From contig CAMTVD010000016.1 in NCBI GenBank assembly GCA_947085095.1, positions 1 to 64,000 on the forward strand: a stretch of 64,000 nucleotides of DNA. Direction: 5' to 3'. The position numbers and the translations under genes are program-made. This stretch comes from an uncultured Thermus sp. Lineage in GTDB: Bacteria > Deinococcota > Deinococci > Deinococcales > Thermaceae. The notes under the pieces are model-generated. The model saw nothing but the letters and a program-made list of their open reading frames with translations. It ran no database searches and was not told the DNA's origin. Shown here one piece after another: positions 1-64,000 of the stretch. How positions within the stretch are numbered: the stretch's first letter is position 1; every line of letters starts with the position of its first letter.

Positions 1-186
1 CTCTTACCCCACCGTTTCACCCTTACCCGCACCCCTTTCGGGGCCGCTGGCGGTCTCTTCTCTGTGGCACTTTCCGTCGGGTTACCCCGCCCAGCCGTTA
101 GCTGGCACCCTGCCCTATGGTGCCCGGACTTTCCTCACCCAAAGGAGAAGTCCCTTGGGCGCGACCGCACCCCTATCCTGGGGCAC
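1..186 (-). ncRNA. rnpB: RNase P RNA (class A), 5' portion; continues beyond window start
   Basis: Minus strand reads GAGGAAAGTCCGGGCACC...GGAAAGTGCCACAGA...GGGTGAAACGGTGGGGTAAGAG, the universal RNase P RNA motifs. Extended -10 TGcTAGAAT at 192-200. Confidence 0.95.
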
Positions 187-223
187 TCATCATTCTAGCA
201 CGGACTTTTGCTAAGGTAAAGGG

Positions 224-409
224 GTGCGGCTTCCCTGGTATGCCCCTTTGGGGTTTCTCTTGCTGGCCTTGGTAGGCCTGGCGCTTCTGGGCCTCTTCTG
301 GGTTTTGGGCGCCTTAGCCCTCGTCCTGGGATGGGGGTACTTGGCCTGGCGGAGGCTCCGGCACAAGCTCTTTGGCCCAAGCTGGCGCCGCCTGCCTCCG
401 CCCCGTTAG
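224..409 (+). CDS. small hypothetical membrane protein (61 aa)
   Basis: Hydrophobic Leu/Ala/Gly stretch followed by a basic tail. TAAGGT -10 box 6 nt before the GTG (leaderless pattern). Confidence 0.6.
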
Positions 410-489
410 GGCCCTTGCGCCAAGGGCCTTTTCCCCTTAGACTGGAAGGCGGTTTTCGCACGGCCAAGACCGTGCGAGAGGAGGCGAAC

Positions 490-705
490 GTGAAAGAAGG
501 CATCCACCCCAAGCTGGTACCCACCCGCATCATCTGCGGCTGTGGCAACGTCATCCAAACTTATTCCACCAGGCCGGAAATCCACGTGGAGGTTTGCAGC
601 AGGTGCCACCCCTTTTACACGGGGCAGCAGCGGTTCGTGGATACCGAAGGGCGCGTGGAGCGCTTCCAGCGCCGCTACGGGAACACCTACCGCAAGGGGC
701 GCTAA
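490..705 (+). CDS. rpmE: 50S ribosomal protein L31 (Zn-binding form)
   Basis: MKEGIHPK...CGCG...[36 protein letters not shown] before GTG. Confidence 0.97.
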
Positions 706-718
706 GGGCTATTCCTGG

Positions 719-748
719 CCGGGGGCCTGCGGGCCCCCGGTTTTGTTT
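719..748 (+). terminator. intrinsic terminator after rpmE
   Basis: CCGGGGGCC-tgcg-GGCCCCCGG followed by TTTTGTTT. Confidence 0.8.
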
Positions 749-778
749 AGAATGCCAAGACGGAGGTTAAGGCAAGCT

Positions 779-1357
779 ATGCCCCCGGTTTTGCACAGGC
801 GCGGTTGGATTGAGGTTATCGCTGGCCCCATGTTCTCCGGCAAGAGCGAGGAGCTGATCCGCCGGGTGAGGCGGGCCCTTATCGCCAAGCAACGGGTTTC
901 GGTCTTCAAACCCCGTTTGGATCACCGCTACCATGAGAGCCACGTGGTGAGCCACGACGGCAAGCGGGTAGAGGCCATTCCCGTGGAAAGTGCTGAGGAG
1001 ATGGAGGCCTATCTTACCCAGCCTCCCGAGGTGGTGGCGGTGGACGAGGTCCAGTTCCTGGATGAGGGCCTTCTGCCCCTGGTGGAGCGCCTGGCCCAGG
1101 AGGGGGTTAGGGTCATTTTGGCGGGGCTGGACCTGGACTTCCGGGGGGAGCCCTTTGGCATCATGCCCGAGCTCTTGGCCCGGGCGGAGTTCGTGGAGAA
1201 GCTCACGGCCATCTGTCCTCGGTGCGGGGCCCCGGCCACCCGCACCCAGAGGCTGGTGAACGGGAAGCCCGCTCGGTACAGCGATCCCGTCATCCTGGTG
1301 GGGGCCGAAGAGCACTACGAGCCCCGGTGCCGGGCCTGCCATCAGGTGCTTCCCTAG
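779..1357 (+). CDS. tdk: thymidine kinase
   Basis: [15 protein letters not shown]-loop, VDEVQF, CPRC...CRAC zinc lasso. Confidence 0.95.
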
Positions 1358-1755
1358 AGGGGAAGGGTCCGCCCCTTTTTCTTCTGGAAGCGCACCTCGA
1401 GCACCCCCTGGCGCAAGGCCGCCTGGGCGGTGCCCTCCTCTATGGGGCCGGGGAGGTCCAGGGTACGGCGGAAGGTGCCCATGGGCCTCTCCTCCAGAAG
1501 ATAGGTGCCGGGCAGGGGGTGGCGCACCCCGGCCAAAGTGATGCGGCTCCCCTCCTCCAGAAGCTCCAGGTCCTCGGGGCGGACCCCGGGCAGGTCCACC
1601 AGGAGGACGTAGTGCGCCTCGTCCTCCAGGAGGTCCACCCTGGGAGTCCAGGCGGCGGGTTCCTCTCCCGTGAGCTGGTAGGCCAGCTCGGCGATGCGCT
1701 CCTGTAGCTCCTTCAGCTTTCTCAGGGTTTCCAGGCGGTCCAGAGGCTCCAGCAT
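1354..1755 (-). CDS. Hsp20/alpha-crystallin small heat shock protein
   Basis: WTPRVDLLE...DLPGV...[14 protein letters not shown]...GVLEVRF. Confidence 0.9.
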
Positions 1756-1773
1756 GCCCTTAGCATAAGGGAT

Positions 1774-2682
1774 ATGGAGGCCGTACCCGTCCTCGCCGGG
1801 CCCACGGGCAGCGGCAAGACCCTCTTGGCCCTCCGCCTGGGGGAGGAGCTTCCCCTCGAGGTGGTCTCCGCCGACGCCACCATGGTCTACCGGGGCCTGG
1901 ACATCGGCACCGACAAGCCCACCCCGGAGGAGAGGGCCCGGGTGCCCCACCACCTGGTGGACATCCTGGATCCCAGCGAGGCCATGAGCGTGGCCCGCTT
2001 CGTGGTCTTGGCGGAGGCGGCCATCGCCGAGGTCTTGGCGAAGGGCAGGGTGCCCCTGGTGGTGGGGGGGACGGGGTACTACATCCGCGCCCTTTCCGAG
2101 GGGATCCACGAGCTTCCGCCCCCGGACCCAGACCTCCAGGCCGCCTTGGGGCGGGAACTGGAGGAACGGGGGCTAGAAGCCCTCTTGGAGGAGTTGCGGC
2201 GGGCGAGCCCTGAGGATGCCTTCCGGGTGGGGAAAAACCCCAGACGGCTTTTGCGGGCCCTGGAGGTCCTGAGGCGCACGGGCCTTCCCCCGGCCCGCCA
2301 CTCCAAAAGGCCTCCCCGCTTCCGCTACGGAAAGCTGGTGCTTTGGCCGGAGAAGGCCTGGCTCTTCCCCAGGCTGGAGGAGCGGGCGAAGGGCCAGTTC
2401 GCCCGGGGCCTGGTGGAGGAGGTAAGGGGTCTTTTGGCCAGGCATCCCAGCATGCCCACGGCCCTCCAGGCCATCGGCTACAAGGAGGTGGTGGGCTACC
2501 TTAGGGGGGAGTATGGCCTGGAAGAGGCCCTTCTTAGGGACATCCGGGCGGTCAAGGCCTACGCCAAAAGGCAGTACACCTGGTTCCGCCACGAGCCTGG
2601 GGACGTGACCTACCTGCCCCGGGGTGGGGAGGAGGCCTACCTGGGCTTCCGGGACTGGTTCCGCCTCCACTTCGGGCTATAG
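1774..2682 (+). CDS. miaA: tRNA dimethylallyltransferase
   Basis: [36 protein letters not shown]. Confidence 0.96.
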
Positions 2683-2689
2683 TAGGGGC

Positions 2690-4105
2690 ATGCTGGCCCG
2701 CGAGATCCGCACCCGGGTGGCCCGGGGAGAGATAACCCCCCTGGAGGTGGCCGGGATTTATCTCAAGCGCATTCAGGAAATAGACCGTAACCTGGGGGCC
2801 TTCCTCACCCTGAACGAGGGCCTTTTGGCCGAGGCCAAGGCGGTGGACCCCAGCCTGCCCCTGGCGGGCCTCCTGGTGGCGGTCAAGGACAACATCGCCA
2901 CCAAAGGCCTGCGCACCACTGCGGGAAGCCGCCTTTTAGAGAACTTCCTTCCCCCGTACGAGGCCACCGCCATCGCCCGGCTCAAGGCCCTGGGGGCGCT
3001 TGTTTTGGGCAAGACCAACCTGGACGAGTTCGGCATGGGTTCCAGCACCGAGCACTCCGCCTTCTTCCCCACGAAAAACCCCTTTGACCCTTCCCGGGTC
3101 CCCGGGGGGAGCAGCGGGGGCAGCGCCGCGGCGGTGGCCGCCGATCTGGCTCCCCTGGCCTTGGGTTCAGACACCGGGGGGAGCGTGCGCCAGCCCGCGG
3201 GCTTTTGCGGCATCTTTGGCCTCAAGCCCACCTACGGCCGGGTGAGCCGCTTCGGCCTCATCGCCTACGCCTCCAGCCTGGACCAGATCGGCCCCATGGC
3301 CCGCTCGGTGGAGGACCTGGCCCTCCTCATGGATGCCGTGGCGGGTCCTGACCCCCTGGACGCCACCAGTCTGGACCTGAAGCCCAGGTTCCAGGAGGCC
3401 CTGAAAGACCCCCTCCCCCCCCTGCGCCTCGGGGTGGTGCGGGAGGGGCTCTCCGGGAACACCCCGGGGGTGGAGCGGGCCTTGGAGGAGGCCTTGGAGG
3501 TCTTCCAGGGCCTGGGCTTTTCCGTGAAGGCGGTTTCCTGGCCCTCCCTGCCCCTGGCCCTGGCCGCCTACTACATCCTGGCCCCGGCGGAGGCCAGCTC
3601 CAACCTGGCCCGCTACGATGGGACCCTTTACGGGGTACGGGGGGAAGGGGAGGAGCTTTGGCAGGTGGTGGAGGCCACCCGGGCCCGTTTTGGCCTCGAG
3701 GTCAAGCGGCGGATCCTGGTGGGCACCTTTGTTCTGTCCAGCGGCTACTACGAGGCCTACTACGGCCGGGCCCAGGCCTTCCGCAAGCGCCTCAAGGCCG
3801 AGGCCCAGGCCCTCTTCCAGGAGGTGGACCTCCTCCTCCTCCCCACCACCCCCCACCCCGCCTTCCCCCTGGGAAGCCGCCCCGACCCCCTGGCCATGTA
3901 CCGGGAGGACCTCTACACCGTGGGGGCCAACCTCACGGGCCTCCCCGCCCTTTCCTTCCCCGCGGGGTTTGAGGGGCATCTGCCCGTGGGTCTGCAGCTC
4001 TTGGCTCCCTGGGGGAGGGACGAGCTCCTCTTGCGGGCCGCCTTCGCCCATCAGGAGGCCACCGCCCGGGCCTTCGTCAAGACGCCCCTGGGGGAAGCCC
4101 TCTGA
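2690..4105 (+). CDS. gatA: Asp/Glu-tRNA amidotransferase subunit A
   Basis: Amidase signature [41 protein letters not shown]. Confidence 0.95.
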
Positions 4106-4848
4106 TGGACCCCGCCTTCCGTTACCGTCTGGCCACCCGTCTGGCCCGCCGCCTCCGGGCCGAGGGAAGGCCCCTGCCCCTCCCTGTCCTGGGGGAGGCC
4201 TTGGGCCTTAGGGGCCCTGTGGCCCCGGTGGTGGCCCCCCTTCTGGACGGCCGTTTTGTCCCTGGGGAGGAGGTGGGGCTTTGGGAGTGGCGCTACCCGT
4301 TCCCCCACCCCAAGGAGGCGGTGGTGGTCCTGGATCTGGAGACCACGGGCCTGGCCCCGGGGCTGAACGAGATCATTGAGGTGGCCCTGGTGCGGTTGGA
4401 GGGGAAGCATCGCCGGGCTTTCCAAAGCCTGGTCCGGCCCAGGCGCCCCCCGAGCCCCTTCATCCAGCGCCTCACCGGGATCAGGCCCGAGGACCTGGAA
4501 GGGGCCCCGCCCCTGGAGGCCGTGTTGGCCCAGGCCTATCCCCTTCTCAAAGGGGCGACCCTGGTCATCCAGAACGCCTCCTTTGACCTCGGCTTTCTCC
4601 GCCCGGCCCTCGAGGGCCTGGGGTGGCGGTTGGAGAACCCCGTGGTGGACTCCATCCGCTTGGCCAGGAGGGCCATGCGGGGCCTGAAGCGCTACGGCCT
4701 GGACGCCCTCTCCCAGGTCCTGGAGCTCCCGCCAAGGGAAGAGCACCGGGCCCTGGACGACGTGGAGCGCACCCTTGCCGTGGTCTACGAGGTGTACTAT
4801 ATGCTCACTTCAGGGAGCCCCCGCCCTCTGGCGGATTTGGGGAGGTAG
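4105..4848 (+). CDS. DEDDh 3'-5' exonuclease (DnaQ/Pol III epsilon-like)
   Basis: VVLDLETTG, NASFDLGFL, HRALDD motifs. Confidence 0.9.
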   Translation: MDPAFRYRLATRLARRLRAEGRPLPLPVLGEALGLRGPVAPVVAPLLDGRFVPGEEVGLWEWRYPFPHPKEAVVVLDLETTGLAPGLNEIIEVALVRLEGKHRRAFQSLVRPRRPPSPFIQRLTGIRPEDLEGAPPLEAVLAQAYPLLKGATLVIQNASFDLGFLRPALEGLGWRLENPVVDSIRLARRAMRGLKRYGLDALSQVLELPPREEHRALDDVERTLAVVYEVYYMLTSGSPRPLADLGR

Positions 4849-4849
4849 T

Positions 4850-5908
4850 ATGACCGCGCGCTATGTCCTGACGAGTACCTGTATTCAGACGGGCACCATG
4901 GCCCTCACCGCCTCCTTGCGCCAGCATCTCCTGGGAAAGGAGCGGGTCCGTTTTGTGGACGAGGACGGGGAGGCCTACGAGCTGGAGGTGGACTGGAAAA
5001 GTGGGGTGGTGCGGGGGCTCGCCTCTTACTACGCCAAGCGTCGCCTGGCGGTCAACGAGGCCATTCTGCTCCATTTCCGCGGGGGGGAGGTGGAGCTGAA
5101 GGCCCTGCCCCGCTCCCCTCTGCGTCCTCCCCAGCCCGAGAAGCCCCAGGAAAAGCCCAAGGAGGGGCGCCCGGAGCCGGAAAAGCGGCGGGTGCGGGTC
5201 ACCCCTTACCCCAAGGAGGTGCTCTTTCCCCACGAGCCCGAGGCCCTGGAACCTCCTGGGGTGACCGAGGACCTCAGGCGCCTGGGTTTCTTCCTGGAGG
5301 GGGGGCCACCCTGGGTGTACCGGGCGCCCCTGGGCAGGCGCCAGGTGGTCCTGGTCCTCTTGCGTTTGGGGGAAGGGGAGGTGAGCCTCCTCAAGCCCTA
5401 CCGTCAGCAGGGGGCCCATGTGGCCCTTCTGGCTCCAGAGTCGGAGAAGGCCTCGGTGCCTGAGGGGGTGGGTTTCCTCTCCCCCGAGGCGGTGAACCGC
5501 CTGGTCCGCCTCAAGGCCCGGTTCCCCGTTACCCCCTTGGACCTGGAAGACCTCCTCAGGGGGGGGCGGATGGACCTGGAGGCGGTGGAGGCCCTGGAGG
5601 ACCGCCTGGTGGCCGAGCTTTCCGAGAGGGGGGCTTTGGCCGCTTTTCTCCTCCTTTTGGCCAAGAAGCGCTTGGGGGAGGTGTTCCTTCTTGCGGACCT
5701 CGAGGCCGAGGCCCTAGAGGAGGGCCTCATCCCCGAGGTGGTGCGCCAGGGGGTGGAGCTCCTCGCCCAGCCCCCCTTCCTCTTGCTCAAGCGGCTTTCC
5801 CCAGGGGAGTTTCTCCTCCGGCAGGAGGTGGAGGAGGCCCTCGAGGACCTCATGGCCTTCGCCGAAGGGATGAGAAGCCGCCTCAGCCGCGTCCGTGGGG
5901 GCGCTTGA
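4850..5908 (+). CDS. hypothetical protein (352 aa)
   Basis: Long ORF with Thermus-like codon usage, GGAGG SD, coupled to the exonuclease stop. No family recognised. Confidence 0.8.
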   Translation: MTARYVLTSTCIQTGTMALTASLRQHLLGKERVRFVDEDGEAYELEVDWKSGVVRGLASYYAKRRLAVNEAILLHFRGGEVELKALPRSPLRPPQPEKPQEKPKEGRPEPEKRRVRVTPYPKEVLFPHEPEALEPPGVTEDLRRLGFFLEGGPPWVYRAPLGRRQVVLVLLRLGEGEVSLLKPYRQQGAHVALLAPESEKASVPEGVGFLSPEAVNRLVRLKARFPVTPLDLEDLLRGGRMDLEAVEALEDRLVAELSERGALAAFLLLLAKKRLGEVFLLADLEAEALEEGLIPEVVRQGVELLAQPPFLLLKRLSPGEFLLRQEVEEALEDLMAFAEGMRSRLSRVRGGA

Positions 5909-6859
5909 CGGGGATAGCTTCTCCCAGGGCCAGGTCAAAGCTCTTCCGGGCCCGCTCCTTTAAGGCCTGGACCTTTTCCCAGTCGGGGTAACGGCCGTAC
6001 ATGGCCGCTTTGGAGAGCTTGATGGGGTCCCCGGGAAGCTCCTGGTAGTAGGCCCCGGTTTCCTTGGCGAAGGCGGCCACCTTGGGATCGTAGGAGAGGG
6101 CGGCAAAGGGGGTGCCGGCCGCCGCCGCCAGGATCAGGCCGTGGAGGCGCATGGAGATCACGTAGCCCGCCTGGGCCGCCAGGTAGAGGACCCTCCTGGG
6201 GTCGGATGTCTTCTCCACCTGGTGGTGGGGGAGGTCTGGCAGGATCTCGTCGTCGTAACCGGGTTGCAGGAGGAGGACGAGGACCTGCTTGCCCTCGTGA
6301 AAGAGACGGTTGGCGGTGATGTACAGGGTGCGCACCGCCTCCGGACCCACCCCCGCCCGGGGGATGACCAGGACCAGGTCCTCTTCCCGCCTTACGGGGG
6401 GCGGGGTGAGGAGGAGGGCGGGATCGGCCCCTAGCTCGGCGGGGATTCCCAGCCTTTTGGCGTACTCCAGGGAGTCCTGGTCCCTCACGATCACCGGGAC
6501 CCCCTTCAAAGCCCCTTGGACCTGGCGTTCTCCCCACGGGGAGAGGGGACCCAGGGACTGGTTGAAGACCACCACCCGCTTGCGGAAGAGGCGGGCCAGG
6601 CGGAGGACAGAGAGGTAGTAGAGGAGGCTCAAGGGGCTGGTGGCGTCCTGTAAAAGCCCCCCGCCCCCCAGAAGCCAGAGGTCGGCCGTAAGGAGGGCCA
6701 GGGGGTTCAGGCGGTGGGCGGCCCTGATGCCGTGTTCCTCCCGGGTCCTCCTGGGGTCTCCCGAGAGGGCCAAGACCCCATGCCCCCGGGCCTTGAGCTC
6801 CCGGGAGATGGCCTCGAGGATGGCCTCATCCCCGGCGTTCCTAAACCCGTAGTACCCCG

Positions 6860-6875
<16 letters not shown>
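5883..6875 (-). CDS. csaB: polysaccharide pyruvyl transferase
   Basis: GYYGFRNAGDEA, GGGGLLQD, SMRLHGLI, SYDPKV. Confidence 0.92.
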
Positions 6876-10376
<3,501 letters not shown>

Positions 10377-10532
10377 CCTTACCTCCTGGCCCCACGCTTT
10401 GGGCCCTTTGGCCCATCGGGGGTGCGGGGGTATTTTACCCCAGGTCGGGCTTTCAGATGATTTTCGCAGACACCCCTTCTTTATGGTGGCTGGTGTGCCC
10501 CAAAAGGGCGCGGATGTTCCCGGAGGTGGACA

Positions 10533-10907
10533 GTGTTGCAAGGGTTTAGGGACTTCATTATGCGGGGGAACGTGGTGGACCTGGCGGTGGCGGTCATCAT
10601 CGGTGGAGCCTTCGGCCAAGTGGTCAACTCCTTGGTGGCGGACGTGCTCACGCCCCTCATCGGGGCCTTGGGTGGGGCTCCAGACTTCTCCGCCCTCAAG
10701 CTGGGTCCCATTGCCTTGGGCAAGTTCGTCAACGCCGTGGTGAACTTCTTGATTGTGGCCGCCGCCATCTACTTCCTGGTGGTCACTCCCATGAACGAGC
10801 TGGCCAAGCGCCGGAAGAAGGAGGAGGTCCCGGCGGCCCCGCCCGAGCCCCCGGAGGAGGTCAAGCTTCTCCGGGAGATTCTGGAGGAGATCCGGAAGAA
10901 GGCCTGA
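10533..10907 (+). CDS. mscL: large-conductance mechanosensitive channel
   Basis: FRDFIMRGNVVDLAVAVIIGGAFG; C-terminal LLREILEEI. Confidence 0.96.
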   Translation: MLQGFRDFIMRGNVVDLAVAVIIGGAFGQVVNSLVADVLTPLIGALGGAPDFSALKLGPIALGKFVNAVVNFLIVAAAIYFLVVTPMNELAKRRKKEEVPAAPPEPPEEVKLLREILEEIRKKA

Positions 10908-11712
10908 GGCGGTTCCAGAAAAAGAGGCCCAGAAACCCCAGGCCCAGCTCGGGTCTGGGGTCTAGGGTTACCGAGAGGGCGAAGGCGTGGAAGAGGGGGA
11001 CCTCGAGGGCCCTAAGGGGGGCCTGGAGAAGGAGTTCCTTAAGGGCCTTTCCCTGGCGTAGGGCGAGGAGGAGGAGGTAGGGGAGGTAGGGCCAGGGGCC
11101 CGTGGCGAGGCCCAGGGCGGAAAGGCCCAGGGCGGCGAAGGCCAGGCCCCGGGCGGGGGGAAGGAGGTCCAGGTCCACGGGGCGCAGATCGTCCCACACC
11201 AGGGCCTCTTCCCCAGGCCAGGGGGCCTTGAGGAGGAGAAGCCTTTTCCCCTCGTGCCCCCCCAGGTAGGCCTCCGGCCTGGGGGCCGCCCCCAGGGGGA
11301 GGAGGTGGGCGGGGTCCTCCTTGAGGGCCTGGAAGAGGTGGGGGTCCAGGGGAAGCCCGTCCACCAGAAACCAGGTGTGGGGCCTGCCGGAGAGGAGAAA
11401 GCCCAGGGCCCTTTCCACCCGGTGCCCCCGGTGGGCCAGGATGCCGGGCCAGGCCTCGGGGGGCTCCTTGAGGAGGGTGGCCCTCCAGGGGGGGGCGTGG
11501 GCCAGGGGCTCCGCCTTCAGGGCGAAGCGCACCTCCAAGACCTCTCCTTCCTTCAAGGCGAAGCGGGCCAGGAGGTTGCCAAAGACCTCGTAGACCTCCA
11601 GGGGCTTGTGGGAGAGGGAGAGGTCGGCCAGCCGTTGGCCGGGGAGGTCGCCCGGGAGGGGCAGGAGGTGCTCCCCGGCCTGGGGGGCGCGGTAGCGGAG
11701 GGCGAGGCGCAC
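10861..11712 (-). CDS. hypothetical membrane protein, possibly degenerate transglutaminase-like
   Basis: ORF with C-terminal hydrophobic helices. Start placed at GTG 11712 because TATCGT lies 7 nt upstream (alternative start 11721). Confidence 0.65.
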   Translation of the reverse strand: MRLALRYRAPQAGEHLLPLPGDLPGQRLADLSLSHKPLEVYEVFGNLLARFALKEGEVLEVRFALKAEPLAHAPPWRATLLKEPPEAWPGILAHRGHRVERALGFLLSGRPHTWFLVDGLPLDPHLFQALKEDPAHLLPLGAAPRPEAYLGGHEGKRLLLLKAPWPGEEALVWDDLRPVDLDLLPPARGLAFAALGLSALGLATGPWPYLPYLLLLALRQGKALKELLLQAPLRALEVPLFHAFALSVTLDPRPELGLGFLGLFFWNRLRPSSGSPPESPGEA

Positions 11713-11735
11713 GGAAAACACGATACACTCTTCCC

Positions 11736-12794
11736 ATGGACTGGCTTCTCACCCCGGGCCCCGTGCGCCTGCACCCCAAGGCCCTGGAGGCCCTCTCCCG
11801 CCCCCAGCTCCACCACCGCACCGAGCCCGCCCGGGCCCTTTTCCTAAGGGCGCGCCACCTCCTCAAGGAGGCCTTCCGCACGGAGGGGGAGGTCCTCATC
11901 CTCACGGGAAGCGGCACCCTGGCCATGGAGGCTCTGGTCTTGAACCTCTTCGCCCCTGGGGATCGGGTTCTGGTCCCCGTCTACGGCAAGTTCTCTGAGC
12001 GCTTCGCCGAGATCGCCCAAAGCGCCGGGCTTAGGGTGGAGCGCCTGGACTACCCCTATGGGGCCCTGCCCCGTCCCCAGGACGTGGCCCGGAAGGGGTA
12101 CGAGGGGCTTCTCCTCGTCCACTCCGAGACCTCCACCGGGGCCCTGGTGGACCTTCCCGCCCTGGCCCAAGCCTTCAAGGAGCAAAACCCCGGGGGCCTG
12201 GTGGGGGCGGACATGGTGACGAGTCTCCTCCTAAAGGAGGTGGCCCTCGAGGCCTTCGGGGTGGACGCCGCCGCCTCTGGAAGTCAAAAGGGCCTCATGT
12301 GCCCCCCCGGCCTGGGCTTCGTGGCCCTAGGCCAAAGGGCCCTGGAGCGTTTGCGGCCCCGGGGGTACTACCTGGACCTCTCCCGGGAGCTCAAGGCCCA
12401 AAGGGAGGGGGAGAGCGCCTGGACCCCGGCCATCAACCTGGTGGGGGCGGTGGCGGCGGTGTTGGAGGAGGTCCTCCCCAGGCTGGAGGACCACCTCCGG
12501 CTCAAGGCCTGGCAGAACGACCTCCTCTACGGGGTGGGGGAGGGCCTGGGGCTTAGGCCGGTGCCGGAAGCGAGAAGCCCCGCCGTGGCCGCCTTTTACC
12601 TGCCAGAAGGCGTGCCCTACAAGGCGGTGAAGGAGGCCTTCGCCAGAAGGGGCGCGGTGATCGCCGGGGGGCAGGGGCCCCTCAAGGGGAGAATCTTCCG
12701 CCTCTCCCTCATGGGCCATTACGACCGCTACCAGGCCCTGGGGGTGGCCGCCCTCTTCCAGGAGGCCTTCAGCGATATTCTTCCAGCCTCCTAA
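11736..12794 (+). CDS. class V PLP aminotransferase (serine-pyruvate/alanine-glyoxylate type)
   Basis: LLTPGP, HSETSTG, SGSQKGLMCPPGLGF. Confidence 0.92.
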   Translation: MDWLLTPGPVRLHPKALEALSRPQLHHRTEPARALFLRARHLLKEAFRTEGEVLILTGSGTLAMEALVLNLFAPGDRVLVPVYGKFSERFAEIAQSAGLRVERLDYPYGALPRPQDVARKGYEGLLLVHSETSTGALVDLPALAQAFKEQNPGGLVGADMVTSLLLKEVALEAFGVDAAASGSQKGLMCPPGLGFVALGQRALERLRPRGYYLDLSRELKAQREGESAWTPAINLVGAVAAVLEEVLPRLEDHLRLKAWQNDLLYGVGEGLGLRPVPEARSPAVAAFYLPEGVPYKAVKEAFARRGAVIAGGQGPLKGRIFRLSLMGHYDRYQALGVAALFQEAFSDILPAS

Positions 12795-13347
12795 GCATCT
12801 CCTCCCGGGTGTAGACCGCCCGGGCCCCGCCCACCAGCTTGGGCCTGGTCTTGGCGGCGAGGAGGACCGCCTCGCCCAGCTTCCGCACGGAAAGCCTAAG
12901 GGGGACGGCCACGGGGCGGAGATGCATGCCGATCAAGACCCCCCCGATGTCCATCCCCCCGTGGGCCTGGGCCTTCAGGGACTCCACCATCACCGGCTCC
13001 TGGAAGCGCAAAAAGGCGGCGGTGGCCAAGGCTCCCCCCGCCTTGGGGTGGGGGAAGACGCTGACCTCCTCCAGGCCGTAGGCCTCCAAGGCCCTTCGCT
13101 CCACCACCAGGGCCCGGTTCAGGTGCTCGCATCCCTGGACGGCCACGAAGATTCCCCGGTCCAGGAGGGGGGGCAGGAGACCTTCCAGGATGGCCTCCGC
13201 GGCCTCGAGGCTGGGCCTCGTCCCCACCTTCTCCCCCAGGACCTCGCTGGTGGACCCTCCCAGGACGAAGAGGCTCCCTTCGGGCATGGGAAAGAGGCTT
13301 AGGAACTCCAAGGCGGCTTTTTCTGCGTTGAGCCGGATCCCCTCCAT
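12769..13347 (-). CDS. YwlG/UPF0340 (TIGR01440) family protein
   Basis: GGSTSEV, QGCEHLNRALVVER, IGMHL, RPKLVGGARA. Confidence 0.9.
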   Translation of the reverse strand: MEGIRLNAEKAALEFLSLFPMPEGSLFVLGGSTSEVLGEKVGTRPSLEAAEAILEGLLPPLLDRGIFVAVQGCEHLNRALVVERRALEAYGLEEVSVFPHPKAGGALATAAFLRFQEPVMVESLKAQAHGGMDIGGVLIGMHLRPVAVPLRLSVRKLGEAVLLAAKTRPKLVGGARAVYTREEMLRRLEEYR

Positions 13348-13374
13348 ACCCTTAAGCCTAGCGCAGGGGGAAAG

Positions 13375-13400
13375 CATCCGCTCCCCCTTTAGGGAGCGTA
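13375..13400 (+). promoter_or_regulatory. candidate ECF (SigE-like) promoter
   Basis: CATCCG-N15-GCGTA, 24 nt upstream of the 13425 ORF and adjacent to an ECF sigma gene. Confidence 0.6.
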
Positions 13401-13424
13401 GTAGAGGATGAAGGGAGGTTTAGG

Positions 13425-13877
13425 ATGAAGCGCTTTGTGGTGTTGGGGTTGATGGCGGTATTGGTGGTTTGGGTGGCGCAGGGGCAGATGGCCAAGCCCC
13501 TGGAGGTGTACCACGCCGCCTTAAGCGGCCAGGAGTTGCGGGGCACGGCAGTGGTCTTGGTGCTGCCTGGAGGCGGGCTGGAGGTCTTTGTCTACCTAGA
13601 GGGCCTTAGACCCGACTCAGGGGCCTACGCCAACCACATCCACTTCAACCGGGCGGGCAACGCCAACTGCAAGGAGCAGAACGGGGACCAGATCCTGGGC
13701 TTGACCTCCTTGGTGGCCGATACCAACGGCCGGGCCGTGGCCTACACCCGCCTGCCGGGGGCCCGGTTGCCCCCGGGCACCACCTACGTGAACGTCCACG
13801 CCAACACCCCTACTCCGGTGGGCCCGAGCATCGCCTGCGGCGACCTGGGCCAGGTGAAGGGGCCTTCCTCCTATTGA
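13425..13877 (+). CDS. secreted CHRD / Cu-Zn SOD-like fold protein
   Basis: Signal peptide; YANHIH...C...YVNVH...SIACG motifs. Confidence 0.7.
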   Translation: MKRFVVLGLMAVLVVWVAQGQMAKPLEVYHAALSGQELRGTAVVLVLPGGGLEVFVYLEGLRPDSGAYANHIHFNRAGNANCKEQNGDQILGLTSLVADTNGRAVAYTRLPGARLPPGTTYVNVHANTPTPVGPSIACGDLGQVKGPSSY

Positions 13878-13887
13878 AGGGGTGGGG

Positions 13888-14223
13888 ATGTGGAGGTTTT
13901 TTTGCTTAGGCCTGTTGATCCTGGGGGCCTGTTACCCATCACCGGGTCCCGGCGGAGGGGATGCCGAGCCCTGCCCTGAGGTCATCCAGATCCAGGGGTT
14001 TGCCTTTCGCCCGGACCGCTGCTTTGTTTCGGCGGGAACCAGCCTGCGCTTCCAGAACCTGGACGCGGCGCCCCACACGGCCACGGCCGAGGGGGGCGGC
14101 TTTGACACGGGAACCCTTAACCCGGGAGACACCTCGGGCCCGCTCGTCCTCAACCAGCCGGGCACCCACAGCTACTACTGCCGCCTTCACCCCGGCATGC
14201 GTGGGATCATTGAGGTGCGCTAG
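13888..14223 (+). CDS. cupredoxin (plastocyanin/amicyanin-like) lipoprotein
   Basis: Lipobox LGAC; type-1 copper ligands PHT...YYCRLHPGM. Confidence 0.88.
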   Translation: MWRFFCLGLLILGACYPSPGPGGGDAEPCPEVIQIQGFAFRPDRCFVSAGTSLRFQNLDAAPHTATAEGGGFDTGTLNPGDTSGPLVLNQPGTHSYYCRLHPGMRGIIEVR

Positions 14224-14858
14224 GGTAGGGTGAGGCGGGCCAGGATGTGTCCGGGGGCTGGGCCTATGGGCTCGCCCTCGAGGCTCAGGACCAGGGTCCG
14301 AAAGCCCTGGTAGCTGGCTTCTAGGATCCGGCCCCGGGTCTGCCCCAAAAGGTGGTGGGTGCCTTCTGCTTCTCCCCAAAGGCGGTAGGCCAACCCGGGG
14401 GGTGGGGGTTCGCGTAAGAGGAGAAGGCAGTGGCCATCCTCCCGCCAGAGAAGGAGGCCCAGGCTCTCCCCGTTTCCTTTGAGGTGGCGCCAACGTGCCT
14501 CTGGATCGGTGGCCCAGTGGGCTACCTTTTCCAGAGGGGCCTCCTGCTGTGATGGGCGCTGGCCCCAGTAGGCCCCGAGGAGGAAGGCCCCGGCTAGGGC
14601 CGCCGCCAGGAAGACGGCGCGGATCTGGTTCCGCCACAGGCGCGAGCGCCTAAGGCGGGCCCTGACCCGCTCCCAAGCATTCTCTGGGGGGGATACAGGG
14701 GGAAGCGCCTCGGCTAGAGCGAAAAAGGCCTGCTCTAAGCCCCGAAGCTCCCTCTGACACCGGGCGCAACTCCTAAGATGGGCCTCCATCCGAGCCCTAG
14801 CCTTAGGGTCCAGGTCGCCTGCGAGGTATTCGGGTAGCAGGGCGTCCACGTGCTCCAT
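14220..14858 (-). CDS. zinc-finger anti-sigma factor (ZAS, RskA-like)
   Basis: HLRSCARC (HxxxCxxC), a single TM helix, YRLW motif; directly downstream of the ECF sigma gene. Confidence 0.88.
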   Translation of the reverse strand: MEHVDALLPEYLAGDLDPKARARMEAHLRSCARCQRELRGLEQAFFALAEALPPVSPPENAWERVRARLRRSRLWRNQIRAVFLAAALAGAFLLGAYWGQRPSQQEAPLEKVAHWATDPEARWRHLKGNGESLGLLLWREDGHCLLLLREPPPPGLAYRLWGEAEGTHHLLGQTRGRILEASYQGFRTLVLSLEGEPIGPAPGHILARLTLP

Positions 14859-15419
14859 TTAGGCCTCTCCCAAAAGTTGGCGGAGCTTGAGAAGGGCGCG
14901 CCGGATCTTGGCCTTTACCGTGCCCAGGGGAAGCCCTGTCTTTTCCGCCAGCTCCCTGTGGCTTAACCCCCCGTAGAAGGCTCCCTCCAAAAGCGCCCGC
15001 TCCTCGGGGGGAAGGCTTTCCAGGGCGCGGGCGGCCAGGACCCGCTCCTCCCGCCCCCCTTCCCAGAAGCCCAGGGCCTCCTCCCGCTCCCCATCGGGGT
15101 GCTGGGGGTCCAGGGCCAGGTCCTTAGGGGGTTCCCGCCTGCGCCGGCGTAGGCGGGAAAGGGCCAGGTTGCGAGCGATGGCGTAAACGAAGGCCCTGGC
15201 CTCCCCCCGACCGGGATCGTAGCGGAACGCCTCGCGGTAGAGGCGCAAGAAGGTGTCCTGAAGGACTTCCTCCGCTTCCTCCCGGCTATCCAGCATCCGC
15301 AAGAGCAGGGCGAAAACCCTGGGGGCTAGGGCGCGGTAGAGTTCCTCCAGCGCCGCCTCCTCTCCCAAGGCTAGCCGCCGCAGAAGGTGGTGCAGAATGG
15401 CCGGCTCCTGTTCCCCCAT
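14859..15419 (-). CDS. ECF RNA polymerase sigma factor (SigE/SigK-like)
   Basis: AEEVLQDTFLRLY, IARNLAL, GLPLGTVKAKIRRAL. Confidence 0.93.
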   Translation of the reverse strand: MGEQEPAILHHLLRRLALGEEAALEELYRALAPRVFALLLRMLDSREEAEEVLQDTFLRLYREAFRYDPGRGEARAFVYAIARNLALSRLRRRRREPPKDLALDPQHPDGEREEALGFWEGGREERVLAARALESLPPEERALLEGAFYGGLSHRELAEKTGLPLGTVKAKIRRALLKLRQLLGEA

Positions 15420-15560
15420 GGGTGGCCCTCCCCAGGCGGACCGGGGTCCAAAGGGCTCGGGGGTGGCCAGGCCCCCTGGAGCCCAGGGGTGCCCTCAGCA
15501 TACAGGTTCCCGGCTCCCCCACGCCCCGGGCGCCTAGGCCCTTAGCCTGGCCGCGAGGGC

Positions 15561-16415
15561 TCACGTCCGGAGGGCGAGGTCCAAGGCTACGAAGAGAAAC
15601 ATCCCCAGGCTCACCCCCACGTTGGCCTGGAAGAAGGCCAGGTCCACCTTGGAGAGGTCCTCGGGGGAGACCAGGCGGTGCTCGTAGAGGAGGAGGCCCC
15701 CCACCAGGATTAGGCCCAGGAAGTAGAGGGGACCGGCCCCGTAGCTCACCCCCGCCAGGAGGAGGGCCAGCCAGGCCAGGGCGTGGCTTCCCCGGGCGAT
15801 GAGGAGGGCTAAGGGGATGCCGAAGCGGGCGGGGATGCTCCTCACCCCATGGGCCCGGTCAAAGGCGTAGTCCTGGGTGGCGTAGAGGATGTCAAACCCG
15901 GCGATCCAGAGGGCCACCCCCGCCCAGAGCCAGTAAGCGGTGGGGGCGAAGCTCCCGGTGACGGCGATCCACCCCCCCGCCGCCGCCGCCCCGATGGTGA
16001 GGCCCAGGACGTAGTGGCAAAGCCAGGTGAAGCGCTTGGTGTAGCTGTAGATGGTGAGGAAGAACACGGCCACGGGGAGGAGCCTGGCCGTGAGGGGGTT
16101 CAGGGAGAGCCCGGCGTAGACCAGGAGGGCGAGGCCCAAAAGGGCGAGGAAGAGGGTCTCCCAGGGCTTCACCAGGCCCCGGGGCAGGTGCCGGTCCTTG
16201 GTCCTGGGGTTTAAGGCATCCAGGGGCCAGTCTATGAGGCGGTTTAAGGCCATGGCCATGGTCCTGGCTCCCACCATGGCCAGGGTCACCAGGAGGAAGG
16301 TGGGCCACCCCGGCCACCCCTCCGCCGCCAGGAGCATCCCTCCGTAGGCGAAGGGGAGGGCGAAGAGGGTGTGCTCAAAGCGGAGCAGATCCAGGTAAAT
16401 CTTGAGCCGGCTCAC
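15561..16415 (-). CDS. UbiA-family prenyltransferase (MqnP-like)
   Basis: [16 protein letters not shown]...[21 protein letters not shown]. Confidence 0.88.
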
Positions 16416-16774
16416 CCTTTGCGCACCTCGAGGATCCGGTTCCTCTCGTCCACCAGGACCACGGTGGGCTTGAGGCTCCTGGCCTCCTCTTCGTCAAAAA
16501 CCCCGTAGGCCACCAGGATGACCAGGTCCCCCGGGCGCACCAGGTGGGCGGCGGCCCCGTTGATCTTGACCTCCCCCGAGCCCCGTTCGCCGGCTAGAGC
16601 GTAGGTGGTGAGCCGGGCCCCGTTGGTGATGTCGTAGATGTCCACCTGCTCGTAGGGAAGGATGCCGGCGGCCTCCAGGAGCTCCTGGTCCACGGTCACC
16701 GAGCCCACGTAGTGGAGGTCGGCCTCGGTCACCGTGGCCCGGTGGATCTTGGCGTGGAACATCACGCGCCTCAC
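16412..16774 (-). CDS. panD: aspartate 1-decarboxylase
   Basis: [33 protein letters not shown]. Confidence 0.97.
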
Positions 16775-16785
16775 GAAAGGGGAGT

Positions 16786-18336
16786 TTACTCCTCCCCTTC
16801 GGCCTTGGGAAGCCTGCCCTCCACGAAGAGGGTCTTGGCCCCGGTGTAGAGGACCTGGCCCGGCGCCGCCTTCCTGGGCCGCCAGACGTGCTTCTTCCGG
16901 GTGTAGTCCACGGGCACCTGGGCCTCACCCCGGGCCTTGGAGTGGTAGGCGGCGAGCTTAGCGGCGAAGAGGAGGTCTTCCAGAGGGGGGTTTTTCCCCT
17001 CGGCCTTCAGGATCACGTGGCTTCCCGGCACTCCCTGGGCGTGGAACCAGAGGTCCTCGGAGTGGGCCAGGCGGGTGAGGAGGTCGTTCTCCTTGGCGTT
17101 GCGGCCCACCAGGACGGGAAAGCCCGAGGGGGAGGTGTAGCGGAGGCCAAGCCGGGCCCCCTTGTCCTCCCGGGGCCTTCGGGAGAGGGCCAGGAGCTCC
17201 TCCAGGTCCGCCTCCCGGAGACGGGCCATCTCCTCTTCCAGGGCCTTTATCCTGACCTCGGTCCTGGGGATGAGTTCCAGGGCCCTTTCCGCCAGCTCCT
17301 CCAGGCGCCGGGCCCGTTCGTAGAGCTTCTTGGCGTTCTCTTGAGGGCTTAGGGCGGGGTCCAGGGGGATCTCCACGGGCTCCCCGTCAAACCCCTCGAG
17401 GCGCACCCCCTCCGCTCCCCTGGGCACCTCCTTGAGCCTAGCGAGGAGCAGGTCCGCCATGGCCCGAAGCCTTTCTGCCTCCTCCAGGCGCTCCAGGGCC
17501 TTGTGGTAGTCGGCAAGCCTTGCCAGGAGGGTCCTTTTTTCCCTTTCCAGGGCCTCGAGGAGGGGTCTCCTCAGGGCCTCCTTCTCCTCCTCGGCCCACC
17601 TTTTCCTCAGCTCCTCGGAAAGGGCGGTGCGCAAAGAGGGGTCCTCCACCAGGCTCCTCAGGGCCTGGTGGACCCGCTTTAGCCCCTCCTCCTCCAGGGG
17701 GGTTTCCGGGGTGAGGCCCGCCCGCCGGGCCAGCTCCCGCATGAGCTCCAGGCCCACCCCGTCCACGTGCCGGACGATCTCCTTCAAGGGCTTCCCCAGA
17801 AGGGGGCGGAGGTCCTCCTCCTTCAGGGTCCTGGGGTCCAGCTTGGCGTAGGGGGGCGGGGGGGTGTAGGGGAGGCCGGGACGGAGCTCCCGGTAGCGGT
17901 TCACCTCCTTGGTGATGGCCCGGTCCACCCCCAGGATGGTGCCCTTTTCGTCCAGGAGGAGGAGGTTGGCGTTCCGGCCCGTGGCCTCCAGGACCAGGAG
18001 CGAGGGCGGGGTGTCCACGAAGCCCTTCTCCCCGGCGAAGCGGAGAAAGACCACCCGGTCCAGCTTGAGCTGTTGGGCCTCCAGCAAGGGGCCCTTCACC
18101 CGGGAAAAAAGCTGGCGCTGGAAGGGGGTCTTGGGCTCCCCCAGGAGGGTGCTCCCCTCCAGGACCAGGCTGGGGGAGGGGGGGCGGTAGCGGAGGACCA
18201 GGTTGAAGATCCTCCCCGTCCTCCCCTTGAGGAGGATGGCCAAGGTGCCCTCCTCGGGGAAGGCCAGGCCCAGGTTGGAGGCGGGGAGCTCTCTTTCCAG
18301 CTCCCGCAAGACGGCGTGGATCAGTAGGCCTTCCAT
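16786..18336 (-). CDS. rqcH: NFACT/RqcH (fibronectin-binding A-like) ribosome quality-control protein
   Basis: [39 protein letters not shown]. Confidence 0.88.
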
Positions 18337-19085
18337 TTTCTAAAAACCACCAGAAAGGCGGTGTGGCCCACCTGCTGGAAGCGGGGATGGGCCACGGGAA
18401 GTCGGACCTCCCACTCCCGCCAGCCCACCTCCAGGACCCTTTCCAGGGCCAGGGGGAGGGCCTCGGCCTTGGCCACGAGCTCTAGGACCTGGGTGATGTT
18501 GGGCAGGTAGGCCACCAGGAAGCGGTCGGGCTTCAAGGCCTCCACCGCCTTTTGCAGGACGGTCCAGGGCTCCATCAGGTCCAGGGCCACGCCGTCGTAG
18601 CCCTCCTTTTCCAGGGCGGCCTCCTCCAGACCCCCCTCGTGGAAGCGGATGTTATCCACCCTCCAGAAGGCCCGCACGTTCTCCACCGCCCGCTTTAGGT
18701 GGTGGGGGCGCTTTTCAAAGGTGTCCACCAGCCCTAGAGGCCCCACCGCCCGGGCCAGGAAGAGGGTGAGCCCCCCAGAGCCCGTCCCCGCTTCCAGGAC
18801 CCGCATCCCCGGGGCCAGGTCCAAAAGGGTGAGCATGGCGCCCGCGTCCTTGGGGTAGGTGGGGGTGGCGCTCCTTTTCATGTGGAGCACGTACTCCTCT
18901 AAGGTGGGCCGGTGGACGGAAAGGGGCTCCCCCAGGTGGGTTTGCACCCGCCCTCCGGGGCCGGCCTCGAGGATGGCCTCGTGGGGCACCGTGCCCCGGT
19001 GGTGGTGGAACACCCCGCCCTTCCGCACCCTGACCAAGAAGGTGCGGCCCTTGCTGTCCTTGAGGAGAAAGAGTGCGCCCTCCAC
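18321..19085 (-). CDS. trmI: tRNA (adenine58-N1)-methyltransferase
   Basis: YPKD, VLEAGTGSGGLT, LDLMEPW, HTAFL. Confidence 0.93.
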   Translation of the reverse strand: MEGALFLLKDSKGRTFLVRVRKGGVFHHHRGTVPHEAILEAGPGGRVQTHLGEPLSVHRPTLEEYVLHMKRSATPTYPKDAGAMLTLLDLAPGMRVLEAGTGSGGLTLFLARAVGPLGLVDTFEKRPHHLKRAVENVRAFWRVDNIRFHEGGLEEAALEKEGYDGVALDLMEPWTVLQKAVEALKPDRFLVAYLPNITQVLELVAKAEALPLALERVLEVGWREWEVRLPVAHPRFQQVGHTAFLVVFRKWKAY

Positions 19086-19095
19086 CCCGCCCACT

Positions 19096-19956
19096 TTAGC
19101 GGGCGAGTTCCAGATAGTCCAGAACCTGCCTCAGGTCAAAGGGGTTGGGCACCCGGTAGGGCCCGGCGAAGAGCGTGGGGGTCCCCCGGAGGCCGAGGCG
19201 CAGGGCCAGGGCGCGCTCCTCCTCCACCCGCTTCCGCACCTCGGGGTCTTTCAGGCACCGGGCGAAGGCCTCCTCCTTCAGGCCCAGGGTCCGGGCCAGG
19301 CCCAGGTAGTCCCCCAGCCTTCCCGTCATGAGGAGGTCGTGGTAGGGCCAGAAGGCCCCCTGCGCGTGGGCGCACTCGCTGGCCTGGGCGGCGGGCAGGG
19401 CCTCGGAGTGAATCTCCGTGAGGGGGAAATGGCGGTAGCTGAGGCGAACCTCCCCTTTGAGGGCCCTGGCCTTGAGGGCGGGTAAGACTTCCCGGGCCAG
19501 GCGCTGGCAGTAGGGGCACTGGAAGTCGGAGAAGACCCTTAAAAAGGGGCCTTTTCCCCCCAGGGTCAGGCGGTCCTTGCCGAAGGCGCTTTCCGGGACG
19601 CTCCTTGGCAGGAGGCGGGCCCGGAAGGGCTCCTGGAAGTTTAGCTCCAGGAGGAAGTCCTCCCCTAGGTTTAGGGTGAGGTGCCGCCCCCGCAAGGCCT
19701 CCCGGTTTTTGGCGTACCAGTCCAGAAAAGGCCCCCTGTATCCCACCCCGGTGCCCTTGTCTATAAGGCGGGCCAGGAAGGTGGCGTTTTCCGGTCCCTG
19801 GTAGACCACCGCCAGGAGGCGGCCGTTCTTGCTTTCCACCTCCACCCTGGCCCCGGGGGGCAAGGGGCCCAGGCCCTTTTCAAAGGCCTCCACCGGGCGG
19901 CCGATCTGGGCCAAGGCCAGGCCTAGAAAAAGGGCCAGGGCGGGAAGCCCCCTCAT
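19096..19956 (-). CDS. DsbA-family thiol-disulfide oxidoreductase
   Basis: Signal peptide; FSDFQCPYC, RHFPL, GTPT. Confidence 0.88.
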   Translation of the reverse strand: MRGLPALALFLGLALAQIGRPVEAFEKGLGPLPPGARVEVESKNGRLLAVVYQGPENATFLARLIDKGTGVGYRGPFLDWYAKNREALRGRHLTLNLGEDFLLELNFQEPFRARLLPRSVPESAFGKDRLTLGGKGPFLRVFSDFQCPYCQRLAREVLPALKARALKGEVRLSYRHFPLTEIHSEALPAAQASECAHAQGAFWPYHDLLMTGRLGDYLGLARTLGLKEEAFARCLKDPEVRKRVEEERALALRLGLRGTPTLFAGPYRVPNPFDLRQVLDYLELAR

Positions 19957-20278
19957 ACCTTGAAGAAGCCCTCCACGGGCAGGACGAAGACCACGGCCCC
20001 GCCCACCTGGACCTCCACGGGGGTTTGCAGGAAAGGGTCGGGGGCCTCGGAGAAGGGGAGGCCCCGGGTCACCAGGCGGGTGCGGGTGCGGCACTTCTCG
20101 CGGATAAGGTCCAGGACCTCTTCCACCCGGTCGTCCTCGAGGCCGATCAAAAGCGTGGTGTTCCCCTCCCTTAGGAAGCCCCCGGTGGAGGCCAGCTTGG
20201 TGGACTGGAGGCCCCGCTCCAAGAGGGCCTTGGTGAGCCCGGGGGCGTCCGTGTCCTGGACGATGGCCACGATGAGCT

Positions 20279-20282
<4 letters not shown>
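19953..20282 (-). CDS. PII-like cyclic-di-AMP receptor (DarA/PstA family)
   Basis: [35 protein letters not shown]. Confidence 0.9.
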
Positions 20283-23371
<3,089 letters not shown>

Positions 23372-23507
23372 CGCGTACCCGAGGGATGAGCTTAGCACAA
23401 CCAGGGCCTTGGGCCAAGGGGCGGGCGCCAAACTTATACGCTTTGACCCCCGTGAAATGCATAGACTTGCGACAATTGCCCTCGCCTTTGCGGGCTATAC
23501 TGGAGCC

Positions 23508-23792
23508 ATGCGCCGGGTAAGCCCTGGGGAGCTTCCCGCCCTCCTCTCCGAGGGGGTCAAGGTGGTGGACGTGCGCCCCCTGGACAAACGGGAGACCCCT
23601 TTGCCCTTCCCCGCCGAGTGGGTTCCCCTGGAGAAGATCCAGAAGGGGGAGCACGGCCTTCCCAAGGTTCCCCTCCTCCTGGTCTGTGAGAAGGGGCTTC
23701 TGAGCCAGGTGGCCGCCCTCTACCTGGAGGCGGAGGGGTACGAGGCCATGAGCCTGGAAGGAGGCCTAAAGGCCTTGACGGGGGGCAGATAG
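23508..23792 (+). CDS. single-domain rhodanese-like protein
   Basis: VVDVR, VCEKG..S, LEGG; TATACT immediately upstream (leaderless). Confidence 0.85.
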   Translation: MRRVSPGELPALLSEGVKVVDVRPLDKRETPLPFPAEWVPLEKIQKGEHGLPKVPLLLVCEKGLLSQVAALYLEAEGYEAMSLEGGLKALTGGR

Positions 23793-23803
23793 CCCCGTAG
23801 AAT
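23775..23803 (+). promoter_or_regulatory. sigma-A promoter of tRNA-His/tRNA-Leu
   Basis: TTGACG-N17-TAGAAT. Confidence 0.85.
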
Positions 23804-23819
23804 GGCGGATGCTGAGCGT

Positions 23820-23897
23820 GGTGAGCGTAGCTCAGCTGGTGAGAGCACCGGACTGTGGATCCGGGGGTCGTGGGTTCAAGTCCCATCGCTCACCCCA
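23820..23897 (+). tRNA. tRNA-His(GTG)
   Basis: Cloverleaf, anticodon loop CT-GTG-GA, encoded G-1, C discriminator, CCA. Confidence 0.96.
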
Positions 23898-23949
23898 GTC
23901 CCACCACCCCGAAAGGGGTGGTATTTTAAAGGGGGGCCTCGCCCTCCTC

Positions 23950-24034
23950 GCGAGGATGGCGGAACCGGTAGACGCGCCGGACTTAGGATCCGGTGGGGCA
24001 ACCCGTGCGGGTTCAAGTCCCGCTCCTCGCACCA
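23950..24034 (+). tRNA. tRNA-Leu(TAG)
   Basis: Cloverleaf with long variable arm, loop CT-TAG-GA, GTTCAAGTC T-loop, ACCA end. Confidence 0.96.
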
Positions 24035-24070
24035 AAAGGGCGAGGTCCCACTTTTTGCGCGAGGTGAGGT

Positions 24071-25285
24071 GTGGCGGAGATCCTGGAGCGTTCCGGCTAT
24101 CTGGTGAGGGTCCGGGTTGAGGTCCCGGCGGAAAAGGTGGAGGCCAGCTACCAGGCCATGCTGAAGGACCTGGCCCGGCGGGTCAAGATTCCCGGCTTCC
24201 GTCCCGGCAAGGCCCCGCTGAAGGTGGTGGAGGCCCGCCTGGGGCGGGAGGAGCTTTTGAGCGACCTCAAGGAGCGCCTGGTGGAGGAGACCTACCCGGA
24301 GGCCGTGCGGGAGCTGGGCCTTCTGCCGGTGGCCGCTCGGGTGGTGGAGGAGGAGCTAAGGGAAGGGGAGGGCTTCCGCTACGTGGCTGAGGTGGAGAAC
24401 TACCCGGAGGCGAGGCTCCCCGACTGGCGGGGCTTCGCCTTGGAGGTCTCTCCGCCGGAGGTCACCGAGGAGATGGTGGAAAAGGCCCTGGAGGAGCTCC
24501 GCCACCGCTACGCCGAGCTTTCCCCCGTGGAGCGGGAGGCCAGGGAGGGGGACCACGTCTTCGTGCGCACCGAGGAGGGGGCGGAGTTCCCCATTGACCT
24601 CTCCAAGGCCCTGCCCCACGTGCGGGAGGCTCTCTTGGGGCGGAGGGCGGGGGAGGTGGTCATGGTCCCTGTCCTGAACGACAAGGGCGAGAAGGTGCGG
24701 GAGGTGCGCACCGAGCTCCTCGAGGTCAAGACCCTGGAGCTTCCTGAGCTAGACGAGGAGTTCGCGAAGACCCTGGAGGCGGAAAGCCTGGAGGACCTGA
24801 GGGCCAAGGTGCGCCAGAGCCTGGAGCAACAGGCCCAACGGGCCTACCAGGAGGCCCGGGAGCGGGTTTTCCTGGAGAAGCTGGCCGAGGGCCTGGAGGC
24901 GGAGATCCCCCCCTCCATGCTGGAAACGGAGGAGCGGCACCTCCTGGAGCACCTGGCCGAGGACCTCTACCACCGGGGGGTTGGCCTGGAGGCTTACCTG
25001 AAGTCCCTGGAGGAGAAGGGCGAGCTTCCCAAGTTCCAGGAGGAGCTCCGCCAGGAGGCCCTGAAGCGGGTGAAGCGCTCCTTGGCCAAGGAGAAGCTGG
25101 CCGAGGAGCTCAATCCCCAGGTGAGCGAGGAGGAGTGGCAGGCCTACCTGCAGGCTGTGGCCCGCTCCTACGGCATGAGCCTAGGGGAGCTGAAGCGGGA
25201 GTTCGGCGAGCGGGGCCTAGCCCGCCTCAGGACCGCTTACCTCCAGGATAAGGCGGTCCGGGAGGCCCTTGCCCAGCTTTCCTAG
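24071..25285 (+). CDS. tig: trigger factor
   Basis: [10 protein letters not shown] ribosome-binding motif; upstream of clpPX. Confidence 0.95.
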
Positions 25286-25347
25286 GCCCTTCCATGGTGG
25301 CCCAGGGGGGTTTTCCCCCTGGGCTTGCCGCTAGAATGAGAGGAGGT

Positions 25348-25932
25348 ATGGTGATCCCCTACGTCATAGAGCAGACCGCCCGCGGGGAGCGGGTCTACGA
25401 TATCTACTCCCGGCTCCTCAAGGACCGCATCATCTTCCTGGGCACGCCCATAGACGCCCAGGTGGCCAATACCATCGTGGCCCAGCTCCTCTTCCTGGAC
25501 GCGCAAAACCCCAACCAGGAGATCCGCCTCTACATCAACTCCCCTGGGGGGGAGGTGGATGCGGGGCTGGCCATCTACGACACCATGCAGTTCGTCAGGG
25601 CCCCGGTTTCCACCATCGTCATCGGGATGGCCGCCAGCATGGCGGCGGTGATCCTGGCGGCGGGGGAGAAGGGGCGGCGCTACGCCCTGCCCCACTCCAA
25701 GGTGATGATCCACCAGCCCTGGGGCGGGGCCAGGGGCACGGCCAGCGACATCGCCATCCAGGCCCAGGAGATCCTCAAGGCCAAGAAGCTTTTGAACGAG
25801 ATCCTGGCCCAGCACACGGGCCAGCCCCTGGAGAAGGTGGAAAGGGACACGGACCGGGACTACTACCTCTCGGCCCAGGAGGCCCTGGAGTACGGGCTCA
25901 TTGACCAGGTGGTGACCCGTGAAGAAACCTAG
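25348..25932 (+). CDS. clpP: ATP-dependent Clp protease proteolytic subunit
   Basis: [30 protein letters not shown]. Confidence 0.97.
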
Positions 25933-27109
25933 ACCCTTTTGCAGCTTCTGCGGCCTGCGTCCCCCGGAGACGGGGCGGCTTCTGGAAAGCCCCATTGACG
26001 AGGTCTACATCTGCGAGGACTGCGTGGAGAGGGCCCAGGAGCTTCTCCGCCAGGGGGAAAAGCCCAGGGGTCCCTCCCGCCTGCCCAGGCCCCAGGAGAT
26101 CAAGGCCCACCTGGACCAGTACGTGGTGGGGCAGGAGGCGGCCAAGAGGGCCCTCTCCGTGGCCGTCTACAACCACTACAAGCGGCTTCTCCACCCCGAG
26201 GCGGAGATCGGCAAGGCCAACATCCTCCTCATCGGCCCCACGGGTACCGGCAAGACCCTTCTGGCGGAGACCCTGGCCCGGTTTTTGGAGGTCCCCTTCG
26301 CCATCGCCGACGCCACCACCCTCACCGAGGCGGGGTACGTGGGGGAGGACGTGGAGAACGTGATCCTGCGCCTGCTCCAGAACGCGGACTTTGACGTGGG
26401 CCGGGCGGAGATGGGCATCGTCTACATAGACGAGATTGACAAGATCGCCCGCAAGTCGGAAAACCCCTCCCTCACCCGGGACGTCTCCGGGGAGGGGGTG
26501 CAGCAGGCCCTCCTCAAGATCATTGAGGGCACCATCGCCAACGTCCCCCCCCAGGGGGGCAGGAAGCACCCCCACCAGGAGTTCATCCCCGTGAACACCA
26601 AGAACATCCTCTTCATCCTGGGCGGGGCCTTTGAGGGCCTGGAGAACATCGTCAAGGCCCGCACCGAGCGCACCGCCATCGGCTTCACCCGCACCAGGGC
26701 CAAGGAGGAGCCCCTGGAGGTCATCCCCGAGGACCTGGTGAAGTTTGGCCTCATCCCCGAGTTTGTGGGCCGCGCCCCCTTGATCGTGCAGCTGAGCCCC
26801 TTGACGGAGGAGGACCTGGTGCGCATCCTCACCGAGCCCAAGAACGCCCTGGTGAAGCAGTACCAGGAGCTTTTGCGCATGGAAGGGATTGAGCTTCGCT
26901 TCACCCAGGCGGCCCTAAGGGAGATCGCCCGCAGGGCCCTGAAGCGGGGCACGGGAGCCCGGGGGCTTAGGGCCATCCTGGAAAAGACCATGGTGGACCT
27001 GATGTTTGAGGCCCCGGGGAGCGGGGTGCGGGAGATCACCATTGACCTTCCCCACCTGGACCACCCCCTGAAGGCCCTGGAGGAGGCCAAGCTCAGGCAG
27101 GCTTCCTAG
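25919..27109 (+). CDS. clpX: ATP-dependent Clp protease ATPase subunit
   Basis: CSFC...CEDC zinc domain, [17 protein letters not shown] loop, GARGLR. Confidence 0.97.
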
Positions 27110-28629
27110 CCCTCCAGCTTCCTCACCAGCTCCTCCTTGAGGGCGAAGAGCCTCTCCGTGAGGGAGACGTGGTAGATGTGGGGGTTCACCAGGCGGCGGA
27201 CCCCGGGGTCCAGCCGGGCCACGTCCTCGTCCCGCCTCCTCCTCAAGGCCTCTATGGGGAGAGGGGGAAAGAGGCGCCTGCCCCCTCGGAAGGCCTCCAC
27301 CAGGAGGGGCTCCAGGGCGAAGTTTCCGGGGCTTAGGGTGCGCCTTTTGGTGGGGTCTGTGGGGTGGCGGAGGCAGAGGGGTGAGTCGGGGCGCACCTCC
27401 TCCTCGGCCAGGGAGAGGAGGTCAGCGGTGGCCAGGCCCCGGGCATCGTAGACCCGGTAGACCCGCTTGTGCCCGGGGTTCAGGATCTTCTCCAGGGAGT
27501 CCGAGATCTTGATAGCCGGGGCCCAGCTCCCGTTTTCCCGGATGGCCACCAGCTTGTACACCCCCCCCAGGGCGGGGTAGCCCCAGGAGACCACCATCCG
27601 GGTGCCCACCCCAAAGACCAGGCGCTTCAGAAGCCCCTCCGGGTCCACCCCGTAGCGGGGGGCCTCCTCCAGGATCTGGCTCTTGATCTGCCAGATCACG
27701 AGCTCGTCCAGGTCCCCGGAGAGGACGATCAGGGTCTCGGGGAAGCCCGCCTTGTTGAGCTCCCGGGCCACCTGGATGGCCAGGTAGGCCAGGTCCCCGG
27801 AGTCTATGCGCACCCCCACGGGCCTGTGCCCCTTCTTGCGCAAAGCCTCAAAGACCTTGATGGCGTGGGGCAGGCCGGAGTGGAGGGTGTCCACGGTGTC
27901 CAGGAGGAGGATGGTGTCGTCGGGGAAGACCTCGGCGAAAGCCTGGAAGGCCTCTTCTTCCGAATAGCCCAGGGCCAGGAAGGCCTGGACCAGGCTGTGG
28001 GCGTGGGTGCCGGAGGAGGGGAGGCCCAGGAGGTGGGAGAGGGAGACGGCGCTGGAGCGGTTCGCCCCCCCGATGAGGCTCGCCCGGGTGGCGCCCTCCC
28101 CCCCCTTGCCCGGGGCCCGGCGCAGGCCGAACTCCAGCACCACCGCCTCCCCCGCCGCCTCCCGCACCCGGCTGGCCTTGGTGGCGATGAGGGTCTCGTG
28201 GTTGATGCGGTTGAGGAGGGCCGTCTCCAGGAGCTGGGCCTGGAGGAGGGGCCCCTCCACGCTGATGAGGGGGACCTGGGGGTGGGCCACCCGGCCCTCG
28301 GGGAGGGCCCTCAGGGTGAGGTCCGAGAAACCTCCCATCTCCCGTAGGTAGGCCAGGTAGTCCTCGGAGAAGAGGGGTTTCCCGGAGCGGCTCTTAAGGG
28401 CTCTCAGGGCGGCGATCTCCCCCTCGCCGAAGCGGGCCTCCTCCATCCAGGAGAGGAGGGGGTCCAGCCCGGCGAAGACGGTGTACCCCGCCTGGTGGGC
28501 CCCGTAGTCGGGGTTCTTGCGGTAAAAGGCCTCAAAGAGGGCGGGGCGCTCGTGGAGGCCCATGCGGAAGTAGACCTGGCCCATGGTGAGCTGGTAAAGG
28601 TCGGTGTAGAGGATGCCGAAGGGGTCCAT
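27106..28629 (-). CDS. pncB: nicotinate phosphoribosyltransferase
   Basis: [31 protein letters not shown]. Confidence 0.93.
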
Positions 28630-28671
28630 GGGGGTAGCATAGCCCCTCTTTTCCGGCTACACTAGCGGGAT

Positions 28672-31600
28672 ATGGTGGAGGTTCACACCTGCAGCCCCGG
28701 CTGCCGCCACCACCTGGGGGGGGCGGGCTTTGGGGAGGCCCCCTTGGTGCGCCTGGGCTACAACAAGGAGGCCCGGGCCAGGAAGTTCCCCTACCTGAAG
28801 GCCCTCCTGGAAAGGCCTTTGGTCTTTGACGGGGCCATGGGCACCGAGCTGCAGAAGCGGGACCTCTCCCCCGAGGATTACGGAGGGGAGGCCTACTTCG
28901 GCTGCCCGGAGATCCTGAACGCCACCCGGCCCGGGGTGATCCGGGAGATCCACCTGGCCTATCTGCAGGCGGGGGCGGAGGTCATAGAGACCAACACCTT
29001 CGGGGCGCTGCGCCACGTGCTGGCGGAGTACGGCCTGGGGGAGAGGGCGGAGGAGCTTAGCTACCTGGGGGCCAGGATCGCCCGGGAGGCCGCCGATGCC
29101 TTTGGGGCCTTCGTGGCCGGGGCTCTGGGCCCGGGCACCAAGCTCATCTCCTTGGGCCAGATCGCCTGGGAAGAGCTCCATGAGGCCTACAAGGAGGCGG
29201 CGCGGGGGCTTCTTCGGGGTGGGGTGGACCTGATCCTATTGGAGACCGCCCAGGACATCCTCCAGGTGCGCTGCGCCGTCCTGGCGGTGCGGGAGGCCAT
29301 GGCCGAGGTGGGGCGGGAGGTGCCCCTCCAGGTCCAGGTGACCATAGAGGCCACGGGCACCATGCTGGTGGGCACGGACGAGCAGGCGGCTTTGGCCGCC
29401 CTGGAGAGCCTCCCCATAGACGTGGTGGGGATGAACTGCGCCACCGGCCCCGACCTCATGGACAGCAAGATCCGCCACTTCGCCCAGCACAGCACCCGCT
29501 TCGTCTCCTGTCTCCCCAACGCCGGCCTGCCCCGGAACGAGGGGGGGAGGGTGGTCTACGACCTAAGCCCGGAGGAGCTGGCCCGCTGGCACCGCAAGTT
29601 CGTGGCGGAGTACGGGGTGAACGCCGTGGGGGGGTGTTGCGGCACGGGCCCCGAGCACATCCGCAAGGTGGCGGAGGCGGTGAAGGGCCTCCCCCCTCCT
29701 CCCCGCCCCCGGGCCTTCCCCCCCCAGGCCGCCTCCTTGTACCTGGCGGTGCCCCTCAAGCAGGAGGCGAGCGTCTTCCTGGTGGGGGAGAGGCTGAACG
29801 CCACGGGGAGCAAGCGCTTTCGGGAGATGCTCTTTAGCCGGGACCTCGAGGGCATCCTGGCCCTGGCGAGGGAGCAGGTGGAGGAGGGGGCCCACGCCCT
29901 GGACCTCTCCGTGGCCTGGACGGGGCGGGACGAGCTAGAGGACCTAAGGTGGCTCCTCCCCCACCTGGCCACGGCGGTCACCGTGCCCTTCATGGTGGAC
30001 TCCACTTCGCCGGAGGCCATGGAGCTCGCCCTTAAGCACCTTCCGGGCCGGGTTCTCCTCAACTCGGTGAACCTGGAGGAGGGGCTTCCCAAGTTTGACC
30101 AGGTGGCCTCGCTGGCCAAGGCCCACGGGGCGGCCCTGGTGGCCCTGGCCATTGACGAGAGGGGCATGGCCAAGACGAAGGAGGAGAAGGTCCGGGTGGC
30201 CCTGAGGATGTATGAGCGCCTCACGGAGCATCACGGCTTCCGCCCCGAGGACCTCCTCTTTGACCTCCTCACCTTCCCCATCACCCAAGGGGACGAGGAG
30301 AGCCGCCCCCTGGCCCGGGAGACCCTCCTCGCCCTGGAGGAGCTAGGGGAGAGGCTTCCCGGGGTGGGGTTCATCCTGGGGGTTTCCAACGTTTCCTTCG
30401 GCCTCAGGCCCCGGGCCAGGCGGGTCCTGAACTCCGTCTTCCTGGACGAGGCCAGGAAGCGGGGCCTCACCGCCGCCATCGTGGACGCGGGGAAGATCCT
30501 CCCCATAGCCCAGATCCCCGAGGAGGCCTATGCCTTGGCCCTGGACCTCATCCACGACCGGAGGCGGGAGGGCTTTGATCCCCTTTTCGCCTTCATGGCC
30601 TACTTTGAGGCCCACCAGGAGGACGTGGGGGCCAAGGAGGACGCCTTTTCCGCTTTGCCCCTTCTGGAAAGGCTCAGGCGGCGCGTCGTGGAGGGGCGGA
30701 AGGGGGGCCTCGAGGCCGACCTGGAGGAAGCGCTAAAGGCGGGGCACAGGCCCCTGGACCTCATCAACGGGCCCCTTCTTGAGGGGATGAAGGAGGTGGG
30801 GGAGCTCTTCGGGGCGGGGAGGATGCAGCTTCCCTTCGTCCTCCAGGCGGCGGAGGTGATGAAGCGGGCCGTGGCCTTTTTGGAGCCCCACATGGAAAAG
30901 CGGGGGGCGGGCAAGGGCAAGATGGTCCTGGCCACGGTGAAGGGGGACGTGCACGACATCGGCAAGAACCTGGTGGACATCATCCTCACCAACAACGGCT
31001 ACCGGGTGGTGAACCTGGGCATCAAGGTCCCCATAGAGGAGATGCTGAAGGCGGTGGAGGAGCACAAGCCCCACGCCCTGGGGATGTCGGGCCTCTTGGT
31101 GAAGAGCACCCAGGTGATGAAGGAAAACCTGGAGTACATGGCGGAAAGGGGCTACACCCTCCCCGTGATCCTGGGCGGGGCGGCCCTCACCCGGGCTTAC
31201 GTGGAGGAGCTAAAGGCCATCTACCCCAACGTCTACTACGCCGAGGACGCCTTTGAGGGCCTGAGGCTCATGGAGGAGCTCACCGGCCACGCCCCTTCCG
31301 AGCTCACCCGGCGGGAGGCCCCGAAGCCCAAGAGGACCCTTCCCCAGGTGGAGGCCAGGGCCAAGCCCGTGGGGGAGGCCCCCGCCATCCCCCGCCCCCC
31401 CTTCTTCGGGGTGCGGCGGGAAGCGGGCCTGGACCTGTACACCATCGCCCACTACCTGAACAAGCTGGCCCTCTACCGGGGGCAGTGGGGCTACAGCCGC
31501 AAGGGGCTTTCCCGGGAGGCCTGGCAGGCCCTGGTGGAGCGGGAGGCGGAGCCCGTCTTCCAGCGGCTCCTCAAGGAGGCCAAGGAGGAGGGGTGGCTGG

Positions 31601-32229
31601 CCCCCAAGGTCCTCTACGGCTTCTTCCCCGTGGCCCGGGAGGGGGAGGAGCTCTTGGTTTTCCACCCCGGGACCGGGGAGGTCCTGGAGCGCTTCCGCTT
31701 CCCCCGGCAACGGGGCGGGGGGCTATCCCTTTTGGACTACTTCCGCCCCCGCTTCGCCCCGCCCCTAGGGGACGAGGAGGCCTGGATGCCGGAGGCCGCC
31801 TTCCGGATGGGGGCGCGGGATGTCCTGGGAGTGCAGCTCGTCACCATGGGGGAGGAGCCCTCCTTGAAGGCCAAGGCCCTCTTTGAAAGCGGGGCCTACC
31901 AGGACTACCTCTTCGTCCACGGCTTCAGCGTGGAGATGACCGAGGCCCTGGCGGAGTACTGGCACAAGAGGATGCGGCAGATGTGGGGCATCGCGGGCCA
32001 GGACGCCACCGACGTCCGCAAGCTCTTCCAGCAGGGCTACCAGGGGGCCCGCTACTCCTTCGGCTACCCCGCCTGCCCGGACCTTTCCGACCAGGCCAAG
32101 CTGGACCGCCTCATGGGCTTCGCCCGCGTGGGGGTGCGCCTCACGGAGAGCTACCAGCTGGAACCCGAGCACGCCACCAGCGCCCTGGTGGTCCACCACC
32201 CCGAGGCCCGCTACTTCAGCGTGGACTGA
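28672..32229 (+). CDS. metH: cobalamin-dependent methionine synthase
   Basis: DGAMGT, GGCCGT, GERLN, TVKGDVHDIGKN B12 motif, RYSFGYPACP. Confidence 0.97.
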   Translation: MVEVHTCSPGCRHHLGGAGFGEAPLVRLGYNKEARARKFPYLKALLERPLVFDGAMGTELQKRDLSPEDYGGEAYFGCPEILNATRPGVIREIHLAYLQAGAEVIETNTFGALRHVLAEYGLGERAEELSYLGARIAREAADAFGAFVAGALGPGTKLISLGQIAWEELHEAYKEAARGLLRGGVDLILLETAQDILQVRCAVLAVREAMAEVGREVPLQVQVTIEATGTMLVGTDEQAALAALESLPIDVVGMNCATGPDLMDSKIRHFAQHSTRFVSCLPNAGLPRNEGGRVVYDLSPEELARWHRKFVAEYGVNAVGGCCGTGPEHIRKVAEAVKGLPPPPRPRAFPPQAASLYLAVPLKQEASVFLVGERLNATGSKRFREMLFSRDLEGILALAREQVEEGAHALDLSVAWTGRDELEDLRWLLPHLATAVTVPFMVDSTSPEAMELALKHLPGRVLLNSVNLEEGLPKFDQVASLAKAHGAALVALAIDERGMAKTKEEKVRVALRMYERLTEHHGFRPEDLLFDLLTFPITQGDEESRPLARETLLALEELGERLPGVGFILGVSNVSFGLRPRARRVLNSVFLDEARKRGLTAAIVDAGKILPIAQIPEEAYALALDLIHDRRREGFDPLFAFMAYFEAHQEDVGAKEDAFSALPLLERLRRRVVEGRKGGLEADLEEALKAGHRPLDLINGPLLEGMKEVGELFGAGRMQLPFVLQAAEVMKRAVAFLEPHMEKRGAGKGKMVLATVKGDVHDIGKNLVDIILTNNGYRVVNLGIKVPIEEMLKAVEEHKPHALGMSGLLVKSTQVMKENLEYMAERGYTLPVILGGAALTRAYVEELKAIYPNVYYAEDAFEGLRLMEELTGHAPSELTRREAPKPKRTLPQVEARAKPVGEAPAIPRPPFFGVRREAGLDLYTIAHYLNKLALYRGQWGYSRKGLSREAWQALVEREAEPVFQRLLKEAKEEGWLAPKVLYGFFPVAREGEELLVFHPGTGEVLERFRFPRQRGGGLSLLDYFRPRFAPPLGDEEAWMPEAAFRMGARDVLGVQLVTMGEEPSLKAKALFESGAYQDYLFVHGFSVEMTEALAEYWHKRMRQMWGIAGQDATDVRKLFQQGYQGARYSFGYPACPDLSDQAKLDRLMGFARVGVRLTESYQLEPEHATSALVVHHPEARYFSVD

Positions 32230-32232
32230 CCC

Positions 32233-32754
32233 TTAGACCCACCAGGCGATGGGGCGGGTGGGGAAGGCTCTGGGGGCCACGGCCTCCCCCTTGGGGTGGC
32301 GCTCCATGGCGTAGTGGGGGAAGGCGTAGACCTCGAGGACCTCCTCCACCAGGTTCACCAGCCAGATCTCGGGGATGCCCGCCTTCTGGTAGAGGGGGAG
32401 CTTCAGGGTGCGGTCCTGGACCAGGGTGGTGTCCGCGATCTCCACCAGGAGGAGGACGTCCTCAGGGCCGGGGTCCCGCTCTCGGTAGGCCTCCAGGGAA
32501 GGGCGGAGAAGGGCCAGGTCCGGGATGGGCTCCGAGTCGGCGGAAAGGGCTAGGGGGCACTGGACCATGACCACGGCTTCGTCGCCGAAGGCTTCCTGAA
32601 AGACCCTGTCCAGGTGCATTACGTAGAGCCGATGCTTTTTCCCCATGGGCGACACGGCGTACACCTCCCCTTCCAGAAGCTCCACCCGCTCGGGAAGGGC
32701 CCCTGCCTCGTAGGCCTTGTGGTAGGCCTCCACCGTGAAGCGGTGCTTGACCAT
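32233..32754 (-). CDS. Uma2-family endonuclease
   Basis: VELLEG, EP.PD, LLVEIAD...DR..K..LY..AGIPEIWLV. Confidence 0.9.
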   Translation of the reverse strand: MVKHRFTVEAYHKAYEAGALPERVELLEGEVYAVSPMGKKHRLYVMHLDRVFQEAFGDEAVVMVQCPLALSADSEPIPDLALLRPSLEAYRERDPGPEDVLLLVEIADTTLVQDRTLKLPLYQKAGIPEIWLVNLVEEVLEVYAFPHYAMERHPKGEAVAPRAFPTRPIAWWV

Positions 32755-32776
32755 CTCCCCTGAGTATACTTCGGCC

Positions 32777-34627
32777 GTGCTGGGCCTCTACCACGCCGCC
32801 CGCCTTCTTGGGCTCCGCCCGGCCCTCCTGGAGTCCCTGGGGCCAAAGACCCCCTTTTCCCGGCTCTCCCTCCTGGGGCTAAGGCCCCGGCACCGCCTCG
32901 AGGTCCTGGAGGACAGGCTCTACCTGGATGGGCGCCGGGTGGGGGAGGCATTGGACCTCTTCCGCTATCTGGAAAGGGGCCTGGGCCGGGGCTTTTTCCC
33001 GGCCTGGATGGGCTTTTTCGCCTACGAGTTCGCCCGCCACCTGGGGCTTCCCACCCACCCGCCCGTGCCCGGCCTCCCCGAGGCCGCCTTCTTCTACTAC
33101 CCTGAGGGCTTCGCCCTCCTGGAGGGGAGGTTGGTGGAGCGGCCCCCCTTCCCCCCAAGGCCCTTCCCTTACCTCCCGCCCACCTTTCCGCCCCTTGACC
33201 TGAGGAGCGACTACCCCGAGGCCCGCTTCCTGGAAGGGGTGAAGGAAGTCCAGGAGCGGATCCGGGCCGGGGTGGTCTACCAGGTGAACCTCTCCCACCG
33301 CTTCCGGGTCCGGGCGCCCCTGGACCCCCTGGCCCTCTACGCCCGCCTTCGGGAGCTGAACCCCTCCCCCTTCATGGGGCTTTTGGAAGGGGAGGGGTGG
33401 GCGGTGGTCTCGGGGAGCCCGGAGCGGCTCTTCCAAAAGGTGGGGGCCAGGGTCCTGGCCCGGCCCATCGCCGGGACCCGGCCCCGGGGGCGGGGCGAGG
33501 CAGAGGACCAAACTCTGGAGCGGGAGCTCCTCTCCTCCCCCAAGGAGCGGGCGGAGCACGCCATGCTGGTGGACCTGGTGCGCAACGACCTGGCCAGGGT
33601 GGCCCTGCCCGGGACGGTGCGGGTGCGGGAGCTTTTCACCGTGGAGCGCTACGCCCACGTGATGCACCTGGTTTCCGAGGTGGAGGGGTATACCCGGGCC
33701 CCCTTGGGGGAGGTCTTCGCCGCCCTCTTCCCCGGGGGGACCATCACCGGGGCCCCCAAGGGCACGGTCATGGAGGCTATCCGGGACCTCGAGCCCGTCC
33801 CCCGGGGGGCCTACACCGGGAGCCTGGGGTACGTGTCCGGCAGGGGGGCGGACTTCAACATCCTCATCCGCTCCTTCTACCGGGTGGGGGATACCCTCCA
33901 CTTCTCCGCGGGGGCCGGGGTGGTCATCGCCTCCTCCCCCGAGGCGGAGTACCGGGAGACCCTCCACAAGGCGGAAGGGCTTCTAAGGGCCCTGAAGGGA
34001 GGACGTCCGGGAAGTCCCCTCGCCCCCCCTAAGCCCACCGCCTTCTGGGCCCCGCCCCCCCCACCCCGCCGGGTGGCCGCCCGGGTCCTCTTCCTGGAGA
34101 ACCGGGACTCCTTCAGCTACAACCTGGTGGACTACCTGCGGGCCCTGGGGGCGGAGGTGGCCGTGGTGGACCAGGAGGAGGACCCCAGGTTTTCCGGTTT
34201 TACCCACCTCCTGGTGGGCCCGGGGCCCAAGGACCCCTTCACCGCCGGAAGGGTCTTGGAGTGGACAAAAAGGGCCCTAAAGGAGGGGATCCCCTTCCTC
34301 GGGGTCTGCCTGGGCCACCAGGCCCTGGGGGTGGCCCTGGGGGCGGAGCTTTACCGGGAGGCCCCGGTGCACGGGGAGGCCCACCCCGTCCACCACTCGG
34401 GGGAGGCCTTGTTCCGGGGTTTTCCCGACCCCCTGCCCTTCGCCCGCTACCACTCCCTGGCCCTGAGGCGGCTCCCCTCTGGCCTCCGCCTTTTGGCCTG
34501 GACGGGGGACGGGGTGCCCATGGCCATCTGGGACGGTAAGGCGGCCTTTGGCGTTCAGTTCCACCCAGAGAGCATCCTCTCCCCCTGGGGCATGGAGCTT
34601 CTGGCGCGGTTTCTGGAGGTGGGATGA
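32777..34627 (+). CDS. pabB: aminodeoxychorismate synthase, PabB/TrpE domain fused to a C-terminal glutamine amidotransferase
   Basis: YQVNLS, SPERL, PIAGT, TITGAPK; then GPGP, GVCLGHQ, RYHSL, QFHPES. Confidence 0.85.
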   Translation: MLGLYHAARLLGLRPALLESLGPKTPFSRLSLLGLRPRHRLEVLEDRLYLDGRRVGEALDLFRYLERGLGRGFFPAWMGFFAYEFARHLGLPTHPPVPGLPEAAFFYYPEGFALLEGRLVERPPFPPRPFPYLPPTFPPLDLRSDYPEARFLEGVKEVQERIRAGVVYQVNLSHRFRVRAPLDPLALYARLRELNPSPFMGLLEGEGWAVVSGSPERLFQKVGARVLARPIAGTRPRGRGEAEDQTLERELLSSPKERAEHAMLVDLVRNDLARVALPGTVRVRELFTVERYAHVMHLVSEVEGYTRAPLGEVFAALFPGGTITGAPKGTVMEAIRDLEPVPRGAYTGSLGYVSGRGADFNILIRSFYRVGDTLHFSAGAGVVIASSPEAEYRETLHKAEGLLRALKGGRPGSPLAPPKPTAFWAPPPPPRRVAARVLFLENRDSFSYNLVDYLRALGAEVAVVDQEEDPRFSGFTHLLVGPGPKDPFTAGRVLEWTKRALKEGIPFLGVCLGHQALGVALGAELYREAPVHGEAHPVHHSGEALFRGFPDPLPFARYHSLALRRLPSGLRLLAWTGDGVPMAIWDGKAAFGVQFHPESILSPWGMELLARFLEVG

Positions 34628-35370
34628 AGCGGGTTCTCCTCCGCGGCGAGCCCTTCCCTGAGCCCCTTCCCGAGGGCTTCCTCTACCACGGGCATAGCGT
34701 CTTTACCACCCTAAGGGCCGAGGGGGGGAGGCCCCTTTGGCTGGAGGACCACCTCGCCCGCCTCCGCCGCCACGCGGAGGCCCTGGGGCTTTCCTACCCC
34801 GGGGACGAGGCCTTCCTGAAGGACCTAAAGGCCCTCCTCGCCGCTTTTCCCGAGTCTCCCTGCCTTCGCCTCCGCCTCACCGTGGGGGAGGGGGTGTGGC
34901 TTTCCGAGGCCCGGCCCTACACGCCCCCGCCCCTCGCCCTCTACCGGGAGGGGGTCCGGGTCCACCTCAGCGCCCACCGGGTCCACCCCGACCTCTACCG
35001 GTACAAGACGGGGAACTACCTCCCCTACCGCCTGGCCCTGAGGGAGGCGGAGGAGAGGGGGGCCTTTGAGGGTCTTCTTTTGGACCAGGAGGGGCGCGTG
35101 GTGGATGGGAGCCGCACCAGCCCCCTCCTTTTCCGGGAGGGGACGCTTTACCTCCTGGAGGGGGGCCTCGAGGGCATCACCCGGGAGAGGGTGGCCCAGG
35201 CCGCCCTGGCCTTGGGCTTCCGGGTGGAGCGGGTCCGTTTGCGCCCTGAAGAGCTGGAGGGTACCCTCCTCCTCGCGGGGAGCGGGGTGGGCCTCCTTCC
35301 CGTGGGCAGGCCCCCTGGGGCCCTCCTTCCCCTCATAGAGCGCTTCCTCCCCGCCTGCTATACTGAATAG
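34624..35370 (+). CDS. pabC: class IV aminotransferase, probable aminodeoxychorismate lyase
   Basis: YHGHSVFTT, HLARL, YKTGNY, LEGITR; coupled to pabB. Confidence 0.8.
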   Translation: MKRVLLRGEPFPEPLPEGFLYHGHSVFTTLRAEGGRPLWLEDHLARLRRHAEALGLSYPGDEAFLKDLKALLAAFPESPCLRLRLTVGEGVWLSEARPYTPPPLALYREGVRVHLSAHRVHPDLYRYKTGNYLPYRLALREAEERGAFEGLLLDQEGRVVDGSRTSPLLFREGTLYLLEGGLEGITRERVAQAALALGFRVERVRLRPEELEGTLLLAGSGVGLLPVGRPPGALLPLIERFLPACYTE

Positions 35371-35429
35371 CGGTACCGCCAGCCCGAGGGTCCTGGGCTG
35401 GTCCCCCTTTTTGCACGGAGGAAAGAGGC

Positions 35430-35900
35430 ATGAAGAAGCCCATTTACCTGACCCCTGAGGGCTTTCGGCGCCTTCAGGAGGAGCTCAACCACCTGAAAAC
35501 CACCAAGCGGCAGGAGATCTCCGCCGACTTTGAGCAGGCTTTGGAGGAAGGGGACCTCCGGGAGAACGCCGGCTACGACGAGGCCCGGCGGGCCATGTGG
35601 CAGAACGAGGCCCGCATCGCCCAGCTGGAAGACCTCCTCGCCCGGGCGGTGGTGGTGGAGGGGAATGGCTCCTACGACCAGGTGGCCCTGGGGTGCCAGG
35701 TGGAGCTGGAAACGGAAACCGGGGAGAGGCTCTCCCTGGCCATCGTGGGGAGCCACGAGGCGGACATCTTCAGCGGCAGGATCTCTGACGAGTCCCCCCT
35801 GGGCCAGGCCCTCCTGGGCAAAAAGGTGGGGGACGTGGTGGAGATAAGGGGCAAGAAGGGAGCCCAGGTCTACACCATCCTGGAGATCAAACCCCTATAG
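35430..35900 (+). CDS. greA: transcription elongation factor
   Basis: GDLRENAGY, ISDESPLGQALLG. Confidence 0.95.
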   Translation: MKKPIYLTPEGFRRLQEELNHLKTTKRQEISADFEQALEEGDLRENAGYDEARRAMWQNEARIAQLEDLLARAVVVEGNGSYDQVALGCQVELETETGERLSLAIVGSHEADIFSGRISDESPLGQALLGKKVGDVVEIRGKKGAQVYTILEIKPL

Positions 35901-36552
35901 CCTCCGCCGAGCGCAAGGGGCCCAGGTGCTCCTCCGCGTGGGCCTTCAGGGCCAGGAGGAGGCGGTCCAGGGGGGCTTCCTCTAGGTAGGGGAGGGCCTC
36001 CCCTCCGGGAAGGTGGAGCACCGCCCGCAAGGCCTCTACCGCCTTCTCTCCCAAGTAGACCCCCTCCTCCCCCAAGCGCCCCCCCCGAAGGTGCAGGCCC
36101 GGCCCCAGGAGGCTTGGGGAAAGCCCCCCCGCCTTCACCACCCGCCAGCCCGCCCAGACCAGGGGGAGGAGGGGGTTTTCGTGCTTGGCGATGCCCCTGA
36201 GGCCGGAGACGAAGACGGGGTAGATCCTGGGGGCGGCTTCGGGGGAGGCCAGGCGGTAGCTGAGCTCGGCCAGAAAGGAGGCGAGGAGGAAGCGCCTTGG
36301 CTCCTCCAGGCCGTGGAGCCTGCCCACCAGCTCCGCCTGGGTCAGGGTGGGGAGGCCCTCCTCCTTGGCGTAGAGCTGGAAGCGCACGTGGTGAAAGAGG
36401 GAAAGCCTACCCGTGCGGCCCGTGGGCCTCTGGCCTTTGCGGGCCACGGCCTCGAGGCTCCCCCTGGGGGTGAGGAAGCGGAGGAGGAGGTCCCCCTGGG
36501 GCAGGGGCCTTCTGCCCACCACGATGCCCTCCTCAACCCGGTACCTTTCCAC
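35887..36552 (-). CDS. recO: DNA repair protein RecO
   Basis: EGIVV.R....DLLL.FLT..G...AVARK; RecO N-terminal OB fold. Confidence 0.85.
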   Translation of the reverse strand: MERYRVEEGIVVGRRPLPQGDLLLRFLTPRGSLEAVARKGQRPTGRTGRLSLFHHVRFQLYAKEEGLPTLTQAELVGRLHGLEEPRRFLLASFLAELSYRLASPEAAPRIYPVFVSGLRGIAKHENPLLPLVWAGWRVVKAGGLSPSLLGPGLHLRGGRLGEEGVYLGEKAVEALRAVLHLPGGEALPYLEEAPLDRLLLALKAHAEEHLGPLRSAEAIGV

Positions 36553-36575
36553 TTTCCCTAGTGTATGCTGAAGGC

Positions 36576-36815
36576 ATGGAACGCACTCTGCGCGACATCC
36601 TGGAATGGGTGGTCCTGGGGCTTCTGGTGGTGGTGGGGGTCCTCCTGGCCCTCTGGGTGGGGGGCTGGGTCTTCACCTTTTTGGGCAAGGTCCTCCTGGC
36701 CCTCTCCGGCCTCATCTGGACTCTCCTCACCTACGCCATCCCTGTCCTGATCGTGGCCGCCATCGGCTACGGGGTGGTCTACTTCTTGCAGAGGCGCTCT
36801 ACCAAAGCTTCCTAA
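36576..36815 (+). CDS. small hypothetical membrane protein (79 aa)
   Basis: Two hydrophobic helices; TATGCT 6 nt before the ATG. Confidence 0.75.
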   Translation: MERTLRDILEWVVLGLLVVVGVLLALWVGGWVFTFLGKVLLALSGLIWTLLTYAIPVLIVAAIGYGVVYFLQRRSTKAS

Positions 36816-36841
36816 CCTTTTCCCCGGGGCAAAGACCTGGA

Positions 36842-36982
36842 GCCTTCGCGGGGTTGCCTGGAGGAGGCCCCCATCTCTTGGGCTTCCGCAAGGCCTACGG
36901 GGAGCTCCTGGAGCTCCAGGCCCACAGGCTGAAGGCATCTATCCTGGGGAAAGACGCCTACACGCCGTATTACTTACGCTAG
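36842..36982 (+). pseudogene. probable 3' remnant of cas1
   Basis: HLLGFRKAYGELLELQAHRLKASILGKDAYTPYYLR* resembles the Cas1 C-terminus, has no credible start, and abuts the CRISPR leader. Confidence 0.65.
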
Positions 36983-37346
36983 GGATAGTTGCTATCAAGC
37001 TTAGGCTTGCGCGAACGAACCGGCATTTCTTTACGCTTCAGTAGCGTTTAGTATCCTTGTTCAAAGCATTTCTGCCCTATTTTTTTGACCTGGTATACCG
37101 TTTCGGTGATGTGCTATAATGAGCCCGTCCCGGGTAACCGGGAGGGGATCTTGAAAGCCAAACTTCCCTTGGGGATGGGCAATATGCGTTTTCACCTTCT
37201 CATCGCACCTTCTGCTGTGGCTTGAGGATGGGGCAAAACCCCCCAAAAACCCCCTTTATTCGCCTTACGCATATTCCAAGCTTCATCTTTCTCACAAACC
37301 CCCCCTCCAAAAGCCCCGTCCCACACAGGGAAAACCAGGGGGTAGA
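36983..37346 (+). promoter_or_regulatory. CRISPR leader region
   Basis: Non-coding and markedly AT-richer than the flanks; TGcTATAAT at 37112-37120; directly precedes the first repeat. Confidence 0.8.
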
Positions 37347-38439
37347 GTTGCAGAACCTTTAGCCCCGTCAGGGGATTGCGACTTCAGATTAAACTTCTTT
37401 GCCAGCTCCTCGGCCTTCTTGGTTGCAGAACCTTTAGCCCCGTCAGGGGATTGCGACACCAGGATCTCCGCGAAGCGCGACAGCCCCTGGAGCTGGCGTT
37501 GCAGAACCTTTAGCCCCGTCAGGGGATTGCGACGGGGTTTGGCCCCCTGGCCCTATCGGATGCCGCTAGGTTGCAGAACCTTTAGCCCCGTCAGGGGATT
37601 GCGACTCGGGTAAGGGCCGCAACTTCCACGGGTGCGGTTGGCAGGTTGCAGAACCTTTAGCCCCGTCAGGGGATTGCGACTTGCCTATCAAGCCATGTGG
37701 CACGAAGCCCAGCGTATCTTGTTGTAGAACCTTTAGCCCCGTCAGGGGATTGCGACGGCTAGGGCCCCCGGATAGCCCGGGGGCCCATGCTAGTCGGTTG
37801 CAGAACCTTTAGCCCCGACAGGGGATTGCGACGCGTTCCCGCGTTCCCAGTCTATAACCGCCCAAAGCTTAGTTGCAGAACCTTTAGCCCCGTCAGGGGA
37901 TTGCGACGGCGTGGCCTCAGCGATGGTGTCCACCCTGTTCAACCGGGTTGCAGAACCTTTAGCCCCGTCAGGGGATTGCGACTCACCAGTCCATCTATGT
38001 GCCCGGTGACTTCAATGGGGGTTGCAGAACCTTTAGCCCCGTCAGGGGATTGCGACAGCTTAGCCCCATCCTTGGGACTTCTTTTTTTCCTTGTTGCAGA
38101 ACCTTTAGCCCCGTCAGGGGATTGCGACCCACGCCCCATGCGGCCTAGCCCCACGCCGTGCGCGTACCCGCGTTGCAGAGCCTTTAGCCCCGTCAGGGGA
38201 TTGCGACCCCGGCGCCTTTTCGTCCACTGGACAAATTCTTGAGCAAGAGTTGCAGAACCTTTAGCCCCGTCAGGGGATTGCGACTAGCCATCTTCGGTAC
38301 CGGCGTATCGCCACCCATTCTTGGGTTGCAGAACCTTTAGCCCCGTCAGGGGATTGCGACAGGGGCTCCCAGGAACCTTGGATAGCTGGCTCATGGCCTG
38401 GGAGTTGCAGAACCTTTAGCCCCGTCAGGGGATTGCGCT
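37347..38439 (+). CRISPR. CRISPR array, 15 repeats / 14 spacers (36-43 nt), type III-like repeat
   Basis: 36-bp repeat GTTGCAGAACCTTTAGCCCCGTCAGGGGATTGCGAC at 37347, 37422, 37498, 37570, 37645, 37721, 37797, 37872, 37947, 38021, 38093, 38172, 38249, 38325, 38404. Last repeat degenerate at its 3' end. Confidence 0.99.
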
Positions 38440-38534
38440 CCCGGTTGTGGGGCCGGGTTTCGCCCCACCGTTTCCCTAGGGGTTTTTGCGTGGGTGCGCC
38501 GTGGGGGGGGTGTGGGGAGCCTATAATGCCTCCT

Positions 38535-39290
38535 ATGCGCCTTCTCTTCGTTGGAGACGTGATGGCGGAGCCCGGCCTCAGGGCCGTGAGCCTCCACCTG
38601 CCGGACATCCGGGACCGCTACGACCTGGTCATCGCCAATGGGGAGAATGCCGCCAAAGGTAAGGGCCTGGACAAGAGGAGCTACCGCCTCCTCCGGGAGG
38701 CGGGGGTGGACCTTGTCTCCCTGGGCAACCACGCCTGGGACCACAAGGAGGTCTACGAGCTTCTGGAAAGGGAGCCCGTGGTGCGGGCCCTCAACTACCC
38801 CCCGGGGACGCCGGGGAAGGGGTTTTGGCGCCTGGAGGCCGGGGAAAGCCTCCTCTTCGTCCAGGTGATGGGCCGCGTCTTCATGGACCCCCTGGATGAC
38901 CCCTTCCGTTCCCTGGATGCCCTCTTGGAGAGGGAGAAAGCGGATTACGTTCTGGTGGAGGTCCACGCCGAGGCCACCAGCGAGAAGATGGCCCTGGCCC
39001 ACTACCTGGACGGCCGGGTTTCCGCCGTCTTGGGCACCCACACCCACGTGCCCACCCTGGACGCCACCCGCCTGCCCAAGGGCACCCTCTACCAGACCGA
39101 CGTGGGCATGACGGGTACCTACCAGTCCATCATCGGGGGGGATTTGGAGGCCTTTTTGGCCCGCTTCCTCACCGGCCGCCCCCAGCCCTTCCGCCCCGCC
39201 CAGGGCAAGGCCCGCTTCCACGCCACGGAGCTGGTCTTTGAGGGGGGTAGGCCCGTTTCCATCAGCCCCTATGTCTGGGAGGAGCCGTGA
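38535..39290 (+). CDS. YmdB/TIGR00282 metallophosphoesterase
   Basis: [31 protein letters not shown]. Confidence 0.93.
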
Positions 39291-41860
39291 CCGACTCCTT
39301 TGAGGCGCTAAGGGCGGAGGTAGACCTTCTGGGCCGCCTTCTGGGCGAGGCCATCAGGAAGGTTTCCGGGGAGAGGTTCTTCGCCCTGGTGGAGGAGGTG
39401 CGCCTCCTTTCCAAGGCTAGGAGGCAGGGGGACGAGGCCGCCGGGGAGGCCCTCCTTTCCCGGGTGGAGGGGCTTTCGGTCCTCGAGGCCGAGGCCCTGG
39501 TGCGGGCCTTCACCCACTACTTCCACCTGGTGAACCTGGCGGAGGAGCGCCACCGGGTGCGGGTGAACCAGGAGAGGGCACAGGCGGAGACCCCTGAGAA
39601 CCCCAGGCCCGAGGGCTTTTTGGCCCTGGCCCTGGCCCTGAAGGCCCGGGGGCTTTCCCTGGAGGAGGCCGAGGCCCACCTGAACCGCCTGGAGCTCCTC
39701 CTCACCTTCACCGCCCACCCCACGGAAACCCGCCGCCGCACCCTGCGGCACCACCTGGAGCGCCTCCAGGCCGAGCTGGAAGAGGGCGGGAGGGATCGCC
39801 TCTTCGCCCGGGTGGCCCTCCTCTACGCCACCGAGGAGGTCAGGAAGGCGCGCCCCAGCGTGGAGGACGAGATCAAGGGGGGGCTTTACTACCTGCCCAC
39901 CACCCTGTGGCAGGCCATCCCCAAGGTGGTGGAGGGGCTGGAACTGGCCCTGGAAAGGGTCTACGGCCGAAGGCCCCGCCTCAAAAGCCCCGTGCGTTTC
40001 CGCAGCTGGATCGGCGGGGACCGGGACGGGAACCCCTTCGTCACCCCCGAGGTCACCGCCTTCGCCGCCCGCTACGCCCGGGAGGTGGCGCAAAGGAAGT
40101 TCTTAGAGGAGCTCGAGGCCCTGGTGCGGGACCTCTCCCTCTCCGAGGCCAAGGTGCCCGTGCCCTGGGAGGTGCGCCAGGGGGGCGAAGGGGTGGAGCG
40201 GTTTCCCGGGGAGGCCTACCGCCGCTTCTTCGCCCGGCTCCACGAGGGGCTCGCCCGGGGGGAGGCCACCACGGAGGGGCTCCTCTCCGCCCTCAAGGCG
40301 GCGGAAGGGGGGCTGCGGGCGGTGGGGCTTGCGGAAGTGGCGGAAAGCTTCCTGAGGCCCCTCGAGGCCCGCCTCACCGCCTTTGGCCTGGAGCTTGCCC
40401 CCCTGGACCTCCGGGAGGAGTCGGGGAAGCTCCTCCAGGCCGCGGCGGAGCTCCTTCGGCTGGGCGGGGTCCACCCGGACTTCCTCTCCCTCTCCCCCGA
40501 GGCCCAGGAGGCCCTTCTCACCGAGGAGCTGAAGACGGCGAGGCCCCTCCTCCCCGTGGGGGAGGAGCCCCAGGGGGAGGCCTTGAGGGTGGCCCTGGGG
40601 GCTTTTCGGGCCTGGCGGGACAAGGGGGCCCAGGTGGTCTCCATGACCCACCACCCTTTAGACCTCCTCGCCGTCTTCCTCCTGGCCCGGGAGGTGGGGC
40701 TTTACCGCCCCGGCAGGCCCCTTCCCTTTGACGTGGTCCCCCTCTTTGAGACCCTGGAGGACCTGAAGCGGGCCCCCCTGGTCCTCCGCCGCCTCCTGGA
40801 AAACCCCGTCTTCCTGGCCCACGCCCAAGGCCGGGGCGGGGTGGAGGTCATGATCGGCTACTCCGACTCCAACAAGGACGCGGGCTTCCTCATGGCCAAC
40901 CTGGCCCTTTACGAGGCCCAGGAGGCCCTGAGCCGGGTGGGGGAGGAGAAGGGGCTTCCCGTCCACTTCTTCCACGGCCGGGGCACCTCCACCGCCCGGG
41001 GGGGCGGCCCCGCGGGCCGGGCCATCGCCAGCCTGCCCCCGAGGAGCGTGGGCCGCCGCCTCCGCCTCACCGAGCAGGGGGAGGCCCTGGCGGACCGCTA
41101 CAGCCACCCCGATCTGGCGGTGCGCCACCTGGAGCAGCTCCTCTTCCACTTCGCCCAGGCCGCCCTGGGGGAAGGGACGGAGCCCCAGGCCTCCTGGCGG
41201 GAGGCCCTTTGGCGGGCGGGGGAGGAGAGCATGGCCCGCTACCGGGCCCTCTTGGCCGAGGAGGGCTTCTTCCCCTTCTTTGAGGCCCTCACTCCCATCC
41301 GCGAGATCGGGGAGCTTCCCATCGCCAGCCGCCCCGTCTACCGCCACGGCCGGGTGCGGGACATCCGGGACCTCCGGGCCATTCCCTGGGTCATGGCCTG
41401 GACCCAGGTGCGGCTTCTCCTCCCCGGCTGGTACGGCCTTAGCGCCCTGGAGGGGCTTCCTTTGGACCTCCTCAGGAGCATGTACCGGGAGTGGCCCTTC
41501 TTCGCCACCACCCTGGAGAGCGCCGCCATGGCCCTGGCCAAGGCGGACCTGGGGGTGGCCCGGCTCTACCTGCGCCTGGTGCCGGAGCCCCTTCACCCCC
41601 TTTTCCACCGCATCGCCGGGGAGTACCTCCGCACCCGGGAGCTCCTGGAGGCCATCTTCCAGGCCCCCCTCCTCCACAACCAAAAGACCCTGGAAAGGCA
41701 GACCGCCCTGAGAAACCCCTACGTGGACCCCATCAACATCGTCCAGGTGGAGCTCCTAAGGCGCTACCGCTCCCCTGGCGGCCGGGAGGACGAGGCCCTG
41801 AGGAAGGCCCTCCTCCTCTCCCTCCTGGGGGTGGCGGCGGGCCTGAGGAACGCGGGGTAA
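39287..41860 (+). CDS. ppc: phosphoenolpyruvate carboxylase
   Basis: [42 protein letters not shown]. Confidence 0.97.
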
Positions 41861-41861
41861 G

Positions 41862-42410
41862 ATGGGGCCGATGGAGCCCTTGGGCCACCACCAGGACCAG
41901 CGGGTGGGGGTGTTCGTGGACACCCAGAACCTCTACCACTCCGCCCGCGATTACTACGAGCGCAACGTGAACTTTGAGAGCCTCCTGCGCTTCGCCGTGG
42001 GGGGAAGGCGCCTGGTCCGGGCCACGGCCTACGTGGTGGAGCGGGAGGGGGACACCTCCGCCTGGCCCTTCATCTACAAGCTCTCCACCATCGGCTACCG
42101 GGTGCGGCGCATGTACCTCACGGTGAAGGAGCTGGGGGAAGGGGGCAAGCCCATCTATGAGGGCAACTGGGACATGGGCATCGCCGCCGACATGGTCCGC
42201 CTCATGCCCCATCTGGACGTGGTGGTCCTGGGAAGCGGGGATGGGGACTTCGTGGAGATCCTCGAGGTCCTCATGGAAAGGGGCATCCGGGTGGAGGTCA
42301 TCGCCTTCCGGGAAACCACCTCCCAAAAGCTCATAGACGCCGTGGACCGCTTCGTCCACCTGCCCGAGATCCCCAACCCCTTCATGGAACCCAAAAACCC
42401 CGAGCGCTAA
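41862..42410 (+). CDS. NYN/LabA (DUF88) domain protein
   Basis: VFVDTQNL, D.GIAADM, SGDGDF, L..AVDRF. Confidence 0.88.
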   Translation: MGPMEPLGHHQDQRVGVFVDTQNLYHSARDYYERNVNFESLLRFAVGGRRLVRATAYVVEREGDTSAWPFIYKLSTIGYRVRRMYLTVKELGEGGKPIYEGNWDMGIAADMVRLMPHLDVVVLGSGDGDFVEILEVLMERGIRVEVIAFRETTSQKLIDAVDRFVHLPEIPNPFMEPKNPER

Positions 42411-42413
42411 GCT

Positions 42414-43451
42414 ATGGCAGGACTGGAAGCTTACGATTACCACCTTCCCCCGGAGCTCATCGCCCAAGAGGGGGTGGAGCCCCGGGACCTGGCCCGCATG
42501 ATGGTGGTCTATAGGGAAGGTCCCTTCCGGGTGGAGCACAAGAGGGTGCGGGACCTCCCGGAGTTCCTGCGCCCCGGGGACGTGCTGGTCTTCAACGAGA
42601 GCAAGGTGATCCCCGCCCGCCTCCTGGCCAGGAAGCCCACGGGGGGCAGGGTGGAGGTCCTCTTGGTGCGGGAGAGGGAGCCCGGCCTCTGGGAGGCCCT
42701 CCTGGGCCCTGCCAGGAAGGCTCCCGTGGGCACGGAGCTTTCCTTCCTTTCCCCCAAGGACCTGGAGCCGGTCCCCGGCTTGAAGGCGAAGGTGGTGGGG
42801 GTGGAGGAGGACGGGGTGCGCCTCCTCCGCTTCCAGGGGGACCTGGTGGGCCACCTGGAGGAGGTGGGGGAGGTGCCCCTTCCCCCCTACATCAAGGCCC
42901 AGATTCCCCTGGAGCGCTACCAGACGGTCTACGCCAAGCGGCCGGGCTCCGTGGCCGCCCCCACGGCCGGCCTCCACTTCACCCCGGAGCTTTTGGAAAG
43001 GCTTCGGGCTATGGGGGTGGAGCTTCACTTCCTCACCCTCCACGTGGGCCCCGGTACCTTCCGCCCGGTGAAGGGGGACCCCGGGAAGCACGAGATGCAC
43101 GCCGAGCCCTACGAGATCCCCGAGGCCACCGCCTGGGCGGTGAACCGGGCCAAGGGGGAGGGGAGGCGGGTCATCGCTGTGGGCACCACGGTGGTGCGGG
43201 CCCTGGAGAGCGCCTACCGGGAAGGGGAGGGGGTGGTGCCGGGGGTGGGGGAGACCCGGCTCTTCATCCGCCCCCCCTACGTCTTCAAGGCCATAGACGC
43301 CCTCTTCACCAACTTCCACCTCCCCCGCTCCACCCTCCTCATGCTGGTGGCCGCCTTCCTGGGGAACGAGCGCACCATGGCGGCCTACCGCCTGGCGGTG
43401 GCCGAGCGCTACCGCTTCTATTCCCTGGGCGATGCCATGCTGATTCTTTGA
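42414..43451 (+). CDS. queA: SAM:tRNA ribosyltransferase-isomerase
   Basis: LPPELIAQ, PLPPYI, AAPTAGLHF, TNFHLPRS, FYSLGDAM. Confidence 0.97.
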   Translation: MAGLEAYDYHLPPELIAQEGVEPRDLARMMVVYREGPFRVEHKRVRDLPEFLRPGDVLVFNESKVIPARLLARKPTGGRVEVLLVREREPGLWEALLGPARKAPVGTELSFLSPKDLEPVPGLKAKVVGVEEDGVRLLRFQGDLVGHLEEVGEVPLPPYIKAQIPLERYQTVYAKRPGSVAAPTAGLHFTPELLERLRAMGVELHFLTLHVGPGTFRPVKGDPGKHEMHAEPYEIPEATAWAVNRAKGEGRRVIAVGTTVVRALESAYREGEGVVPGVGETRLFIRPPYVFKAIDALFTNFHLPRSTLLMLVAAFLGNERTMAAYRLAVAERYRFYSLGDAMLIL

Positions 43452-43813
43452 AGAAAGGCCAGGGCTTTCTCCTTGGGAAGGAGGGTGGGCTCCCGCTCCG
43501 GGGCGAACCAGGCGAGGAGGGCGGCCAGGTCCTCCTCCGGGGTGTAATCTTTGGGGGCCAGGAGGACCTTGTGGTCTCCGTCCAGGAGCTGGAGAAGGCC
43601 CACCACCTCCCCTTCCGCCTCGCCCAGGGGGTGCGGGGGGCCCAGGAGGACGGCGTCCACCTCCTCCCCGTCCGCGGGGTTCAGGAGGCCGGGGAGGAGG
43701 CCGTAGTTCACCGGGGCGGGCCGCTCCTCCCTCACGGGGAAGAGCCGCCCTTCTTTCCAGGCGTGCCGAAGGGGGCTTCCCTTGGTCCACTCCACGATCA
43801 TCTTGAGGCGCAT
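43418..43813 (-). CDS. short family I inorganic pyrophosphatase-like protein (131 aa)
   Basis: PVNYGLLP, DGEEVDAVLL, DHKVL. Confidence 0.75.
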   Translation of the reverse strand: MRLKMIVEWTKGSPLRHAWKEGRLFPVREERPAPVNYGLLPGLLNPADGEEVDAVLLGPPHPLGEAEGEVVGLLQLLDGDHKVLLAPKDYTPEEDLAALLAWFAPEREPTLLPKEKALAFLQRISMASPRE

Positions 43814-43815
43814 GG

Positions 43816-45162
43816 CTAGAGGCCCAGGATCAGGCGGGCCACGCTCAGGTAGATGAGGAGGCCGATCACATCGGAGAGGGTGGCGATGAGGGGGTTGGAG
43901 ACCAGGGCCGGGTCCACGCCGAGCCGCCTGAGGACCATGGGGAGCGTGGAGCCCACCAGGTTGGCGAAAAGGACCAGGAGGAAAAGGGACAGGCCCACCA
44001 CTGGGATGAGGGGGCCATAGCCGTCCAGCCCCACCTTGATGAGGAGGACGGAGGCCAGGGTGAGGCCTAAAAGGCTTCCCACCACGGTTTCCTTGAGGAG
44101 GACCCGCCGCCAGTCCCTGAGGTCCAGGTCCCGGGTGGCCAGGGCCCGGATGATGAGAGTGGCGGACTGGTTGCCCGTGTTTCCCCCGGTGCCTATGAGG
44201 ACGGGCACGTAAAAGGCCAGGGCGGTCACCGCTTCCAAGACGCTCTCAAACCCCTGGAGGATGGAACTCGTCACCATTCCCGTGAGGATCAGGATGATGA
44301 GCCAGCGCACCCGGGCGAGCCAAAGCCCCACCGGGGAGGCCTGGCTGTAGACCAGGTCGGGCACGTCCACGGCGGCCAGCTTGTGGATGTCCTCGGTGGC
44401 CTCCTCTTCCAGGACGTCCAGGACGTCGTCCACGGTGACGATGCCCACCAGGCGGCCTTCCTCGTCCACCACGGGGAGCACGGTGAAGTCGTAGTCGGCC
44501 ATGAGGCGGGCCACCTCTTCCTGGTCCGTGTCCGTGCGCACGTGGACCACCTTGGGGTTCATGATCTCCGCCACCTTGGTCCTGGGGTCAGCCACGATCA
44601 GGTCGCGCAAGGACAGCACCCCTTGGAGGCGCTCCTCTTCGTCCACCACGTACAGGTAGTAGATGGTCTCGGCATCGGGGGCGGCCCGGCGCAGGAAGCG
44701 GAGCACCTCGTCCACGGTCATGGTGGCCCGCACCGCCACGTACTCCGGGGTCATGAGGCCACCGGCCTCGTCCTCCTCGTACTGGGTGAGTTCCTCCACC
44801 TCGGCCCGGGTCTTTGGGTCCAGGGCCTCCTTGAGCCTTTTGGCCAGGGCCTCGTCCTCCTCCTCCACCGCCTGCAGGGCATCGGCCAGGTCGTCCAGGG
44901 AGAGCTCGGTGAGGAGTTCCTGCACCCGCCAGGGGGGGAGGGTCTTCAGGTACTCCGCCTGCTCCTCGGGGGCGAGGTTGGCGAAGACCTCCGCCGCTTT
45001 CTCCTTGGAGAGGAGGGTGAGGAGGACGTAGCGGTGCTCCCCGTTGAGGTCATCCCAAAGGAGGAGGAGGTCCTGGGGATGGGTCTCCTCCAAAAGGCGC
45101 TTGAGGGCCAGGGTGTCGCCCTCTTCCAGAGCTTGGAGAAGGGGGGAAAGGGTTTTCTCCAC
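43816..45162 (-). CDS. mgtE: magnesium transporter MgtE
   Basis: N domain, CBS pair (AGGLMTPEY), GTGGNTGNQS, DPALVSNPLIATLSD. Confidence 0.97.
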   Translation of the reverse strand: MEKTLSPLLQALEEGDTLALKRLLEETHPQDLLLLWDDLNGEHRYVLLTLLSKEKAAEVFANLAPEEQAEYLKTLPPWRVQELLTELSLDDLADALQAVEEEDEALAKRLKEALDPKTRAEVEELTQYEEDEAGGLMTPEYVAVRATMTVDEVLRFLRRAAPDAETIYYLYVVDEEERLQGVLSLRDLIVADPRTKVAEIMNPKVVHVRTDTDQEEVARLMADYDFTVLPVVDEEGRLVGIVTVDDVLDVLEEEATEDIHKLAAVDVPDLVYSQASPVGLWLARVRWLIILILTGMVTSSILQGFESVLEAVTALAFYVPVLIGTGGNTGNQSATLIIRALATRDLDLRDWRRVLLKETVVGSLLGLTLASVLLIKVGLDGYGPLIPVVGLSLFLLVLFANLVGSTLPMVLRRLGVDPALVSNPLIATLSDVIGLLIYLSVARLILGL

Positions 45163-45204
45163 GGGCGGCCTCCTTTCTGGCCGAAGGCCGCCCGAAGGCG
45201 GCCT

Positions 45205-45240
45205 TCAGGGCCTGGGACTCGAGGGCAGAGCCTCCGACAT
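45205..45240 (-). CDS. candidate mgtE leader peptide MSEALPSSPRP
   Basis: ATG 9 nt downstream of the -10 box; 3 Pro codons in the last 6; stop overlaps an attenuator-like hairpin. Confidence 0.55.
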   Translation of the reverse strand: MSEALPSSPRP

Positions 45241-45249
45241 ACGCTTTCT

Positions 45250-45278
45250 AGCCTATAGGGAGGGGGTTTCTCCGTCAA
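45250..45278 (-). promoter_or_regulatory. sigma-A promoter of mgtE
   Basis: TTGACG-N17-TAGGCT on the minus strand. Confidence 0.8.
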
Positions 45279-45370
45279 CCTGGCCCACTAGAAATGTGCG
45301 AAAAATTGCGGTTGACACGCTCAAGGGGTCTGCCCTATCCTGGAGCCCGGCCTTTGGGGCCAGGAGGGGC

Positions 45371-46663
45371 ATGTTCCAGAACCTTTCGGCGCGACTGCAA
45401 GAGGCCATCGGCCGCCTTCGGGGGCGGGGCCGGATCACCGAGGAGGACCTGAGGGAGACCCTCAGGGAGATCCGCCGGGCCCTCATGGAGGCCGACGTGA
45501 ACCTCGAGGTGGCCCGCGCCTTTGTGGAGAGGGTGCGGGCGGAGGCCCTGGGGAAGCGGGTCCTGGAGAGCCTCACCCCCGCAGAGGTGGTCCTGGCCAC
45601 CGTCTACGAGGCCCTGAAGGAGGCCCTGGGGGGCGAGCCCCAGCATCCCACCCTCAAGGACAAGAACCTCTGGTTCCTGGTGGGGCTCCAGGGCTCCGGC
45701 AAGACCACCACCGCCGCCAAGCTGGCCCTCCACTACAAGGGGAAGGGCAGGAGGCCCCTGCTGGTGGCCGCGGATACCAGGAGGCCCGCCGCCAGGGAGC
45801 AATTGAGGCTTCTGGGCGAGAAGGTGGGGGTGCCCGTGCTGGAGGTGATGGACGGCGAGCCCCCAGAGTCCATCCGCCGCCGCGTGGAGGAGAGGGCCCG
45901 CCTCGAGGCCCGGGACCTGGTCCTGGTGGACACCGCCGGCCGTCTGCAGATAGACGAGCCCCTTATGGCCGAGCTGGCCCAGCTCAAAGGGGTGCTGCGC
46001 CCTGATGAGGTCCTCCTGGTCCTGGACGCCATGACCGGGCAGGAGGCCCTGGCCGTGGCCCAGGCTTTTGAGGAGAAGGTGGGGGTTACGGGCCTCGTCC
46101 TCACCAAGCTGGACGGGGATGCCCGGGGCGGGGCGGCCCTTTCCGCCCGGCACGTCACGGGAAAGCCCATCTATTTCGCCGGGGTTTCCGAGAAGCCCGA
46201 GGGTCTGGAGCCCTTCTACCCTGACCGCCTGGCGAGCCGCATCCTGGGCATGGGGGATGTGGCCACCCTGGCGGAAAAGGTGCGGGCGGCGGGGCTGGAG
46301 GCCGAAGTCCCCAGGTCCGCCAAGGAGCTTTCCCTGGAGGACTTCCTCAAGCAGATGCAGAACCTCAGGCGCCTGGGTTCCTTCTCGGAGGTCCTGGGCA
46401 TGCTCCCCGGGGTGCCCAAGGGATTGCAGGTGGACGAGAGGGCCTTTAGGCGCCTCGAGGCCATCGTCCTCTCCATGACCCCCGAGGAGCGTAAGGACCC
46501 CCGGGTTCTCAACGGCTCGCGGCGCAAGCGCATCGCCAAGGGGAGCGGCACCTCGGTGCAAGAGGTCAACCGCCTTCTCAAGGCCTTTGAGGAGACCAAG
46601 GCCCTGATGAAGTCCCTGGAAAAGAAAAAGGGCCGGGGACTCATGGGAATGTTCAGGAGGTAG
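45371..46663 (+). CDS. ffh: signal recognition particle protein
   Basis: [27 protein letters not shown] domain. Promoter TTGACA-N18-TATCCT at 45312-45341. Confidence 0.97.
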
Positions 46664-46670
46664 AAAAGAC

Positions 46671-46937
46671 ATGGTCAAGATCAGACTCTCTCGGTTCGGT
46701 TCCAAGCACAACCCCCATTACCGCATCGTGGTCACGGACGTTCGGCGGAAGCGGGATGGGGCCTACATTGAGAAGATCGGCTACTACGACCCCCGCAAGA
46801 CCACCCCGGACTGGCTCAAGGTGGACGTGGAGCGGGCCAAGTACTGGCTCTCCGTGGGAGCCCAGCCCACGGACACCGCCAGGAGGCTCCTCCGCCAGGC
46901 GGGGGTCTTCCGGCAGGAGGCCCAGGAAAAGGCCTGA
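46671..46937 (+). CDS. rpsP: 30S ribosomal protein S16
   Basis: [21 protein letters not shown]...GAQPTDT. Confidence 0.98.
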
Positions 46938-46993
46938 GAGCTCAGGCCCAGCGCCCGGGGCATTCCCGGGCGTTTTCCTTTACCATGGACCCT

Positions 46994-47212
46994 ATGAGGG
47001 ACCTGGTGGAATACTTGGCCAAGAGCGTGGTGGACCACCCCGAGGCGGTCCGGGTCCAGGAAAAGCGGGGCCGGGAGGGACCCGTTTACCTGGTGGAGGT
47101 GGCCGCCGAGGACAAGGGCCGCCTCATCGGCAAAGGGGGGCGGGTCATAGAGGCCATCCGCACCCTGGTGCGGGCCTACTCCAAGCGCAAGGTGGGGGTG
47201 GAGGTGCGCTGA
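46994..47212 (+). CDS. khpA: KH-domain RNA-binding protein (KhpA/YlqC)
   Basis: DKGRLIGKGGRVIEAIRT; conserved rpsP-khpA-rimM order. Confidence 0.9.
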   Translation: MRDLVEYLAKSVVDHPEAVRVQEKRGREGPVYLVEVAAEDKGRLIGKGGRVIEAIRTLVRAYSKRKVGVEVR

Positions 47213-47230
47213 CCCTGGCATAATGGGGGT

Positions 47231-47719
47231 ATGCGTCTGGTGGAGATCGGCCGCTTGGGTGCGCCTTACGCCCTGCAAGGGGGGCTCAGGTTCCGGGGAG
47301 AGCCGGTGGTGGCCCACCTGAAGCGGGTCTACGTGGAGGGGCACGGATGGCGGGCGGTGGAGGACCTCTACCAGGTGGGCGAGGACCTGGTGGTGCACCT
47401 GGCCGGGGTTTCCAGCCGCGAGCTGGCCGAGGTCCTGGTGGGCCTTCGGGTCTACGCGGACGTGGCCGACCTTCCCCCCTTGGAGGAGGGGCGGTACTAC
47501 TACTTCGCCCTTATCGGTCTTCCCGTGTATGTGGAGGGGCGGAAGGTGGGCGAGGTGGCGGACATCCTGGACGCCGGGGCCCAGGACGTGCTGGTGATCC
47601 GGGGGGAGGGGGAGAGGCTGCGCGACCGGGCGGAGCGCCTGGTTCCCCTCCAGGCCCCCTACGTGCGGGTGGAGGAGGGGGGCATCCACGTGGAGCCCAT
47701 TCCCGGCCTCTTTGACTAG
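47231..47719 (+). CDS. rimM: ribosome maturation factor
   Basis: IGRLGAPYALQG, YYYFALIG, GAQDVL; position before trmD. Confidence 0.93.
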   Translation: MRLVEIGRLGAPYALQGGLRFRGEPVVAHLKRVYVEGHGWRAVEDLYQVGEDLVVHLAGVSSRELAEVLVGLRVYADVADLPPLEEGRYYYFALIGLPVYVEGRKVGEVADILDAGAQDVLVIRGEGERLRDRAERLVPLQAPYVRVEEGGIHVEPIPGLFD

Positions 47720-48439
47720 ATGCGCTACACCTTTATCACCCTTTTCCCCCAGCTCATCCGGCCCTGGCTGGAGGAGTCCCTCATCGCCAAGGCCCAGGAG
47801 CGGGGGCTTTTGGAGGTGGGGGTGGTGGACCTCCGGGCCTTCGGCCTGGGGCGGCACCGCACCGTGGACGATACCCCCTATGGCGGCGGGGCGGGGATGG
47901 TCATCCGGGCGGACGTGGCTGTGACGGCTATAGAGTCCGCTCTTCCCGCGGACGAGGTCATCCTCCTCTCCCCGGCGGGAAGGCCCTTTACCCAGGAGGT
48001 GGCCGAGGAGCTCGCCGCGAAGTCCCACCTGGTCCTCCTTTGCGGGCGGTACGAGGGGTTTGACTCCCGGGTGGAGGCCTTCGTGACCCGGACCCTCTCC
48101 CTCGGGGACTACGTCCTCATGGGCGGGGAGGTGGCGGCCCTGGCGGTTTTGGAGGCCACGGCCCGCCTGATCCCGGGGGTGATCGGGGACCCCGTGAGCC
48201 ACAGGGAGGACTCCTTCGTGCGGGGCCTTCTGGACTACCCCCACTACACCAGGCCCCCTGAGTTCCGGGGGCTTGGGGTTCCGGAGGTGCTCCTTTCCGG
48301 GAACCACCAGGCGGTGGCCCGCTTTCGCCGCCAGGAGGCCCTGAAGCGCACCCTGGAGCTTAGGCCCGACCTCCTCTTGCGGGCCAGGATCGGGGCCCTC
48401 GAGGCCCGGTGGCTTGCGGAAATGGACCGGGAAGGCTAG
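47720..48439 (+). CDS. trmD: tRNA (guanine37-N1)-methyltransferase
   Basis: [33 protein letters not shown]. Confidence 0.97.
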
Positions 48440-48495
48440 ACTGGAGGCTGTTGCCCACGAACCCTTCAGGGTTCCTCTGGGACGGGAGGCTAAGG

Positions 48496-48936
48496 ATGAA
48501 CCGAGGAGCGCTTCTGAAGGTGGTGGAATCCCGCTACGCCCGCACGGACCTGCCCGAGTTCCGCCCGGGGGACACGGTGCGGGTGGCCTACCGGGTGAAG
48601 GAAGGGGGCCGCACCCGCATCCAGAACTTTGAGGGCATCGTCATCAAGATCAAGCGGAACGGCTACAACTCCAGCTTCACCGTGCGCAAGGTGAGTTACG
48701 GGGTGGGGGTGGAGCGCATCTTCCCCTTCAACTCCCCCCTCATTGACAAGGTGGAGATCGTGCAGCGGGGCCGTGCCCGCCGGGCCAAGCTCTACTTCAT
48801 CCGCGAGCTTTCCGAGCGGGAGATTCGCCGCAAGCTCCAGGCCGACCGGAAGCGGATCGGCCAGGACCAGGAAAAGGCCAAGGCCGCCAAAGAGGCCCAG
48901 GCCGGGGCTGCCCCCTCGGGCGAGGTCCAGGAGTAG
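48496..48936 (+). CDS. rplS: 50S ribosomal protein L19
   Basis: [35 protein letters not shown]. Confidence 0.97.
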
Positions 48937-48950
48937 GCCGTTTTTTCCAT

Positions 48951-48976
48951 GGGGCGGGGCTTTCCCGCCCCCTTTT
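48951..48976 (+). terminator. intrinsic terminator after rplS
   Basis: GGGGCGGG-gcttt-CCCGCCCC followed by CTTTT. Confidence 0.7.
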
Positions 48977-49554
48977 CACTTGAGGAAGCCCAGGCTCCGG
49001 GCCCTTTCCAGGGCCTCCACCCGGTTTTTGGCCTCCAGCTTGGCGTAGAGGTTTTCCAGGTGGTCCTTGACGGTGTCGGGGGAAACGCCTATGGCGCGGG
49101 CCATCTCCTTTGCGGAAAGCCCTCGGGCCAGGAGCTTCAGCACCGCTTCCTCCCTGGGGGTGAGGCTGGGGAGGTCGGGGGGGAGGAGGCGCTCCTCGCC
49201 CGCGAGCACCCGGACGAGCCGCCTCTTGAGCTCAGGGGCGGATACCTCCTTGGAGAAGTAAGCGTCCGCCCCCGCCAAGGCCGCCTCCCGGAGGAGGGCG
49301 GGCTCCTGGTAGGTGGTGAGGAAGGCGATGAGCCCCTTGTAGCCTGCTTCCCTGAGCTTCCTGGTACAGGTCAGGCCGTCCATGCGGGGTAGGCGCAGGT
49401 CCAGCAGGACCGCTTCCGGGGTGAGGGCCAGGGTCTTGGCCAAGGCCTCCTCCCCATCCCCCGCCTCCGCCACCACCGTGAGGCCCAGGGCCTCGAGGCC
49501 CGCCCTCAACCCCAGGCGGAAAAGGGGGTGGTCATCGGCGATGAGGACCCGCAT
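48976..49554 (-). CDS. NarL/LuxR-family response regulator
   Basis: IADDH, LLD, conserved T and K; C-terminal LTPRE...TVKDH HTH. Confidence 0.92.
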
Positions 49555-49611
49555 CGCCTTTTAGGTTACCCTCTTCCTGTGAAAAACCCGCAAGAGACCT
49601 ATACTCAAGGC

Positions 49612-50472
49612 ATGCCCTTGACCTTGAACACCCTGGCTCAGCTCTCCGGCCTGGCCTCGGAGCACGTGCTGCGCGAGGAGGTGGAGGAGACGGGCGTGGC
49701 CCAGGAGACCATCCTGGAGAGGATGGCTGAGCGCCTGGCGGTCATGCGGGACTCCATCCAAAGGGGCCTGGCCTCCGAGGCCCCCAGTGTGGCGGGCATG
49801 GTGGGAAAGAACGCCAAGACCCTGTGGGAAGCCCCCGATCCCCTAAAGGACCCTCTCCTCAAGCGGGTCCAGGCCTACGCCATGGCGGTGAACGAGGAGA
49901 ACGCCCGCATGGGGCGCATCGTGGCCGCCCCCACCGCAGGGAGCGCGGGCACCCTGCCGGGGGCCCTCCTGGGCGTGGCCGACCACTTAGGGATTTCCGA
50001 CGAGCGCCTCCTCATGCCCATGGTCCTGGCGGCGGGGGTGGCCAAGATGATCAGCCGGGTGATCCACATTGCCGGGGCCAGCGGGGGGTGCCAGGCGGAG
50101 ATCGGCTCTAGCGCCGCCATGGCCGCCGCCGCGGTCACCGAACTTTTAGGGGGTAGCCCCGAGGCCTCGGCCCACGCCGCCGCCTTGGCCCTGCAGAACA
50201 CCCTGGGCCTGGTCTGCGACCCCGTGGGAGGGTTTGTGGAGGTGCCTTGCGTGATGCGCAACGGCTTCTACGCCGTCCACGCGGTGAGCGCCGCCTCCAT
50301 GGCCCTGGCCGGAATCCGGAGCGTCATCCCCCCCGACGAGGTGGTCCTGGCCATGGCGGGCATCGGTCGCCTTTTGCCCCTGGAACTCAAGGAAACGGGT
50401 CTCGGGGGCCTGGCCGACACCCCCACGGGGCGGCGGTTGGCGGAGGAGGCCTTGAAGAGGGCTGGGCCCTAG
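49612..50472 (+). CDS. sdaA: L-serine dehydratase alpha subunit
   Basis: [36 protein letters not shown]. Confidence 0.92.
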
Positions 50473-51329
50473 CCCTCCTCCCCCTTGGCGATGGGCACCC
50501 CCACCAGGTTGCCCCACTCCGTCCAGGAGCCGTCGTAGTTCTTCACCCGGGGGTAGCCCAGGAGGTACTTGAGCACGAACCAGGAGTGGCTGGAGCGCTC
50601 GGCGATGCGGCAGTAGACCACGATGTCCTTCTCCGGGGTCACCCCTAGGGACTCGTAAAGGACCCTAAGCTCCTCGGGGCTCTTGAAGGTGCCGTCCGGG
50701 TTCACTGCCCTGGCCCAGGGGATGTTCCGGGCCCCGGGGATATGACCCCCCCGAAGGGCTCCTTCCTGGGGGTAGCCCGGCATGTGGGTGAGCTCGCCCC
50801 GGTACTCCTCGGGGCTCCGCACGTCCACCAGGGCCCCCTTCCCCTCCTTGACCTTGAGGATGTGCTTCAGGACCTCGTCCCGGTAGGCGCGGATGGACTC
50901 GTCCCGGTAGGGGACCTGGTAGCGGCCAGGGGGGTAGGTGGGCACCTCGGTGGTCAGGGGACGGCCCTCCTCCACCCACTTCTGCCGCCCCCCGTTCATG
51001 AGGCGCACATCCCCGTGGCCGTTGTACTTGAGGAACCAGAAGGCGTAGGCGGCCCACCAGTTGTTCTTATCCCCGTAGAGGACCACCGTGGTGTCGTTGG
51101 AGACGCCGAGCCTTTCCATGAGCCGGGCGAAGCCCTCCTCGTCCACGAAGTCCCGCACCACCGGGTCCCAGAAGTCCCGCTGCCAGTCAATCTTCTGGGC
51201 CCCGGGAATGTGGCCCGTCTCGTAGAGGAGGATGTCCTCGTCCACCTCCAGGATCCGCACCTTGGGGTCCTCCAGGTGCTCCGCTACCCAGGCCGTGCTC
51301 ACCAGTACCTCTGGATGGGCGTAGCTCAT
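50469..51329 (-). CDS. tandem-domain rhodanese sulfurtransferase
   Basis: GHIPGA in both domains, YCRIAERS active site, YDGSWTEW. Confidence 0.92.
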
Positions 51330-51439
51330 GGTCCACACCTCCGGGCCCCAATATACCCCTGAGTGTAAAGATGGCAAGGAAGCGCCGTCACATTTGGCAA
51401 GAGGTCCTTGTGTGGGAGGGGGGTTTCTGGTATAAAGGC

Positions 51440-51541
51440 TTCTGGGGAGTAGCCGCCCCGGAAGGGGGCCAGCCGGTCGTCACTACGGGAGTTTCCCCGG
51501 TCGGCTGGGGCGCCGAAGGGCGCATGGCGAGACCACCTGAA
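51440..51541 (+). ncRNA. yybP-ykoY (Mn2+) riboswitch
   Basis: GGGGAGTAGC ... CGTCACTAC ... GGCGAGACC conserved elements, with a CCAGCCGG/TCGGCTGG stem. Confidence 0.82.
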
Positions 51542-51587
51542 CGGGTGGCCTCGGATTTGGCTTACTCCCGTAAGGAGGGAAGGGACG

Positions 51588-52271
51588 ATGGACTTGACTC
51601 TTTTGCTCATGATCGCGGTCTTCGTGGCTAGCCTCTTCATCCAGTGGGGGCTGCAGGCCACCTTCGCTCGCCACAGCCGGGTGGCCAACAGCCGGGGCCT
51701 TACCGGGGCTGAGGTGGCCCGGCTCATCCTGGATGCCCACGGGCTCCATGGAGTCCGGGTAGAGCCTGTGCCCGGGGCCCTTACCGACCACTACGACCCC
51801 CAGGCCAAGGCGGTGCGCCTCTCCGAGCCCAACTACGCCTCCCAGAGCCTCGCCGCCCTGGCAGTGGCCGCCCACGAGGTGGGGCATGCCGTCCAGGATG
51901 CCCAGGGCTACGCCTGGCTTCGGGTGCGGGCTAACCTCTGGCCCGTGGCCAGCATAGGGAGCACCTGGGGGCCCATCCTGGTTCTCGCGGGCCTGTTCTT
52001 GGGGGCCCTGGGCCTGGCCAAGCTGGGCCTTTATCTGTACCTGGCGGTGGCCTTCTTCCAGCTCATCACCCTGCCCGTGGAGTTTGACGCCTCCAGGAGG
52101 GCCTTGGAGTACTTGAGGCGCATGGGCTTCCTCAGCGAGAGGGAGGTGGGCCCTGCCCGCCAGGTCCTAAAGTGGGCGGCCCTCACCTACGTGGCGGCCT
52201 TGGCCTCGTCCTTGGCCACCATCCTCTACTACGCCAGCCTCCTGGGGCTTTTCGGCAGGCGGGAGGAGTAG
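51588..52271 (+). CDS. YugP-like membrane zinc metallopeptidase
   Basis: LTDHYDP, AAHEVGHA (HExxH), TLPVEFDAS, AALTYVA. Confidence 0.9.
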   Translation: MDLTLLLMIAVFVASLFIQWGLQATFARHSRVANSRGLTGAEVARLILDAHGLHGVRVEPVPGALTDHYDPQAKAVRLSEPNYASQSLAALAVAAHEVGHAVQDAQGYAWLRVRANLWPVASIGSTWGPILVLAGLFLGALGLAKLGLYLYLAVAFFQLITLPVEFDASRRALEYLRRMGFLSEREVGPARQVLKWAALTYVAALASSLATILYYASLLGLFGRREE

Positions 52272-52520
52272 ATGCCCCTTCTCCTTTGTCCCAGCTGCGG
52301 GGCGGGCATGCGGGAGGTGGAGCGCCGGGGGGTGCTCTTGGACGTCTGCCCCCAGTGCGGTGGGGTGTGGCTGGACAAGGGGGAGCTGGAGAAGCTCCTC
52401 AGCCAGGCCCGGGAGGTGGAGCGCCATTACGAGGAGGAGCGCGAGGCCTACTACCGCAAGGAGGGGAAGCCTTACAAGAAAAAGAAGGGCTTCATGGACC
52501 TCTTTGACATCTTTGACTAG
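52272..52520 (+). CDS. zf-TFIIB-type zinc ribbon protein
   Basis: CPSC...CPQCGGVWLDKGEL; C-terminal KKKGFMDLFDIFD. Confidence 0.85.
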   Translation: MPLLLCPSCGAGMREVERRGVLLDVCPQCGGVWLDKGELEKLLSQAREVERHYEEEREAYYRKEGKPYKKKKGFMDLFDIFD

Positions 52521-52535
52521 GCCCAAGAAGGCGAA

Positions 52536-52570
52536 ACCGCCCCCAGGAAGACCCTGGGGGCGGTCCTTTT
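52536..52570. terminator. terminator between convergent genes
   Basis: ACCGCCCCCAGG-aagac-CCTGGGGGCGGT then CCTTTT. Confidence 0.75.
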
Positions 52571-52574
52571 GCCT

Positions 52575-53231
52575 CTACTCCGCCTTCTTGAGGCGCAGGT
52601 ACCAGCGGCGGTACTCGGCGTACTCGCCCTTTTTGGCCTCGTCCGCCTTGAGCTCAGGTAGGGTGGCGGGGGGCTTCACGATGGCGGGCTCCCCGGGTTG
52701 CCAGTCGGCGGGGGTGTTGAGGCCGGTGCGGTCGGTGAACTGCAGGGCCCGGATGAAGCGGAGGATCTCGTCAATGTTGCGGCCGGTGGTCAAGGGGTAG
52801 TAGAGCATGCCCCGGAGGATGCCGTTGGGGTCAATGATGAAGACGGCGCGGACGGCGGCGGTCTCGCTGGCGGCGGGGTGGATCATGCCGTAGAGCTTGG
52901 AGACCTTCATGTCCAGGTCGGCGATGACGGGGAAGTCAATGGCGATCCCCGACATCTCCTCCAGGTCCTTCACCCAGGCCAGGTGGGCGTGGATGGAGTC
53001 AATGGAGAGGCCGATGAGCTGGACCCCAAGCTCGTCAAACGCCTCCTTCCTCCGAGCGAAGGCTAGGAACTCGGTGGAGCAGACCGGGGTGAAGTCGGCG
53101 GGGTGGCTGAAAAGCACCACCCACTTGCCCTTGAAGTCGGAAAGCCGGATCTCCCCTAGGGTGGTCTTGGCGGTGAAGTCGGGGGCGGGTTCGTTAAGGC
53201 GGGGCAGGGTAGGGATTTCTTTTTCTTCCAT
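52575..53231 (-). CDS. 1-Cys peroxiredoxin (Prx6 type)
   Basis: FSHPADFTPVCSTE, GRNIDEILR, TPADW. Confidence 0.93.
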   Translation of the reverse strand: MEEKEIPTLPRLNEPAPDFTAKTTLGEIRLSDFKGKWVVLFSHPADFTPVCSTEFLAFARRKEAFDELGVQLIGLSIDSIHAHLAWVKDLEEMSGIAIDFPVIADLDMKVSKLYGMIHPAASETAAVRAVFIIDPNGILRGMLYYPLTTGRNIDEILRFIRALQFTDRTGLNTPADWQPGEPAIVKPPATLPELKADEAKKGEYAEYRRWYLRLKKAE

Positions 53232-53304
53232 AAGCACCTCCTGCTGGCCTGAGCCAGCGCGATTGCTATACCCCACGAGGGTTTGGTATCGCAAGCGATT
53301 CGCG

Positions 53305-53631
53305 TTAGCGGTTGTCCCCGGAGCCAGAGATCGCACCTCGCTCCAGGCGGGAGCGGAGTTTCCTCAGGTTGGCCTGGGCCACGGCCTCGAGGCCCACCCC
53401 CAGGTCGGTGGCCACCTGGGCCACGTACCAAAGCACATCCCCCAGCTCGGCCACCAGGGCCTCCTTGGCCTCCTCCGTCAGCTGCCCCCCCTGGTCGCGG
53501 AGCACCTTCTTGACCTTGTTGGCCAGCTCCCCCGCCTCCCCCACCAGGCCCAGGGTGGGGTAGAGGAGGCGGTAGGCCTCTGGGTAGCGGGCGGTCTTCT
53601 GCGCTTCTTTCTGGTAGGCTTCCAGCGTCAT
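53305..53631 (-). CDS. MazG-like NTP pyrophosphohydrolase
   Basis: GLVGEAGE, ELGDVLWY, NLRKL..R. Confidence 0.88.
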   Translation of the reverse strand: MTLEAYQKEAQKTARYPEAYRLLYPTLGLVGEAGELANKVKKVLRDQGGQLTEEAKEALVAELGDVLWYVAQVATDLGVGLEAVAQANLRKLRSRLERGAISGSGDNR

Positions 53632-56600
53632 CCCGTGACCTCCTGGCGGATGCTGTACACCCGGCTTACCCCGCCCTCGCTGGTGACCCCGTAGAGGGCG
53701 TGGCAGGCCTCCATGGTGCGCTTCTGGTGGGTTACCAAAAGGAACTGCCTCCCCGAGCCCAGGAAGCGGACGAAGCGGAGGAGGTTGGCCTCGTCTAGGG
53801 CGGCGTCCACCTCGTCCAGGACCGCCAGGGGCAGCCCCCCCTGGAGCTCTCCTAAGGCGAAGAGGAAGGCCAGGGCCCCCAGGGTCTTCTCCCCCAGGGA
53901 GAGGAGGCGGAGGTCCTGGGTGCGCTTGCCCTGGGGGATGAGGAGGAGCCTGAGCCCTTTGGCCTCCCGCCTGGCCTCGGCCCTGGCCCCGAGGAGGAGC
54001 TGGGCGTGGGCGCGGAAGGCCTCCTGAAACGCGCCGAAGCCCTCCTTGAGCCTCTCCCCGTACTCCCGTTCCACGGCCTTGAGCTCGGCCTCGAGGCGCA
54101 GGAGGGCTTCCGTGGCCTCGGCCACTTCCCGCTCCTTAGCCTCTAGGAGGGGCTCCAGGGTGGCGAGTTCCCGTTCCGCCAGGGCGTTCACCGGGCCCAG
54201 GGCCTCCCGTTCCCGCTCCACCTGGGCCAGGCGGGCCTGGAGGGCCCGGGGGGTGCCCGGGTGGCGCTCCGTGGGGGGAAGCTGGGACAATTCCTGGGAA
54301 AGCTCCTCCAAAAGGGCTTCCTTGCGGGCCAGGCTGAGGCGGCTGGCTTCGCGTTCGGCCAAAAGGGCGTTCCAGCGGGCCAGGGTCTGGGCCAGGGCCT
54401 CGTCCTTTTCCCTCTTGTCCCGGGCCAGGGCCTCGAGGCGGGCCGTGAGCGCCTGGGCCTCCTCCTCCAGGGGGGCGAAGGCCTCCAGGCGATTCTTGAG
54501 TTCGCTAAGCCTGGCCCGAAGCCTCCTGGCCTCTTCCTGGGCCCTTTCCCAGGCCTCGAGGGCCTCCTTCAGGAGGCGAAAGCGCTCCCAGGCCTCCGCC
54601 TGGGCCAGGGTCTTTTCCAGCGCCTCCCTTTCCTCTTCCAGGGCCTTTAGGGGGGCCTCGTCCCAGGTCTCCTTGGGGGGTGCGGGGGCTTCTGGGGGCT
54701 GGGGCAGGGGGGCATGGAGGCGGGCCTTGAGGGCCGCCACCTGGGCCCTCAGGGCCTCGAGGGCCTCCCGCTGGGGCAGGGCCTTAACTTCCCGGGCTAG
54801 GGCCTCCCTTTCCCCCTCCAGGCGGGCGAGCTCCCCTTCCACCTCCTCCAGGCGGCGGCGGAGGAGGAGGGCCTCCCCTCCCTTGCGCACCCTGCCCCCG
54901 GTGAGGGCTCCCGAGCGCTCCAGGACCTCCCCCTCCAGGGTTACCAGCCGCTCCCTGCCTCCCGCCTTGCGGTAGGCCAGGGCGGCCTCCAGGTCCTGGA
55001 AGACCAGGGTGTCCCCCAGGAGGACCCGGAGGACGGCCTCCTGGGGAAGGCCCTCGAGGCGGAGCCGGGCCAGCCTATAGGCGGGGCCCAGGAGGCCCGG
55101 GAAGGGTCTTGGCGCGGGGGGCGGGGGAGGGTTGAGGAGGGTGAGGGGCAAAAAGGTGGCCCTCCCCCCTTCCCCCTTCAGCTTGGCGATGGCCCTCCTG
55201 GCGGCCTCCTCGTCCTGGGTCAAGACCCACTGGAGCCTGGGCCCCAGGGCCACCTCCAGGGCCAGCTCCAGCCCCGGCTCCGGGCGCACCAGGTCGGCCA
55301 CCACCCCCAGGACCCCGGGCAGGCCCCGGACCCTCCGCGGGCCCTCCTGCAGGTCCGCCCCCGAGGCGAGGAGCCCATGGAGCCGCTCCCGCTCCTGGCG
55401 TAGCCCTTGGGCCTGGGCCTGGACCTCCCTGAGCTTCGTCTCCAGGGCTTGCCTGGTCCTCGCGCCCTCCTCCAGGGGGGCGAGGGCCCGGGTCTTCTGC
55501 AAAAGCTCCCCTTCCAGCCTTTCCCTTTCCCAAAGCGCCTCCTGGTAGGCCTTTAGGCGCTCCTGGTGGCGGGCCAGGGCCAGCTCGTACCGGTGCCAGG
55601 CCTCCTCCAGGCGGCGCTTTTCCGCCAGGAGCCAGGCCTCTTTCTCCTTCAAGGCCTTGAGGCGGAGGCGGGCCTCCTCCCGGCTCAGGGAGGGAGCGGG
55701 GGGCGGGGGGCCGGGCTCCTCGGGCCTCTGGCGGTCCAAGGCCCTCAGGACCCGGGAGAGCTCCCGCACCTCCCCTTCCAGGGCTTCCTTCTCCTTGAGG
55801 CCCAGGCGCACCGCCTGGAGGCGTTCCTTGAGGGCCTCGGCCTCTTCGCTGAGGGCCCCCCGGGCTCTCTCCAGGGACTGGCGCTGGGAGAGGAGGTTTT
55901 CTTCCTCGTCCCTAAGGGCTTTCAGGCGGAGCCCCAAGGCCTCCGCTTCCCTTTCCGCCTCCTCCTTGCGGGCCAGGAGGAGGCTTCGCCTCAGGGCCAG
56001 GGCCAGGGCGGCGAGCTCCTGGGCCTTCCTCGCCGCCAGGGCCTCTTCCTTCAGGACTTTCACCCGCTCCCTTAGGCCGGAAAGCTCCTTCTCCCGGGCC
56101 GCCAAAAGCTCCAGGGCCTCCTCCAGCCTGGCCTCGGTGGCCCGGGCCGCCTCCGCCACGGGCTTGAGTCCAGCGGCCTCCTCCAGGTGGGAGAGGAGCA
56201 CCTCCTCCGGGGCCTCGAGCAGGGCCCCTATCTCTCCCTGGCCCACGATGGCGTACCCGCCCCGGCCCAGGCCCGTGCCCGCGAGGTGGAGGCTAAGGAC
56301 CTTCTGGCTTGTGGGGCGGCCGTTCACCCGGAAGAGGCTCTTCTCCCCTTCTATGCGCCTTTCCACCAGAAGGCGCTCCCGCCCCCGGGAAAGCTCCAGG
56401 CGCACCTCGGCGAAGGCGGAGGGGGGCCTGCCCTCCCCCCCGTGAAAGAGGAAGGCCCGGAGTTCCTGGCCCCTGAGCTCATGGGCCCGGGCCCCGGTGA
56501 CGAAGCGCAGAGCCTCCACCAGGTTGCTCTTGCCCGAGCCGTTGGGCCCGATGATGCCGGTGATGGGGTCGGGGAAGTCCAGGACCGTCCGTTCGGCGAA

Positions 56601-56651
56601 GGACTTGAACCCCTGGAGGACGAGGCGGTCTAGGCGCCAGGCTTCCCTCAT
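53628..56651 (-). CDS. smc: chromosome segregation ATPase SMC
   Basis: GFKSF, GPNGSGKSN, hinge GRATFLPL, LSLGEK, LDEVDAALD. Confidence 0.93.
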   Translation of the reverse strand: MREAWRLDRLVLQGFKSFAERTVLDFPDPITGIIGPNGSGKSNLVEALRFVTGARAHELRGQELRAFLFHGGEGRPPSAFAEVRLELSRGRERLLVERRIEGEKSLFRVNGRPTSQKVLSLHLAGTGLGRGGYAIVGQGEIGALLEAPEEVLLSHLEEAAGLKPVAEAARATEARLEEALELLAAREKELSGLRERVKVLKEEALAARKAQELAALALALRRSLLLARKEEAEREAEALGLRLKALRDEEENLLSQRQSLERARGALSEEAEALKERLQAVRLGLKEKEALEGEVRELSRVLRALDRQRPEEPGPPPPAPSLSREEARLRLKALKEKEAWLLAEKRRLEEAWHRYELALARHQERLKAYQEALWERERLEGELLQKTRALAPLEEGARTRQALETKLREVQAQAQGLRQERERLHGLLASGADLQEGPRRVRGLPGVLGVVADLVRPEPGLELALEVALGPRLQWVLTQDEEAARRAIAKLKGEGGRATFLPLTLLNPPPPPAPRPFPGLLGPAYRLARLRLEGLPQEAVLRVLLGDTLVFQDLEAALAYRKAGGRERLVTLEGEVLERSGALTGGRVRKGGEALLLRRRLEEVEGELARLEGEREALAREVKALPQREALEALRAQVAALKARLHAPLPQPPEAPAPPKETWDEAPLKALEEEREALEKTLAQAEAWERFRLLKEALEAWERAQEEARRLRARLSELKNRLEAFAPLEEEAQALTARLEALARDKREKDEALAQTLARWNALLAEREASRLSLARKEALLEELSQELSQLPPTERHPGTPRALQARLAQVEREREALGPVNALAERELATLEPLLEAKEREVAEATEALLRLEAELKAVEREYGERLKEGFGAFQEAFRAHAQLLLGARAEARREAKGLRLLLIPQGKRTQDLRLLSLGEKTLGALAFLFALGELQGGLPLAVLDEVDAALDEANLLRFVRFLGSGRQFLLVTHQKRTMEACHALYGVTSEGGVSRVYSIRQEVTG

Positions 56652-57142
56652 GGCAGGCGGATGGGCTTGGTGAGGTCCAGGTGGGCCAGGCCCGGGCCGG
56701 GCTTCCCCTCCACCAGGAAGCGGACCTCCTCCGCCTGGGGGAAGGTGGAAAGCAGGGTGTAGGCCAGGCTGTAGAGGCGGAAGACCTCGAGGCCCGCGTC
56801 CAGTCCCAGGGCGAAGTCCTGGGGGAGGTCCACGATGAGACGCTTCCCCTCGAGGAAAAGGGCCAGGGGCTTGGGGGCGCTCACCGCTTGCGACCAGGCC
56901 AGGAGAGCCTTGGCCCCCGGGGTCTCCCCCGGGCCCAGGTCCAGGGTTTGGGTTTCCTTTAGGAAGCCCTGGGGTGGGTTGGGGCGGTAGAGGACCAAAA
57001 CCAGGGCGTTCTTGGCGGCCTCCTCGGCGGGGAGGGGGAGGGCGGTGGGGGGGCGTCCCCCCCCGGTCTGCCAGTAGAAGAGGCTTCCCAAAAGGAAGAC
57101 GATGAGCCCCACGATGTTCCAAAGGGTGAGGAGCTTCCTCAT
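56648..57142 (-). CDS. GerMN-domain protein
   Basis: N-terminal TM; LAYTL...EVRFLVEG...HLDL; follows an amidase gene. Confidence 0.75.
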   Translation of the reverse strand: MRKLLTLWNIVGLIVFLLGSLFYWQTGGGRPPTALPLPAEEAAKNALVLVLYRPNPPQGFLKETQTLDLGPGETPGAKALLAWSQAVSAPKPLALFLEGKRLIVDLPQDFALGLDAGLEVFRLYSLAYTLLSTFPQAEEVRFLVEGKPGPGLAHLDLTKPIRLP

Positions 57143-58290
57143 GGCGTCTCCAGGTAGGTGCGGATGGCCTGGGCCACGGCCCCGGCCACTTGATTGCGGG
57201 CCTCGGGGGTCTTGATCCGGTCCACCCCCACCTCCAGGACCACGGCGGCCCCGGGGACGTCGGTGAGGGCGTAGGGGCCCTCGGCCTTGGCCACCACGAT
57301 GCCCAGGGCGGAAAAGGCCTTTTCCAGGGCTTCCCCTAAGCGGCGGGGGTCCCCCGCGTAAACCTTGAGGAGGTTGGCCTGCTCCTTGGGGGCGGAGGCC
57401 AGGAGGGCCTCCGCGTTCTGGGCCAGGGGAGCAGAGCGGGCCTTGGGCAGGTAGAGGTTCACCGCGCTCCCCTGGGTCACGTGGAAGGAAACCAGGACGC
57501 TGGCGCTTTGGGCCAGGCGCAGGCGGGCCTCGAGGGGAAGGGTCTCGTCCCCCCTCCGGGTCAGACGGCTTCCCGGCAGGCGGGAGGCCACCCTCCTCGC
57601 CAGGTCCAGGGTCAGGTCCTTCTCCTTAAGCTCCCCGAAGGACACGCCGGGGTCAGCGCCCCCGTGCCCCGGGTCCAGGAGGACCAGGGGGGTCGGGCGG
57701 GGCAGGGAGCCCCACTCCAGGGCCACCTGGTTCCCCCCGGGGTAGTAGAGGCGGTCGGGGGGCCTCTCCAAGGGGAGGAAGAGGCCTAGGGCGTCCATCC
57801 TAAGACCTGGCTCCTCCCCTTGGGCCAGGAGGAAGAGGACCCCGCCCCCCCGGACCACGGCGTTCACCTCCCGGGAAAAGCGGAGGAGGAGGCGGTCCTG
57901 GCCCCTTTCCGTTCCCAGGAGCCGGGCCCAGGGGAGGTGGAGGAGGATCCCCTCCTGCGCCCGGTAGTCCAGGCCCAACGCTTCCGCCAGGGGGCGGAGG
58001 GGCACGTAGATCTTGCCTCCCCTTCGCCAAGCGGCGCCCGTCCTTGCCGCCTGGCCCTCTTCATCGGCGATGGGGAAGGTGCGCTGACGGCTCCCCAGGC
58101 CCAGGGCCACCTGGTTTTCCCCCTGCCAGAGGCTTAGGCCCAGGCCCTGGGCCAAAAGGCGGGCCTCCCCGTAGGCCACCCCCCGCCCCCCGGGGTAGAG
58201 GGCCTCCCCCTCGAGGGCCCCCGCTTTCAGGGGTTTGGGGGCCTGGGCCAAGGCCAGGGCTAGAAAGAGAAGCCCAACCCACCACCTCAT
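57139..58290 (-). CDS. N-acetylmuramoyl-L-alanine amidase (Amidase_3)
   Basis: Signal peptide; LDPGHGGADPG, EKDLTL, SFH, VLEVG. Confidence 0.88.
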   Translation of the reverse strand: MRWWVGLLFLALALAQAPKPLKAGALEGEALYPGGRGVAYGEARLLAQGLGLSLWQGENQVALGLGSRQRTFPIADEEGQAARTGAAWRRGGKIYVPLRPLAEALGLDYRAQEGILLHLPWARLLGTERGQDRLLLRFSREVNAVVRGGGVLFLLAQGEEPGLRMDALGLFLPLERPPDRLYYPGGNQVALEWGSLPRPTPLVLLDPGHGGADPGVSFGELKEKDLTLDLARRVASRLPGSRLTRRGDETLPLEARLRLAQSASVLVSFHVTQGSAVNLYLPKARSAPLAQNAEALLASAPKEQANLLKVYAGDPRRLGEALEKAFSALGIVVAKAEGPYALTDVPGAAVVLEVGVDRIKTPEARNQVAGAVAQAIRTYLETP

Positions 58291-58721
58291 AGTTCCTCCA
58301 AGGCCCGGCGCACCGCCTGCTTTTTGTCGTCCGCTTTCTTTTGGTAGACCTTCTTCCCCCGGGCAAGGCCCAAAAGCACCTTGGCGTAGCCCCGCTCGTT
58401 GAAGTAGATCTTGAGGGGGACCAGGGTCAGCCCCTTCTGCTCCACCTTGCCCAGGAGGCGCTTGAGCTCGTGCTTGTGGAGGAGGAGCTTCCTGGGCCTT
58501 CTCGGGTCCACGTTCATGTAGGAGCCCTTCTCGTAGGGAGCGATGTAGAGGTTCTCCAGGTACAACTCCCCGTTCTGGAAGCGGGCAAAGCTTCCCGTGA
58601 AGTCCACCCTGCCCTCCCTCAGGGACTTGACCTCGGTGCCCTTGAGGGCGATCCCGGCCTCGTAGGTTTCCAGGATCTCGTAGTCGTGGCGGGCGCGACG
58701 GTTCTCCAGCGTGGGCCGCAC
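58287..58721 (-). CDS. smpB: SsrA-binding protein
   Basis: NRRARHDY, EAGIALKGTEVKSLR, RKLLLHK. Confidence 0.97.
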   Translation of the reverse strand: MRPTLENRRARHDYEILETYEAGIALKGTEVKSLREGRVDFTGSFARFQNGELYLENLYIAPYEKGSYMNVDPRRPRKLLLHKHELKRLLGKVEQKGLTLVPLKIYFNERGYAKVLLGLARGKKVYQKKADDKKQAVRRALEEL

Positions 58722-58726
58722 GGGGG

Positions 58727-59437
58727 CTATCTTACCCGATAGGCCTCCTCCCGGCGGTGCTGCAGGAGGGGGTACTTCTCCCGGTAGGCCTCGAGGAAGC
58801 CCCAGTCGGGCTCGGCCAGGAGGAGCCCCTCCTCCTCCCGCCTCCCCAGGACGCGCCCGTCGGGGGCGATGAAGAGGGTGGGGCTCCCCGTGTCCGCGCG
58901 GCTTGCCAGGAAGAGGTAGGCCTGGTTCTCCGCTGCCCGGGCCCGGGCCAGGACCTCAAGAAGCCCGGCGTAGGCCCCGGGCCAGGCGGCCCCCACCAGA
59001 AAGGCCTGGACCCCCTTCAGGGCGTAGGCCCGGAAGAGCTCGGGGAAGTCCAGGTCGTAGCAGAGGGCGAGGCCGAAGCTCCGGCCCCGCCAGGGGAAGG
59101 CCACGGGGCCCTTCCCGGGGAGGAGGCCCCGGTCGCCCTCTTCCCCTTGGGGCAGGTAGAGGTGGACTTTGTCGTAGACGGGGCCTTCGGGAAAAACCTG
59201 GAGCCGGTTGCGGGGGCCCTCCCCCAGATGGCCGGCCACGAGGAGGATCCCGGTTTCCTGGGCAAGCGCCGAGAGGGCTTCCGGAAGGGGGGGCGAGGGC
59301 GTTTTCCCCAGGACCAGCTCGGGCAGGAGCAAAAGCCCCGCCCCCTCCTCCCGGGCGGCCCGGGCCAGGGGGCTTAGGGCCTTAAGGAGCGCCTCTAGGC
59401 TTTCCCGCTTGCCCAGATGGGCGAGGGCGAGGCGCAT
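58727..59437 (-). CDS. carbon-nitrogen hydrolase (nitrilase family)
   Basis: E-K-C triad: LPE, YDKVHL, CYDLDFPE; ARAAENQ. Confidence 0.88.
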   Translation of the reverse strand: MRLALAHLGKRESLEALLKALSPLARAAREEGAGLLLLPELVLGKTPSPPLPEALSALAQETGILLVAGHLGEGPRNRLQVFPEGPVYDKVHLYLPQGEEGDRGLLPGKGPVAFPWRGRSFGLALCYDLDFPELFRAYALKGVQAFLVGAAWPGAYAGLLEVLARARAAENQAYLFLASRADTGSPTLFIAPDGRVLGRREEEGLLLAEPDWGFLEAYREKYPLLQHRREEAYRVR

Positions 59438-60045
59438 TACCTCCGGCCCAGGAGGCGCCAGGCGCTGGGGAGGAGGAGGGCGGCGAGGACCGCCTTCGCC
59501 AGGTCCCCGGGGAGGAAGGGGAAGAAGCCCATGGCCAGCAGGCCCGAAAGCCCCACGGCCTTGCCCGCCCCCTGAAGCCAGGCCCAGAGCCAGGGCAGGC
59601 CCAGGAGGTAGAGGAGGGCGTTCCCCAGGAGCATGGCGAAAAGGGTGCCGGGGAAGCTCCGGTCCAGGCCGAGCCGCTCCACCAAAAGCCCCACCAGCCC
59701 CGCCGCCAGGGGGAAGGCCAGGAGGAATCCCCCGGTGGGCCCGAGGATTTTAGCCAGGCCAGCTGTTCCCCCGGCGAAGACGGGAAGGCCCATGGCTCCC
59801 TCCAGGAGGTAGGCCGAGAGGGCCAAAAAGCCCAGGCGGCTTCCCAGGGCGGCTCCCACCAGCAAGACCCCCAGGGTCTGCCCGGTGATGGGCACGGGGG
59901 TGAAGGGGAGGGGGATGGCCACCTGGGCTAAGAGGGCCACAAAGAGGCTTCCCGAAAGGATGAGGCTCAGGTCGCGGCCTAGGGACCTGGTGGGCCAGAG
60001 GGTCTTGGCCAGGGGCAGGTAGGGTAGGGACTGGGTCTGCTGCAT
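59437..60045 (-). CDS. bioY: biotin transporter
   Basis: PFTPVPITGQT, GLPVFAGG, GPTGGFL. Confidence 0.93.
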   Translation of the reverse strand: MQQTQSLPYLPLAKTLWPTRSLGRDLSLILSGSLFVALLAQVAIPLPFTPVPITGQTLGVLLVGAALGSRLGFLALSAYLLEGAMGLPVFAGGTAGLAKILGPTGGFLLAFPLAAGLVGLLVERLGLDRSFPGTLFAMLLGNALLYLLGLPWLWAWLQGAGKAVGLSGLLAMGFFPFLPGDLAKAVLAALLLPSAWRLLGRR

Positions 60046-60073
60046 AACGCCTCCTTTTGAACCCTCGCTGGGT

Positions 60074-60107
60074 TCGTCAACCAGGCTAAGGGGATGGCGG
60101 TTGACGA
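60074..60107. promoter_or_regulatory. BirA-type operator overlapping the bioY promoter
   Basis: Perfect inverted repeat TCGTCAACC-N16-GGTTGACGA upstream of bioY. Confidence 0.75.
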
Positions 60108-60162
60108 GTCAAGGTGCGGCCAGCGCCCCGGGACTTGGTGAAGGGACGTAGAATGGCCTTAG

Positions 60163-61188
<1,026 letters not shown>

Positions 61189-62358
61189 ATGCGCACCCTG
61201 AAGGACCTGGACCCCAAGGGGAAGCGGGTCCTGGTGCGGGTGGACTACAACGTCCCCATCCAGGGGGGCGTGGTCCAGGACGAGACCAGGATCCAAGAGA
61301 GCCTCCCCACCCTGCGCTACCTCCTTTCCGGTGGGGCCTCCTTGGTCCTCCTCTCCCACCTGGGCCGCCCCAAGGGGCCTGACCCCAAGCACTCCCTGGC
61401 CCCCGTGGCCGAGGCTTTGGCCCGGCACCTTCCCGGGGTGCGCTTCGTGCCCCATAGCCCCGGCTCCGAGGAGGCTTACGCGGCGGTGCAGGGCCTGGCC
61501 CCGGGGGAGGTGGCCCTGCTGGAAAACGTGCGCTTTGAGCCCGGGGAGGAGAAGGACGATCCCGAGCTCGCAAAGCGGTATGCCCGCCTGGGGCAGGCCT
61601 TCGTCCTGGACGCCTTCGGGAGCGCCCACCGGGCCCACGCCAGCGTGGTGGGGGTGGCCAGGCTCCTCCCCGCCTACGCCGGCTTCCTCATGGAGAAGGA
61701 GGTGAAGGCCCTTTCCCGCCTCCTCCACAACCCCGAGAAGCCCTACGCCGTGGTCATCGGCGGGGCCAAGGTTTCCGACAAGATCGGGGTGCTGGAGAGC
61801 CTCCTGCCCAAGGTGGACCGCCTCCTCATCGGTGGGGCCATGGCCTTCACCTTCCTCAAGGCCCTGGGGGGCGAGGTGGGGAAGAGCCTGGTGGAGGAGG
61901 ACCGCCTGGGCCTGGCCAAGGACCTCCTCGCCCGGGCCGAGGCCCTGGGGGTGAAGGTCTACCTCCCCGTGGACGTGGTGGCGGCGGAGCGGATAGAGCC
62001 CGGCGTGCCCACCCAAACCTTCCCGGCGGAGGCCATCCCCATCCCCTACATGGGCCTGGACATCGGGCCCAGGACCCAGGAGCTTTTCCGGGAGGCCCTG
62101 AAGGGCGTGCGCACCGCCTTCTGGAACGGACCCATGGGGGTTTTTGAGGTGCCCCCCTTTGACGAGGGGACCCTGGCCGTGGGCCGGGCCCTGGCGGAGC
62201 TAGCGGGCGCCTTCACCGTGGTGGGGGGAGGGGACTCCGTGGCCGCGGTGAACCGCCTGGGGCTCAAGGACCGCTTCGGCCACGTCTCCACCGGGGGCGG
62301 GGCCAGCCTGGAGTTTTTGGAGAAGGGCACCCTGCCCGGGATTGAGGTCCTGCAGTAA
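61189..62358 (+). CDS. pgk: phosphoglycerate kinase
   Basis: [30 protein letters not shown]. Confidence 0.98.
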
Positions 62359-62416
62359 GGAAAACCCTCCTCCTCCGCCTCTTTCCGGGGCGGGGGTTTC
62401 CCTTTATGATGCCTCC

Positions 62417-63169
62417 ATGCGCCGCGTGCTGGTGGCAGGAAACTGGAAGATGCACAAGGTGCCTTCCGAGGCCCGGGTCTGGTTCGCTGAGCTGAAGAGG
62501 TTCCTTCCCCCTTTGGAGTCGGAGGCGGCGGTCCTGCCCGCCTTTCCCATGCTTCCTGCGGCCAAGGAGGTCTTCTCCGGTACCCAGGTAGCCTACGGGG
62601 CCCAGGACGTCTCCGCCCACCGGGAAGGGGCCTACACGGGGGAGGTTTCGGCGCGGATGCTCGCCGATCTGGGGTGCCGCTACGCCATCGTGGGCCACTC
62701 GGAGAGGAGGCGGTACCACCAGGAGACGGACGCCCTGGTGGCGGAGAAGGCCAAGAGGCTTCTGGAGGCGGGCATCACCCCCATCCTCTGCGTGGGGGAG
62801 CCCCTGGAGGTGCGGGAGAGAGGGGAGGCCGTCCCTTACACCCTGGCGCAACTCCAGGGGAGTTTGAAGGGGGTGGAACCGGAAGGCCCGGAAAAGCTCG
62901 TCATCGCCTACGAGCCGGTCTGGGCCATCGGCACCGGAAAGAACGCCACCCCGGAGGATGCGGAAGAGATGCATAAGGCCATCCGCCGGGCCCTGGCCGA
63001 GCGGTACGGGGAGGCCTTCGCCGCGAGGGTGCGCATCCTCTACGGGGGGAGCGTGAACCCGGGGAACTTCGCCGCTCTCCTCTCCATGCCCAACGTGGAC
63101 GGGGGGCTGGTGGGTGGGGCGAGCCTGGAGCTTGAGAGCTTTCTCGCCCTCTTGCGCCTGGCGGGTTAG
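62417..63169 (+). CDS. tpiA: triosephosphate isomerase
   Basis: [28 protein letters not shown]. Confidence 0.98.
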
Positions 63170-63187
63170 GGGGCTACCCTCATATTT

Positions 63188-64000
63188 ATGCGCCTCCATC
63201 CCCGCACGCAGGCGGCCAAGGAGAGCATTTTCCCCAAGATGAGCCAGCTGGCCCAGAAGCTTGGGGCGGTCAATCTGGGCCAGGGCTTTCCCTCCGATCC
63301 CCCGCCCCCTTTTCTTCTGGAGGCCGTCCGCCGGGCGGTGGGCCGGTACGACCAGTACGCTCCTCCCGCAGGCCTTCCCCTGCTAAGGGAGGCCTTGGCG
63401 GAGGAGTTCGGGGTGGAACCGGAAAACGTGGTGGTCACCTCGGGGGCCACAGAGGCCCTTTACGTTCTCCTCCAGAGCCTAGTGGGGCCGGGGGAGGAGG
63501 TGGTGGTTCTGGAGCCCTTTTTTGATGTCTACCTGCCGGACGCCTTCCTGGCGGGGGCCGAGGCCAGGCTCGTGCGCCTAGACCTCACCAAGGAGGGGTT
63601 CCGCCTGGACCTCGAGGCCTTGGAGAGGGCCGTCACCCCCAGGACCCGCTTTCTCCTCCTGAATACCCCCATGAACCCCACGGGGCTCGTCTTTGGGGAA
63701 GCGGAGCTTAGGGCCATGGCCGAACTTGCCCGGAGGCACGACCTCTTTCTCATCTCCGATGAGGTCTACGATGAGCTCTATTACGGGGAAAGGCCAAAGC
63801 GCCTCATGGCCTTCGCCCCGGAACGCACCTTCACCGTGGGGAGCGCGGGGAAGCGCCTCGAGGCCACCGGCTACCGGGTGGGCTGGATCGTGGGTCCCAA
63901 AGCCTTCATGCCCACCCTGGCGGGAATGCGCCAGTGGACGAGCTTTTCCGCTCCCACACCCCTCCAGGCGGGAGTGGCGGAGGCCTTAAGGGTGGCGAGG
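63188..64000 (+). CDS. class I/II PLP aminotransferase (glutamine/kynurenine type), truncated by window end
   Basis: MRLHPRT...NLGQGFP, NTPMNPTG, SDEVY, SAGK...TGYRVGW read directly from the sequence. Confidence 0.9.
   Translation, partial: MRLHPRTQAAKESIFPKMSQLAQKLGAVNLGQGFPSDPPPPFLLEAVRRAVGRYDQYAPPAGLPLLREALAEEFGVEPENVVVTSGATEALYVLLQSLVGPGEEVVVLEPFFDVYLPDAFLAGAEARLVRLDLTKEGFRLDLEALERAVTPRTRFLLLNTPMNPTGLVFGEAELRAMAELARRHDLFLISDEVYDELYYGERPKRLMAFAPERTFTVGSAGKRLEATGYRVGWIVGPKAFMPTLAGMRQWTSFSAPTPLQAGVAEALRVAR

Follow-up and report, generated by a model that had tools for sequence, protein, structure and literature searches.

A short upstream open reading frame with a fixed AGU codon and two alternative RNA helices suggest a ribosome-operated switch of mgtE translation in Thermus

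The mgtE gene of a Thermus genome is preceded by a leader of about 80 nt, in which the stop codon of a short upstream open reading frame (uORF) overlaps one of two alternative RNA helices, the other helix containing the mgtE Shine-Dalgarno sequence (SD). We confirmed that this element is real, strongly conserved and beyond chance. The reading we favor is a ribosome-operated translational attenuator for Mg2+ uptake with sensing at a core around an AGU codon, the uORF presumably being translated and Mg2+ presumably being the input; we put its probability as a whole at about 0.5. A translated switch operated by ribosomes is very probable. Given such a switch, Mg2+ would probably be the input, and given both, the core with its AGU codon would likely be the sensing site. 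The MgtE/SLC41 family has its structural model in the MgtE of this genus. In the literature on mgtE we found no account of expression control for MgtE of this genus, and neither a Thermus mgtE leader nor an AGU-based Mg2+ sensor; an earlier remark on the serine of CorL, the corA leader peptide, is possible in Gall 2016 or Kriner and Groisman 2015.

The mgtE gene lies on the minus strand of the window (the whole stretch of 64,000 nt that was analysed) at 43816..45162, with a GTG start at 45162. Its product, a Mg2+ channel of 448 aa, was recognised by TIGR00400 (410 bits), by the Pfam domains MgtE_N, CBS and MgtE, and by its match to PDB entry 2yvx (E 7e-229). CorA was found in none of the 32 genus genomes searched and MgtA gave no match over the cut-off in this genome (93% complete), which leaves MgtE as the recognised importer on which control would act. 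An ORF of 131 aa on the minus strand (43418-43813) begins 2 nt past the mgtE stop and is probably co-transcribed with mgtE; its match to PF00719 (inorganic pyrophosphatase) is weak (E 0.00085, below the cut-off). The genome carries efp (EF-P), rho and a tRNA with GCT anticodon.

All elements of the leader are also on the minus strand. The mgtE promoter consists of a -35 hexamer TTGACG (45273..45278) and, after a spacer of 17 nt, a -10 hexamer TAGGCT of the TANNNT type (45250..45255). Transcription is predicted to start at about 45243-45242, 2-3 nt before the AUG of the uORF. The near-leaderless uORF (45205..45240) has 11 codons (MSEALPSSPRP*) and contains the core CCC TCG AGT (Pro-Ser-Ser, 45217..45225), with the AGU codon at 45219-45217. 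Its stop overlaps segment 1 (45197..45206), the anti-anti-SD, which is separated by a UUCG loop, seen in the window sequence, from segment 2 (45183..45192), the anti-SD. Segment 2 can pair either with segment 1 or with segment 3 (45173-45163; 45163..45174 when the whole mgtE SD AGGAGG, 45174-45169, is included). A further stretch, GCCCUCG at 45220..45226 ("segment 0"), is a weak extra partner of segment 1 or the SD in untranslated RNA. Promoter, uORF, segments 1-3 and the mgtE GTG are all found where the first-pass annotation had placed them.

The mgtE promoter failed a strict scan with the E. coli consensus, and the promoter call rests on conservation. The -35 hexamer reads TTGAC[AG] in 32/32 genus genomes, and the arrangement TTGAC[AG]-N17/18-TANNNT is likewise found in all 32. 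The distance from the -10 box to the ATG is 9-10 nt in 31/31 genus leaders; genome-wide, the gap between TANNNT and ATG has its peak at 6-7 and a shoulder at 8-10. RNA runs yielded only low-share contigs from relatives; two metatranscriptome contigs end at 45230-45232, with loose ends, and positions 45258-45350 were uncovered. These ends are compatible with the predicted start but are not evidence for it. The ffh gene is divergent from mgtE in the window, and its promoter (TTGACA-18-TATCCT at 45312-45341, plus strand) lies in a region conserved through the Thermaceae and family f3.

MgtE is present in all 32 genomes of the genus, and the leaders of all 32 were examined. An intact uORF, opened by an ATG 9-10 nt past the -10 box, is found in 31/32; in the exception (L002) the ATG, the stop and segment 2 were all lost together. 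Length variants of the uORF differ by +3, +6 and +27 nt, all multiples of three (3/3 kinds) that preserve the frame. The uORF conservation on which the first-pass annotation had made its proposal depend is borne out. The stop codon is TGA, with TAG in one lineage. While the promoter spacer of 17-18 nt has no invariant column (mean 0.54, 29 genomes), the CCC TCG AGT core is essentially fixed. Both helices are intact in 31/32 genomes. Helix 1:2 has 10/10 bp in 30 of these 31 leaders and helix 2:3 in 29; both are complete in 29. The covariation evidence in the genus rests on one lineage, L030, whose segments carry compensatory, both-sided changes in helix 1:2 (three pairs) and in helix 2:3 (one pair), affecting all three segments; the stem covariation that had been called for thus exists, but in a single lineage. 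With so little variation in the segments, and with the L030 row shifted out of register by MAFFT, automated covariation counts were set aside and L030 was checked in hand register.

To judge uniqueness, 1130 SD-led genes of the genome were taken as null and scored for two helices of 10 bp or more, an anti-SD helix and, upstream, an anti-anti-SD helix. An anti-SD helix of this length occurs in 24/1130, and mgtE alone has the upstream competitor as well. None of 3000 shuffles of the leader reproduced both helices. Two features of the window did not survive the comparison within the genus. The UUCG tetraloop is conserved in only 1/31 leaders and was rejected as a functional feature. The distance from the uORF stop to the mgtE start is 40-43 nt across the genus, and uORF and mgtE share a frame here; since this frame is kept in only 24/31, read-through or fusion of uORF and mgtE was also rejected.

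A search of the leader against 4227 Rfam families, including the mgtA leader, gave no match at E<=5, and nine related leaders gave none either. The M-box riboswitch (RF00380), which also is a structured 5' leader of mgtE, was not matched in any of 61 relatives by a covariance-model search in which the control matched in 2/14; this agrees with the earlier statement that no M-box is visible. No terminator-like site was found on the minus strand.

Folding of the naked RNA at 37 °C placed segment 2 onto the SD, the folds with 1:2 and with 2:3 being near-equal in energy. We then placed a ribosome footprint on each codon of 31 genus leaders and calculated the median energy needed to open the SD at 65 °C. 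Free Thermus RNA required 3.6 kcal/mol and is thus predicted to be only partly open. With the A site anywhere from five codons before the AGU to one codon after it (AGU-5 to AGU+1) the median was 2.2-3.2 kcal/mol; it rose to 4.1 at AGU+2, 7.6 at AGU+3 and 8.0 at the stop. The switch point fell between AGU+1 and AGU+3 for all 3' footprint edges from +10 to +16. In these predictions the SD is closed by a footprint at the last codon or the stop, and is far more accessible with the ribosome at AGU+1 or earlier. The switch logic holds: a ribosome at the stop would mask segment 1, allow 2:3 to form and turn mgtE OFF, as had been proposed, and as the suggested folding with ribosome masking predicts. 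The place of the stall fits the earlier proposal less well. It had named as sensor the three Pro within the last six codons, and with the ribosome at the last Pro, segment 1 is already masked (7.6 kcal/mol). As the SD is closed from AGU+3 on, a stall at the last Pro is predicted to be OFF.

The codons of the core differ from the later Pro codons in their conservation. Among the 24 distinct uORFs of the genus the core is near-fixed, with AGT in 24/24, CCC two codons upstream in 24/24 and TCG in 23/24. The middle Pro, after AGT, is kept in 21/24 and the last Pro in 16/24, so the Pro-codon conservation that had been expected applies to CCC and not to the later two. The last Pro is variable and a ribosome on it would cover segment 1, and the uORFs of the Meiothermus type described below have no Pro run; as it was stated, the Pro run as sensor is therefore unsupported. 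Third codon positions in the core never vary; in mgtE, by comparison, 6/6 invariant Pro columns show synonymous variation. AGT accounts for 224/13338 Ser codons (1.7%) in 706 long ORFs of the genome and is the fourth-rarest codon counted; TCG-AGT makes up 1/602 Ser-Ser pairs. In folded free RNA, the A and G of the AGU are mostly unpaired (pairing 0.05 and 0.15), and CCCUC is weakly paired, to the SD or to segment 1. The Pro codon may therefore be held by structure, and the AGU probably is not. Segment 0 forms 6-7 of 7 pairs with the region of the stop and segment 1 in 27/28 rows, with a pairing probability of 0.6-0.8 and mixed partners. A conserved hairpin over the AGU (GGCUC:GAGUC) was considered and rejected, having 5/5 pairs in only 16/28 rows when AGT is present in all 28. 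A rare Arg codon, CGA, often adjoins or shortly follows AGT in other leaders (L042, L045, L047, L051, L057, L058, L100 and leaders of the Meiothermus type).

The favored reading would work as follows. Transcription would start 2-3 nt ahead of the uORF AUG. When Mg2+ is sufficient, ribosomes would pass the Pro-Ser-Ser(AGU) core and arrive at the stop, where they would cover segment 1, so that 2:3 pairs and the mgtE SD is hidden (OFF). At low Mg2+ the ribosome would not get past the core; it would either drop off there or pause, the rare, wobble-read AGU then lying near the A site. Segment 1 would then be free, 1:2 would form and the SD would open (ON). A Thermus ribosome paused over the core would mask the weak segment 0 as well, resulting in the most open state. 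The codon AGU is read by tRNA-Ser(GCU) via a G-U wobble. We infer that wobble decoding is more Mg2+-sensitive and that AGU decoding, or drop-off at this codon, is the sensing step. The switch is most likely Mg2+-responsive.

MgtE was found in 68/68 genomes of other genera of the family, and 32/36 leaders have an SD-led uORF (for example MEDHSSSRRF.. and MEDSSSSRQ..). The call of these uORFs demanded an in-frame AGT; independently of this rule, 33/36 show the start context GGAGG..CC-GTG-GA, and 32 of these 33 have an early AGT. These Meiothermus-type uORFs predominantly start with M-E-D, and most have no Pro in the first 9 codons. Segment 2 is predicted to have two alternative partners here, the mgtE SD and the SD and start of the uORF itself, the latter in the place of the anti-anti-SD. 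The helix with the uORF start region outscores 95 or more of 100 shuffles in 31/33 distinct leaders, and the two pairing sites overlap in 30. A ribosome on codons 2-8, which include the AGU, is predicted to be OFF (7.7-9.2 versus 4.3 kcal/mol for the free RNA, medians of 35 leaders), which speaks against a pure stall as the mechanism common to both types. According to these models, only drop-off or loss of loading would give ON in both the Thermus and the Meiothermus type. In L117 (g5) the helices are retained although the uORF is frameshifted. A uORF call in L159 was left out, as it overlaps the divergent ffh gene. Several mgtE orthologues have a short leader without a uORF (L111, L112, L142, L151-L155, L157-L161), an indication that the switch has been lost repeatedly.

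In the rest of the phylum such uORFs are patchy, with 2/12 in f3, 5/6 in f5, 1/36 fetched (of 52) in f4 and 0/6 in f2. Four f5 leaders share a DPEPLS(AGT) core; folding of these four revealed no clean switch and no common logic. Within the genus, three genomes carry a second mgtE copy, 33-34% identical: L343 (G029), L344 (G005) and L345 (G019). All three copies have their own promoter and an SD-led uORF with an early in-frame AGT, reading MEGPSR.., MREEGPQS.. and MREESPRS... G019 is also the genome with the degenerate primary leader L002.

For distant mgtE genes outside the Deinococcota, 71/74 loci were read, three being left out because the upstream DNA was short. The rule, fixed after reading this first set, required an SD, a start, D/E at codon 2, a length of 6-45 codons and AGT within 10 codons. 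It was matched before mgtE at 16/71 loci, as compared to 0/39 neighbouring genes; a second control set gave 2/39, and shuffles of the 71 loci gave a mean of 0.56 and a maximum of 3. AGT made up 22/28 early Ser codons of these uORFs, compared to 181/1715 (about 11%) in the mgtE genes themselves. The matches include Bacillota, Thermodesulfobacteriota and Halopseudomonas. A held-out metagenome set (71/80 mgtE loci, nine fragments left out) scored at 10/71, with a shuffle mean of 0.6 and a maximum of 4. Here AGT was 15/21 early Ser codons, with 15 in frame versus 2 out of frame. Several of the matches are kin, which lowers the number of independent ones to about 14 different peptide heads, as counted by eye. 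In both sets the in-frame AGT stands at varying distances from the uORF start. Folding of 20 distant AGT leaders revealed no common switch logic. Before corA of Bacillota (12 Thermaceae loci and four Gammaproteobacteria being left out of the corA count), 2/27 M[D/E]..AGT matches were not above the 2/39 of the control. In the genome studied here the AGT-uORF signature precedes 1/1127 genes.

The closest known peptide is CorL. In E. coli, Salmonella, Citrobacter and Klebsiella (4/4, closely related) CorL/YsgD starts TTG GAC ACA CCC AGT AGA, which gives M-D-T-P-S(AGU)-R. The available parts of PMC11552253 and PMC5314796 describe a short uORF before a Mg2+ importer, as in Thermus, whose efficient translation represses the importer; according to the former, which makes no mention of serine in these parts, Mg2+ regulates E. 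coli corA by way of its leader and corL, Kriner and Groisman 2015 reportedly note conservation of the N-terminus of CorL, and how CorL senses Mg2+ with one Pro and few acidic residues is uncertain. CorL and the Thermus core have P..S(AGU)..R in common. The uORF of the second-copy leader L343, M-E-G-P-S(AGU)-R, is a near-full match, and L080 is likewise; the Thermus peptide lacks the Asp at position 2 of CorL (M-D-x-P-S(AGU)-R). The platforms differ: CorL acts by Rho-dependent termination in a long leader, Thermus would act by a helix over the SD, with a near-leaderless uORF in a leader of about 80 nt. The likeness, seen in the sequences, may reflect homology or convergence.

In its output the Thermus leader resembles MgtQ of Salmonella mgtB, for which the accessible text of PMC8092293 describes a uORF and alternative stem-loops that hide or free the transporter ribosome binding site (RBS), acting on translation only. 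Exclusive helices, one over the RBS and one overlapping the uORF, were found in Thermus as well; Asp/Glu at positions 2 and 5 were not. MgtQ requires Asp2/Glu5, and acidic residues are optional in Thermus uORFs. As far as the same text goes, MgtQ also differs in being intergenic and SD-led, in that loss of its start codon turns the gene OFF (free Thermus RNA is predicted to be partly open), and in its layout, to be set against the Thermus uORF stop that overlaps the anti-anti-SD; its conserved CCC Pro codon matters for pairing. MgtL of E. coli and Salmonella mgtA shares with the Thermus proposal a ribosome that senses Mg2+ on a Pro-containing leader, with full translation turning the gene OFF. 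Thermus has such a short uORF before a Mg2+ importer but not the N-terminal acidic/Pro motif (EPDP), and MgtL precedes a P-type ATPase, has no Ser and acts by Rho-dependent termination; the anatomy of the Thermus leader points to SD occlusion. The first-pass annotation had seen MgtL-like logic acting on translation initiation. The folding and the exclusive helices agree with this; the peptide does not, as the EPDP-type motif is absent and CorL is closer. Since CorL shares the AGU start region and MgtL has no Ser, the peptide looks CorL-like and the output, translation initiation, MgtQ-like. The element works like MgtL, CorL and MgtQ, yet fails the motif tests for MgtL and MgtQ. Leaderless polycysteine sORFs of mycobacteria, as outlined in the available text of bioRxiv 10.1101/834739, also free a downstream RBS by a stalled ribosome; they sense cysteine via Cys runs and carry no Mg2+-importer signal. 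The "mgtE motif" riboswitch candidate is a structured mgtE 5' leader with SD and AUG in a stem, reported from Thioalkalivibrio only and with no uORF mentioned in the part of PMC11109978 at hand.

Four other explanations have to be weighed against sensing at the AGU. Pro could be the sensor, as in MgtL, where Pro and acidic residues matter (PMC11552253, available part): low Mg2+ would slow Pro decoding or peptide bond formation at the invariant CCC, and the AGU would be incidental. The 24/24 conservation of CCC, compared to the synonymously varying Pro columns of mgtE, would fit, as would the predicted ON state for a stall at CCC, the presence of EF-P, and the frequent Pro 1-3 codons before AGT in other leaders. 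We nevertheless consider this unlikely, as most Meiothermus-type uORFs lack an early Pro, Pro-Pro occurs in only 1/31 uORFs, the two later Pro vary and the last one cannot give ON; CCC-UC pairs with the SD or segment 1, and the choice of AGU is left unexplained. Sensing at initiation, or through 70S stability, is hardly more probable. At low Mg2+ ribosome loading would fall, whether on the near-leaderless AUG or at the RBS of a Meiothermus uORF, fewer ribosomes would reach the OFF position, and the AGU would merely be a fixed slow codon that sets the dwell time. Ribosome loss is the one state with relative ON in both architectures, L117 retains the RBS helix without the frame, and low Mg2+ increases the abortion of translation by D/E-rich motifs at the N-terminus (bioRxiv 10.1101/2021.02.02.429294, as far as available), in line with the M-E-D starts of the Meiothermus type. 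However, 16/31 Thermus uORFs have no acidic residue, MSEALP containing one Glu, and any rare codon could serve as timer, yet it is AGU across phyla (22/28 and 15/21 versus about 11%).

A real switch might also read another signal, such as charging or modification of Ser-tRNA(GCU) or general translation stress. Tandem Ser codons (SS, SSS) resemble amino-acid attenuators, and leaderless poly-Cys uORFs control downstream SDs in this way (bioRxiv 10.1101/834739, available text). This is improbable, since the signature tracks genes for Mg2+ importers (mgtE and its distant paralogue, and corA) and a single Ser is all that many leaders contain; serine starvation of B. subtilis affects AGU and AGC least among the Ser codons (PMC3862929, available part). 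Quite improbable is a switch of RNA only, in which folding would respond to Mg2+ or temperature, or a protein would bind, and the ORF would be an accident of a conserved RNA motif. Such a switch would account for the invariant third positions of the core and the similar energies of the two folds. It would not account for the conserved AUG and stop, the indels in multiples of three or the in-frame AGT at varying start distances, and the AGU is unpaired and the Rfam search gave no match.

The AGU codon is the most informative feature, as it links the Thermus leader to CorL and to many mgtE leaders. A class of Mg2+-sensing leader peptides across phyla that includes CorL, with one wobble-read AGU Ser codon as sensor, is a tentative extension that we regard as possible but doubtful. 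At low Mg2+ the ribosome would pause and abort at the AGU, acting through different platforms: SD occlusion in Thermus, uORF-RBS pairing in Meiothermus and Rho termination at E. coli corA. If true, a synonymous codon would sense a metal ion in bacteria of different phyla, and a thermostable switch of translation, 80 nt long, would be available as a minimal model; the shared codon makes the sensing question of CorL a one-base matter (AGU to AGC). Some leaders carry features of MgtL: the f5 leaders L163-L166 have a conserved ADPEPLS(AGT) core, which is an MgtL-like D/E/P motif plus the AGU codon, and L330, 121 nt upstream of a Bacillota corA (G738), has an SD-led uORF MDTVPLPRFK.. that resembles MgtL (MEPDPTPLPR..) and not CorL.
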